Shown here: one piece after another, positions 1-64,000 of the stretch
Position numbering within the stretch: position 1 is the first letter of the stretch
How the letters are laid out: every line of letters starts with the position of its first letter
NCBI RefSeq assembly: GCF_030384885.1
Contig: NZ_CP128613.1
Length of the DNA: 64,000 nt
Direction: 5' to 3' (one strand)
Origin: Escherichia coli
GTDB lineage: Bacteria > Pseudomonadota > Gammaproteobacteria > Enterobacterales > Enterobacteriaceae
Translations under genes and position numbers: made by a program
Notes under the pieces: generated by a model
What the model saw: only the letters and a program-made list of their open reading frames with translations
Told to the model about the DNA's origin: nothing
The model's database searches: none

Positions 1-13431: not shown

Positions 13432-15018
13432 TTATTGCCCGCGCGTTAACCCCCGCGCGGGTAATTGCTCCATCCATTGCATAAACACCTGCGGCGGCAT
13501 CGCCTTCGCAAAGAACCATCCCTGGCAATAACGCACGCCGCGTTTGCGCAGCCAGTTAACCTGATCCTCAGTTTCTACCCCTTCTGCAATCGTTTTCAGC
13601 CCCAGGCTGTGCGCCAGCTCGATGATGTGTTCCGCAATCAAATGACTGGTTTTATGGGTGGTCAGCGTCTCAACAAACGATTTATCGATTTTCAAAATAT
13701 CAACATTCAATGATTTAAGGTTATGCAAGTTAGAGTAGCCAATACCAAAATCATCAATTGCCACTTCGTAACCGGCCTGGCGGAAAGCCAGAATAATTGG
13801 TGTCATTTTGTCGACATCAAGAAATGCATGTTCAGTCACTTCAAATTTAATTTGCTGTGGACGCACCGCGTATTGCTCTGTTTTCTGATTGGTTCGCGCT
13901 ATCAACCGTGACGTATGAAAATCGGAGGCCGACAGGTTAATAGAAACATAGCGATCGGCATGTGTTGCCAGGTACGCGCCCAGATCGCGGAAGACATTAT
14001 CAATAACATAATCAGTTACCTGTCCGATCATTCCCTCCTTTTCTGCCAGCGGAATAAACTCTGCCGGATTCATTACTTGCCCCTGCTCACCAGGCCAACG
14101 TAACAATGCTTCAGCGCCGATACATTTTTCTGTTTTGATATCGATTATTGGCTGGTAATAAAGGCAAAGTTGATGTTTTTCGAGGGCGCGTTGCAATTTG
14201 CGTTTGGGAGACAAATAGTTTTGTCGAATACGTAGCCAGAGTAATAACAGAACAAGACTCCCCAAAATGCCGGCGGGTAACGCAAAAATAAGATGATTAT
14301 AAAAATGCGCTATAAGACGTTGATATGAAGTCGCAACAATGGCTGCAATTGGGCGTTTTGTCGAATAAACTGTCGCATATAAATAGCCATTTCTTTGTAC
14401 GGTTAAATCATTCAAATGAATCAGCGGAGAAAACGTTGCTGCCGAGGCCTCGTTGCTTAACGAGAAAAAGGTTTTCGTTACCGTATCATACACACCCCAT
14501 TGCAATGTCGGATCATCAGACATCACTTCACTCCAGAATAGAGGGTTGATGACCGCCACATAATTTCCCCGCTGCATATAGGTCATTTTATAGCCAGAGA
14601 AAAAAGGCGTATCGCGGTAATAATAGATAGAAACGTTAGGTTCACGCTTATAATCGGCCGGTGCAATCGTATAACCGTTTACAGGCGCTATCAGCGATGA
14701 GCATAAAAAATGGTTATCACGGGCATAGATCAATTCATTAATATAAAGATAGCCACGAATAATATTCAACATTCGCTTTTGATGGGCCGGAGTGCAAACT
14801 TGCCCCTGATAGCGTTCTGCTGCATCGCTCACTAAATCTGCCTGGCGAATGACCAGCTCGGATTTATCCAGCGCCAGCTGAGCAAAAGTTTGGAGCTGAC
14901 TATTCACTTCTGATTTTGCCCAAAGGAAGGCAATCCATAGCGACAGAATGATGGGAAAGAGAACTAAAAAGATAATGCCCGGCAACGCCAGTAATTGGTG
15001 TCGTGCATGATGACTCAT
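13432..15018 (-). CDS. pdeC: c-di-GMP phosphodiesterase (CSS-motif periplasmic domain plus EAL domain)
   Basis: Track ORF 13432..15027 begins at a TTG; first ATG at 15018 gives 528 aa; two TM segments; EAL-type motifs ([14 protein letters not shown]); K-12 yjcC position. Confidence 0.9.
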
Positions 15019-15301
15019 TGCTATCAATTTCCTGCCTGTTTATACCCGGTCATTGCAAGGCGAGAACCCTGGTTATCGACGTCTTTAGATAAATCTTACG
15101 GTATAAATAGCACTTTTGCCTGATTTGAAATTGATACCTTTTTAATCGTCACCTGAATAAAAATAATTCATTGATATTCAAAATTAATTTCCTACAGGAA
15201 TGCAGAGGCGGCGGGAAGATATGCCCTTAATGCCGCTGAAAAAACACATAATCTGTACGGCAATAAAAGTCACGGCCTAATCTGGCTAACAAACAATCAA
15301 T

Positions 15302-15317
15302 TGTGATATAGTTCACA
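15302..15317. promoter_or_regulatory. CRP-consensus palindrome TGTGA-N6-TCACA
   Basis: TGTGATATAGTTCACA, both half-sites perfect, in the 430-bp pdeC/yjcB intergenic region about 130 bp upstream of yjcB. Confidence 0.45.
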
Positions 15318-15447
15318 AAATTAATGAAACAAACAGAGTGTTTCTTTTTTGTGTTCTGCAAGCCCCGCGATAGCCAGATTGTATCACGCCTCCCGTGAAC
15401 AACGCCGCGCTGTCCAGGGCATCGGCTCTTTTCAGAGGAATTGTTTG

Positions 15448-15729
15448 ATGGCTACCCTCACCACTGGCGTGGTTCTTCTTCGCTGGCAACTTCTTAGTGC
15501 CGTAATGATGTTTCTGGCCAGCACGCTTAACATCCGTTTTCGTCGGTCTGATTATATCGGACTTGCAGTGATCAGCAGCGGTCTCGGCGTGGTTTCCGCC
15601 TGCTGGTTCGCTATGGGATTGCTTGGCATCACAATGGCGGATATCACCGCCATCTGGCACAACATCGAGTCGGTGATGATGGAGCAGATGAATCAGACAC
15701 CACCACAGTGGCCAATGATTTTGACTTGA
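15448..15729 (+). CDS. yjcB: Small inner membrane protein YjcB
   Basis: 93 aa from MATLTTGVVLLRWQ (track ORF 15349..15729 has an upstream extension); hydrophobic; followed by a terminator. Confidence 0.8.
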   Translation: MATLTTGVVLLRWQLLSAVMMFLASTLNIRFRRSDYIGLAVISSGLGVVSACWFAMGLLGITMADITAIWHNIESVMMEQMNQTPPQWPMILT

Positions 15730-15734
15730 TATGT

Positions 15735-15766
15735 AGAAGCCTCCATAACGGAGGCTTCTTTTTTTA
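15735..15766 (+). terminator. Intrinsic terminator of yjcB
   Basis: Stem AGAAGCCTCC/GGAGGCTTCT with loop ATAAC, followed by T7. Confidence 0.8.
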
Positions 15767-15828
15767 TGGCTGGCAGATGCTTTAATCATCCACCTTAAAA
15801 CAATATAACCTATTGTTTTAATGACAAA

Positions 15829-16365
15829 TCAGAACGGAATATCGTCATCAAAGTCCATCGGCGGCTCATTAGACGGTGCTGCCGGAGCAGACTGCTGCGG
15901 GCGAGACTGCGCGCCGCCGCTGAACTGATTGCCGCCCTGCGGCTGCTGAGGCTGACCCCAACCGCCCTGCGGCTGACCACCACCGATATTGCCACCTGCA
16001 GGTGCGCCACCGCCCTGACGGCCGCCCAGCATCTGCATGGTGCCGCCAACGTTTACCACAACTTCAGTGGTGTAGCGATCTTGACCGGATTGATCGGTCC
16101 ATTTGCGGGTACGCAGCTGACCTTCGATATAAACCTGAGAACCTTTACGCAGATATTCGCTGGCTACTTCTGCCAGTTTGCCGAACAGCACAACGCGGTG
16201 CCATTCAGTCTGCTCTTTCATCTCGCCGGTCGCTTTATCACGCCAGGATTCGGAAGTAGCCAGCGTAATGTTGGCAACTGCGCCACCATTTGGCATGTAG
16301 CGTACTTCCGGGTCCTGACCCAGATTACCAACGAGAATAACCTTGTTTACGCCTCTGCTGGCCAT
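15829..16365 (-). CDS. ssb: Single-stranded DNA-binding protein
   Basis: 178-aa ORF; OB-fold N-terminus; Gly/Gln/Pro-rich linker; acidic C-terminal tail DFDDDIPF. Confidence 0.98.
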
Positions 16366-16516
16366 GTTCGTGTCTCCTGAAAAAAAATCGTTCTGAATAA
16401 GTGTAAACGCGCGATTGTACCATTACCAATAGCGCTTTTACTATGTTGTGACCTCGGTTCAGGGAAACAAACCTGGCCAGGCATTGTTACACAACACTCC
16501 GGGTAATGCATTCCAA

Positions 16517-16536
16517 TACTGTATATTCATTCAGGT
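16517..16536. promoter_or_regulatory. LexA (SOS) box in the divergent ssb/uvrA promoter region
   Basis: TACTGTATATTCATTCAGGT fits CTGT-N8-ACAG. Confidence 0.85.
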
Positions 16537-16619
16537 CAATTTGTGTCATAATTAACCGTTTGTGATCGCCGGTAGCACCATGCCACCGGGCAAAAAAGCG
16601 TTTAATCCGGGAAAGGTGA

Positions 16620-19442
16620 ATGGATAAGATCGAAGTTCGGGGCGCCCGCACCCATAATCTCAAAAACATCAACCTCGTTATCCCCCGCGACAAGCTCATT
16701 GTCGTGACCGGGCTTTCGGGTTCTGGCAAATCCTCGCTCGCTTTCGACACCTTATATGCCGAAGGGCAGCGCCGTTACGTTGAATCCCTTTCCGCCTACG
16801 CGCGGCAGTTTCTGTCACTGATGGAAAAGCCGGACGTCGATCATATTGAGGGGCTTTCTCCTGCCATCTCGATTGAGCAGAAATCGACGTCTCATAACCC
16901 GCGTTCTACGGTGGGGACAATCACCGAAATCCACGACTATTTGCGTTTGTTGTTCGCCCGCGTCGGTGAGCCGCGCTGCCCGGACCACGATGTACCGCTG
17001 GCGGCGCAAACCGTCAGCCAGATGGTGGATAACGTGCTGTCGCAGCCGGAAGGTAAACGCCTGATGCTGCTCGCGCCAATCATTAAAGAGCGCAAAGGCG
17101 AACACACCAAAACGCTGGAAAATCTGGCAAGCCAGGGTTACATCCGTGCTCGTATTGATGGCGAAGTCTGCGATCTTTCCGATCCGCCGAAACTGGAACT
17201 GCAAAAGAAACACACCATTGAAGTGGTGGTTGATCGCTTCAAGGTGCGTGACGATCTTACCCAACGTCTTGCCGAGTCGTTTGAAACCGCGCTAGAGCTT
17301 TCCGGTGGTACAGCGGTGGTTGCTGATATGGACGATCCAAAAGCGGAAGAGCTGCTTTTCTCAGCGAACTTCGCTTGTCCAATTTGCGGCTACAGTATGC
17401 GTGAACTGGAGCCGCGACTGTTTTCGTTTAACAACCCGGCGGGGGCCTGCCCGACCTGTGACGGCCTTGGCGTACAGCAATATTTCGATCCTGATCGCGT
17501 GATCCAAAACCCGGAACTGTCGCTGGCTGGCGGTGCGATCCGAGGCTGGGATCGCCGCAACTTCTATTACTTCCAGATGCTGAAATCGCTGGCAGATCAC
17601 TATAAGTTCGACGTCGAAGCGCCGTGGGGCAGCCTGAGCGCGAATGTGCATAAAGTGGTGTTGTACGGTTCTGGCAAAGAAAACATTGAATTCAAATACA
17701 TGAACGATCGTGGCGATACCTCCATTCGTCGTCATCCGTTCGAAGGCGTGCTGCACAATATGGAGCGCCGTTATAAAGAGACGGAATCCAGTGCGGTACG
17801 CGAAGAATTAGCCAAGTTTATCAGCAATCGCCCGTGCGCCAGCTGCGAAGGAACGCGTCTGCGTCGGGAAGCGCGCCATGTGTATGTCGAGAATACGCCG
17901 CTGCCTGCTATCTCCGACATGAGCATCGGTCATGCGATGGAATTCTTCAACAATCTCAAACTCGCAGGTCAACGAGCGAAGATTGCGGAAAAAATTCTTA
18001 AGGAGATTGGCGATCGCCTGAAATTCCTCGTTAACGTCGGCCTGAATTACCTGACACTTTCCCGCTCGGCAGAAACGCTTTCTGGCGGTGAAGCCCAGCG
18101 TATCCGTCTGGCGAGCCAGATTGGTGCGGGCCTGGTTGGCGTTATGTACGTGCTCGATGAGCCGTCTATCGGCCTGCACCAGCGCGATAACGAGCGCCTG
18201 CTGGGTACGCTTATCCATCTGCGCGATCTCGGTAATACCGTGATTGTGGTGGAGCACGACGAAGACGCGATTCGCGCCGCTGACCATGTGATCGACATTG
18301 GCCCGGGCGCAGGTGTACACGGCGGTGAAGTAGTCGCGGAAGGTCCCCTGGAAGCGATTATGGCGGTGCCTGAGTCGTTAACCGGGCAGTACATGAGCGG
18401 CAAACGCAAGATTGAAGTGCCGAAGAAACGCGTTCCGGCGAATCCGGAAAAAGTGCTGAAGCTGACAGGCGCACGTGGTAATAACCTGAAAGACGTGACG
18501 CTGACGCTGCCAGTCGGTCTGTTTACCTGCATCACAGGGGTTTCAGGTTCCGGTAAATCGACGCTGATTAACGACACACTGTTCCCGATTGCCCAACGCC
18601 AGTTGAATGGTGCGACCATCGCCGAACCGGCACCTTATCGCGATATTCAGGGGCTGGAGCATTTCGATAAAGTGATCGATATCGACCAAAGCCCAATTGG
18701 TCGTACTCCGCGTTCTAACCCGGCGACCTATACCGGCGTGTTTACGCCTGTGCGCGAACTGTTTGCGGGCGTACCGGAATCCCGTGCGCGCGGTTATACG
18801 CCAGGACGTTTCAGCTTTAACGTCCGTGGCGGACGCTGCGAAGCCTGTCAGGGCGACGGCGTGATCAAAGTGGAGATGCACTTCCTGCCGGACATTTACG
18901 TACCGTGCGACCAGTGCAAAGGTAAACGCTATAACCGTGAAACGCTGGAGATTAAGTACAAAGGCAAAACCATCCACGAAGTGCTGGATATGACCATCGA
19001 AGAGGCGCGTGAGTTCTTTGATGCGGTGCCAGCTCTGGCGCGTAAGCTGCAAACGTTGATGGACGTTGGCCTGACGTACATTCGCCTCGGGCAGTCCGCA
19101 ACCACGCTTTCTGGTGGTGAAGCCCAGCGCGTGAAGCTGGCGCGTGAGCTGTCAAAACGCGGCACCGGGCAGACACTGTATATTCTCGACGAGCCGACCA
19201 CCGGTCTGCACTTCGCCGATATTCAGCAACTGCTCGACGTACTGCATAAACTGCGCGATCAGGGCAATACCATCGTGGTGATTGAGCACAATCTCGACGT
19301 GATCAAAACCGCTGACTGGATTGTCGACCTGGGGCCGGAAGGCGGCAGTGGCGGCGGCGAGATCCTCGTCTCCGGTACACCAGAAACCGTCGCGGAGTGC
19401 GAAGCTTCGCATACGGCGCGCTTCCTCAAGCCGATGCTGTAA
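16620..19442 (+). CDS. uvrA: UvrA, excinuclease ABC subunit A
   Basis: 940-aa ORF; two ABC ATPase modules with Walker [10 protein letters not shown] and GVSGSGKST; zinc-finger cysteine pairs. Confidence 0.98.
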
Positions 19443-19449
19443 TCGTTAA

Positions 19450-19478
19450 GGCCGCTTTCTGAGCGGCCTTTTCCTTTC
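19450..19478 (+). terminator. Intrinsic terminator of uvrA
   Basis: Stem GGCCGCT/AGCGGCC with loop TTCTG, then TTTTCCTTTC. Confidence 0.75.
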
Positions 19479-19833
19479 AGAGTTGCACCAGCAATTTACG
19501 TTTTTCTTCCGGCAGCAAATTCACCGCCTGCTGATAAGACGCATCCACCAGATAATAGATTTGCGAATCCGGTAGCGATCCGTCGAGATACACGGTGCTC
19601 CAGTGCGCTTTATTCAGATGGCGGCTTGGACGCACATCGCTGTGCTGCTGTCGTAGCAGCTCAGCCAGCTCCGGGCTGGTTTTCAGCGAAACAGCTGGGC
19701 GATTTTCTACTTCTTTCACCATCGCAAACAGTACATCTTCCACTTTGATCTGCGTCGCTTTCCAGTCGTTATGCACGCTCTGTTCTGCGCCTGGTTTTGC
19801 CATGCAATATTGTAGCAACTCCGAAATGGTCAT
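19477..19833 (-). CDS. yjbR: Conserved protein YjbR
   Basis: 118-aa ORF; position and length as K-12 yjbR. Confidence 0.88.
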   Translation of the reverse strand: MTISELLQYCMAKPGAEQSVHNDWKATQIKVEDVLFAMVKEVENRPAVSLKTSPELAELLRQQHSDVRPSRHLNKAHWSTVYLDGSLPDSQIYYLVDASYQQAVNLLPEEKRKLLVQL

Positions 19834-19836
19834 TTT

Positions 19837-20253
19837 TTACTCCCCTTGTAGTGTCGCGATGATGCGACGCGATCCGCCGTGGATGCGATGTTCCCCCAGC
19901 CAGATGCCTTGCCAGGTGCCGGTCTGAATACGCCCTTTATGCACCGGCAATACAAGCGATGTTCCCAGCATTGAGGATTTGATATGAGAAGGCATATCGT
20001 CTGCTCCCTCATAGTCATGCTCATAATTTCCGTTATCGGGAACGGTGCGGAGGAAAAAACGCTCCATGTCGTGGCGTACGGTGGGATCGCAGTTCTCATT
20101 AAGTGTCAGAGAGGCGGAGGTATGTTGCAGCAACAGATGCAGTAAACCGATGTTAACGCGCGGCATATCAGCCAGCTGATGCAGTATTTCATCCGTTACC
20201 AGATGAAATCCACGAGATTTGGCGCTAAGCGTGAGCGTCTTTTGATACCACAT
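19837..20253 (-). CDS. yjbQ: UPF0047-family protein YjbQ
   Basis: 138-aa ORF, 3 bp from yjbR; position and length as K-12 yjbQ. Confidence 0.88.
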
Positions 20254-20363
20254 GTGCTGCTCCTTGATAAAACTCTCTTAATCAGTTTGCAGCAAGACAG
20301 CGAAAGGATAAAGGTGTGATTAAAAAAACAGCATTCGGGAGAGCATCACGCTCTCCCGCTCTG

Positions 20364-21099
<736 letters not shown>

Positions 21100-21124
21100 C
21101 TATTGAAACGTTTTATTATGAGAT

Positions 21125-21346
21125 TTGTTGCAAAAACCATCTGACCATAACGCCAGCTGCCAGGGAATAAAAGGGTTATCTACGGCTTTTGTTAAGAAAG
21201 GGAGCAGGATCACATGCGATCAGACTATGTTTGTTGTATTTAATAACTTAATGGCTCTCTATTGTGTAAAAATATTCGGATATAAAAACTTCTATTTTCT
21301 CAGTAGGAAATATCGATTATCAGAACCCATTCCTTTGTACGATTAG
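21125..21346 (+). CDS. yjbS: Small hypothetical ORF at the K-12 yjbS position
   Basis: 73-aa ORF between aphA and tyrB on the opposite strand; no recognisable motifs; may not be expressed. Confidence 0.25.
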   Translation: MLQKPSDHNASCQGIKGLSTAFVKKGSRITCDQTMFVVFNNLMALYCVKIFGYKNFYFLSRKYRLSEPIPLYD

Positions 21347-21414
21347 CCGAAAAAATACGTATACCCACTTATTGATGATTGAGCAGGCGGCTGTTCATCC
21401 GCCTGCCAACGACA

Positions 21415-22608
21415 TTACATCACCGCAGCAAACGCCTTTGCCACACGTTGTACATTTGCCGTATTTAACCCGGCGACACACATGCGACCGCTGGCGATGA
21501 GATAGACACCAAATTCTTCACGTAGTCGGTCAACCTGAGCGGCACTTAAACCGGTATAACTGAACATACCGCGCTGATTAAGCAGATAATCGAAATTGCG
21601 TTCTGGCATTTCTGTGCTCAATACCTTCACCAGTTCCTGACGCATCGCCAGAATGCGAGTACGCATCTCTTCGACTTCCGCCAGCCAGCTGGCTTTCAAT
21701 GCCTCGTCATTCAGCACCGCAGCCACCACCTGCGCACCAAAATTCGGCGGGCTGGAGTAGTTGCGGCGAACTGTTGCTTTCAATTGCCCCAGTACGCGCC
21801 CTGCGGCTTCGGCATCTTCACACAGCACAGAAAGTCCGCCGACGCGCTCGCCGTAAAGGGAGAAAATTTTCGAGAACGAATTGCTCACCAGAGCAGGTAA
21901 TCCCGCGCTGGCAATGGCGCGAATGGCGTAGGCATCTTCTTCCATACCGGCACCAAATCCTTGATAGGCAATATCAAGAAATGGGATAAGCTCGCGGGCT
22001 TTGAGAATTTCAATCACCGCATCCCACTGGTCATTGGTGAGATCGGCACCGGTTGGGTTGTGGCAGCATGGATGCAGCAACACAATACTGCGGGCAGGTA
22101 ATGTTTCCAGCGTCGCTAACAGGTCATTAAAACGCACGCCGTTGGTTGCTTTGTCGTACCAGGGGTAAGTACTCACTTCGAAACCAGCCCCGGCGAATAT
22201 TGCTACGTGGTTTTCCCAGGTGGGATCGCTGACCCATACGCCTGATTCCGGGAAGTAACGCTTCAGGAAGTCAGCGCCCACTTTCAATGCCCCTGAGCCG
22301 CCAAGGGTTTGAATGGTTGCTACGCGCTGTTGTTGCATTACCGGATGGTCCGCACCAAACAGCAGCGGCGTAATAGCATGGCGATAGCTGTTAAGCCCTT
22401 CCATCGGTAAATAAAGCGAAGCGCCATGAGGCTGCGCATTCAGGCGCACTTCCGCATCCGCCACGGCTTTCAGTTGGGGAATAATTCCGTCTTCGTTGTA
22501 GTACAGACCGATACTTAAATTCACTTTGTCGCTGCGAGGGTCTTCTTTGAAACGCTCCATAAGCGTAAGAATCGGGTCGCCAGCGTAGGCGTCAACTTTT
22601 TGAAACAC
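21415..22608 (-). CDS. tyrB: Aromatic-amino-acid aminotransferase
   Basis: Track ORF 21415..22650; start taken at GTG (22608) giving 397 aa beginning [15 protein letters not shown]; PLP aminotransferase class I motifs ([14 protein letters not shown]). Confidence 0.95.
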
Positions 22609-22689
22609 GCGATGGTTCTCCAGGTTTACGGGCAGGTGGTTAAACCACAATAAACCGGAAGAAGGCGAAGATCGAGTGGATGTTCAAAG

Positions 22690-23694
22690 TCAGTCGGGAA
22701 GTTGATGAAGAATTTGCCCCAGTCGCTCTTGCAGCGAACCCGAAACCGAAAGATAAGGAATGTTCCTGCGCGATAATTCCTGTTCGTACCACGCCTGCTG
22801 CCGCGCGCGAAACGCCTCTCCTTGCCGGGTGCCATCCTGCACAAAGGGAAATTCCGCGCCGCAAAGCACCACCAGAGAGTATTCCCGCTCCGCCAGCTGG
22901 TGAAGTTCCTTCGGGGCATGACCATATTGATCAAGGGTATAGAACAAGGTCGTGAGTGGCGATGTGTCACATATAAGATAGCGATTAGCTTCTGCTTGTT
23001 GTTCCCGACGTACCTGTTCGCGGGCGATATGCAACAAATCGTCTGCGGTTAAAACACCATTTTTCTCTTCCCAATAGTCGCGACCAAATTCAGCGACATA
23101 CGCCGTGTCGAGCACGTCCGCCAGCGCTTTTGAAAGTGTGCTCTTACCGGTTGATTCGCCACCAAGCAGACAGATACGGCGAACGAAACTGCGATAAACG
23201 TCGTGCGCCAGCATGTAACGATAGCGGTGAACGTCGGAACGAATCAGCGTTCCCGAAGGAGATTTATCGCCAAGTGGACGCTGTAATCGAATGTGTTCAA
23301 CAGGTTGGGCAAAACGCTTTGTCAGCACTTTAGCAAAACCGTCACCATAATCTTCTGCGGTAAATACAGCGTGTGGGCGGCAATGTAATACCTGCAGGCA
23401 CAGCGTCGCCACATAATGACGATGGATGTCGGCATCGGCATCATTATGCGGTATGGCAGGTAAGTTATAACGCGCGATCAGTTCGGGAGTCAGTACCAGA
23501 ACCGTCGCTCGCGGGAAGCTCACTTGCAGCCACGTCAGGCGCTTTTCAGGTTCACAGTCAGGCATTTCCGGCACGGAATAACTGATGATGAACAGTTCTT
23601 CACATTGTGCCAGCGCGGTATTGATCAACCGTTCATGACCACAATGCAAAGGCGCGAATTTGCCAACCACCAGTCCCGTTACGAAAGGCTTCAT
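22690..23694 (-). CDS. NadR-like bifunctional NMN adenylyltransferase / ribosylnicotinamide kinase lacking the N-terminal HTH domain
   Basis: 334 aa from ATG at 23694 (ATGA overlap with upstream gene stop); nucleotidyltransferase motif GKFAPLHCGHERLI (HxGH); Walker A GGESTGKST followed by EFGRDYWE as in the NadR RNK domain. Confidence 0.8.
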   Translation of the reverse strand: MKPFVTGLVVGKFAPLHCGHERLINTALAQCEELFIISYSVPEMPDCEPEKRLTWLQVSFPRATVLVLTPELIARYNLPAIPHNDADADIHRHYVATLCLQVLHCRPHAVFTAEDYGDGFAKVLTKRFAQPVEHIRLQRPLGDKSPSGTLIRSDVHRYRYMLAHDVYRSFVRRICLLGGESTGKSTLSKALADVLDTAYVAEFGRDYWEEKNGVLTADDLLHIAREQVRREQQAEANRYLICDTSPLTTLFYTLDQYGHAPKELHQLAEREYSLVVLCGAEFPFVQDGTRQGEAFRARQQAWYEQELSRRNIPYLSVSGSLQERLGQILHQLPD

Positions 23695-24248
23695 GATGCC
23701 CGCAGCTCCTTGCGCCACTGATACAAACCATGCCAGGCGTTAATCCAGAACAGGAAATATAAACCGGCGGTCAAGTTTAAACCACGCGTCATATACAGTG
23801 GCACCGCCAGGGTATTCACTGCTAACCAGACGTACCAGTTTTCGATACGTCTTCCCATCAACATGAATTGTGCCAGAACGCTGAAGGTCAAAATCAACGA
23901 ATCCAGCCAGGGGGCCCAGGCATTGGTAAAGGTGTGGAGCAAAAAGCCGTAGCCACCTGCCACGACGACGGCACAGAGCAACAAGAGGAAAAAGTGACTG
24001 GCTTGCGTCCGGCGCACCGGCAAGACATCGCCACCCTGACCTTTCAGCCAGTGGATCCAACCGATGATGCTGGTTGCGATGAAGAATAACTGGAGCGTGA
24101 CATCGGCATAGAGTTGCACGGACCAAAAAACCCAGCCATACAGCATGCTACCAATTATGCCGATCCACCACGTATGCACATTGTTTCTGGCGGCCAGCCA
24201 GACGGAAACCGCGTATGCCAGACACGCGGCGATTTCTGAATAAGACAT
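23691..24248 (-). CDS. PnuC-like nicotinamide riboside (nucleoside) transporter
   Basis: 185-aa multi-TM ORF; PnuC-type motifs (QLYADVTLQLFF...GWIHW; ENWYVWLAVN); strong SD GGGAGGG 5 nt upstream; start lies 22 bp downstream of the alr stop. Confidence 0.75.
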   Translation of the reverse strand: MSYSEIAACLAYAVSVWLAARNNVHTWWIGIIGSMLYGWVFWSVQLYADVTLQLFFIATSIIGWIHWLKGQGGDVLPVRRTQASHFFLLLLCAVVVAGGYGFLLHTFTNAWAPWLDSLILTFSVLAQFMLMGRRIENWYVWLAVNTLAVPLYMTRGLNLTAGLYFLFWINAWHGLYQWRKELRAS

Positions 24249-24270
24249 TGTCCCTCCCTGGAGACGGGTA

Positions 24271-25350
24271 TTAATCCACGTATTTCATCGCGACCCTTGA
24301 AGTCAGGCGCGTGATAAGTTCGTAAGCGCTCACTTTCGTCATTTCAGCGATACGTTCTACGGGCAAACCTTCGCCCCATAAAATGACCGGGTCCCCGGCT
24401 TTATCCTGCGCCTGTGGACCTAAGTCGACGCAGATCATATCCATCGCGACTCGCCCGACAATCGGCACTTCGCGACCGTTCACCAGCACTGGCGTACCGG
24501 ACGGCGCGGCGCGCGGATAACCATCGCCATAACCCATAGCGACTACGCCAAGACGGGTATTACGTTCGCTTACCCAGGTTCCACCATAACCGACAGGCTC
24601 TCCGGCTTTATGCTCACGCACAGCAATCAGGCTGGAGGTCAATGACATTACCGGCTGACAGCCAAAATCGGCACCGGTGGAGCGATCTTCCAGCGGCGAG
24701 ACACCGTAAAGAATGATGCCCGGGCGCACCCAGTCAAAATGTGACTGTGGCCACAGCAGAATGCCCCCCGACGCGGCAATGGAACGTTGACCAGGTTTGC
24801 CTTCACAAAAGGTATTAAAGATATCGAGTTGTTTCTCGGTTGCACCGCATTTTGGCTCATCCGCGCGCGCAAAATGGCTGACAATATTCACCGGCTGACG
24901 AACGTTTTTGCACTGAGTCAGGCGATGATAAAACGTCTCAGCCTGTTCCGGCCTTACGCCCAGACGGTGCATACCGGTATCGAGTTTCATCCAGACGGTA
25001 ACCGGCTCGTCCAGGCTGGCCTCTTCCAGCGCAGCAAGCTGTTCTTCGTTATGCACGGCGGTATGAAAATGTTGCGCAGAAATCGTCGGTAGATCTCTGG
25101 CATCAAAAAAGCCTTCGAGTAACAGTACAGGTTTGGTGATTCCCCCCGCACGCAGTCGCAGAGCTTCTTCGAGACGGGCTACGCCAAAGGCGTCAGCATC
25201 GGGGAGCGTTCGCGCGGTCTCAAGAAGACCGTGACCATAAGCGTTCGCTTTCACCACCGCAACCATTTTACTGGCAGGTGCCAGTTCACGAAGACGTTGC
25301 AGGTTGTGTCGCAGAGCGCGGCGGTTAATCACAACAGTTGCCGCTTGCAT
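24271..25350 (-). CDS. alr: Alanine racemase, biosynthetic
   Basis: 359-aa ORF; PLP-binding [10 protein letters not shown] motif near the N-terminus. Confidence 0.96.
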
Positions 25351-25476
25351 TTGTGTTCCTTTTTTTCAGGTTCTGCCCACCCGTGCAAAACCTCGCTAAA
25401 CAGATAGGACCGGAGTATGCTATTCCACATCCAGGGATGGGTTTATAAACGGCAAGATGATATCGGATTTTCAGCC

Positions 25477-50804: not shown

Positions 50805-52901
50805 TTAGCGGAAATTGACGCTTCGGTCGCTGGTCATGTCATACAACTGGAACTTACGCCCAAGTTGCTGACCACCGTCACGCGTCAGCGGCGTCCAGCC
50901 AATTGCCGCTCGGCTACGAGTCGGGCCAGACGAGAAGAGATCCAACGGTACAGAGATATACACGCCTTTGGTGAAGTCCCCTTCGCCGTACTCCTCTTTC
51001 GAAACATTCGTGATCGTGGCATACCCACCCACTACCACGCCGCTGTCAAAGCGTTTGGCGATTTCCAGCGTGCCGCCTTTATCCCCTGCCAGATATTGCC
51101 CGACGCTGGCTTTCACTAACACATCCTGAGCGAAAGATGGCGTCCAGTAGGCGGTCAGATGTCCGGTTTTCACGCTGTAATCGGTGAATTTCATCATATC
51201 TTTCGCGCTACGCCAGTCGCGCTGTTTAACGTAGTTAGCATCCAGACCAAACGCCCAGTTGCTATCCAGCGGGCGATACAACACCTCTGCCCCCACGCCG
51301 CCAAACATGGTTTCGAGATAACCACCGTAGACCTGACCGTAGAAGCCGTTGCCCAGATGCTGGAAGTAGTTGGCTTGCAGGTTATTCACATAGACATCAT
51401 TCTGCACATACTCACGCACATGGGTACGCACGCGCGGTAAGTGCGAGTCCTGCGGCGGATTGGTGTAGTTAAACTTGTCGTAGTTGTTGGCAAGGTTAGC
51501 AAACAGGCTGCCGGTGGTCAGCAGATGGTCCGTCAGCCACAAATCTGCCGTTCCCATCACGCCCAGCTGATACATGTAAAAGTTTTCCGGGCCACCGACC
51601 GACTGGTTTAGCACCGGATCGATATGGAAATCAAAGCGTGATTTGTCGATATACCAGCCCTGCTCGGTGGACTTCGGAACCACTGGCTCGACGCGTTTTT
51701 GCGCCAGCTTCGTTTCGTGGCCCAACGGCTCTCCGGCAAGATGATTTTTCAGGCTGGCGACATCGGTTTCCGTCGTCACCTGCGGCATGTTAAGGCGATT
51801 TTCTGTAACGCGGATCGTCTTGATCCCATCCGGCAGATCGTTCATCACGATCCGATTAGCACGGATGATCCCTTCGCGCGAATCACGATATTTCACCTGC
51901 TCACCGGTGACGTACAGCGTATCGCCTTTCGTCTGGATCTGCGGATCGGCCAGTCCGGCGTTGTATTTCAACAGCGTTAACTGATTCGCCACCACCGAAT
52001 GCTGCAAAATGGCATCCTGCGGCTGCGGTTGATATTGCGGACGGGCGTTATCGTTGTAGGACGGGCGTAGATCGTTAAAGTTGGTACGCAGCGTGACGCC
52101 AAACATAAAGGTGTTACCGCGTTCATAGCTAAGGTTAACGTCGGCCCAATCGGTAACGCGATAAATCGCCCCGACGTTAAACTTACTTTTTTGCTCCAGC
52201 TTCCCGGCAAAATCCTGCTGATAATTATTGCCTTCATACTCCAGTTTCAGACGCAGCGGCTGCCAGGGCGTCTGGTATTCCACGCCGCCAAACAGTGAGG
52301 CCGGACCGTGGAACATCTGGCTGCCGTCGATAGATCCCGCTTGTTTGTAGCTGTTATCGCGATAGCAATATTTGTCACTGGCTGAACAGAGCGGATTTTT
52401 CACGTTACCGCTGGTGCCCAGATATCCCCAGCCCAGGCCGAGCGTAAAATCGAATGGCCCCCAGGCTTTGCTGGCGACAAGATATTCCGCATCGAACAGC
52501 CCCGTACCGCCGATATCCCGCGCACCAACCGCCACCTGTGGCAGCCAGTAACTCTCTTCCCATAAACGCAGTTTGAGATCGAAGGCTTTATCTTTATACG
52601 TTTGATCACCAGAGAACGCTTCGACGCTGCTGTACTGCCGAGTGCGCACGTCGGTATAACGCAGCGTTGTTTCCAACCACGGGAAGAGTTGCACCGAAGC
52701 AGAGTAATAACGGTACTGATCGTTATCGCGATAGTTCAGACTCAACTCCCCTTCCCGCGCCATGCGCGCAGTAGGTGTTTGTAATAATCCTACGCCACCG
52801 AAATCCGATTGCGACGGACCAATGGGCGAAGGATATGTTTCGCCGTAGCAAGCCGTGCTAATGCCCAGCGCCAGTAAACTAAGCAGATGTCTTTTTTTCA
52901 T
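50805..52901 (-). CDS. yjbH: YjbH, outer-membrane lipoprotein of the yjbEFGH exopolysaccharide locus
   Basis: 698-aa ORF; signal and lipobox region [18 protein letters not shown]; last gene of four co-oriented overlapping genes. Confidence 0.9.
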
Positions 52902-53638
52902 TATTGCGGTATCCGCTGCGTCAGAGTCTGAAGAATGTCAGCGTTAAGGGCATCAGGCGTCTCACTCCAGACGGAGTCCGCGAGGCCAACATAAATAATG
53001 CTGCCGGGCATCAGCTCTACGTGACGCTTGTTCCAGTAAGCCACCGGCGCTTTTTGCGTGCGTCCATCCGGATAAACGACCCACGCGTAGCTGCGATCCG
53101 CACCGCTGAGCAGGCTCTGGTCAGAGAGATAGCTCGCCACGTCGCGACCGGGAGTGAATGGCTGATTGCCAGGACGGCTGATAAGCCCGAATAACGTGAC
53201 CGTGGACGGTGGTGGTCCGACCCACAGCGTGTAGTTGCCCTGCAACGGCGGGTTACCGCGTTCGGCAACGCGCACGATATCAGGATCAAGATTGATTTTT
53301 TGTCTGCCCGTCACCTTCAACGCCTGAATTTGCTGGCGTAAGGCGTTAATGGCGGCGGCATCGTCGGTGCTGGATTCTGAGGCCAGTTCTGCCAGCCTTG
53401 TCAGCAACGCCTGCTGCTGCCGTAATGCCGCCGCCGTTGCCAGCTCTTCGCTAATCACCGCTCCGGGCCACCAACTGTTTGCCAGCCGCGGTTGGCCTAC
53501 CAGATCGATTAAATGCTCTGCGCCCGTTAGCGTTTTGGCCTCATTGCTGCCATTACTGAACACTTTGACGGTGCCTGCCGCAAAGACCGATGACGCTCCC
53601 ACGCTCATAATCAACGCAGCAATAGTTTGTTTAATCAT
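52901..53638 (-). CDS. yjbG: YjbG, periplasmic protein of the yjbEFGH locus
   Basis: 245 aa from [20 protein letters not shown] (signal peptide); track ORF begins upstream at 53734; 4-nt overlap with yjbF and 1-nt overlap with yjbH. Confidence 0.88.
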
Positions 53639-54303
53639 TGTTTTGCCGCCTTGATGAGAGTGGTTTTCACCGGGAAATAATCCGCGCCGAGATACTGTTC
53701 CGACTGGCGAATTTGCCCTTCGCTGTCGATCCAATAGCGGTTATGCCAGCGAGCCTGGTCGGTGGAGACTTCTTCGTCCAGCACACGAACCGGAGTTTCA
53801 TCGCTACCGACTTTGACAGTATCGGTGCCATCCCATTTGAAAACCGAGCGTGCGGTGGCGTAGCGCACCTGCTGGTACTCGGTCCAGCCCATCGTGCGCG
53901 TCCAGGTTGCGCCATCAACAATTTGTGCGGGTTTTATCAGCGGGTCGGCGGCAAGGTTATTCACTTCAATCAGGTTGTCGCCGCCAAGCAAAGTCTTCAC
54001 CAGACGACCATGTTGTGTGACGAGAGTGGCTTGATCCTGAGTAACCCATTTTTGTTGTCCATCTTCAGCGAAGGCCAGCACCACAAACAACTGCGGCCCG
54101 CCATTAAGCTGCATGTACTGGCTGGCGTAGGGCATATTTTGAATATCATCGTCCGTCAGCTGTACGCCTGGCGTACCGAACAGACTGTCCCACAGTGAAT
54201 TGCCCAGCTCTTTAGTCGTGGCTGAACAAGCCTGTAATAGCAGGCAGATAAGAATGAGTGCAGGTCGCTTCACGACTCTTCTCCAGAGGGGCAGAATAAC
54301 CAC
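53635..54303 (-). CDS. yjbF: YjbF, lipoprotein of the yjbEFGH locus
   Basis: 222-aa ORF (possible later GTG start at 54273 giving 212 aa); lipobox LLQACSA. Confidence 0.85.
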   Translation of the reverse strand: MVILPLWRRVVKRPALILICLLLQACSATTKELGNSLWDSLFGTPGVQLTDDDIQNMPYASQYMQLNGGPQLFVVLAFAEDGQQKWVTQDQATLVTQHGRLVKTLLGGDNLIEVNNLAADPLIKPAQIVDGATWTRTMGWTEYQQVRYATARSVFKWDGTDTVKVGSDETPVRVLDEEVSTDQARWHNRYWIDSEGQIRQSEQYLGADYFPVKTTLIKAAKQ

Positions 54304-54387
54304 ACCGGAGTGTGGTTATGGTTAATCCCCGTCATACTTCAAGCCACAGATGCGATGACTCGAATTATTTTAGGGATACATACTTTA

Positions 54388-54630
54388 TTACTGGGTACTG
54401 GTGGTCGTGGTTGTGGTGGTCCCGGTATTAGAACCATCACCGCCACCGGTTGCCGCGAGCGCGACACCCACCGCCGAGCTTACGGTGCTGACGCTGGTCG
54501 CGGAGGAGCTACCCGCCGAAACCGACGTTGCTGCCGCCCCTGCCGCTTCGCCCACCTGTACAGGTGCAGCCCACGCAGAAGTCGCCGCAAGCGCAGATAT
54601 GGCAAAAATGCCATACAGAACTTTTTTCAT
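54388..54630 (-). CDS. yjbE: YjbE, small secreted low-complexity protein
   Basis: 80-aa ORF; signal peptide [21 protein letters not shown]; Ala/Ser/Gly/Thr-rich mature part with a T7 run. Confidence 0.85.
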
Positions 54631-54933
54631 AACAATTTCCCTTCATTGAATGAATGGAGATTTACCCAAAAACATTTCGGGCGGGATCGAGTATACACAA
54701 CTAAAGCATGCGAATTACGGCGTGGGGAATTAGTGACGGGGTTTTAAGATAATTGGAATGAATATCAAATATAAGTTTCACATTATATATAAATAACATT
54801 GCAAATCATAAACTTAAAATAAAACAAAAAGGAATGAACCTGCGTATTTTCCGAAATCAACCACAATTAAAAATCTATTTTAGGATTAACCTCACGGTAT
54901 GATTTCTGTTAAATCACAGACAAGGGGATTTAT

Positions 54934-54969
54934 CTGATAAAACAATGCCGACTTATAGTCGGCATTGTT
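54934..54969 (-). terminator. Intrinsic terminator of pgi
   Basis: 12-bp stem AACAATGCCGAC/GTCGGCATTGTT with loop TTATA; minus-strand U tract follows. Confidence 0.75.
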
Positions 54970-54984
54970 ATTAAGGTTATTTAA

Positions 54985-56634
54985 TTAACCGCGCCACGCT
55001 TTATAGCGGTTAATCAGACCATTGGTCGAGCTATCGTGGCTGCTGATTTCTTTGTCATCTTTCAGCTCTGGCAGAATACGGTTCGCCAGCTGTTTACCCA
55101 GCTCCACGCCCCACTGGTCGAAGGTGAAGATGTTCAGGATCACGCCCTGAGTAAAGATTTTGTGCTCATACAGCGCAATCAACGCACCCAGGCTGAACGG
55201 AGTGATTTCGCGCAGCAGGATAGAGTTGGTTGGGCGGTTACCTTCGAACACTTTGAACGGTACCACGTAGTCAAGCGTTGCCGGATCTTTACCCTGATCG
55301 CGATATTCCTGCTCAACCACTTCGCGGGATTTACCAAACGCCAGCGCTTCGGTCTGAGCGAAGAAGTTAGACAGCAGTTTCTGGTGATGATCAGAGAGCG
55401 GGTTATGGGTGATAGCCGGGGCGATGAAATCGCATGGCACCATCTTCGTACCCTGGTGGATCAGCTGGTAGAACGCGTGCTGACCGTTAGTACCAGGTTC
55501 ACCCCAGATAATCGGGCCAGTCTGGTAATCCACAACGTTACCGTTACGGTCAACATACTTACCGTTGGACTCCATATTGCCCTGCTGGAAGTACGCTGCG
55601 AAACGGTGCATATACTGGTCGTACGGCAGAATCGCTTCAGTTTCCGCGCCAAAGAAATTGTTGTACCAGATGCCAATCAGCGCCAGCAGTACAGGCAGGT
55701 TTTTCTCTGCAGGCGTGGTGGAGAAATGCTTGTCCATCGCGTGTGCGCCAGAAAGCAGTTCAACGAAGTTATCAAAGCCGATGGAGAGAACAATCGACAG
55801 GCCAATCGCTGACCATAAAGAGTAACGACCGCCGACCCAGTCCCAGAACTCGAACATGTTAGCGGTATCAATACCAAACTCACCAACGGCTTTGGCATTG
55901 GTTGAGAGCGCAGCAAAGTGTTTCGCAACGTGTTTCTCATCACCTGCCGCTTTCAGGAACCAGTCACGCGCGCTATGGGCGTTGGTCATGGTTTCCTGAG
56001 TGGTGAAGGTTTTAGATGCTACCAGGAACAGCGTGGTTTCCGGGTTTACTTTTTTCAGCACTTCCGCGATGTGAGTTCCATCGACGTTAGAAACAAAGTG
56101 CATGTTCAGGTGATTTTTGTACGGACGCAGTGCTTCGGTCACCATGTACGGCCCGAGGTCAGAACCACCGATCCCGATGTTCACTACGTCAGTGATTGCT
56201 TTGCCGGTATAGCCTTTCCACTCACCAGAAATAATCGCTTCCGAGAAGGTTTTCATCTTCTCCAGCACCGCGTTGACTTCCGGCATAACATCTTTGCCAT
56301 CAACCAGAATCGGGGTATTGCTACGGTTACGCAGCGCTACGTGCAGAACAGCGCGGTTTTCGGTGCGGTTGATCTTCTCGCCAGAGAACATCGACTTAAT
56401 CGCTCCCGCCAGATCGCACTCTTTCGCCAGATCTTGTAATTTCGCCAGCGTCTCTTCAGTGATGCGGTTTTTGGAGTAATCCACCAGCATCTGATCGTCG
56501 AAGGTTGCGGAGAACTTAGAAAAACGATCGCCGTCTTTAGCAAAAAGATCGGCGATCGTAACGTCTTTCATTTCATCGAAGTGTTTCTGTAGTGCCTGCC
56601 AGGCAGCGGTCTGCGTTGGATTGATGTTTTTCAT
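54985..56634 (-). CDS. pgi: Glucose-6-phosphate isomerase
   Basis: 549 aa from [19 protein letters not shown] (track ORF has 2 extra N-terminal codons). Confidence 0.98.
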
Positions 56635-56854
56635 TAGCAATACTCTTCTGATTTTGAGAATTGTGACTTTGGAAGATTGTAGCGCCAGTCACAGAAAAAT
56701 GTGATGGTTTTAGTGCCGTTAGCGTAATGTTGGGTGTAAACCCTTAGCGCGATGAAGCATTTATTAGTTGAACTACTGACCGCCAGGAGTGGATGAAAAA
56801 TCCGCATGACCCCATCGTTGACAACCGCCCCGCTCACCCTTTATTTATAAATGT

Positions 56855-57140
56855 ACTACCTGCGCTAGCGCAGGCCAGAAGAGGCGCGTTGCCCAAGTAA
56901 CGGTGTTGGAGGAGCCAGTCCTGTGATAACACCTGAGGGGGTGCATCGCCGAGGTGATTGAACGGCTGGCCACGTTCATCATCGGCTACAGGGGCTGAAT
57001 CCCCTGGGTTGTCACCAGAAGCGTTCGCAGTCGGGCGTTTCGCAAGTGGTGGAGCACTTCTGGGTGAAAATAGTAGCGAAGTATCGCTCTGCGCCCACCC
57101 GTCTTCCGCTCTTCCCTTGTGCCAAGGCTGAAAATGGATC
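56855..57140 (+). ncRNA. lysC leader containing a lysine riboswitch (L-box)
   Basis: About 300-nt leader between a promoter-like TTGACA (56817-56822) and the lysC ATG; conserved L-box segments AGAGGCGC (56878-56885) and GGTGAAA (57063-57069); boundaries approximate. Confidence 0.6.
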
Positions 57141-57158
57141 CCCTGACACGAGGTAGTT

Positions 57159-58508
57159 ATGTCTGAAATTGTTGTCTCCAAATTTGGCGGTACCAGCGTA
57201 GCTGATTTTGACGCGATGAACCGCAGTGCTGATATTGTGCTTTCTGATGCCAACGTACGTTTAGTTGTCCTCTCGGCTTCTGCTGGTATCACTAATCTGC
57301 TGGTCGCTTTAGCTGAAGGACTGGAACCTGGCGAGCGATTCGAAAAACTCGATGCAATCCGCAATATCCAGTTTGCCATTCTGGAACGTCTGCGTTACCC
57401 GAACGTTATTCGTGAAGAGATTGAACGTCTGCTGGAGAACATTACTGTTCTGGCAGAAGCGGCGGCGCTGGCAACGTCTCCGGCGCTGACAGATGAACTG
57501 GTCAGCCACGGCGAGCTGATGTCGACCCTGCTGTTTGTTGAGATCCTGCGCGAACGCGATGTTCAGGCACAGTGGTTTGATGTACGTAAAGTGATGCGTA
57601 CCAATGACCGATTTGGTCGTGCAGAGCCAGATGTAGCCGCGCTGGCGGAACTGGCTGCGCTGCAGCTACTCCCGCGCCTCAATGAAGGCTTAGTGATCAC
57701 CCAAGGATTTATCGGCAGCGAAAGTAAAGGTCGTACAACGACGCTTGGCCGTGGAGGCAGCGATTATACGGCAGCCTTGCTGGCGGAGGCTTTACACGCT
57801 TCTCGTGTTGATATCTGGACCGATGTCCCAGGTATCTACACCACCGATCCACGCGTGGTCACCGCAGCAAAACGCATTGATGAAATCGCGTTTGCCGAAG
57901 CGGCAGAGATGGCAACTTTTGGTGCAAAAGTACTGCATCCGGCAACATTGCTACCCGCAGTACGCAGCGATATTCCGGTGTTTGTCGGCTCCAGTAAAGA
58001 CCCACGTGCAGGTGGTACGCTGGTGTGCAATAAAACTGAAAATCCGCCGCTGTTCCGTGCCCTGGCGCTTCGTCGTAATCAGACTCTGCTCACTTTGCAC
58101 AGCCTGAATATGCTGCATTCTCGCGGTTTCCTCGCGGAAGTTTTTGGCATTCTCGCGCGGCATAATATCTCGGTGGATTTAATCACCACATCAGAAGTGA
58201 GCGTGGCATTAACCCTTGATACCACCGGTTCCACCTCCACTGGCGATACGTTGCTGACGCAATCCCTGCTGATGGAGCTGTCTGCACTATGCCGGGTAGA
58301 AGTGGAAGAAGGTCTGGCACTGGTCGCGTTAATTGGTAATGACCTGTCAAAAGCCTGTGGCGTTGGCAAAGAGGTATTTGGCGTACTGGAACCGTTTAAC
58401 ATCCGCATGATTTGCTACGGCGCATCCAGCCATAACCTGTGCTTCCTGGTGCCCGGCGAAGATGCCGAGCAGGTGGTGCAGAAGCTGCATTTTAATTTGT
58501 TTGAGTAA
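57159..58508 (+). CDS. lysC: Aspartokinase III (lysine-sensitive)
   Basis: 449-aa ORF; MSEIVVSKFGGTSVADFDAMNRSADIVL; two C-terminal ACT domains. Confidence 0.98.
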   Translation: MSEIVVSKFGGTSVADFDAMNRSADIVLSDANVRLVVLSASAGITNLLVALAEGLEPGERFEKLDAIRNIQFAILERLRYPNVIREEIERLLENITVLAEAAALATSPALTDELVSHGELMSTLLFVEILRERDVQAQWFDVRKVMRTNDRFGRAEPDVAALAELAALQLLPRLNEGLVITQGFIGSESKGRTTTLGRGGSDYTAALLAEALHASRVDIWTDVPGIYTTDPRVVTAAKRIDEIAFAEAAEMATFGAKVLHPATLLPAVRSDIPVFVGSSKDPRAGGTLVCNKTENPPLFRALALRRNQTLLTLHSLNMLHSRGFLAEVFGILARHNISVDLITTSEVSVALTLDTTGSTSTGDTLLTQSLLMELSALCRVEVEEGLALVALIGNDLSKACGVGKEVFGVLEPFNIRMICYGASSHNLCFLVPGEDAEQVVQKLHFNLFE

Positions 58509-58517
58509 ACACAGTAT

Positions 58518-58552
58518 GGCCCGAAAGACATTATTTCGGGCCGTATGTTTTT
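58518..58552 (+). terminator. Intrinsic terminator of lysC
   Basis: Stem GGCCCGAAA/TTTCGGGCC with loop GACATTA, then GTATGTTTTTC. Confidence 0.8.
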
Positions 58553-58759
58553 CTTGTCATTATGCCCATCAATAAACGAGTCTATTCCCTGTTAACCAGC
58601 ATCTTTATCTAAGAATAATTACCTTTAATTTTTTATCTGCATCTCTAGCTAATTATCGAGAGAGATAAATATTTAAGAGAAGGCAAAATGAATATTATCA
58701 GTTCTGCTCGCAAAGGAATTCCCGTACACTGAACTCTCCGGCTCACTGAGGGCACCATC

Positions 58760-59032
58760 ATGGCACTCCCCCGTATTACCCAAAAAGAGATGACTGAACG
58801 CGAGCAGCGTGAACTTAAAACACTGCTGGATCGGGCGCGTATTGCGCATGGTCGCGTGCTGACCAACTCGGAAACTAACAGCATTAAGAAAGAGTACATC
58901 GATAAATTAATGGTTGAGCGTGAGGCTGAAGCAAAAAAAGCCCGCCAGTTGAAGAAAAAGCAGGCTTATAAACCCGATCCCGAAGCATCGTTTAGCTGGT
59001 CGGCAAATACGTCAACGCGCGGCAGGCGCTGA
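58760..59032 (+). CDS. yjbD: DUF3811 protein YjbD
   Basis: 90-aa basic ORF at the K-12 yjbD position. Confidence 0.8.
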   Translation: MALPRITQKEMTEREQRELKTLLDRARIAHGRVLTNSETNSIKKEYIDKLMVEREAEAKKARQLKKKQAYKPDPEASFSWSANTSTRGRR

Positions 59033-59905
59033 TTAGCGCCCCTTCTTTTTGCGCCCCGGCGAGGTAAAACGCTTACCGTTGGACGCCGGGCGACCGCCTT
59101 TTTCCGCCGTTTTTTCCATCTTCACCACCGGGCGTTTAATGCCCGCCGTTTTCGGTTTGGCCTTCGCTTTGGGTTTTACCTCAGAAGTGGAATTCTCAAT
59201 TAATTTAAAGAGATCAATTAGCTCATCGTCGGTTAAATCGCGCCACTCACCCAGCGGAATGCCGCTTAAACTGACGTTCATAATGCGCGTACGCTCCAGC
59301 TTTTTCACTTCGTAACCAAAGTGCTCGCACATGCGACGGATCTGACGGTTCAGTCCCTGCACCAGGGTAATGCGAAAAACAAACGGCGCTTCTTTTTTGA
59401 CTTTGCACTTTTTCGTCACCGTCCCGAGGATCGGCACCCCCGCCCCCATACCACGAATAAATTCATCGGTAATCGGTTTATCGACCGTAACCAGATACTC
59501 TTTCTCATGATCGTTACCCGCACGGAGGATCTTATTCACCAGGTCGCCGTGATTGGTGAGGAAAATCAGCCCCTGGGAATCTTTATCCAGGCGGCCAATC
59601 GGGAACACGCGTTTGCTGTGGTTAACAAAATCGACAATGTTATCGCGCTCGCCATCTTCGGTGGTGCTGACAATACCGACGGGCTTGTTCAGGGCGATAA
59701 GTACCAAATCTTCGGCTTCCCGAGGCTCAATCAACTGACCATTTACTTTCACAACGTCGCCGGGTTTCACCTGATCGCCAATGGTGGCTCGCTTGCCATT
59801 AAGGAACACATTGCCTTGCTCGATATAGCGATCCGCTTCGCGGCGTGAGCAAATTCCGCTTTCGCTGATGTATTTATTTAAACGGACTGATGAGTCGGGC
59901 AGCAT
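59033..59905 (-). CDS. rluF: 23S rRNA pseudouridine synthase RluF
   Basis: 290-aa ORF; N-terminal S4 domain; RsuA-family motifs ([10 protein letters not shown]); basic K/R-rich C-terminus. Confidence 0.93.
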
Positions 59906-60116
59906 AAATTCTCCTGTAAAAAACGGAATATACCGTACCTTTGGGTTGATAAAAAATAGTCATGAGCGAACTATTTGTTATTTCCATTGGCTTGAATTCG
60001 TTACCTGCTCAAATCACTTTCCAGAAGCAATGTGCGACATCGTGAGCCATGTCAGTAAGCGATTAAAATCACAGTGATAGCATGCCTCCCGTGATTTCTT
60101 ACTAACCGGAGAAGTA

Positions 60117-60806
60117 ATGGAACTGCTTTTATTGAGTAACTCGACGCTGCCGGGTAAAGCCTGGCTGGAACACGCGCTGCCGCTGATTGCTGAACAGTTG
60201 CAGGGTCGCCGTTCTGCGGTATTTATTCCTTTCGCTGGCGTAACGCAGACCTGGGATGATTACACAGCGAAAACGGCTGCGGTTCTCGCTCCGCTGGGTG
60301 TTTCTGTCACCGGTATTCATAGCGTTGTCGATCCCGTTGCCGCGATTGAAAATGCTGAGATCGTGATTGTCGGCGGCGGTAATACTTTCCAGTTGCTGAA
60401 ACAGTGCCGCGAGCGCGGGCTGCTGGCACCAATTACTGACGTGGTGAAACGTGGCGCGCTGTATATTGGCTGGAGCGCAGGCGCTAACCTTGCTTGCCCA
60501 ACCATTCGTACCACCAACGATATGCCGATTGTCGATCCGCAAGGTTTCGATGCGCTAAATCTGTTCCCGCTGCAAATCAACCCGCACTTCACCAACGCGC
60601 TGCCGGAAGGCCATAAAGGTGAAACCCGTGAGCAGCGTATTCGCGAACTGCTGGTCGTCGCGCCAGAACTGACGATTATTGGTCTGCCGGAAGGTAACTG
60701 GATCACAGTAAATAAAGGTCACGCTACGCTGGGTGGCCCGAACACCACTTATGTGTTTAAGGCTGGTGAAGAAGCGGTGCCGCTGGAAGCGGGTCACCGT
60801 TTTTAA
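60117..60806 (+). CDS. pepE: Alpha-aspartyl dipeptidase (peptidase E)
   Basis: 229-aa ORF; [28 protein letters not shown]; S51 family GWSAGAN serine motif. Confidence 0.95.
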
Positions 60807-60811
60807 GTGAA

Positions 60812-60885
60812 TTGCCGGATGCATGATCCGGCATCTTGTACATAGTGCCTGATGCGACGCTTTACGCGTCTTATCAGGCCTACAG
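60812..60885. repeat. REP-like palindromic units downstream of pepE
   Basis: TGCCGGATGCATGATCCGGCA and GCCTGATGCGACGCTTTACGCGTCTTATCAGGCCTACA units. Confidence 0.75.
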
Positions 60886-60895
60886 GGGCACGGTA

Positions 60896-62527
60896 TTAAT
60901 ACTCGTCTCGTCCTTCATCTTCATCAGGCTGTTCCAGCACACTGTAAGCGACTGAACAAAACAGCGAGTTCAGGCGCTGCATATCTCCCAGTAATCCTAA
61001 ATGTAGCGAACTGGTTTCAATGCTCTGCACGTTTTGCTGATGCAGGCGATCGACGTGGGCGTGGGAATAGCGGCGATTAAGAATGCGAAAACGATGTTTG
61101 CTGCGGCGCAAACGACGGGCGCTGGTAACATCGCCAGAGAAGAAAACCGACATTGCCAGTTTTAAATTACTGAGCAATTGCTCATAGAGCGCATCCAGTT
61201 CCTTCAAGCCATCAAGCGAAAATGCTCGCCTTGCAGCCAGCGATTTGTCGGCAATTTCACTACCCATGCGCTCGACGATATCGGAGGCCTGTTCAAGGTT
61301 AAGCGACATTTCGATGATCTCCGCCCAGCGACGCGACTCTTCTTCTGCCAGTTCCTCTTTTGGCATTCGCGCCAGATACAGCTTAATAGCGGTATAGAGA
61401 ACGTTGATGTCATCAGCCAGTTTACGCAGTTCTTTCTCCTGCCGCGGCTCGCCGTGCATCACTTTATTCAGCCCTTCCATCATCTGTTCCATGGCGTCGC
61501 CAATGCGCAGGGTTTCGCGGGCGGCATTCGCCAGAGCAAGCGTGGGCGTATCCAGCGCGCTGACATCCAGATGTTTGGGCCGTAGCTGGGTATCCAGTTC
61601 CGGTTCATCGCGAATAATCGTTTTGCAAAACCGTGCCATCGGGTCAACGAATGGCAACATGACCAGGCAGCGTACAAGGTTGTAGAAGACGTGGAAATAG
61701 ATCACCAGTTCCGCTTTTGGCAATGGCAACTTCCCCATTGTCTCTGCCAGCAAATGAACAAACGGCAGGATAATCAGGCTACCCACCAGCTTAAACAGCA
61801 GGCTACCCAGCGCGACACGGCGAGCTGCGGCATTGGCGGCACTGTTGTTGAGCATCGCCAGCAGGCCGGAACCGAGGTTAGCACCAATCACCAGACAGAG
61901 CGCCACCGGGAAGGAGATAATGCCTGCGGCGGTCAGAGTCGCGGTCAGCAGTACAGCAGCAAGGCTGGAGTAACTGATAATGGCGAACATCGCGCCAATC
62001 AGCGCATCCAGCAGAATGTCACCCGTCAGCGAGGCAAAGATCACCTGAACGCCGTTTGCCTGGGTGATCGGCGTTACGGCCTGCACAATCAACTCCAGCG
62101 CCAGTAAAATCAGCCCAAGACCAATACCGACGCGGCCCAGTTGCCCGGCGCGTGATTGTTTGCGGCCGAGGAAAAAAATCACGCCGATAAAAATAAGTAA
62201 CGGTGACAGCCAGGATAAGTCGAAGGTGAGAATACGCGCCATTAGCGCCGTCCCGACATCTGCACCCAGCACAATCACCAGCGCAGGCGCGAGAGCAACC
62301 AGATCCTGGGCGACAAACGAGGTCACCAGCATGGTGGTGGCATTACTGCTCTGCACCAGTGCGGTAACGCCGATCCCCGCGCAAAAGGCGAGCGGCTTTT
62401 TTTCGACGCTCCGGCTCAGAACGGTACGCAGACGTGCGCCGAAGACGCGCATTACGCCTGTTCGAACAATATGTGTCCCCCAGACCAACAGGGCGACGGC
62501 AGAAAGCAGGTGAAGCAGCGTTAACAC
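60896..62527 (-). CDS. yjbB: Na+/phosphate symporter-like protein (NptA/PhoU-domain)
   Basis: 543-aa ORF; multi-TM N-terminal half and PhoU-like C-terminal half. Confidence 0.9.
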   Translation of the reverse strand: MLTLLHLLSAVALLVWGTHIVRTGVMRVFGARLRTVLSRSVEKKPLAFCAGIGVTALVQSSNATTMLVTSFVAQDLVALAPALVIVLGADVGTALMARILTFDLSWLSPLLIFIGVIFFLGRKQSRAGQLGRVGIGLGLILLALELIVQAVTPITQANGVQVIFASLTGDILLDALIGAMFAIISYSSLAAVLLTATLTAAGIISFPVALCLVIGANLGSGLLAMLNNSAANAAARRVALGSLLFKLVGSLIILPFVHLLAETMGKLPLPKAELVIYFHVFYNLVRCLVMLPFVDPMARFCKTIIRDEPELDTQLRPKHLDVSALDTPTLALANAARETLRIGDAMEQMMEGLNKVMHGEPRQEKELRKLADDINVLYTAIKLYLARMPKEELAEEESRRWAEIIEMSLNLEQASDIVERMGSEIADKSLAARRAFSLDGLKELDALYEQLLSNLKLAMSVFFSGDVTSARRLRRSKHRFRILNRRYSHAHVDRLHQQNVQSIETSSLHLGLLGDMQRLNSLFCSVAYSVLEQPDEDEGRDEY

Positions 62528-62680
62528 GAGTTCAGGTTCTCCTTATCGTTATATGTTCCTGAAGCAATTGAATGACCAAAGGACCGGAAACACGCTGACT
62601 GAAATCTTTATCGTGACTTTTGACATTCGTTTTTCCGGCTAAGATTATTCCAGCCTGATTCCAGTATAAGTGTTTCATAT

Positions 62681-62720
62681 TAATAAAGAGACAGGGCACT
62701 CATTGAGCGCCCTGTTTGTT
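62681..62720 (-). terminator. Intrinsic terminator of metH
   Basis: Stem ACAGGGC/GCCCTGT with U-rich tract on the minus strand. Confidence 0.65.
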
Positions 62721-62746
62721 GTAAGGAAAAGTGACAGATTTGTGAA

Positions 62747-64000: not shown

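Follow-up and report, generated by a model that had tools for sequence, protein, structure and literature searches.

A consensus CRP palindrome enclosing the −10 element of the Escherichia coli yjcB promoter probably acts as a repressor site

In the intergenic region between the divergent genes pdeC (yjcC) and yjcB of E. coli, a consensus-type CRP palindrome overlaps the core promoter of yjcB. Relative to the mapped transcriptional start of this gene, the two half-sites are located at −18 to −14 and −7 to −3, the centre is at −10.5, and the −10 hexamer forms the spacer between the half-sites. In view of this geometry, of the conservation of the site and of the increase of yjcB transcripts in a crp deletion strain, we consider it likely that cAMP-CRP directly represses yjcB by occluding its core promoter. 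The palindrome was originally noticed as a possible element of catabolite control of pdeC or yjcB. For yjcB this idea is upheld by the effect of the crp deletion and by the position of the site on the −10 element, but pdeC, which is 283 bp away and was listed only as rpoS-dependent in the crp/rpoS transcriptome tables consulted, gives it no support. The classical activation that the original prediction implied is at odds with a centre at −10.5 and with a transcript that rises when crp is deleted.

The window, i.e. the whole 64-kb stretch of DNA that was analysed, belongs to an E. coli chromosome other than that of K-12; over a 701-bp test segment, the identity was 100% with E. coli 2013C-4282 and 96.6% with K-12 MG1655. 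The genes around the site are soxS, soxR, pdeC, yjcB, ssb and uvrA, and the site and its two neighbours are as follows.

13432..15018, minus strand: CDS of pdeC (yjcC), the divergent neighbour, with its ATG at 15018 (RefSeq annotation).
15302..15317, no strand assigned: CRP core palindrome, TGTGA and TCACA around TATAGT (sequence, uniqueness, PWM, conservation, SELEX listing).
15448..15729, plus strand: CDS of yjcB, 93 aa, with its ATG at 15448 (RefSeq annotation; Pfam PF15940).

The RefSeq annotation agrees with the gene identities given in the original prediction. The spacer between the two genes, described there as a long intergenic region of 430 bp, measures 429 bp, with 130 bp from the end of the site to the ATG of yjcB and 283 bp to that of pdeC, which matches the predicted distances closely. 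YjcB is a small membrane protein of the YjcB family, Pfam PF15940, and all listed homologues carry PF15940. No NCBIfam model matches YjcB; the family identity is taken from Pfam. Downstream, the yjcB-ssb spacer is a reported integration hotspot, with an 18-kb Detocs/dGTPase defence island (PMC11728103). At the corresponding place in the window (15730-15828) the spacer is empty of the island and comprises 99 bp with a strong bidirectional terminator at 15735-15759.

The palindrome TGTGATATAGTTCACA was found at 15302-15317, exactly where it had been placed, and its match to TGTGA-N6-TCACA, which had been called perfect, holds at 10/10 core positions. Its centre lies between 15309 and 15310, and an identical 16-mer is present in K-12 at NC_000913.3 4275172-4275187. 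It is the sole exact match on both strands of the window; on average 0.05 exact matches are expected, and any match at all was obtained in 5 of 100 dinucleotide-preserving shuffles. The 22-bp CRP consensus AAATGTGATCTAGATCACATTT is matched by the yjcB site at 16/22 positions. A symmetrised CRP PWM was built from the 101 motif-bearing ChIP-seq sites of ETEC H10407 (Haycocks 2015, S3 Table). With this matrix the yjcB site scores 17.7 bits of a maximum of 21.8, which is higher than 93 of the 101 ChIP-derived sites and about 4 bits above the next-best site in the window. This second-best CRP-like site, TGTGATCGTCCGCACA at 29268-29283 (13.85 bits), is located where qorA and pspG converge, between their 3′ ends, with no obvious promoter as a target. 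The known CRP sites of malE/malK (45839) and aphA (21064) are also found among the top dozen of the window by PWM.

The promoter of yjcB was reported from RpoD SELEX as CTAACA-15-TATAGT (Shimada 2014, PMC3946193); in the window these hexamers are found at 15285-15290 and 15307-15312. Thus TATAGT is itself the 6-bp spacer of the CRP palindrome, and the TG-a preceding it (15304-15306) extends the −10 element. The primary start of yjcB was mapped to position 4275169 on the minus strand of K-12 in a dRNA-seq analysis under antibiotic treatment (PMC12987492), and the following elements of the promoter are referred to it.

15304..15312, plus strand: extended −10 element TG-a-TATAGT of the yjcB promoter, wholly within the CRP palindrome (PMC3946193; TSS).
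15320, plus strand: primary yjcB TSS, an A (PMC12987492; placed by alignment to K-12 NC_000913.3 and by sequence).
15282..15294 (−38 to −26), plus strand: conserved upstream block CTGGCTAACAAAC, including the weak −35-like CTAACA at 15285-15290 (information profile).

This TSS position comes from a single dRNA-seq analysis of antibiotic-treated cells, and a check of the supplements of Kim 2012 as a second source, together with a coordinate search, returned nothing for the yjcB/pdeC region. Relative to the TSS, the hexamer occupies −13 to −8, ending 7 nt before the start, and the TG lies at −16/−15; the best −35 across the enteric clade matches just 3-4 of 6 positions. A TGn motif, a hexamer correctly spaced from the TSS and a weak −35 are the features of an extended −10 sigma-70 promoter. 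The right CRP half-site fills the discriminator (−7 to −3). One base of the site is clearly unfavourable for CRP, the T at position 11 (−1.65 bits, with A preferred), and since it is at the same time the obligatory last T of the −10 hexamer, this is what would be expected of a shared element. It therefore appears that the palindrome's spacer is set by RNA polymerase and its flanking pentamers by CRP. A consensus promoter scan detected no promoter in the pdeC/yjcB spacer; it misses the actual yjcB promoter because of the 15-bp spacer and the weak −35, and its result is thus uninformative.

Upstream of the −10 element, the block from −38 to −26, CTGG[CT][GT]AA[CT]AAA, has a mean of 1.26 bits compared with 0.35 bits further upstream (Escherichia to Atlantibacter). 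Two identities for this block were tried and rejected. As a class II marbox it lacks a conserved GCAC element and ends 11 bp from the −10 hexamer, so that both marbox spacing and RE1 conservation fail; the resemblance to GCAC-N7-YAAA is confined to a minority of genera. As a sigma-54 −24/−12 promoter it showed no fit by eye.

Binding of further regulators at this promoter has been reported. A marbox motif, gcaataaaagtcacg, was reported within the pdeC/yjcB spacer by MarA ChIP-seq in ETEC (PMC5684230 Table 1), and yjcB is also a SoxS ChIP-exo target (reported in PMC5684230).

15260..15274 (−60 to −46), plus strand: MarA marbox motif gcaataaaagtcacg (PMC5684230; located in the window and in ETEC H10407).

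The centre of the MarA peak is within about 10 bp of the equivalent of the yjcB TSS. In Table 1 of PMC5684230 the marbox coordinate for yjcB<>yjcC is 4737238, and the listed sequence is actually found at 4737357-4737371 of H10407; as a control row (ibpA<>yidQ) agrees exactly with RefSeq, this is an inconsistency of one row. Antibiotic induction of the yjcB TSS is among the strongest in the dRNA-seq analysis (PMC12987492), and published data show yjcB to be up under several stresses.

The position of the palindrome decides which kind of CRP action can be expected. CRP sites that activate as class II are centred at −41.5 and those of class I at −61.5, −71.5, −82.5 or −92.5, and a centre at −10.5 is none of these; the expected loss of expression in a crp deletion is likewise contradicted by the data. 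In W3110, deletion of crp raised yjcB at both pH 7.5 and pH 5.5, as determined by RNA-seq and qPCR (PMC13339887, 2026). At pH 5.5, yjcB reached 474 TPM in the crp deletion compared with 156 (log2FC 1.61, q = 8e-6), and acid induced the gene in the wild type (156 versus 32 TPM; PMC13339887). In this study, the set of genes up in both crp comparisons and also up by acid consists of yjcB and gspE only. The rise of yjcB in the crp deletion is the effect predicted from a CRP operator lying on the −10 element. A quantitative precedent is provided by synthetic promoters whose core elements are overlain by a CRP site and in which occlusion gives cAMP-dependent repression (Forcier et al. 2018, PMC6301791).

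From the position of the site and the sign of the crp effect we infer occupancy of the exact 16-mer by CRP in vivo, a direct action of crp on yjcB, and occlusion as the mechanism. The palindrome would then be a high-affinity cAMP-CRP operator superimposed on the yjcB core promoter. A CRP dimer bound at −10.5, with the DNA bent around it, would be sterically incompatible with sigma-70 on the −10 and extended −10 elements and with promoter melting. At high cAMP, i.e. on a poor carbon source, yjcB would be repressed, and at low cAMP or upon loss of crp it would be de-repressed. On top of this gate, MarA or SoxS bound just upstream, as well as acid, would raise transcription of yjcB. The simplest picture is that of a stress- and acid-inducible extended −10 promoter which cAMP-CRP can shut off.

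Conservation was analysed at 54 yjcB orthologue loci, one genome per species, which were collected by a search anchored on the protein, in which the DNA motif played no part. The palindrome was present in 54/54 loci, 66-148 bp upstream of the ATG, 49 times in its exact form and five times with CGTGA, which is frequent among real CRP sites. Five lineages fetched later (Cronobacter, Trabulsiella, Enterobacter hormaechei, Salmonella enterica subsp. enterica and an Erwinia/Pantoea lineage) all carry sites with zero mismatches, so that the palindrome is kept in 59/59 orthologue loci, 54 of them exact and five with CGTGA. Among 5,426 complete E. coli genomes, at least 5,298 carry an intact 16-mer, a count composed of two flank haplotypes with 4,259 and 1,039 genomes. 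One locus came from a 9.5-kb contig labelled Flavobacterium paronense CECT 8460 (NZ_JAUFQN010000013.1). It carries an E. coli-type pdeC-yjcB-ssb arrangement with 97-100% amino-acid identity and a promoter region identical to that of K-12; here the Flavobacterium assembly has almost certainly been contaminated with E. coli DNA.

In the 43 loci ranging from Escherichia to Atlantibacter, the mean information content is 1.90 bits for TGTGA, 1.88 for the spacer and 2.00 for TCACA. The flanks of these enteric loci reach 0.35 bits further upstream and 0.6-0.7 bits downstream, and TGATA[TCG]AGT was found in 43/43 of them. The 10 loci from Erwinia and Serratia show no variation in the half-sites (2.0 bits), and their spacer has 0.60 bits and is not a −10 element. 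Invariant half-sites around a variable spacer in this outgroup argue that the half-sites are selected independently of the −10 element. The site of E. hormaechei, TGTGATATAGCTCACA, may be read in the same sense: both half-sites are intact about 79 bp upstream of yjcB, the spacer reads TATAGC, without the final T of the −10, and this points likewise to selection on the half-sites themselves. The yjcB leader of this species is much shorter, about 61 nt.

A putative second promoter register was recognised in these outgroups. A predicted extended −10 of the form TG[AC]TA[TC]AAT abuts the left half-site in 10/10 Erwinia/Serratia loci and in an extra Erwinia locus, and shares its last T with the start of TGTGA. 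At six of the ten loci, a −35 resembling TTCAAA or TTGAGC (4/6 matches to TTGACA) is located 16-18 bp upstream; the other four have weaker candidates. Should this be the promoter, transcription in Erwinia and Serratia would start inside the CRP spacer and CRP would be centred at about +1.5, which is again an occlusion position. Measured from the palindrome, this −10 is displaced upstream by exactly 10 bp compared with its enteric counterpart. A tentative evolutionary interpretation, which we hold at somewhat less than even confidence, is that the operator has been fixed and the promoter has shifted over it by 10 bp, or one helical turn, so that CRP is centred at about +1.5 in Erwiniaceae and Serratia and at −10.5 in Enterobacteriaceae. 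The outcome would be a 16-bp composite, read base for base by sigma-70 and by CRP, that makes the expression of a small membrane protein, induced by acid and through Mar/Sox, depend on carbon status. If true, this would be a compact natural example of how a promoter can turn over around an operator that is conserved, and likewise of a −10 element embedded in a CRP spacer.

That CRP recognises this region is already known. In the PhyloScan study of 2007, yjcB ranked 2nd to 16th among genome-wide Crp predictions, and in the genomic SELEX of CRP the spacer yjcB<>yjcC is among the targets at whole-spacer resolution (Shimada 2011, PMC3105977). A search of the literature for a footprint, EMSA or promoter mutagenesis of the yjcB CRP site returned none. 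Data from cells gave a less clear signal: the CRP ChIP-seq of ETEC H10407 (Haycocks 2015) lists a weak yjcB peak ('FAT <1') with no motif called. Its centre at 4737089 falls inside the yjcB ORF, about 232 bp from the palindrome at 4737314-4737329 (NC_017633.1); the coordinates of paper and RefSeq are equal for H10407, as was checked with an unrelated row of a table by the same group.

The weak and displaced peak, recorded despite a PWM score in the top decile, is one argument for a different explanation, namely that the site binds CRP in vitro and, like many 'extra' CRP sites, is mostly unoccupied or inconsequential in cells, the effect of crp being an indirect one through stress, acid or growth. 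In favour of it, yjcB is induced by acid and responds to many stresses, and acid-resistance genes rise in the same crp mutant (PMC13339887). Against it, the half-sites are near-invariant in 59 loci of Enterobacteriaceae, Erwiniaceae and Serratia while the flanks and the outgroup spacer decay, which is hard to explain without a function. Moreover, in PMC13339887 yjcB is absent from the rpoS lists and lacks the rpoS-dependent pattern of the gad genes, and a consensus CRP site on the −10 element predicts the exact sign of the crp effect. We therefore regard an indirect effect as unlikely, although it is the strongest competitor of direct repression by occlusion.

Whether the site could serve the other gene of the spacer, pdeC for a c-di-GMP phosphodiesterase, either on its own or jointly with yjcB, has to be considered since SELEX is blind to which gene is the target of a site in a shared spacer and since a c-di-GMP enzyme is very often encoded divergently next to yjcB. 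The distances argue against it: beyond the 283 bp to the ATG of pdeC, the sole proposed pdeC promoter is about 270 bp off, beside the ATG, and in three other genera the start codon of the divergent gene is 360-460 bp from the site. This promoter, TTTTCA-16-TATAAA, was proposed for K-12 from RpoD SELEX (PMC3946193); its −35 reads TTCTCG in the window strain (15056-15061) and the published pattern is absent from the window, so that conservation of the predicted promoter fails already among E. coli strains. A mapped TSS of pdeC was not found in the literature. In those columns of PMC13339887 that could be consulted, pdeC is listed as down in rpoS comparisons only and in no crp column. Furthermore, PdeC is divergently upstream in just 27 of the first 54 loci; the other 27 have no PdeC within 1.2 kb and nevertheless keep the distance between palindrome and yjcB. 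On these grounds a role for the palindrome in pdeC control is improbable, and pdeC is probably not among its targets.

The neighbours in those other 27 loci are soxS/soxR directly, a divergent PAS-domain protein, a DgcN/YfiN-like protein (Erwinia) or a PBP2-like protein (Serratia). A CSS-EAL protein, PdeC, is divergent from yjcB in Escherichia, Salmonella, Citrobacter and Cronobacter, a PAS-domain protein in Kosakonia, Phytobacter and Atlantibacter, and a GGDEF protein in E. hormaechei; in ETEC H10407, pdeC is annotated as a pseudogene with an internal stop. The divergent c-di-GMP enzymes at yjcB loci are thus non-orthologous, with soxS/soxR and the PBP2-like gene of Serratia as exceptions from the rule. 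Their recurrence may hint at a functional link of YjcB to c-di-GMP signalling, or at a locus of high turnover.

The leader of yjcB is long, and this bears on a further possibility.

15320..15447, plus strand: 5′ leader of yjcB, 128 nt (TSS and ATG positions).

A leader of this length and a TSS known from one dataset leave room for a second, downstream promoter from which CRP could activate yjcB in a class II (−41.5) or class I (−61.5) arrangement. At the places where its −10 would have to lie, about 15339-15344 or 15359-15364, there is no conserved −10-like hexamer and conservation amounts to 0.6 bits; the consensus promoter scan was empty in the leader as well, and the crp deletion raises yjcB mRNA instead of lowering it. 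This makes activation from within the leader very improbable. The 5′ end of the leader contains an inverted repeat, TGAAACA-N7-TGTTTC, at 15325-15345 (+6 to +26), which is followed by a T-run in E. coli. Hairpins of different sequence (ACGG/CCGT, GCAA/TTGC, TGAC/GTCA) occur at the same leader position in other genera, and the repeat may be a stem-loop at the 5′ end of the mRNA. When a 7-bp helix was specified manually, 82% of the cells were paired, with seven double changes at one pair, which is modest covariation. RNAalifold returned no consensus structure in the leader, the whole-leader fold had a z of −0.87, and Rfam contained nothing relevant for spacer or leader.

Least plausible, and on a par with the downstream promoter, is that the palindrome is no functional CRP site at all, being either a chance-symmetric core promoter or the operator of a regulator with CRP-like specificity. 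Constraint on the promoter could partly explain why the whole 16-mer including its spacer is conserved in the enteric clade, but TGTGA and TCACA are invariant in Erwinia and Serratia around a free spacer that contains no −10 hexamer, and both half-sites persist in E. hormaechei, where the last T of the −10 is gone. We know of no other enterobacterial regulator that reads TGTGA-N6-TCACA. CRP itself selects the spacer in genomic SELEX (PMC3105977).

With respect to previous genome-wide studies, PhyloScan 2007 and Shimada 2011 had indicated the same intergenic region, without a position relative to the TSS, a direction of regulation or a target gene. The present analysis adds the placement of the centre at −10.5, yjcB as the gene concerned, the extent to which the site is conserved, and the pair of registers around a fixed operator. 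A CRP site that had been listed and left uninterpreted thereby receives a direction, a target gene and a mechanism, the likely one being repression of yjcB by occlusion. In this way carbon status would be linked to a widely conserved small membrane protein that is induced by multiple stresses. The general understanding of CRP is unchanged by such a case, which is ordinary in kind and of interest as a neat composite of operator and −10 element. With a spacer fixed by the −10 and a second register in relatives, the locus also offers a natural test-bed for the competition between CRP and RNA polymerase.

Among known systems, the mar/sox/rob regulon promoters resemble yjcB in that binding of MarA and SoxS is reported there likewise; compared with their marboxes, the one at yjcB is a partial match with a weak RE2, in forward orientation and at a class-I-like distance. 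Class I and class II promoters such as lac (−61.5) and galP1 (−41.5) share the consensus-type TGTGA-N6-TCACA site with yjcB, and at these promoters the cAMP-CRP dimer binds upstream of the sigma-70 promoter. At yjcB the centre at −10.5 is not a class I or class II position, and activating contacts through AR1 or AR2 are therefore impossible. A search for published descriptions of the exact arrangement, a −10 element as the spacer of a CRP palindrome, found none. The cyaA P2 promoter of E. coli is a natural CRP-repressed promoter whose CRP site overlaps the core promoter. Both cyaA P2 and the synthetic occlusion promoters with CRP at +0.5 (PMC6301791) have the protein, the 16-bp core motif and the logic of cAMP-dependent competition in common with what is proposed for yjcB, and the sign of the crp effect on yjcB agrees with theirs. 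Unlike in these promoters, the −10 of yjcB is the palindrome spacer and its TG is part of the left half-site, so that a single 16-mer serves both proteins.

Follow-up and report, generated by a model that had tools for sequence, protein, structure and literature searches.

Metabolic trapping, in which a Pnu transporter works together with a kinase, is an established principle (PMC7221760, PMC5749112), and operons that combine pnuC with a nadR gene lacking the helix-turn-helix (HTH) represent the known 'salvage III' route (PMC2330246). In Pnu transporters, a WxxW(x)3D/N sequence in TM6 serves as the ligand-binding motif, and the additional helix at the N-terminus of K-12 PnuC is the one that lacks conservation (PMC5749112). 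In Salmonella NadR, residues K72, H80 and R212 bind ATP and NAD (PMC12421817). NadRh of M. tuberculosis exhibits no detectable RNK or NMNAT activity (PMC3944813).

Here we analyzed a pair of genes, designated pnuC2 and nadR2, that lies between alr and tyrB in a 64,000-nucleotide stretch of Escherichia coli DNA (contig NZ_CP128613.1; referred to as the window). The pair is a fairly ordinary yet uncharacterised paralogue of the PnuC/NadR kind, a kind that is already known. A full-text literature search returned no paper on the alr-tyrB pair of E. coli or on the larger operon described below, and no experimental data were found in the literature on any member of the NadR2 subfamily. The two genes are co-oriented and occupy the whole alr-tyrB gap (Table 1). 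Open reading frames and sequence bear out the arrangement proposed in the earlier note, namely two co-oriented genes with an ATGA overlap, which is composed of the nadR2 ATG (23694-23692) and the pnuC2 TGA (23693-23691). The spacers given there on either side, including the GGAGGG upstream of pnuC2, likewise agree with the coordinates, the alr stop ending at 24271 and the RefSeq tyrB start being a GTG at 22608.

Table 1. Features of the alr-tyrB interval, in window coordinates.
Feature	Coordinates	Strand	Description
pnuC2	24248..23691	minus	185-aa ORF, Pnu-family transporter (7-TM core)
nadR2	23694..22690	minus	334-aa HTH-less NadR-family protein; stop codon 22690-22692
pnuC2/nadR2 ATGA stop/start overlap	23691..23694	minus	4 bp
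nadR2 Shine-Dalgarno AAGGAG	23711-23706	minus	within pnuC2
alr-pnuC2 spacer	24249..24270	minus	22 bp, GGAGGG at 24257-24252
nadR2-tyrB spacer	22609..22689	minus	81 bp; presumed tyrB promoter region
Segment present in window, missing from K-12	22687..24269	no strand	1,583 bp

Profile searches, named beforehand as a possible refutation, yielded matches far above chance to both the PnuC and the NadR family, in line with the original assignment of a transporter of the PnuC family next to a NadR-family protein that has NMNAT-like and RNK-like domains but lacks the HTH. PnuC2 covers all of the Pfam model PF04973 (positions 1-175 of 175, E = 7e-49) as well as the whole TIGRFAM model, and seven hydrophobic stretches are evident in a Kyte-Doolittle analysis; what had been taken for a truncated transporter is a complete 7-TM Pnu core. 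The protein passes the cut-off of the PnuC equivalog TIGR01528 (77.8 bits; cut-off 42.45) and does not reach that of NF011926, the model for enterobacterial PnuC (63.7 bits; cut-off 335), and it shares about 26% identity with K-12 PnuC. Judged by its sequence, PnuC2 is a paralogue, not an orthologue, of K-12 PnuC. It matches N. mucosa PnuC (4qtn) with E = 1e-8, aligning to 4qtn residues 51-231. The WxxW(x)3N motif is present as W138-Y-V-W141-L-A-V-N145, encoded at 23837-23814. In an alignment with K-12 PnuC, Y47, W64, W67, Y164 and W178 are invariant and, by position only, are putative gate residues. RefSeq lists PnuC2 as WP_000122238.1, 'nicotinamide riboside transporter PnuC'.

NadR2 is composed of a nucleotidyltransferase domain (approximately residues 1-165; 23694-23200) and a P-loop kinase domain (approximately residues 166-334; 23199-22693). 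All the motifs to which the earlier note had pointed were located in the translation: the HxGH motif as HCGH (residues 17-20; 23646-23635) within GKFAPLHCGHERLI, and the P-loop GGESTGKST at residues 178-186 (Walker A GESTGKS encoded at 23160-23140), followed by EFGRDYWE. An S-x-T-x-x-R motif is found as SGTLIR at residues 147-152. NadR2 matches TIGR01526 almost end to end (positions 3-322 of 325, E = 3e-43) with 148.2 bits, short of the cut-off of 341; NF005988 is matched with 96.1 bits, again below its cut-off (201). Because its scores lie below the curated cut-offs, the protein (WP_024218679.1) carries merely the name 'AAA family ATPase' in NCBI RefSeq. The kinase domain is recognized by PF13521 (residues 173-324, E = 3e-33). 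Among PDB entries, 9x6f, 8x7f, 1lw7 and 6gye are matched in sequence. An AlphaFold2 model (pLDDT 93.3, pTM 0.85), in which the N-terminal domain is also modelled with high confidence, retrieved NadR structures at Foldseek ranks 1-8, with 8x7f at the top (TM 0.77).

The catalytic residues are conserved. Across 64 subfamily members, K12, H17, G19, H20 and R152 do not vary, and S147 is invariant in alignments of 14 and 15 sequences and nearly so among the 64; in Salmonella NadR, the counterparts of K12, H20 and R152 are K72, H80 and R212. In the kinase domain, the Walker A sequence GGESTGKS (residues 178-185), the Walker B aspartate D243 and the lid arginine R290 are invariant in the subfamily alignments. 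Only six residues precede the GKF motif, leaving no N-terminal HTH. This feature had been presented as an oddity; the enterobacterial regulator is, however, the only NadR to carry the HTH (PMC2330246).

The subfamily also has peculiarities of its own, all in the nucleotidyltransferase domain. The Y-P-(N/H)-G-W loop of the E. coli, H. influenzae, L. lactis and 9x6f NadRs is replaced in NadR2 by I-P-H-N-D-A-D-A-D-I-H-R-H-Y, which contains no tryptophan, and the replacement of P-x-G-W holds subfamily-wide. In addition, R92 is invariant, and an invariant E-D-Y-G-D-G-F motif is private to the subfamily. From NMNAT structures, we presume that the P-(N/H)-G-W loop lies on the pocket's nicotinamide side. 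Given the loop replacement and the private EDYGDGF motif, the acceptor pocket of NadR2 may differ from those of characterised NadRs.

The ATGA overlap recurs in each orthologous locus examined (Enterobacter, Kosakonia, Chania, Atlantibacter and Scandinavium), and translational coupling of pnuC2 and nadR2 is thus supported at the sequence level. Co-transcription with alr, as suggested in the earlier note, appears plausible: the alr-pnuC2 spacer measures 12-22 bp across all six genera compared (see below), and the gap contains neither a promoter-like site nor a convincing terminator, its one terminator-like match being a 5-bp stem that covers the Shine-Dalgarno sequence and has a tail poor in T. 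Across the promoter and terminator scan as a whole, the yield did not exceed that from shuffled controls. No NadR operator (TGTTTA-N6-TAAACA, up to three mismatches) was found in 21593-26429, and an Rfam scan of 22000-27000 (E ≤ 1) gave no match, and thus no NAD+ riboswitch or pnuC motif. Since NadR2 lacks a DNA-binding domain and the surroundings contain no NadR operator, the pair is probably expressed constitutively with alr and not repressed by NAD. The tyrB promoter had been expected to overlap the nadR-like gene of necessity. K-12, however, shares 78 of the 81 bases of the nadR2-tyrB spacer (22686-22609), and blocks conserved across genera, CTCGAyCT and GGTTTATTGT, fall inside it; because this stretch is common to both and holds the conserved blocks, we presume it to be the tyrB promoter region.

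A search of complete E. coli genomes detected the pair in 868 of 5,426 (about 16%). Carriers include CFT073, 536, Nissle 1917 and ST131 strains, all of these named examples being ExPEC or commensal. Of the 5,426 genomes, 5,424-5,425 carry canonical pnuC and nadR; pnuC2-nadR2 is a second set beside canonical nadA-pnuC and the trifunctional nadR in the same genomes. In K-12 strain MC4100, the alr-tyrB gap measures 252 bp, and alignment confirmed the suspicion that K-12 has neither gene there. Past the alr stop, homology between K-12 and the window extends for one more base (24270), and it is picked up again at 22686. In K-12 the pair is replaced by 173 bp of unrelated sequence that includes a REP-like palindrome, and most other E. 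coli likewise have such a spacer in its stead. We considered whether this spacer holds a remnant of the pair and rejected the idea, chance 9-13-mers being the only matches.

The earlier note had regarded the pair as an accessory insertion. Absence from K-12 and from most E. coli agrees with the first part of that description, while several observations speak against insertion. The gene order dnaB-alr-pnuC-nadR-tyrB is shared by no fewer than five further genera (Enterobacter, Kosakonia, Superficieibacter, Scandinavium and Atlantibacter), which makes six genera with Escherichia. The dS of pnuC2 and nadR2 equals that of the flanking genes, and their GC content (52-53%, compared to 50.5% for the window) is host-like. 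No direct or inverted repeats were found flanking the segment boundaries, and no integrase, other mobility or tRNA genes were found flanking the pair. Ancestral presence followed by loss fits better than insertion, making the pair a long-established occupant of the alr-tyrB gap in Enterobacteriaceae. With no phage homologue exceeding 31% identity, a phage origin was rejected. Comparison of the window with Nissle gave dN/dS values of 0.05 for pnuC2 and 0.15 for nadR2, showing purifying selection on both genes.

On balance, we think it reasonably probable that pnuC2-nadR2 is a module for uptake of nicotinamide riboside (NR) and its conversion to NAD, placed distally in the alr transcription unit. 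Translated as a coupled two-gene module from the distal part of that unit, PnuC2 would act as a facilitated-diffusion channel admitting a pyridine riboside, most likely NR, to the cytoplasm; NadR2 would trap it, its C-terminal P-loop kinase phosphorylating the riboside to NMN and its N-terminal HxGH nucleotidyltransferase adenylylating NMN to NAD. In 52 of 80 genome loci, the gene immediately preceding that of NadR2 encodes PnuC2. The same trapping architecture might instead handle another substrate, for example nicotinic acid riboside, with NaMN and then NaAD as products, or a riboside from which a different cofactor is made. The earlier note had raised the option of another riboside, and it gains some support here. 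We consider it rather unlikely, although the low NadR scores, the missing P-x-G-W loop, the EDYGDGF motif and a larger operon elsewhere make a different riboside possible, with the invariant R92 as a further point in its favor. In other phyla, the nadR2 homologue often comes last in a larger, uncharacterised operon. This arrangement is seen at 41 of the 80 subfamily loci (26 of them without PnuC), and the operon encodes, in order, a MoxR-type AAA ATPase, a protein of about 320 residues whose function is unknown, a VWA-like protein of about 600 residues, an optional radical SAM enzyme, a helical protein of about 190 residues with an invariant ...ADKW(T/S)RE C-terminus and a PaaK-like adenylating ligase; these 41 loci are those linked to the genes labelled c2-c5-c3. 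The full operon is seen on long contigs from three different groups, and neighbouring genes of the Pseudomonas and Janthinobacterium loci bear no NAD-related annotation. The c5 protein had no Pfam, NCBIfam, PDB-sequence or PDB-fold match. If the substrate were another one, the product could feed a MoxR-VWA-(radical SAM)-c5-PaaK-like pathway in many bacteria, of which enterobacteria would keep the scavenging module only. We hold to be unlikely the tentative idea that NadR2/PnuC2 imports a non-NR riboside and activates it by kinase and adenylyltransferase steps, being tied in many environmental bacteria to this undescribed, widely conserved operon, while B2-type E. coli and other enterics would retain the scavenging half only. 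PnuC2, for its part, scores above the cut-off of the PnuC equivalog and retains the Asn form of the motif found in NR-binding PnuC; at 37 of the 80 loci, including all the enterobacterial ones, the pair stands alone; c2, c5, c3 and the radical SAM gene were all searched for in the window and none was found; and the role of the loop is presumed from NMNAT structures rather than taken from a structural superposition.

Alternatively, NadR2 could be only partly active or inactive, functioning solely as a kinase with an N-terminal sensor or regulator, or having neither activity. NadRh offers a precedent for the latter (PMC3944813); moreover, Pfam matches the cytidylyltransferase-like domain of NadR2 weakly (E = 0.067 over residues 8-38), and relatives shortened to 214-289 residues form sizeable clusters in the protein database. 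The catalytic Lys, HxGH and SxTxxR are nevertheless invariant or nearly so in 64 diverse members, the N-terminal domain is modelled confidently, nadR2 is under the constraint described above and, unlike in mycobacteria, the PnuC partner is kept; loss of activity thus strikes us as quite improbable. Yet more improbable, in our estimate, is a recently acquired islet that replenishes NAD under NAD-depleting stress (phage defence or counter-defence) in the manner of phage pnuC-nadR operons. PHROG 1880 and 3462 do match the two proteins, a role in NAD reconstitution has been proposed for phage NadR-PnuC operons (bioRxiv 10.1101/2024.02.11.579819) and the pair is missing from most E. coli, but the distance to phage homologues, the shared position in six genera, flank-like dS, host-like GC and the lack of flanking repeats, integrase or tRNA genes all count against recent acquisition. 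PADLOC likewise detected nothing meaningful, its sole match being to the P-loop at E = 0.003, and the neighbours are housekeeping genes rather than a defence island.

If the pair does salvage NR, B2-type E. coli, including major uropathogens and the probiotic Nissle 1917, would possess a second route from NR to NAD that is probably not NAD-repressed and is missing from K-12. Such a route would bear on NAD-auxotrophy and niacin-requirement phenotypes in ExPEC and on efforts to engineer Nissle metabolically as a producer of NMN or NR, and as a back-up system it would survive pnuC or nadR knockouts in non-K-12 backgrounds. Were the substrate another riboside, the pair would point to an uncharacterised, phylogenetically broad cofactor-like pathway. 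Under either reading, it provides a clean example of an 'accessory' pair that is actually ancestral and was lost by the reference strain.

Compared with described systems, PnuC2 and NadR2 belong to the same two families as PnuC and the trifunctional NadR of E. coli and Salmonella and would likewise combine a transporter with an enzyme that traps the imported substrate. With the latter NadR, NadR2 shares the two-domain fold seen in 8x7f and the ATP/NAD-contacting Lys, His and Arg, whereas it is only about 30% identical to E. coli NadR, lacks the HTH and has the P-x-G-W loop replaced. PnuC2 in turn lacks the extra N-terminal TM helix of K-12 PnuC, and its WxxW(x)3D/N motif takes the Asn form found in the NR-binding PnuC of N. 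mucosa. While canonical pnuC and nadR are unlinked, pnuC2 and nadR2 are adjacent and overlapping, with no NadR operator nearby. The closest functional analogy is offered by the HTH-less, bifunctional NMNAT/RNK NadRs of H. influenzae and L. lactis with their PnuC (1lw7, 6gye; 'salvage III', PMC2330246), which are 20-24% identical to NadR2 and, in contrast to it, keep the P-N-G-W loop and lack EDYGDGF. The best match among solved structures is 9x6f/9x6h, a 357-residue 'nicotinamide-nucleotide adenylyltransferase' (E = 3e-28, residues 5-292) with the same two-domain layout, in which T-R-G-H replaces H-x-G-H and Y-P-N-G-W, unlike in NadR2, is kept. Phage pnuC-nadR operons (PHROG 1880, 3462) comprise the same pair in the same order, with identities of at most 31%, but reside on phage genomes, whereas pnuC2-nadR2 occupies a conserved chromosomal slot. 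Finally, M. tuberculosis NadRh (Rv0212c) resembles NadR2 in being a divergent NadR homologue without an HTH; NadRh lacks a PnuC partner, whereas NadR2 is coupled to a PnuC and its catalytic motifs are intact.

Both genes of the pair lie between alr and tyrB as the earlier note had described them, co-oriented on the minus strand and sharing an ATGA overlap (see table), and NadR2 contains the motifs HCGH (aa 17–20), SGTLIR (aa 147–152) and GESTGKS (aa 179–185). A promoter scan found no promoter-like site between alr and pnuC2, and terminator-like matches around the locus showed no excess over shuffled controls, the sole match in the alr-pnuC2 gap being a weak 5-bp stem covering the Shine-Dalgarno sequence. 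No Rfam element was found at the locus and no NadR operator, with up to three mismatches, in 21593–26429. These observations make it likely that the pair is co-transcribed with alr, as had been suggested, and that pnuC2 and nadR2 are translationally coupled. The tyrB promoter had been expected to overlap nadR2. However, the nadR2-tyrB spacer itself holds every block that is conserved between genera (CTCGAyCT, GGTTTATTGT and GGAG), and 78 of its 81 bases are common to K-12, suggesting that the tyrB core promoter need not extend into nadR2. Across the 64-kb window, the NadR operator pattern (up to three mismatches) gave 42 matches versus 26 ± 4.7, above all 100 shuffles and probably a composition effect; none of these matches is near the locus.

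Features of the locus, its neighbourhood and related loci (L-handles denote loci from other genomes)
Feature	Position	Strand	Basis or remark
pnuC2 ORF, 185 aa	24248..23691	-	ORF call
nadR2 reading frame, 334 aa	ATG at 23694 to stop 22692-22690	-	sequence
ATGA overlap of pnuC2/nadR2	23694-23691	-	sequence
AAGGAG	11 nt upstream of nadR2 start	-	sequence
alr stop end	24271	-	pnuC2 start 22 nt on
GGAGGG in alr-pnuC2 gap	24257-24252	-	sequence
tyrB GTG start	22608	-	81 nt past nadR2 stop
206-aa ORF in dnaB-alr gap	25417-26037	+	weak lipoprotein-family match
Acidic 175-aa ORF in dnaB-alr gap	26083-26610	+	
REP-like palindrome GCCGGATGCGGCGTGAATGCCTTATCCGGCC	within 173 bp at L002:1733-1905		MC4100, K-12 derivative
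Larger operon in other bacteria	L084:40-5065; L094:4615-13226; L096:4429-12652		also L052, L067, L079-L081, L086, L091, L092

E. coli 2013C-4282 (NZ_CP027579) matches the region at 100% identity, and RefSeq labels the genes there alr, "pnuC: nicotinamide riboside transporter PnuC", "AAA family ATPase" and tyrB. The 1,559-bp pair occurs in 868 of 5,426 complete E. coli genomes, always in one copy and in essentially all carriers on the chromosome; carriers include CFT073, UPEC 536, Nissle 1917, NU14, PMV-1 and O25b:H4-ST131 strains. Two allele classes are seen, with at least 95% identity to the window in 82 genomes and 90–95% in 785; the UPEC 536 allele is window-like. In non-carriers, including K-12 derivatives and O157:H7, alr adjoins tyrB (the gap being only 252 bp in MC4100), which bears out the proposal that the pair is missing from K-12. 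Homology to K-12 ends at 24270, one base past the alr stop, and restarts at 22686, with 1,583 bp of the window facing 173 unrelated bp in K-12. As the query flanks cover a span of the same length, 691 bp, in every sampled genome without the pair, replacement in a single event is suggested. Nearly all of the 5,426 genomes also have canonical pnuC (5,425) and canonical nadR (5,424); the pair is thus a second, additional set and not a replacement.

The order dnaB-alr-pnuC2-nadR2-tyrB is also found in Enterobacter hormaechei, Kosakonia, Atlantibacter hermannii and Scandinavium, with the 4-bp overlap kept and alr-pnuC2 spacers of 12–22 bp. When one genome per species was scanned, the list grew by Enterobacter cloacae and other Enterobacter, five Kosakonia species, two Superficieibacter species and an Escherichia sp. 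In a comparison of the window with Nissle, the dS values of the pair (0.29 and 0.33) fall inside the range of the flanks (dnaB 0.26, alr 0.50, tyrB 0.16), and pnuC2 has a dN/dS of 0.05 and nadR2 one of 0.15. The GC content of the pair is host-like, and no repeats were found at its boundaries. Synteny, divergence, composition and boundaries all argue against an insertion, as which the pair had been regarded; an old enterobacterial locus, since lost in most E. coli, would be the simplest history, although the pair may also have spread by homologous recombination via its conserved flanks. A phage origin was rejected, the closest phage homologues being at most 31% identical.

The dnaB-alr gap, 52 bp in K-12, is filled by two ORFs in the window, both on the opposite, plus strand. 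Elsewhere, homologues of the 206-aa ORF go by the name "YqhG/Tai3 family"; the region of this ORF is present in 118 of 5,426 genomes, and the full 1.35 kb with both ORFs in two genomes only. The dnaB-alr-tyrB segment (21415–27100) is unusually divergent between the window and Nissle (L009; dS 0.16–0.50), with 93.6% identity of the alr proteins. A comparison of L009:1-3000 and 9268-14101 with L001 showed further strain-specific blocks in Nissle. It bears a 2-oxoglutarate dehydrogenase-like cluster in the tyrB-aphA gap, and LacI-family regulator and CoA-transferase genes upstream of dnaB, none of which is in the window strain.

Profile searches confirmed both family assignments. PnuC2 matches PF04973 over the entire model (1–175 of 175, E = 7e-49; Pfam) and passes the NCBI PnuC equivalog TIGR01528 (77.8 versus a cut-off of 42.45), while remaining below the cut-off of the enterobacterial PnuC subfamily model (63.7 versus 335); it is 26% identical to K-12 PnuC. 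Seven stretches of its sequence are hydrophobic, and it contains the motif W138-x-x-W141-x3-N145. Pnu proteins have a core of seven conserved helices, with an extra N-terminal helix in few members only, and WxxW(x)3D/N is their ligand-binding motif (PMC5749112). PnuC2 is therefore not truncated, contrary to the earlier note.

NadR2 aligns end to end with TIGR01526 (nadR_NMN_Atrans; positions 3–322 of 325), although with 148 bits versus a cut-off of 341, which explains its bland RefSeq name. Its kinase half is AAA_28 (Pfam), and its solved relatives (9x6f, 8x7f, 1lw7 and 6gye) are all NadR-type. An AlphaFold model built from 64 subfamily sequences (pLDDT 93.3, pTM 0.85) has NadR structures as its top eight PDB fold matches (8x7f, TM 0.77). 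All 64 members share K12, H17, G19, H20, R152, Walker A, D243 and R290; S147 is almost invariant among them, and fully so in smaller alignments. K12, H20 and R152 are the counterparts of Salmonella NadR K72, H80 and R212, which contact ATP and NAD (PMC12421817). The absence of an HTH was borne out but is normal rather than peculiar, the HTH being confined to the enterobacterial regulator (PMC2330246). The NadR2 subfamily has the loop I-P-H-N-D-A-D-A-D-I-H-R-H-Y, with R92 invariant, and so differs systematically from the E. coli, H. influenzae, L. lactis and 9x6f NadRs, which have Y-P-(N/H)-G-W. From NMNAT structures, we take this loop region of NadR to face nicotinamide. The motif E114-D-Y-G-D-G-F120 is invariant in and private to the subfamily. 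Judging from these alignments, the subfamily appears to differ from characterised NadRs at its acceptor side. The closest solved relative, 9x6f, has T-R-G-H in place of the usual nucleotidyltransferase H-x-G-H, yet was deposited as an NMN adenylyltransferase. Shortened NadR2 proteins (214–289 aa, 88–91% identical) form sizeable clusters (P0022, P0028, P0055 and P0057), one including E. coli DEC2E, and may represent frameshifted alleles or other start calls in some lineages.

By analogy, we favour, with some reserve, nicotinamide riboside-to-NAD salvage as the function of the pair, which would act as a second, probably constitutive system. Nicotinamide riboside would enter through PnuC2 by facilitated diffusion and be trapped by NadR2 phosphorylation, and NadR2 would then adenylylate NMN to NAD. 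It is rather unlikely that the NadR2 subfamily handles a different riboside, as might be read from the acceptor side (the replaced Y-P-(N/H)-G-W loop, invariant R92, private EDYGDGF and sub-threshold scores). The chance of this is raised by the context in other phyla, where the subfamily is often tied to a larger operon. This conserved, co-directional operon comprises a MoxR-type AAA_3 ATPase and a ~320-aa unknown protein (both on long contigs), c2 (~600 aa, "VWA domain-containing" in some sources), an optional radical SAM enzyme, c5 (~190 aa), the PaaK-like AMP-binding ligase c3, an optional PnuC2 and then NadR2, the NadR2-subfamily gene often being last. The operon was seen in Proteobacteria, Verrucomicrobia and KSB1, and in one genome bearing the label Flavobacterium. 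Among the best 80 subfamily loci, 37 have pnuC2-nadR2 only (Enterobacteriaceae, Andreprevotia, the Pseudomonas mendocina group and others), 15 have c2-[radical SAM]-c5-c3-pnuC2-nadR2 (Undibacterium, Microbulbifer, Thalassobium, Verrucomicrobia, KSB1, Peristeroidobacter and Dyella) and 26, all Oxalobacteraceae, have c2-c5-c3-nadR2 without pnuC2; two are ended by contig edges or lack a neighbouring pnuC2. However, none of the extra genes of this operon (MoxR, c2, radical SAM, c5, c3 etc.) is in the 64-kb window, and the E. coli gene content is unaffected.

Of the operon proteins, c2 has at least 1,770 homologues (55–60% identity across phyla) and no Pfam match. c5 had no match in Pfam, NCBIfam or PDB sequences, and its confident, all-helical model (pLDDT 90) no PDB fold match. 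Its C-terminus reads ...AEESADKW(T/S)RE-stop in 15 of 15 aligned copies (L084:1482-2066 and 14 orthologues; alignment A6); beside an adenylating ligase, such a tail might, speculatively, be a C-terminal scaffold or substrate. The literature searched contained no description of the larger operon or of a link among its genes.

Nicotinamide riboside salvage remains our preferred reading for the E. coli pair, with NadRh of M. tuberculosis, which is inactive (PMC3944813), as a further warning against reading activity from homology. The pair is of a known kind, a pnuC-nadR operon with an HTH-less NadR, and annotations of its genes exist in hundreds of genomes already. Apparently unreported are a second set at an ancestral site in B2-type E. 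coli, its seemingly different regulation from the canonical set, and the acceptor-site signature and operon associations of the NadR2 subfamily. The pair follows the established Pnu/NadR trapping logic (PMC7221760, PMC5749112) and the pnuC-nadR route known as "salvage III" (PMC2330246).

What the first reader, a model, noticed from the sequence alone, without database searches (positions are those of the whole stretch)
23691..23694. ATGA stop/start overlaps mark tightly coupled gene pairs
Four-base ATGA overlaps occur at nrfB/nrfC (651-654), yjcH/actP (5573-5576), pnuC-like/nadR-like (23691-23694) and yjbF/yjbG (53635-53638); yjbG/yjbH overlap by 1 nt. The accessory pnuC-like/nadR-like pair therefore shows the same translational coupling as established core operons, which supports it being one functional unit.
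Basis: seen in the sequence. Interest (0 to 1): 0.25.

Follow-up and report, generated by a model that had tools for sequence, protein, structure and literature searches.

The report
ATGA overlap in pnuC–nadR-like operon
The four-base ATGA stop/start overlaps are real but are a textbook feature of bacterial operons. The one at 23691-23694 joins a second, strain-variable vitamin-B3 (nicotinamide riboside) transporter gene to the gene of the enzyme that traps the vitamin, and this pairing is conserved in many bacteria.

Summary
Observation confirmed. All four ATGA junctions and the 1-nt yjbG/yjbH overlap lie exactly where stated, three of them on the minus strand, and they match RefSeq CDS boundaries in a 99.9%-identical strain.

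The junction at 23691-23694 joins two minus-strand genes:
- a 185-aa PnuC-family transporter (23691-24248);
- a 334-aa NadR-like enzyme without the HTH domain (22690-23694), with NMN adenylyltransferase and ribosylnicotinamide kinase domains.

In 62 of 80 genomes from several phyla a pnuC-like gene lies directly upstream of the nadR-like gene. Fifty of those junctions fall in the -8..+10 nt class, and 29-34 overlap by exactly 4 nt. In Andreprevotia the pair sits in an NrtR-linked NAD locus.

Translational coupling is inferred from geometry only; 4 of 5 tested E. coli ATGA pairs were coupled.

The pair lies 22 nt behind alr and occurs in 867 of 5,426 complete E. coli genomes, including B2 strains such as CFT073, ST131 and 536. 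It occupies the same alr-tyrB site in Kosakonia, Enterobacter and Superficieibacter, so it is probably ancestral and lost in most E. coli.

Verdict: ordinary, low interest. One unexplained side observation: in other taxa this subfamily ends an uncharacterised MoxR-vWA-ligase operon.

The parts
23691..23694 (-). ATGA stop/start overlap: TGA stop of pnuC-like (23693..23691) and ATG start of nadR-like (23694..23692)
   Evidence: The same boundaries are annotated by PGAP in six E. coli strains.
23691..24248 (-). pnuC-like gene: 185-aa Pnu-family transporter, conserved core only
   Evidence: PF04973 matches full length, 166.7 bits. TIGR01528 scores 77.8 bits against a cutoff of 42.45. It aligns to N. 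mucosa PnuC 4QTN residues 51-231. It is 22% identical to canonical K-12 PnuC.
23814..23837 (-). Codons for W138-Y-V-W-L-A-V-N145, the WxxW(x)3D/N ligand-binding motif of Pnu transporters
   Evidence: Motif found. Its role is described in PMC5749112.
22690..23694 (-). nadR-like gene: 334 aa, with an NMN-adenylyltransferase-like and a ribosylnicotinamide-kinase-like (AAA_28) domain and no HTH domain
   Evidence: It aligns over both domains to H. influenzae NadR 1LW7 (residues 6-328) and to 9x6f, 8x7f and 6gye. It is 29% identical to K-12 NadR from K-12 residue 67 onward.
23635..23664 (-). Codons for GKFAPLHCGH (aa 11-20), the nucleotidyltransferase HxGH motif
   Evidence: (invariant columns).
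23140..23163 (-). Codons for GGESTGKS (aa 178-185), the Walker A motif of the kinase domain
23706..23711 (-). AAGGAG Shine-Dalgarno-like motif inside the pnuC-like 3' end, 11 nt upstream of the nadR-like ATG
   Evidence: Anti-SD duplex energy is -7.7 kcal/mol in this allele. In the common ~91% allele (CFT073/ST131) the motif is degenerate (AAAGAG, -2.4 kcal/mol).
23716..23718 (-). In-frame upstream GTG (ATG in the ~91% allele): an alternative start that I rejected
   Evidence: It has no equivalent in several homologous loci. Homologue N-termini align to the ATGA start.
24249..24270 (-). 22-nt spacer between the alr stop and the pnuC-like start. It contains GGGAGGG (24252-24258), a strong SD 3 nt before the ATG
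24271..25350 (-). alr (alanine racemase), the gene immediately upstream. It probably supplies the transcript.
   Evidence: One promoter-like site lies inside alr at 24461-24434 and none lies inside pnuC-like.
22609..22689 (-). 81-nt spacer between the nadR-like stop and the tyrB GTG start. The 78 nt nearest tyrB are shared with strains that lack the cassette.
651..654 (-). ATGA overlap nrfB/nrfC
5573..5576 (+). ATGA overlap yjcH/actP
53635..53638 (-). ATGA overlap yjbF/yjbG
52901..52901 (-). 1-nt overlap yjbG/yjbH (TAATG)

Best explanation
The ATGA at 23691-23694 is the junction of a two-gene nicotinamide riboside (NR) salvage module. The module is a second, divergent copy alongside the universal E. 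coli pnuC and nadR genes.

Proposed mechanism:
1. The module is transcribed from alr. The spacer is only 22 nt and leaves no room for a promoter (inferred).
2. pnuC' is initiated de novo at its strong GGGAGGG Shine-Dalgarno site. A 22-nt gap is outside the range in which coupling works (inferred).
3. Ribosomes that terminate at the pnuC' UGA re-initiate at the overlapping AUG of nadR'. In this allele an AAGGAG motif inside pnuC' helps. Enzyme synthesis is therefore tied to transporter synthesis (inferred from geometry and from published tests on other E. coli ATGA pairs).
4. PnuC' is a facilitator that lets NR diffuse into the cell. The kinase domain of NadR' phosphorylates NR to NMN, which cannot leave through PnuC, and the adenylyltransferase domain converts NMN to NAD. 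This is inferred from family membership, intact motifs and genomic context; the activities were not measured.
5. NadR' has no HTH domain, so it is an enzyme and not a repressor (shown by sequence).
For: Geometry and annotation: with PGAP agreement in six strains.

Start codon.

Family and motifs:
- PnuC': PF04973 full length, TIGR01528 above its cutoff, WxxW(x)3N motif present.
- NadR': HxGH, SGTLIR, Walker A, LICDT and DGTR motifs are invariant across 12 homologues and align to H. influenzae NadR over both domains.

Conserved unit:
- pnuC-like lies directly upstream on the same strand in 62 of 80 loci from Gamma- and Betaproteobacteria, Verrucomicrobia and Planctomycetes.
- Junctions are overlap 4 in 29 loci (34 if ATGA is taken wherever available), overlap 1 in 3 and a gap of 1-8 nt in 17. 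In all, 50 of 62 fall in the -8..+10 class.
- All enterobacterial copies keep the 4-nt overlap although the last PnuC' codons diverge, and one uses GTGA.

NAD context: in Andreprevotia lacus the order is nrtR, ADP-ribosylglycohydrolase, pnuC', nadR', and this group is divergent from a pncA-like/pncB/nadE group.

No competing signals: there is no promoter-like site inside pnuC', and the junction RNA is not more structured than shuffled sequence (z = +1.41).

Literature:
- 4 of 5 native E. coli ATGA pairs are coupled by termination-reinitiation, and the SD usually contributes (PMC6728339).
- Coupling collapses at a gap of about 20 nt (PMC10666635).
- Pnu transporters are facilitators that depend on metabolic trapping, and pnu genes often sit next to the matching kinase (PMC5749112).
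- pnuC-nadR clusters and HTH-less active NadR enzymes are known (PMC7221760 and PMC2330246).
Against: - Nothing here measures expression. Coupling is inferred from geometry, and one of the five tested E. coli ATGA pairs (bioB/bioF) was not coupled.
- In the common ~91% allele the SD-like motif is degenerate (AAAGAG, -2.4 kcal/mol), and SD removal cut re-initiation by 60-100% in 4 of 5 tested pairs.
- The overlap is not universal. Pseudomonas uses TGAnATG and Stenotrophomonas a 14-nt overlap.
- NadR' scores far below the NadR equivalog cutoff (TIGR01526: 148 bits against 341). PGAP names it only 'AAA family ATPase', so substrate specificity is not established.
- In about 36 of 80 loci the subfamily ends a MoxR-vWA-ligase operon of unknown function, and in Janthinobacterium nadR' is kept without pnuC'.
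- C-terminally truncated nadR' variants circulate in E. coli, which suggests the module is dispensable.
Confidence: 0.7

Rival explanations
1. The overlap is a neutral by-product of how stop and start codons drift in tightly packed operons. nadR' is then translated mainly by independent initiation at its own ribosome-binding site, so the ATGA says nothing about coupling. The genes could still be co-transcribed and functionally linked.
For: - Simple mutation models reproduce much of the length distribution of short unidirectional overlaps without invoking selection (PMC3887535).
- bioB/bioF, an E. coli ATGA pair, initiates de novo (PMC6728339).
- An AAGGAG motif precedes the nadR' start in this allele, and the junction is unstructured and so accessible (z = +1.41).
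- Other lineages have replaced the overlap with 1-8 nt gaps or a 14-nt overlap.
Against: - The -4 geometry is kept in all enterobacterial copies despite turnover of the flanking codons, including an ATG-to-GTG change.
- 50 of 62 junctions stay within the narrow window where re-initiation works (PMC10666635).
- The most common E. coli allele and Kosakonia lack a usable SD, which makes purely de novo initiation less plausible there.
Confidence: 0.2
2. The nadR-like gene really starts at the in-frame GTG at 23718 (ATG in the ~91% allele). That would give a 28-nt overlap instead of the ATGA junction.
For: An in-frame GTG/ATG exists 24 nt upstream in both E. coli alleles. One older E. coli annotation (P0055, strain DEC2E) begins MAQRVANIMKPF..., which uses that start.
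Against: - Homologue N-termini from 11 genera align to MK(P/R)F.
- Several species have no in-frame start upstream of the ATGA (L012, L052, L053, L066).
- No SD-like motif precedes 23718.
- PGAP chooses the ATGA start in all six strains checked.
Confidence: 0.04
3. The pair is a unit, but not primarily for nicotinamide riboside. This subfamily could handle another riboside or nucleotide, or supply NAD to an associated MoxR-vWA-adenylating-enzyme system. The E. coli pair would then be a remnant of that system.
For: - About 36 of 80 loci place the pair, or nadR' alone, at the end of an operon ordered A (vWA-like DSSGS motif), optional radical SAM, B, PaaK-like ligase.
- In Pseudoduganella the operon starts with a MoxR-type AAA_3 ATPase.
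- None of the partner proteins has a curated family.
- NadR' is below the NadR equivalog cutoff.
Against: - All NMNAT and kinase motifs are intact, and the alignment to characterised NadR enzymes runs end to end.
- PnuC' keeps the ligand-binding motif and passes the PnuC equivalog cutoff.
- In Andreprevotia the pair sits in a clear NrtR/pncB/nadE NAD locus.
- In Enterobacteriaceae, Pseudomonas and Stenotrophomonas the pair stands alone.
Confidence: 0.1

Closest known systems
PnuC + NadR nicotinamide riboside salvage ('salvage III'), characterised in Haemophilus influenzae, Salmonella/E. coli and Lactococcus lactis
   Same: It has a Pnu-family facilitator plus a bifunctional NMN adenylyltransferase / ribosylnicotinamide kinase. 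The HxGH, SxTxxR, Walker A/B and lid motifs are present, and the alignment to 1LW7 and 6GYE is full length. Like L. lactis NadR it has no HTH domain (PMC7221760).
   Different: It is only 29% identical to E. coli NadR and 22% to E. coli PnuC. It scores below the NadR equivalog cutoff. In H. influenzae and E. coli K-12 the two genes are not adjacent; here they overlap. No activity has been measured.
Canonical E. coli nadA-pnuC operon and trifunctional NadR repressor
   Same: Same two protein families and the same presumed substrates.
   Different: The canonical genes are in 5,424-5,425 of 5,426 complete genomes, whereas the cassette is in 867. Canonical NadR has an N-terminal HTH and represses nadA-pnuC, nadB and pncB (PMC2330246); NadR' cannot bind DNA. 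The canonical genes are unlinked, while the cassette genes overlap and follow alr.
pnuC-nadR / nadR-pnuC gene clusters reported in Hahella chejuensis, Streptococcus spp., Clostridium thermocellum and Nostoc punctiforme
   Same: Transporter and trapping enzyme are adjacent in one operon, sometimes under NrtR control (PMC2330246, PMC7221760). I found an NrtR-linked example of this very subfamily in Andreprevotia.
   Different: In E. coli the pair is fused to the housekeeping gene alr and has no NAD-responsive regulator nearby.
Native E. coli ATGA-overlapping pairs tested for termination-reinitiation (hyfH/I, astD/B, ydbH/ynbE, menD/H; exception bioB/F)
   Same: Identical -4 geometry, with an SD-like motif embedded in the upstream gene (PMC6728339).
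   Different: Those pairs were tested experimentally and this one was not. Overlapping pairs are enriched for heteromeric complexes (30% against 7%, PMC10666635). A PnuC-NadR physical interaction has been suggested but never shown (PMC7221760).
PnuT thiamine transporter with adjacent thiamine kinase
   Same: Same transporter family and the same logic of facilitated diffusion followed by trapping through phosphorylation (PMC5749112).
   Different: The substrate and the kinase family differ. Here the partner is NadR-like, which points to NR.

Membership tests
Short-overlap unidirectional gene pair competent for termination-reinitiation (Huber et al. 2019, 2023) | Same-strand neighbours whose stop and start codons share ATGA (distance -4, within -8..+10) | tested here: met
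   PGAP boundaries agree.
Short-overlap unidirectional gene pair competent for termination-reinitiation (Huber et al. 2019, 2023) | [quoted passage not shown] | tested here: met
   AAGGAG at 23706-23711, 11 nt from the ATG, -7.7 kcal/mol. It is weak in the ~91% allele (AAAGAG, -2.4) and in Kosakonia.
Short-overlap unidirectional gene pair competent for termination-reinitiation (Huber et al. 2019, 2023) | Translation of the downstream gene depends on ribosomes finishing the upstream gene | not testable with these tools
   Needs reporter fusions with stop-codon variants, or ribosome profiling.
Pnu transporter family, PnuC (PF04973 / TIGR01528) | Full-length match above the curated cutoffs | tested here: met
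   PF04973: 166.7 bits against 27.3, profile positions 1-175 of 175. TIGR01528: 77.8 bits against 42.45.
Pnu transporter family, PnuC (PF04973 / TIGR01528) | WxxW(x)3D/N ligand-binding motif in TM6 | tested here: met
   W138-YV-W-LAV-N145. The motif is defined in PMC5749112.
Pnu transporter family, PnuC (PF04973 / TIGR01528) | Membership of the enterobacterial PnuC subfamily (NF011926) | tested here: not met
   63.7 bits against a cutoff of 335, and 22% identity to K-12 PnuC. It is a different branch of the family.
Pnu transporter family, PnuC (PF04973 / TIGR01528) | Transports nicotinamide riboside | not testable with these tools
   Needs uptake assays.
NadR family bifunctional NMNAT / ribosylnicotinamide kinase | N-terminal nucleotidyltransferase domain with HxGH and SxTxxR motifs | tested here: met
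   GKFAPLHCGH (aa 11-20) and SGTLIR (aa 147-152). Both are invariant in 12 homologues and align to 1LW7.
NadR family bifunctional NMNAT / ribosylnicotinamide kinase | C-terminal P-loop kinase domain with Walker A, Walker B and lid | tested here: met
   GGESTGKS (aa 178-185), LICDT (aa 240-244), DGTR (aa 287-290). PF13521 AAA_28: 116 bits.
NadR family bifunctional NMNAT / ribosylnicotinamide kinase | Score above the NadR equivalog-domain cutoff (TIGR01526) or the NadR equivalog cutoff (NF005988) | tested here: not met
   148.2 bits against 341, and 96.1 against 201. It is a divergent subfamily, so I call it 'NadR-like' rather than NadR.
NadR family bifunctional NMNAT / ribosylnicotinamide kinase | N-terminal HTH DNA-binding domain (the trifunctional enterobacterial type) | tested here: not met
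   The protein starts 10 residues before the GKF motif. The alignment to K-12 NadR begins at K-12 residue 67.
NadR family bifunctional NMNAT / ribosylnicotinamide kinase | NR kinase and NMN adenylyltransferase activities | not testable with these tools
   Needs enzyme assays.
pnuC-nadR operon (NR salvage gene cluster) | Conserved adjacency of the two genes across distant genomes | tested here: met
   62 of 80 loci have pnuC-like directly upstream on the same strand.
pnuC-nadR operon (NR salvage gene cluster) | Association with other NAD-metabolism genes or regulators | tested here: inconclusive
   Yes in Andreprevotia: nrtR, ADP-ribosylglycohydrolase, pncB and nadE are nearby. No in E. coli, where the neighbours are alr and tyrB, or in Pseudomonas yangonensis. 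About 36 loci instead link the pair to a MoxR-vWA-ligase operon.

The most novel reading that the evidence does not exclude
The E. coli pair would be a portable 'NAD top-up' module of a distinct PnuC'/NadR' subfamily. In Betaproteobacteria, some Gammaproteobacteria and Verrucomicrobia this subfamily forms the last genes of an undescribed, tightly overlapped operon: MoxR-type ATPase, unknown protein, vWA-like protein, optional radical SAM, small protein, PaaK-like adenylating enzyme, PnuC', NadR'. That operon could be an NAD-consuming maturation or conflict system. In E. coli strains that carry the pair, such as CFT073, ST131 and 536, the module would act without that system and without the NadR repressor, driven constitutively from alr. 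It might then give these strains regulator-independent NR scavenging.
Probability: 0.15. Interest if true: 0.45.

Novelty: new member of a known kind. Interest (0 to 1): 0.15.

Why it matters
The ATGA observation matters little by itself, because 4-nt overlaps are the commonest gene junction in prokaryotes.

The useful outcomes are these:
- An E. coli gene named only 'AAA family ATPase' in RefSeq can be read as an HTH-less NadR-type enzyme paired with its own PnuC.
- About one in six complete E. coli genomes therefore probably carries a second NR-to-NAD route that the NadR repressor does not control. The carriers include the extraintestinal pathogens CFT073, ST131 and 536 and Nissle-derived strains.
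- The locus shows an 'accessory' gene pair that arose by loss rather than gain.

If NR scavenging matters in urine or tissue, the module could be relevant to the nutrition of these strains. That link is speculation.

Tried and rejected
- RNA structure masking the nadR' start: folding 120 nt around the junction gave -30.6 kcal/mol, weaker than shuffled sequence (z = +1.41). No support.
- Riboswitch or other known RNA near the cassette: the Rfam scan of the whole window found only sraL, the lysine riboswitch, naRNA4 (two copies) and STnc430. None is near 22.6-24.3 kb.
- Internal promoter: the only sigma-70-like site on the minus strand of 22400-25600 lies inside alr (24461-24434), against 2.5 ± 1.6 expected by chance. 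Terminator-like hits were at chance level. The scan is weak either way.
- Defence-system reading: PADLOC gave no meaningful hit for either protein.
- Alternative upstream start at 23718: rejected (see rival explanations).
- Cassette remnants in the empty alr-tyrB site: none. The 174 nt specific to the empty site are unrelated to the cassette and contain a REP element.
- Literature on this specific E. coli cassette: nothing found. MoxR + vWA + NadR gave one unrelated jumbo-phage paper.
- Curated families for the partner proteins of the larger operon: none beyond weak AMP-binding and radical-SAM hits.
Full report
**The observation**

The + strand reads TCAT at 651-654, 23691-23694 and 53635-53638, which is ATGA on the minus strand, and ATGA at 5573-5576. 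The window is 99.9% identical to E. coli 2013C-4282 (NZ_CP027579.1). I mapped that strain's RefSeq CDS onto the window. Four of about 30 co-directional neighbour pairs sit at exactly -4: nrfB/nrfC, yjcH/actP, pnuC/'AAA family ATPase' and yjbF/yjbG. One pair, yjbG/yjbH, sits at -1 (TAATG). The tetranucleotide itself is common, with 552 occurrences on both strands. What is meaningful is that it coincides with a stop and a start.

**The two genes**

On the minus strand, 24248..23691 encodes a 185-aa protein.
- It matches the Pnu/NMN-transporter Pfam profile end to end (166.7 bits) and passes the PnuC equivalog cutoff.
- It aligns to residues 51-231 of the Neisseria mucosa PnuC structure, so it has the conserved core without the extra N-terminal helix.
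- It carries the WxxW(x)3N ligand motif at residues 138-145.

The region 23694..22690 encodes a 334-aa protein with two domains.
- The N-terminal nucleotidyltransferase domain has GKFAPLHCGH and SGTLIR.
- The C-terminal AAA_28 P-loop kinase domain has GGESTGKS, LICDT and DGTR.
- It aligns over both domains to H. influenzae NadR (1LW7) and to three other NadR/NMNAT structures.
- It has no HTH domain, and its alignment to K-12 NadR starts at K-12 residue 67 (29% identity).
- It scores below the NadR equivalog cutoffs (148 bits against 341), so it belongs to a divergent NadR-like subfamily. RefSeq calls it only 'AAA family ATPase'.

**The start codon**

An in-frame GTG lies 24 nt upstream, and it is ATG in the common allele. 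I reject it as the start for two reasons. Homologues from 11 genera begin at MK(P/R)F, and several species have no in-frame start other than the one overlapping the stop. PGAP picks the ATGA start in all six strains checked.

**Genomic setting**

The pair lies between alr and tyrB.
- The alr stop is 22 nt from the pnuC' start, and a GGGAGGG Shine-Dalgarno motif lies in that spacer.
- The nadR' stop is 81 nt from the tyrB start.
- Strains without the pair have a 252-nt alr-tyrB spacer. Its 78 nt nearest tyrB are shared with the window. The other 174 nt are unrelated to the cassette and contain a REP element.

The pair occurs in 867 of 5,426 complete E. coli genomes.
- 785 carry an allele 90-95% identical to the window; rows sampled from that band are ~91% identical and include CFT073, ST131 and a Nissle-derived strain.
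- 82 carry alleles at least 95% identical, including UPEC 536.
- Canonical nadR and pnuC are present in 5,424-5,425 genomes, so this is a second, paralogous pair.

The same order dnaB-alr-pnuC'-nadR'-tyrB-aphA occurs in Kosakonia, Superficieibacter and Enterobacter. The cassette's GC content (0.51-0.54) matches that of the flanking core genes. I infer that the pair is ancestral at this site and was lost from most E. coli. Transfer by recombination through the conserved flanks is not excluded.

Between the two E. coli alleles both genes are under purifying selection. Codon differences are 25 synonymous and 7 non-synonymous in pnuC', and 53 and 33 in nadR'.

**Is the pair a unit?**

I fetched 80 loci encoding relatives of NadR' from one genome per species.
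- In 62 loci a pnuC-like gene lies directly upstream on the same strand.
- The junction is a 4-nt overlap in 29 loci, or 34 if ATGA is taken wherever it is available.
- It is a 1-nt overlap in 3 loci, a gap of 1-8 nt in 17 (for example TGAGATG in Pseudomonas) and a 14-nt overlap in 8, seven of them Stenotrophomonas.
- Fifty of 62 junctions fall in the -8..+10 nt range that Huber et al. (PMC10666635) associate with termination-reinitiation.
- Within Enterobacteriaceae every copy keeps -4, although the last three or four PnuC' codons differ. One species uses GTGA.

In Andreprevotia lacus the pair follows nrtR and an ADP-ribosylglycohydrolase gene and faces pncA-like, pncB and nadE genes. That is a clear NAD-salvage locus.

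The published logic fits. Pnu transporters are facilitators, accumulation depends on phosphorylation of the substrate, and pnu genes are often next to the matching kinase (PMC5749112). NadR traps NR as NMN and then NAD. pnuC-nadR clusters and active HTH-less NadR enzymes are known (PMC7221760, PMC2330246).

**Is translation coupled?**

This is inference. In favour:
- The geometry is the one for which 4 of 5 native E. coli pairs showed strict coupling (PMC6728339).
- An AAGGAG motif lies 11 nt upstream of the start in this allele (-7.7 kcal/mol).
- No promoter-like site lies inside pnuC'.

Against, or uncertain:
- One tested ATGA pair (bioB/bioF) was not coupled.
- The common E. coli allele has a degenerate motif (AAAGAG, -2.4 kcal/mol).
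- The junction RNA is unstructured (z = +1.41), so de novo initiation is not blocked.
- Short overlaps can arise without selection (PMC3887535).

The 22-nt alr-pnuC' gap lies outside the coupling range, so pnuC' presumably initiates on its own strong SD.

I rate the probabilities as about 0.9 that the pair is a functional unit, about 0.7 that nadR' translation is substantially coupled, and about 0.85 that the substrate is NR.

**An unexpected context elsewhere**

In about 36 of the 80 loci the pair is the tail of a longer same-strand operon with 4-nt or 1-nt junctions. The order is:
- a 490-600-aa protein with a vWA-like DSSGS motif;
- optionally a radical-SAM/SPASM protein;
- a roughly 195-aa protein;
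- a roughly 450-aa PaaK-like adenylating enzyme;
- then pnuC' and nadR'.

In Janthinobacterium and its relatives pnuC' is absent, and nadR' overlaps the ligase gene directly. In Pseudoduganella flava the operon begins with a MoxR-type AAA_3 ATPase and ends with a 347-aa protein that has a weak double-zinc-ribbon hit. None of these partners has a curated family or a PADLOC hit beyond generic radical-SAM similarity. I found no description of the operon. It does not change the reading of the E. coli pair, which stands alone as it does in Pseudomonas and Stenotrophomonas. It does remain unexplained.

**Verdict**

The ATGA overlap is a textbook feature. The pair is an uncharacterised member of a known kind of operon, pnuC-nadR NR salvage. 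Interest is low.

Noticed in passing
L092 3743-12093 (Pseudoduganella flava); also L020-L085, e.g. L057 44-5029 and L051 13-5089: The PnuC'/NadR' subfamily is, in about 36 of 80 loci, the tail of an uncharacterised operon with tightly overlapping genes. The order is MoxR-type AAA_3 ATPase, 324-aa unknown, vWA-like protein (DSSGS motif), optional radical SAM/SPASM, ~195-aa protein, PaaK-like adenylating enzyme, (PnuC'), NadR', 347-aa protein. In Janthinobacterium and relatives pnuC' is missing and nadR' overlaps the ligase gene by ATGA. No curated family and no paper found.
   Followed up: partly
window 20364-21078 (-), extra G near 20880: aphA is 715 nt here against 714 nt in the near-identical strain. 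A run of GGGGG replaces GGGG just before the DIDDT active-site motif and splits the gene into 68-aa and 138-aa ORFs. This is either a real frameshift or a homopolymer sequencing error. A paper cited in PMC7221760 (Grose et al. 2005) reports by its title that NMN assimilation in Salmonella requires periplasmic AphA phosphatase; that AphA converts NMN to NR for uptake by PnuC is my own recollection of that work. aphA lies two genes downstream of the pair, and this synteny is conserved in other Enterobacteriaceae.
   Followed up: partly
window 25351-26641 (+ strand ORFs 25477-26037 and 26083-26610): A low-GC (0.41-0.45) islet with two hypothetical genes is inserted between alr and dnaB. In CFT073-type and K-12-type strains these two genes are only 53 nt apart. 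The whole islet is in just 2 of 5,426 genomes. The first gene alone is in 118 genomes and is annotated in some as a 'YqhG/Tai3 family protein'.
   Followed up: partly
window 22690-24248 compared with L002, L086, L087, L089: Two old allele classes of the cassette coexist in E. coli. CFT073 and ST131 are ~91% identical to the window, while UPEC 536 is 97.8% identical. Synonymous divergence of the cassette is higher than that of flanking alr and tyrB, and nadR' has a higher proportion of non-synonymous codon differences than pnuC'.
   Followed up: partly
proteins P0057, P0028, P0022, P0055 (E. coli nadR-like clusters): C-terminally truncated NadR-like variants (214, 263, 289 and 222 aa) represent dozens of sequences. 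P0057 also has F13S in the GKF motif. This suggests the kinase domain is decaying in some E. coli lineages. PMV-1-type alleles carry an in-frame 6-nt deletion (L088).
   Followed up: partly
L095 3817-7047 (Andreprevotia lacus): The order is nrtR, ADP-ribosylglycohydrolase, pnuC', nadR', and this group is divergent from pncA-like, 2OG-Fe(II) oxygenase, pncB and nadE genes. It is a compact NAD-salvage locus that contains this NadR-like subfamily.
   Followed up: no
L003 1610-1861 (empty alr-tyrB site); window ~42941-43063 and 47169-47200: Strains that lack the cassette carry a REP element in the alr-tyrB spacer. Similar REP copies lie in the mal region of the window, and the copies at about 42.9-43.1 kb overlap an Rfam naRNA4 hit (42993-43063).
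   Followed up: no
window 40104-41684 (-) and about 31062-32068 (-): A SopA-family protein gene lies between ubiC and malM. A frameshifted DUF2713-family pseudogene lies between dusA and zur. Both annotations come from the near-identical strain.
   Followed up: no
L016 3983-4948 (Serratia oryzae); L082 (Serratia sp. Ag1); L064 (Enterobacter sp. EA-1): These look like degraded copies. In L016 the nadR-like gene lacks its first ~30 codons (including the HxGH motif) and has no pnuC. In L082 pnuC' is truncated. In L064 there are multiple frameshifts, though alr is also fragmented there, so assembly quality may be the cause.
   Followed up: no

Follow-up and report, generated by a model that had tools for sequence, protein, structure and literature searches.

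The reading frame at positions 54388-54630, on the minus strand of the window (the whole 64,000-nucleotide stretch of Escherichia coli DNA that was analysed), is yjbE, the first gene of the already known yjbEFGH operon of this organism. To this, the analysis adds several features that are incremental but concrete, namely two phased RcsB-type sites upstream of the gene, an overlapping match to the RNA family STnc430, a frozen Thr-tailed motif at the end of the protein, a small-protein partner found family-wide beside the downstream genes, and a conserved hairpin between yjbE and yjbF. The explanation proposed here combines the identity of the gene, its regulation by the Rcs system and a role of YjbE as an abundant client of the outer-membrane module made up of YjbF, YjbG and YjbH, rather than as a part of that machine. 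Taken as a whole, this composite explanation has about even chances of being correct. Of its components, identity and regulation are all but certain, and the client role, a tentative proposal, would rank somewhat below even.

The yjbE gene and its operon

The gene starts with ATG, comprises 80 codons and ends in a double stop, TAATAA. Its product matches the Pfam family YjbE (PF11106) with a score of 113.7 bits (cut-off 27.9) over model positions 1-79 of 79, and corresponds to RefSeq WP_000757329.1, the yjbE annotation in an identical strain. That strain is E. coli 2013C-4282, with which the surrounding 4.4 kb are 100% identical and in which RefSeq gives the order pgi, yjbE, yjbF, yjbG, yjbH. 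Since an annotated yjbE is, in addition, present in all but one of 5426 complete E. coli genomes (5425), the name that the initial annotation had given to the gene from its sequence is correct, and the gene was known beforehand.

The same annotation had described the product as an 80-residue secreted protein of low complexity with a run of seven threonines (T7), which agrees with the features found. By inspection, residues 1-21 (54568-54630, minus strand) resemble a Sec signal peptide, with a KK pair, a hydrophobic core, the sequence A-W-A as an A-x-A cleavage site, and no Cys. Mature YjbE would consist of 59 residues, about 88% of them A, S, T, G or V and only two of them charged, and it has no predicted structure. 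The T7 run is encoded by mixed codons (ACC ACC ACA ACC ACG ACC ACC) and is therefore not a slippage-prone DNA repeat, an origin that was considered and ruled out for this reason.

Three genes follow on the same strand. These are yjbF (53635-54273; 212 aa; GTG start as in RefSeq), encoding a lipoprotein of the GfcB family (PF11102, E = 6e-64); yjbG (52901-53638; 245 aa), of the GfcC family, with matches to PF20616 and PF06251, the N- and C-domains of GfcC; and yjbH (50805-52901; 698 aa; PF06082), encoding a two-barrel outer-membrane protein of the GfcD family, after which come yjbT and psiE. The yjb operon holds no gene for a glycosyltransferase or another polysaccharide-making enzyme. The initial annotation had yjbE followed by three overlapping genes. 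The three do overlap one another, by 4 nt between yjbF and yjbG (ATGA) and by 1 nt between yjbG and yjbH (TAATG), but yjbE itself does not overlap yjbF, from which it is separated by a structured spacer of 114 nt. Comparison with solved structures related YjbF to PDB 2in5 (YmcC/GfcB; E = 3e-43) and YjbG to PDB 3p42 (GfcC; E = 4e-54), and returned no relative for YjbH. The gene names proposed earlier stand, as does the assignment of YjbF as a lipoprotein, but not that of YjbH as one. The YjbH sequence GISTAC is no canonical lipobox, so that the label derives from annotation only, and the paralogue GfcD is experimentally not acylated (PMC8592465); YjbH is thus probably not a lipoprotein. In the same report, GfcB and GfcC bind GfcD, and an outer-membrane complex is described (PMC8592465).

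The closest counterpart of the operon is gfcABCD of E. coli K-12, from the group 4 capsule locus. It has the same four-gene order, a gap of 106 nt after the first gene (114 nt in yjb), and the same overlaps, of 4 nt between gfcB and gfcC and of 1 nt between gfcC and gfcD. Identities amount to 39-42% for YjbF and GfcB, 41-42% for YjbG and GfcC, and 65% for YjbH and GfcD. Judged by identity and gene layout, YjbF, YjbG and YjbH are paralogues of GfcB, GfcC and GfcD, which bears out the description of the cluster as associated with exopolysaccharide. The gfc operon runs on into paralogues of wza-wzb-wzc (gfcE-etp-etk), whereas yjbT and psiE occupy this place in yjb, and gfc exports the O-antigen capsule, whereas the Yjb polymer is undefined. 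[quoted passage not shown]

The first genes of both operons also resemble each other in general layout. GfcA and YjbE each have a signal peptide, a body rich in A, G, V and T, a D-G...N-T patch and a Thr-rich end; they align, however, only when the low-complexity filter is switched off, and the hydrophobic segment of GfcA is much the stronger of the two. Membership of GfcA in the Pfam YjbE family was considered and discarded, as no match appears at E <= 0.1. From their sequences, YjbE and GfcA thus appear to be counterparts in position and composition rather than demonstrable homologues. In the literature, GfcA and its relatives are called uncharacterised and "predicted natively unstructured" (PMC11494523, PMC8346858).

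Constraint on YjbE and its counterparts in distant loci

The orthologous locus was retrieved from 80 species of Enterobacteriaceae. The position of yjbE directly upstream of the yjbF-yjbG-yjbH set, as found in the window, is kept in 78 of them. In the 71 species that possess the complete four-gene set, identity to the window averages 89% (YjbE), 81.5% (YjbF), 67.9% (YjbG) and 88.1% (YjbH), which places YjbE about level with YjbH and above YjbF and YjbG. The gene is exactly 80 codons long in 67 species, and in these 67 the exact T7 run (54400-54420) is preserved and residues 52-77 are invariant, with two to four codons in use at each position. Together with the near-universal annotation of the gene in E. 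coli, this retention places the feature well outside chance. Constraint is thus concentrated in a strictly conserved C-terminal motif, residues 52-80 (54391-54477, minus strand). Pooled Nei-Gojobori estimates of dN/dS give 0.015 for this motif and 0.13 for residues 22-51, with 0.12 for yjbF as a reference; the signal peptide, at 0.25, is under less constraint than any other part of the gene. Synonymous change within the motif is ample to saturating and, together with the value of 0.015, this argues that YjbE is functional as a protein. Low-complexity linkers usually drift in both length and sequence. By these measures the odd tail of YjbE is strictly conserved at the protein level, ranks among the most constrained segments in the locus and is not filler, which is the new point with respect to a known gene.

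A word-indexed homologue search with YjbE as query retrieved little apart from copies of yjbE that were frameshifted or truncated. Frameshifted copies are present in some genomes, including a form in Shigella dysenteriae that has no T-run. As the search was uninformative on the breadth of the family, YjbF was used as query instead. An exhaustive search yielded 555 clusters at 50% identity, from which ten representatives with 46-25% identity to YjbF were inspected. Nine of them have readable upstream sequence, and in each of these the yjbF homologue is preceded by a small gene of 74-112 residues with no Pfam match; the tenth contig is truncated, yet a Thr-rich tail is still visible in it. The layout of these small proteins comprises a signal peptide, a stretch rich in A, G, S and T, a hydrophobic segment of A, V, G and I, a short patch that is either acidic or Asn-Gly, and a tail rich in Thr that often ends in Arg. 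The tail after the hydrophobic segment has a net acidic charge and no more than one Arg at its end. According to the best 19-residue Kyte-Doolittle average, the hydrophobic segment scores 1.7-2.5 in GfcA and in seven of the nine distant relatives; that of YjbE reaches 1.24, with about ten clearly hydrophobic residues, and is too short for a membrane helix. By this comparison of predicted products, a small protein of YjbE layout is found with the module in every inspected locus that has readable upstream sequence, and so appears as its universal partner; YjbF identity in these loci goes down to about 26%.

Regulatory elements upstream of yjbE

The initial annotation had placed the regulatory input of the operon in the AT-rich region between pgi and yjbE and had suggested a search for an RcsAB box there. 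Both proposals were borne out. The spacer (54631-54984) has a GC content of 32.2%, and its core of 22.7%, against 50.5% for the window, in which only 3% of 354-bp segments are equally AT-rich. It contains a single match to the core pattern TNAGN5TCNNA, TGAGGTTAATCCTA, at 54881-54894 on the minus strand, 264 nt 5' of the yjbE ATG. About 0.12 matches would be expected in the spacer by chance, and the whole window has 21 against 22.7 expected. A match to the core alone is therefore uninformative and was rejected as evidence in its own right; conservation across species was required, and the orthologous loci were compared for this reason. TGAGGTTAATCCTA agrees with the published RcsB box, TN(G/A)GAN4TC(T/C)NA, at 13 of 14 positions (consensus from PMC7913699). 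Of the 67 species with standard yjbE, 65 keep the core T-N-R-G-N5-T-C-N-N-A, and the contigs of the other two end too early to include it. The N positions vary freely. The offset from the ATG lies between -246 and -277 in 62 species and at about -360 in three Pseudocitrobacter. Such a fixed core with free N positions is what a protein-binding site would be expected to show at the sequence level.

A second, proximal RcsB-type site, TCGGAAAATACGCA, lies at 54841-54854 on the minus strand and keeps the pattern T-N-R-G-A-N4-[A/C]-C-N-N-A at a fixed offset. Like the distal box, it departs at a single position from the RcsB-box forms listed in PMC7913699. Measured from start to start, the sites are 40 bp apart in Escherichia and 50-51 bp apart in every other genus. 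The 11 bp between these spacings amount to one helical turn, and by their spacing the two putative sites are helically phased. According to PMC5461412 and PMC5651002, which cite Ferrieres 2007, yjbEFGH is under the control of RcsA-RcsB. The conserved two-site region fits this published activation by RcsA-RcsB under envelope stress and constitutes a putative operator. Other promoters of the Rcs regulon, such as those of colanic acid (wza/cps) and rcsA, offer the same 14-bp pseudo-palindromic box, T-N-R-G...T-C-N-N-A, 5' of an exopolysaccharide-related operon and with published RcsA dependence (PMC5461412, PMC5651002, PMC7913699). The yjbE region differs from these RcsAB-box promoters in having two phased sites instead of one and an overlapping match to an antisense sRNA family.

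A candidate yjbE promoter can be proposed at 54782-54809 on the minus strand, with ATGATT (54804-54809) as the -35 element, TATAAT (54782-54787) as the -10 element and a 16-nt spacer between them. In about 50 of 66 species, TGA(W)(W)N occupies a constant position relative to the proximal site, and the TATAAT of the window is perfect. This promoter would put the RcsB-type sites near -72 and -112. Further downstream, the conservation profile of 63 species shows that the 75 nt before the ATG (54631-54705, minus strand) are near-invariant; they include a TATACT (54690-54695) and the ribosome-binding region. The conserved leader of 100 nt folds no better than shuffled sequence (z = -0.6), and on the yjbE strand it has no Rfam match. 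At the other end of the spacer, the pgi terminator, a hairpin followed by a T-tract (54939-54966, minus strand), is symmetric and usable in both directions, as indicated by its sequence and by compensatory stem changes across species.

On the opposite strand, an element missed by the initial annotation was found, a match to STnc430 (Rfam RF02053) at 54827-54976, plus strand, that represents a candidate antisense sRNA. It scores 71.7 bits against a gathering threshold of 47 over the full-length model, covers both RcsB-type boxes and extends as far as the pgi terminator, here read in reverse; STnc430 was detected in 9 of 13 orthologous loci. The only promoter-like site found by the promoter scan, ATAACA-16-TAAAAT at 54793-54820 on the plus strand, would start transcription near 54827, which is the first position of the Rfam model. 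Its -10 element recurs at a constant distance as GTTA(W)AAT, and 53 of 66 species match it at five or more of six positions. In E. coli K-12, nothing is annotated at this position, and a search for functional literature on STnc430 returned none.

The match raises the question of whether the conserved blocks of the spacer are due to the antisense sRNA, the boxes being the two arms of an RNA helix. The reverse complements of both boxes are indeed contained in the Rfam consensus and are paired there as a helix. This reading would also account for the mutual reverse complementarity of the two blocks, and it draws on the score above the gathering threshold here and in the related loci, on the conserved plus-strand -10 and on the terminator available to the transcript. 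Within the helix, however, five of the seven pairs are invariant across 37 species and the two variable ones show no covariation, since pairing is kept in 26 of 37 species where about 26 would be expected under independence, and in 16 of 37 where about 17.6 would be expected. Pairing at the level expected for independent positions indicates no selected RNA helix, and the pattern favours two inverted DNA sites. Moreover, the conserved positions follow the pseudo-palindromic pattern of an RcsB box and not a contiguous seed, the shift of 11 bp in Escherichia preserves the face of the DNA helix, and Rcs control of the yjb operon is published. An RNA origin of the blocks is therefore improbable, and the reading of two RcsB-type DNA sites is preferred. 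STnc430 itself may nevertheless be real alongside the Rcs sites, as the two readings are compatible. In that case, its candidate promoter would overlap the candidate yjbE promoter back-to-back, and RcsAB bound at what would be positions +15 to +68 of STnc430 would, from this geometry, be placed to block the sRNA.

A proposed client role for YjbE

The spacer between yjbE and yjbF carries conserved structure, with a fold z of -3.65 relative to shuffled sequence. The hairpin ATAACCACAC-TCCG-GTGTGGTTAT (54296-54319, minus strand), the second of two in this spacer, has a stem that is identical in 66 species and is a candidate partial terminator or mRNA stabiliser. In most species the loop is TTCG and TTATTTTG comes after the stem, the window having the weaker TTATTCTG. 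Here the 10-bp stem is followed only by UUAUUCUG and no terminator is called by the scan, as against UUAUUUUG in most other genera. Nine of the ten distant loci have a canonical hairpin with a U-tract at the same position. The other hairpin, a short ERIC/IRU-like repeat after the yjbE stop (54325-54377, minus strand), occurs in Escherichia only, and a full-length repeat element occupies the same site in one of the loci compared. Judged by the ERIC consensus, the short repeat is probably an ERIC element.

PMC8208086, citing Ferrieres 2007, reports that yjbE mRNA is more abundant than yjbFGH mRNA, and that yjbE alone was scored as induced in an RNA-seq comparison in Salmonella. The published explanation of the excess of yjbE mRNA is stability and not termination. 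Either by termination or by stabilisation of the upstream mRNA, the conserved hairpin would yield an excess of YjbE over the machinery encoded after it. As background, in pilus operons such as those of papA and fimA the abundant major subunit is encoded by the first gene and a stem-loop precedes the assembly genes, with unequal mRNA levels as a result. The likeness of these systems to yjbE is one of operon logic only, with no relationship in sequence or structure.

The proposed mechanism is that YjbE would be an abundant client of the YjbFGH outer-membrane module and not a part of the machine. After cleavage of the signal peptide, unfolded YjbE would be handed to a module consisting of the lipoprotein YjbF, a periplasmic, GfcC-like YjbG and the two-barrel outer-membrane protein YjbH, and would be exported to the cell surface or anchored there. 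At the surface, it may carry, nucleate or tether the Yjb-dependent polymer, with the frozen C-terminal motif (16 residues plus T7) acting as a putative recognition or attachment element. AlphaFold2 models of YjbF-linker-YjbE and YjbH-linker-YjbE showed no docking, with a pLDDT of 19-33 for YjbE; the runs, a weak test of docking, used shallow alignments and an artificial linker and yielded no interface scores.

Two other readings of YjbE have to be weighed against the client role, one of which turns on a feature of its relatives that speaks against export, the hydrophobic segment of membrane-helix length in GfcA and in most of the distant small proteins. YjbE could accordingly be a small membrane-anchored accessory or regulatory subunit, its hydrophobic segment spanning the inner membrane and its Thr tail remaining cell-associated and never exported. 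Besides the hydrophobicity of 1.7-2.5 in GfcA and seven of nine distant relatives, which lies in the membrane-helix range, the K-12 annotation of GfcA as "threonine-rich inner membrane protein" and the failure of the models to predict docking of YjbE to YjbH point in this direction. The segment of YjbE itself, however, reaches only 1.24 with its ten or so clearly hydrophobic residues, the net acidic tail with no more than one terminal Arg has the wrong charge for a cytoplasmic tail, and there would be little reason to expect a terminator-type hairpin between a subunit of the machine and its partners. A membrane-anchored subunit thus appears unlikely. Far less credible is a yjbE product devoid of function, encoded by a low-complexity leader ORF of which only the translation or the mRNA would tune the expression of yjbFGH. 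Such a reading would suit a short protein of low complexity that is predicted to be unstructured, and the frameshifted copies, including that of Shigella dysenteriae without the T-run, would be no surprise to it. It is contradicted by the dN/dS of the tail under saturating synonymous change, by the length fixed at 80 residues in 67 species, and by a protein layout that is conserved in the distant loci where the sequence is not; translational coupling is, in addition, unlikely across a structured spacer of 60-114 nt. This makes the leader reading very nearly untenable, and the client role is retained as the preferred account of YjbE.

Comparison with systems that export small structural proteins gives a mixed picture. 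The initial annotation had proposed curli and Gfc loci for this purpose, and the Gfc side of the proposal led to the paralogy described above, whereas the curli side found no homology to CsgE, CsgF or CsgG and was set aside, as the only Pfam families with matches in these three proteins (YjbF, YjbG, YjbH) at E <= 0.01 are YjbF, GfcC and YjbH. With curli, in which CsgA and CsgB are exported via CsgE, CsgF and CsgG, the yjb locus shares only the idea of a small secreted structural protein combined with lipoprotein-dependent export across the outer membrane, and the gene organisation is unlike that of yjb. As for the Fap functional-amyloid system of Pseudomonas, with FapF as the channel and FapC and FapB as its substrates, the match of YjbH to FapF is unspecific among 12-stranded barrels, KdgM and NanC scoring nearly equally, and YjbH has a second barrel, resembling polysaccharide porins, that is absent from FapF. 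Counterparts of FapA, FapD and FapE were not found at the yjb locus with Pfam, and YjbE presumably has no repeats of the FapC type.

A broader form of the client proposal would extend it to all proteins of YjbE type, that is, YjbE, GfcA and the small genes 5' of hundreds of yjbF/gfcB homologues. These proteins would be the secreted substrate of a FapF-like YjbH/GfcD barrel, and the four-gene module would be a widespread, unrecognised exporter of an unstructured, Thr-tailed protein that anchors or scaffolds capsule and exopolysaccharide at the cell surface, possibly linked to glycan via the Thr run or self-assembling via its Gly/Ala/Val core. This generalisation is possible but doubtful. In any case, the constrained tail, the module-wide partner and the separating hairpin make the function of GfcA and YjbE directly testable. 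[quoted passage not shown]

The spacer between pgi and yjbE

The 75 nucleotides that directly precede the yjbE start codon (54631-54705, minus strand) are nearly unchanged in 63 species, whereas the synonymous sites of the neighbouring genes have diverged heavily. Neither a match to an RNA family nor an unusual fold was seen in this near-invariant stretch. Further upstream, the spacer holds in antisense orientation a hit to STnc430, an sRNA family in Rfam (54827-54976, plus strand); the hit covers both RcsB-type sites (54881-54894 and 54841-54854, minus strand). The K-12 annotation holds no feature at this position, and a search for functional literature on STnc430 returned none.

In K-12 and most E. 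coli, a REP/BIME-type element of ~145-160 bp lies directly 3' of the pgi stop codon (2409-2560 in the K-12 locus, L003), and the K-12 copy is matched by Rfam as naRNA4. The element is absent from this strain at the junction 54984/54985, where the spacer measures 354 bp, as opposed to 498-512 bp in its carriers.

Flanking genes and other RNA elements

Convergent with the 3' end of yjbH is yjbT (50480-50758, plus strand; Pfam PF17089, an uncharacterised periplasmic protein). Beyond it, psiE (in the region ~49800-50400 and below) directly adjoins malG, and xylE, which separates the two genes in K-12, is missing. Since xylE is present in 3637 of the 5426 complete E. coli genomes, its absence is a common polymorphism in this species. 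Other Rfam matches in the window are the lysine riboswitch of the lysC leader (56871-57067, plus strand), the sRNA sraL (12423-12563, plus strand) and two REP-derived naRNA4-like elements (5099-5170 and 42993-43063, both on the minus strand).

Database records of the locus and of YjbE

Frameshifted or truncated YjbE entries are numerous in the databases (P0002, P0017, P0019 and others), and possibly represent pseudogenes or sequencing errors. Among them, a Shigella dysenteriae entry has 74 aa and lacks the T-run, and E. coli entries of 63-64 aa derive from multi-megabase contigs; yjbE itself is repetitive and GC-rich. Separately, an enterobacterial pgi-yjbEFGH locus occurs in a record named 'Chryseobacterium sp. 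18061' (L063, CACSKA010000007.1). It is almost the same as the locus in 'Citrobacter sp. 18056' (L061), a record from the same study. The Chryseobacterium assembly is probably mislabelled or contaminated.

Insertions between yjbE and yjbF

Just 3' of the yjbE stop codon lies a short, probably ERIC/IRU-like repeat hairpin (54325-54377, minus strand), confined to Escherichia. In a Citrobacter species, this position is taken by the element at full length (L030, 3314-3500), and other genera carry REP-like inserts 3' of the conserved yjbE-yjbF hairpin (54296-54319, minus strand). During laboratory evolution, IS1 has also inserted into this spacer (PMC8117528). The yjbE-yjbF spacer looks like an insertion hot spot.
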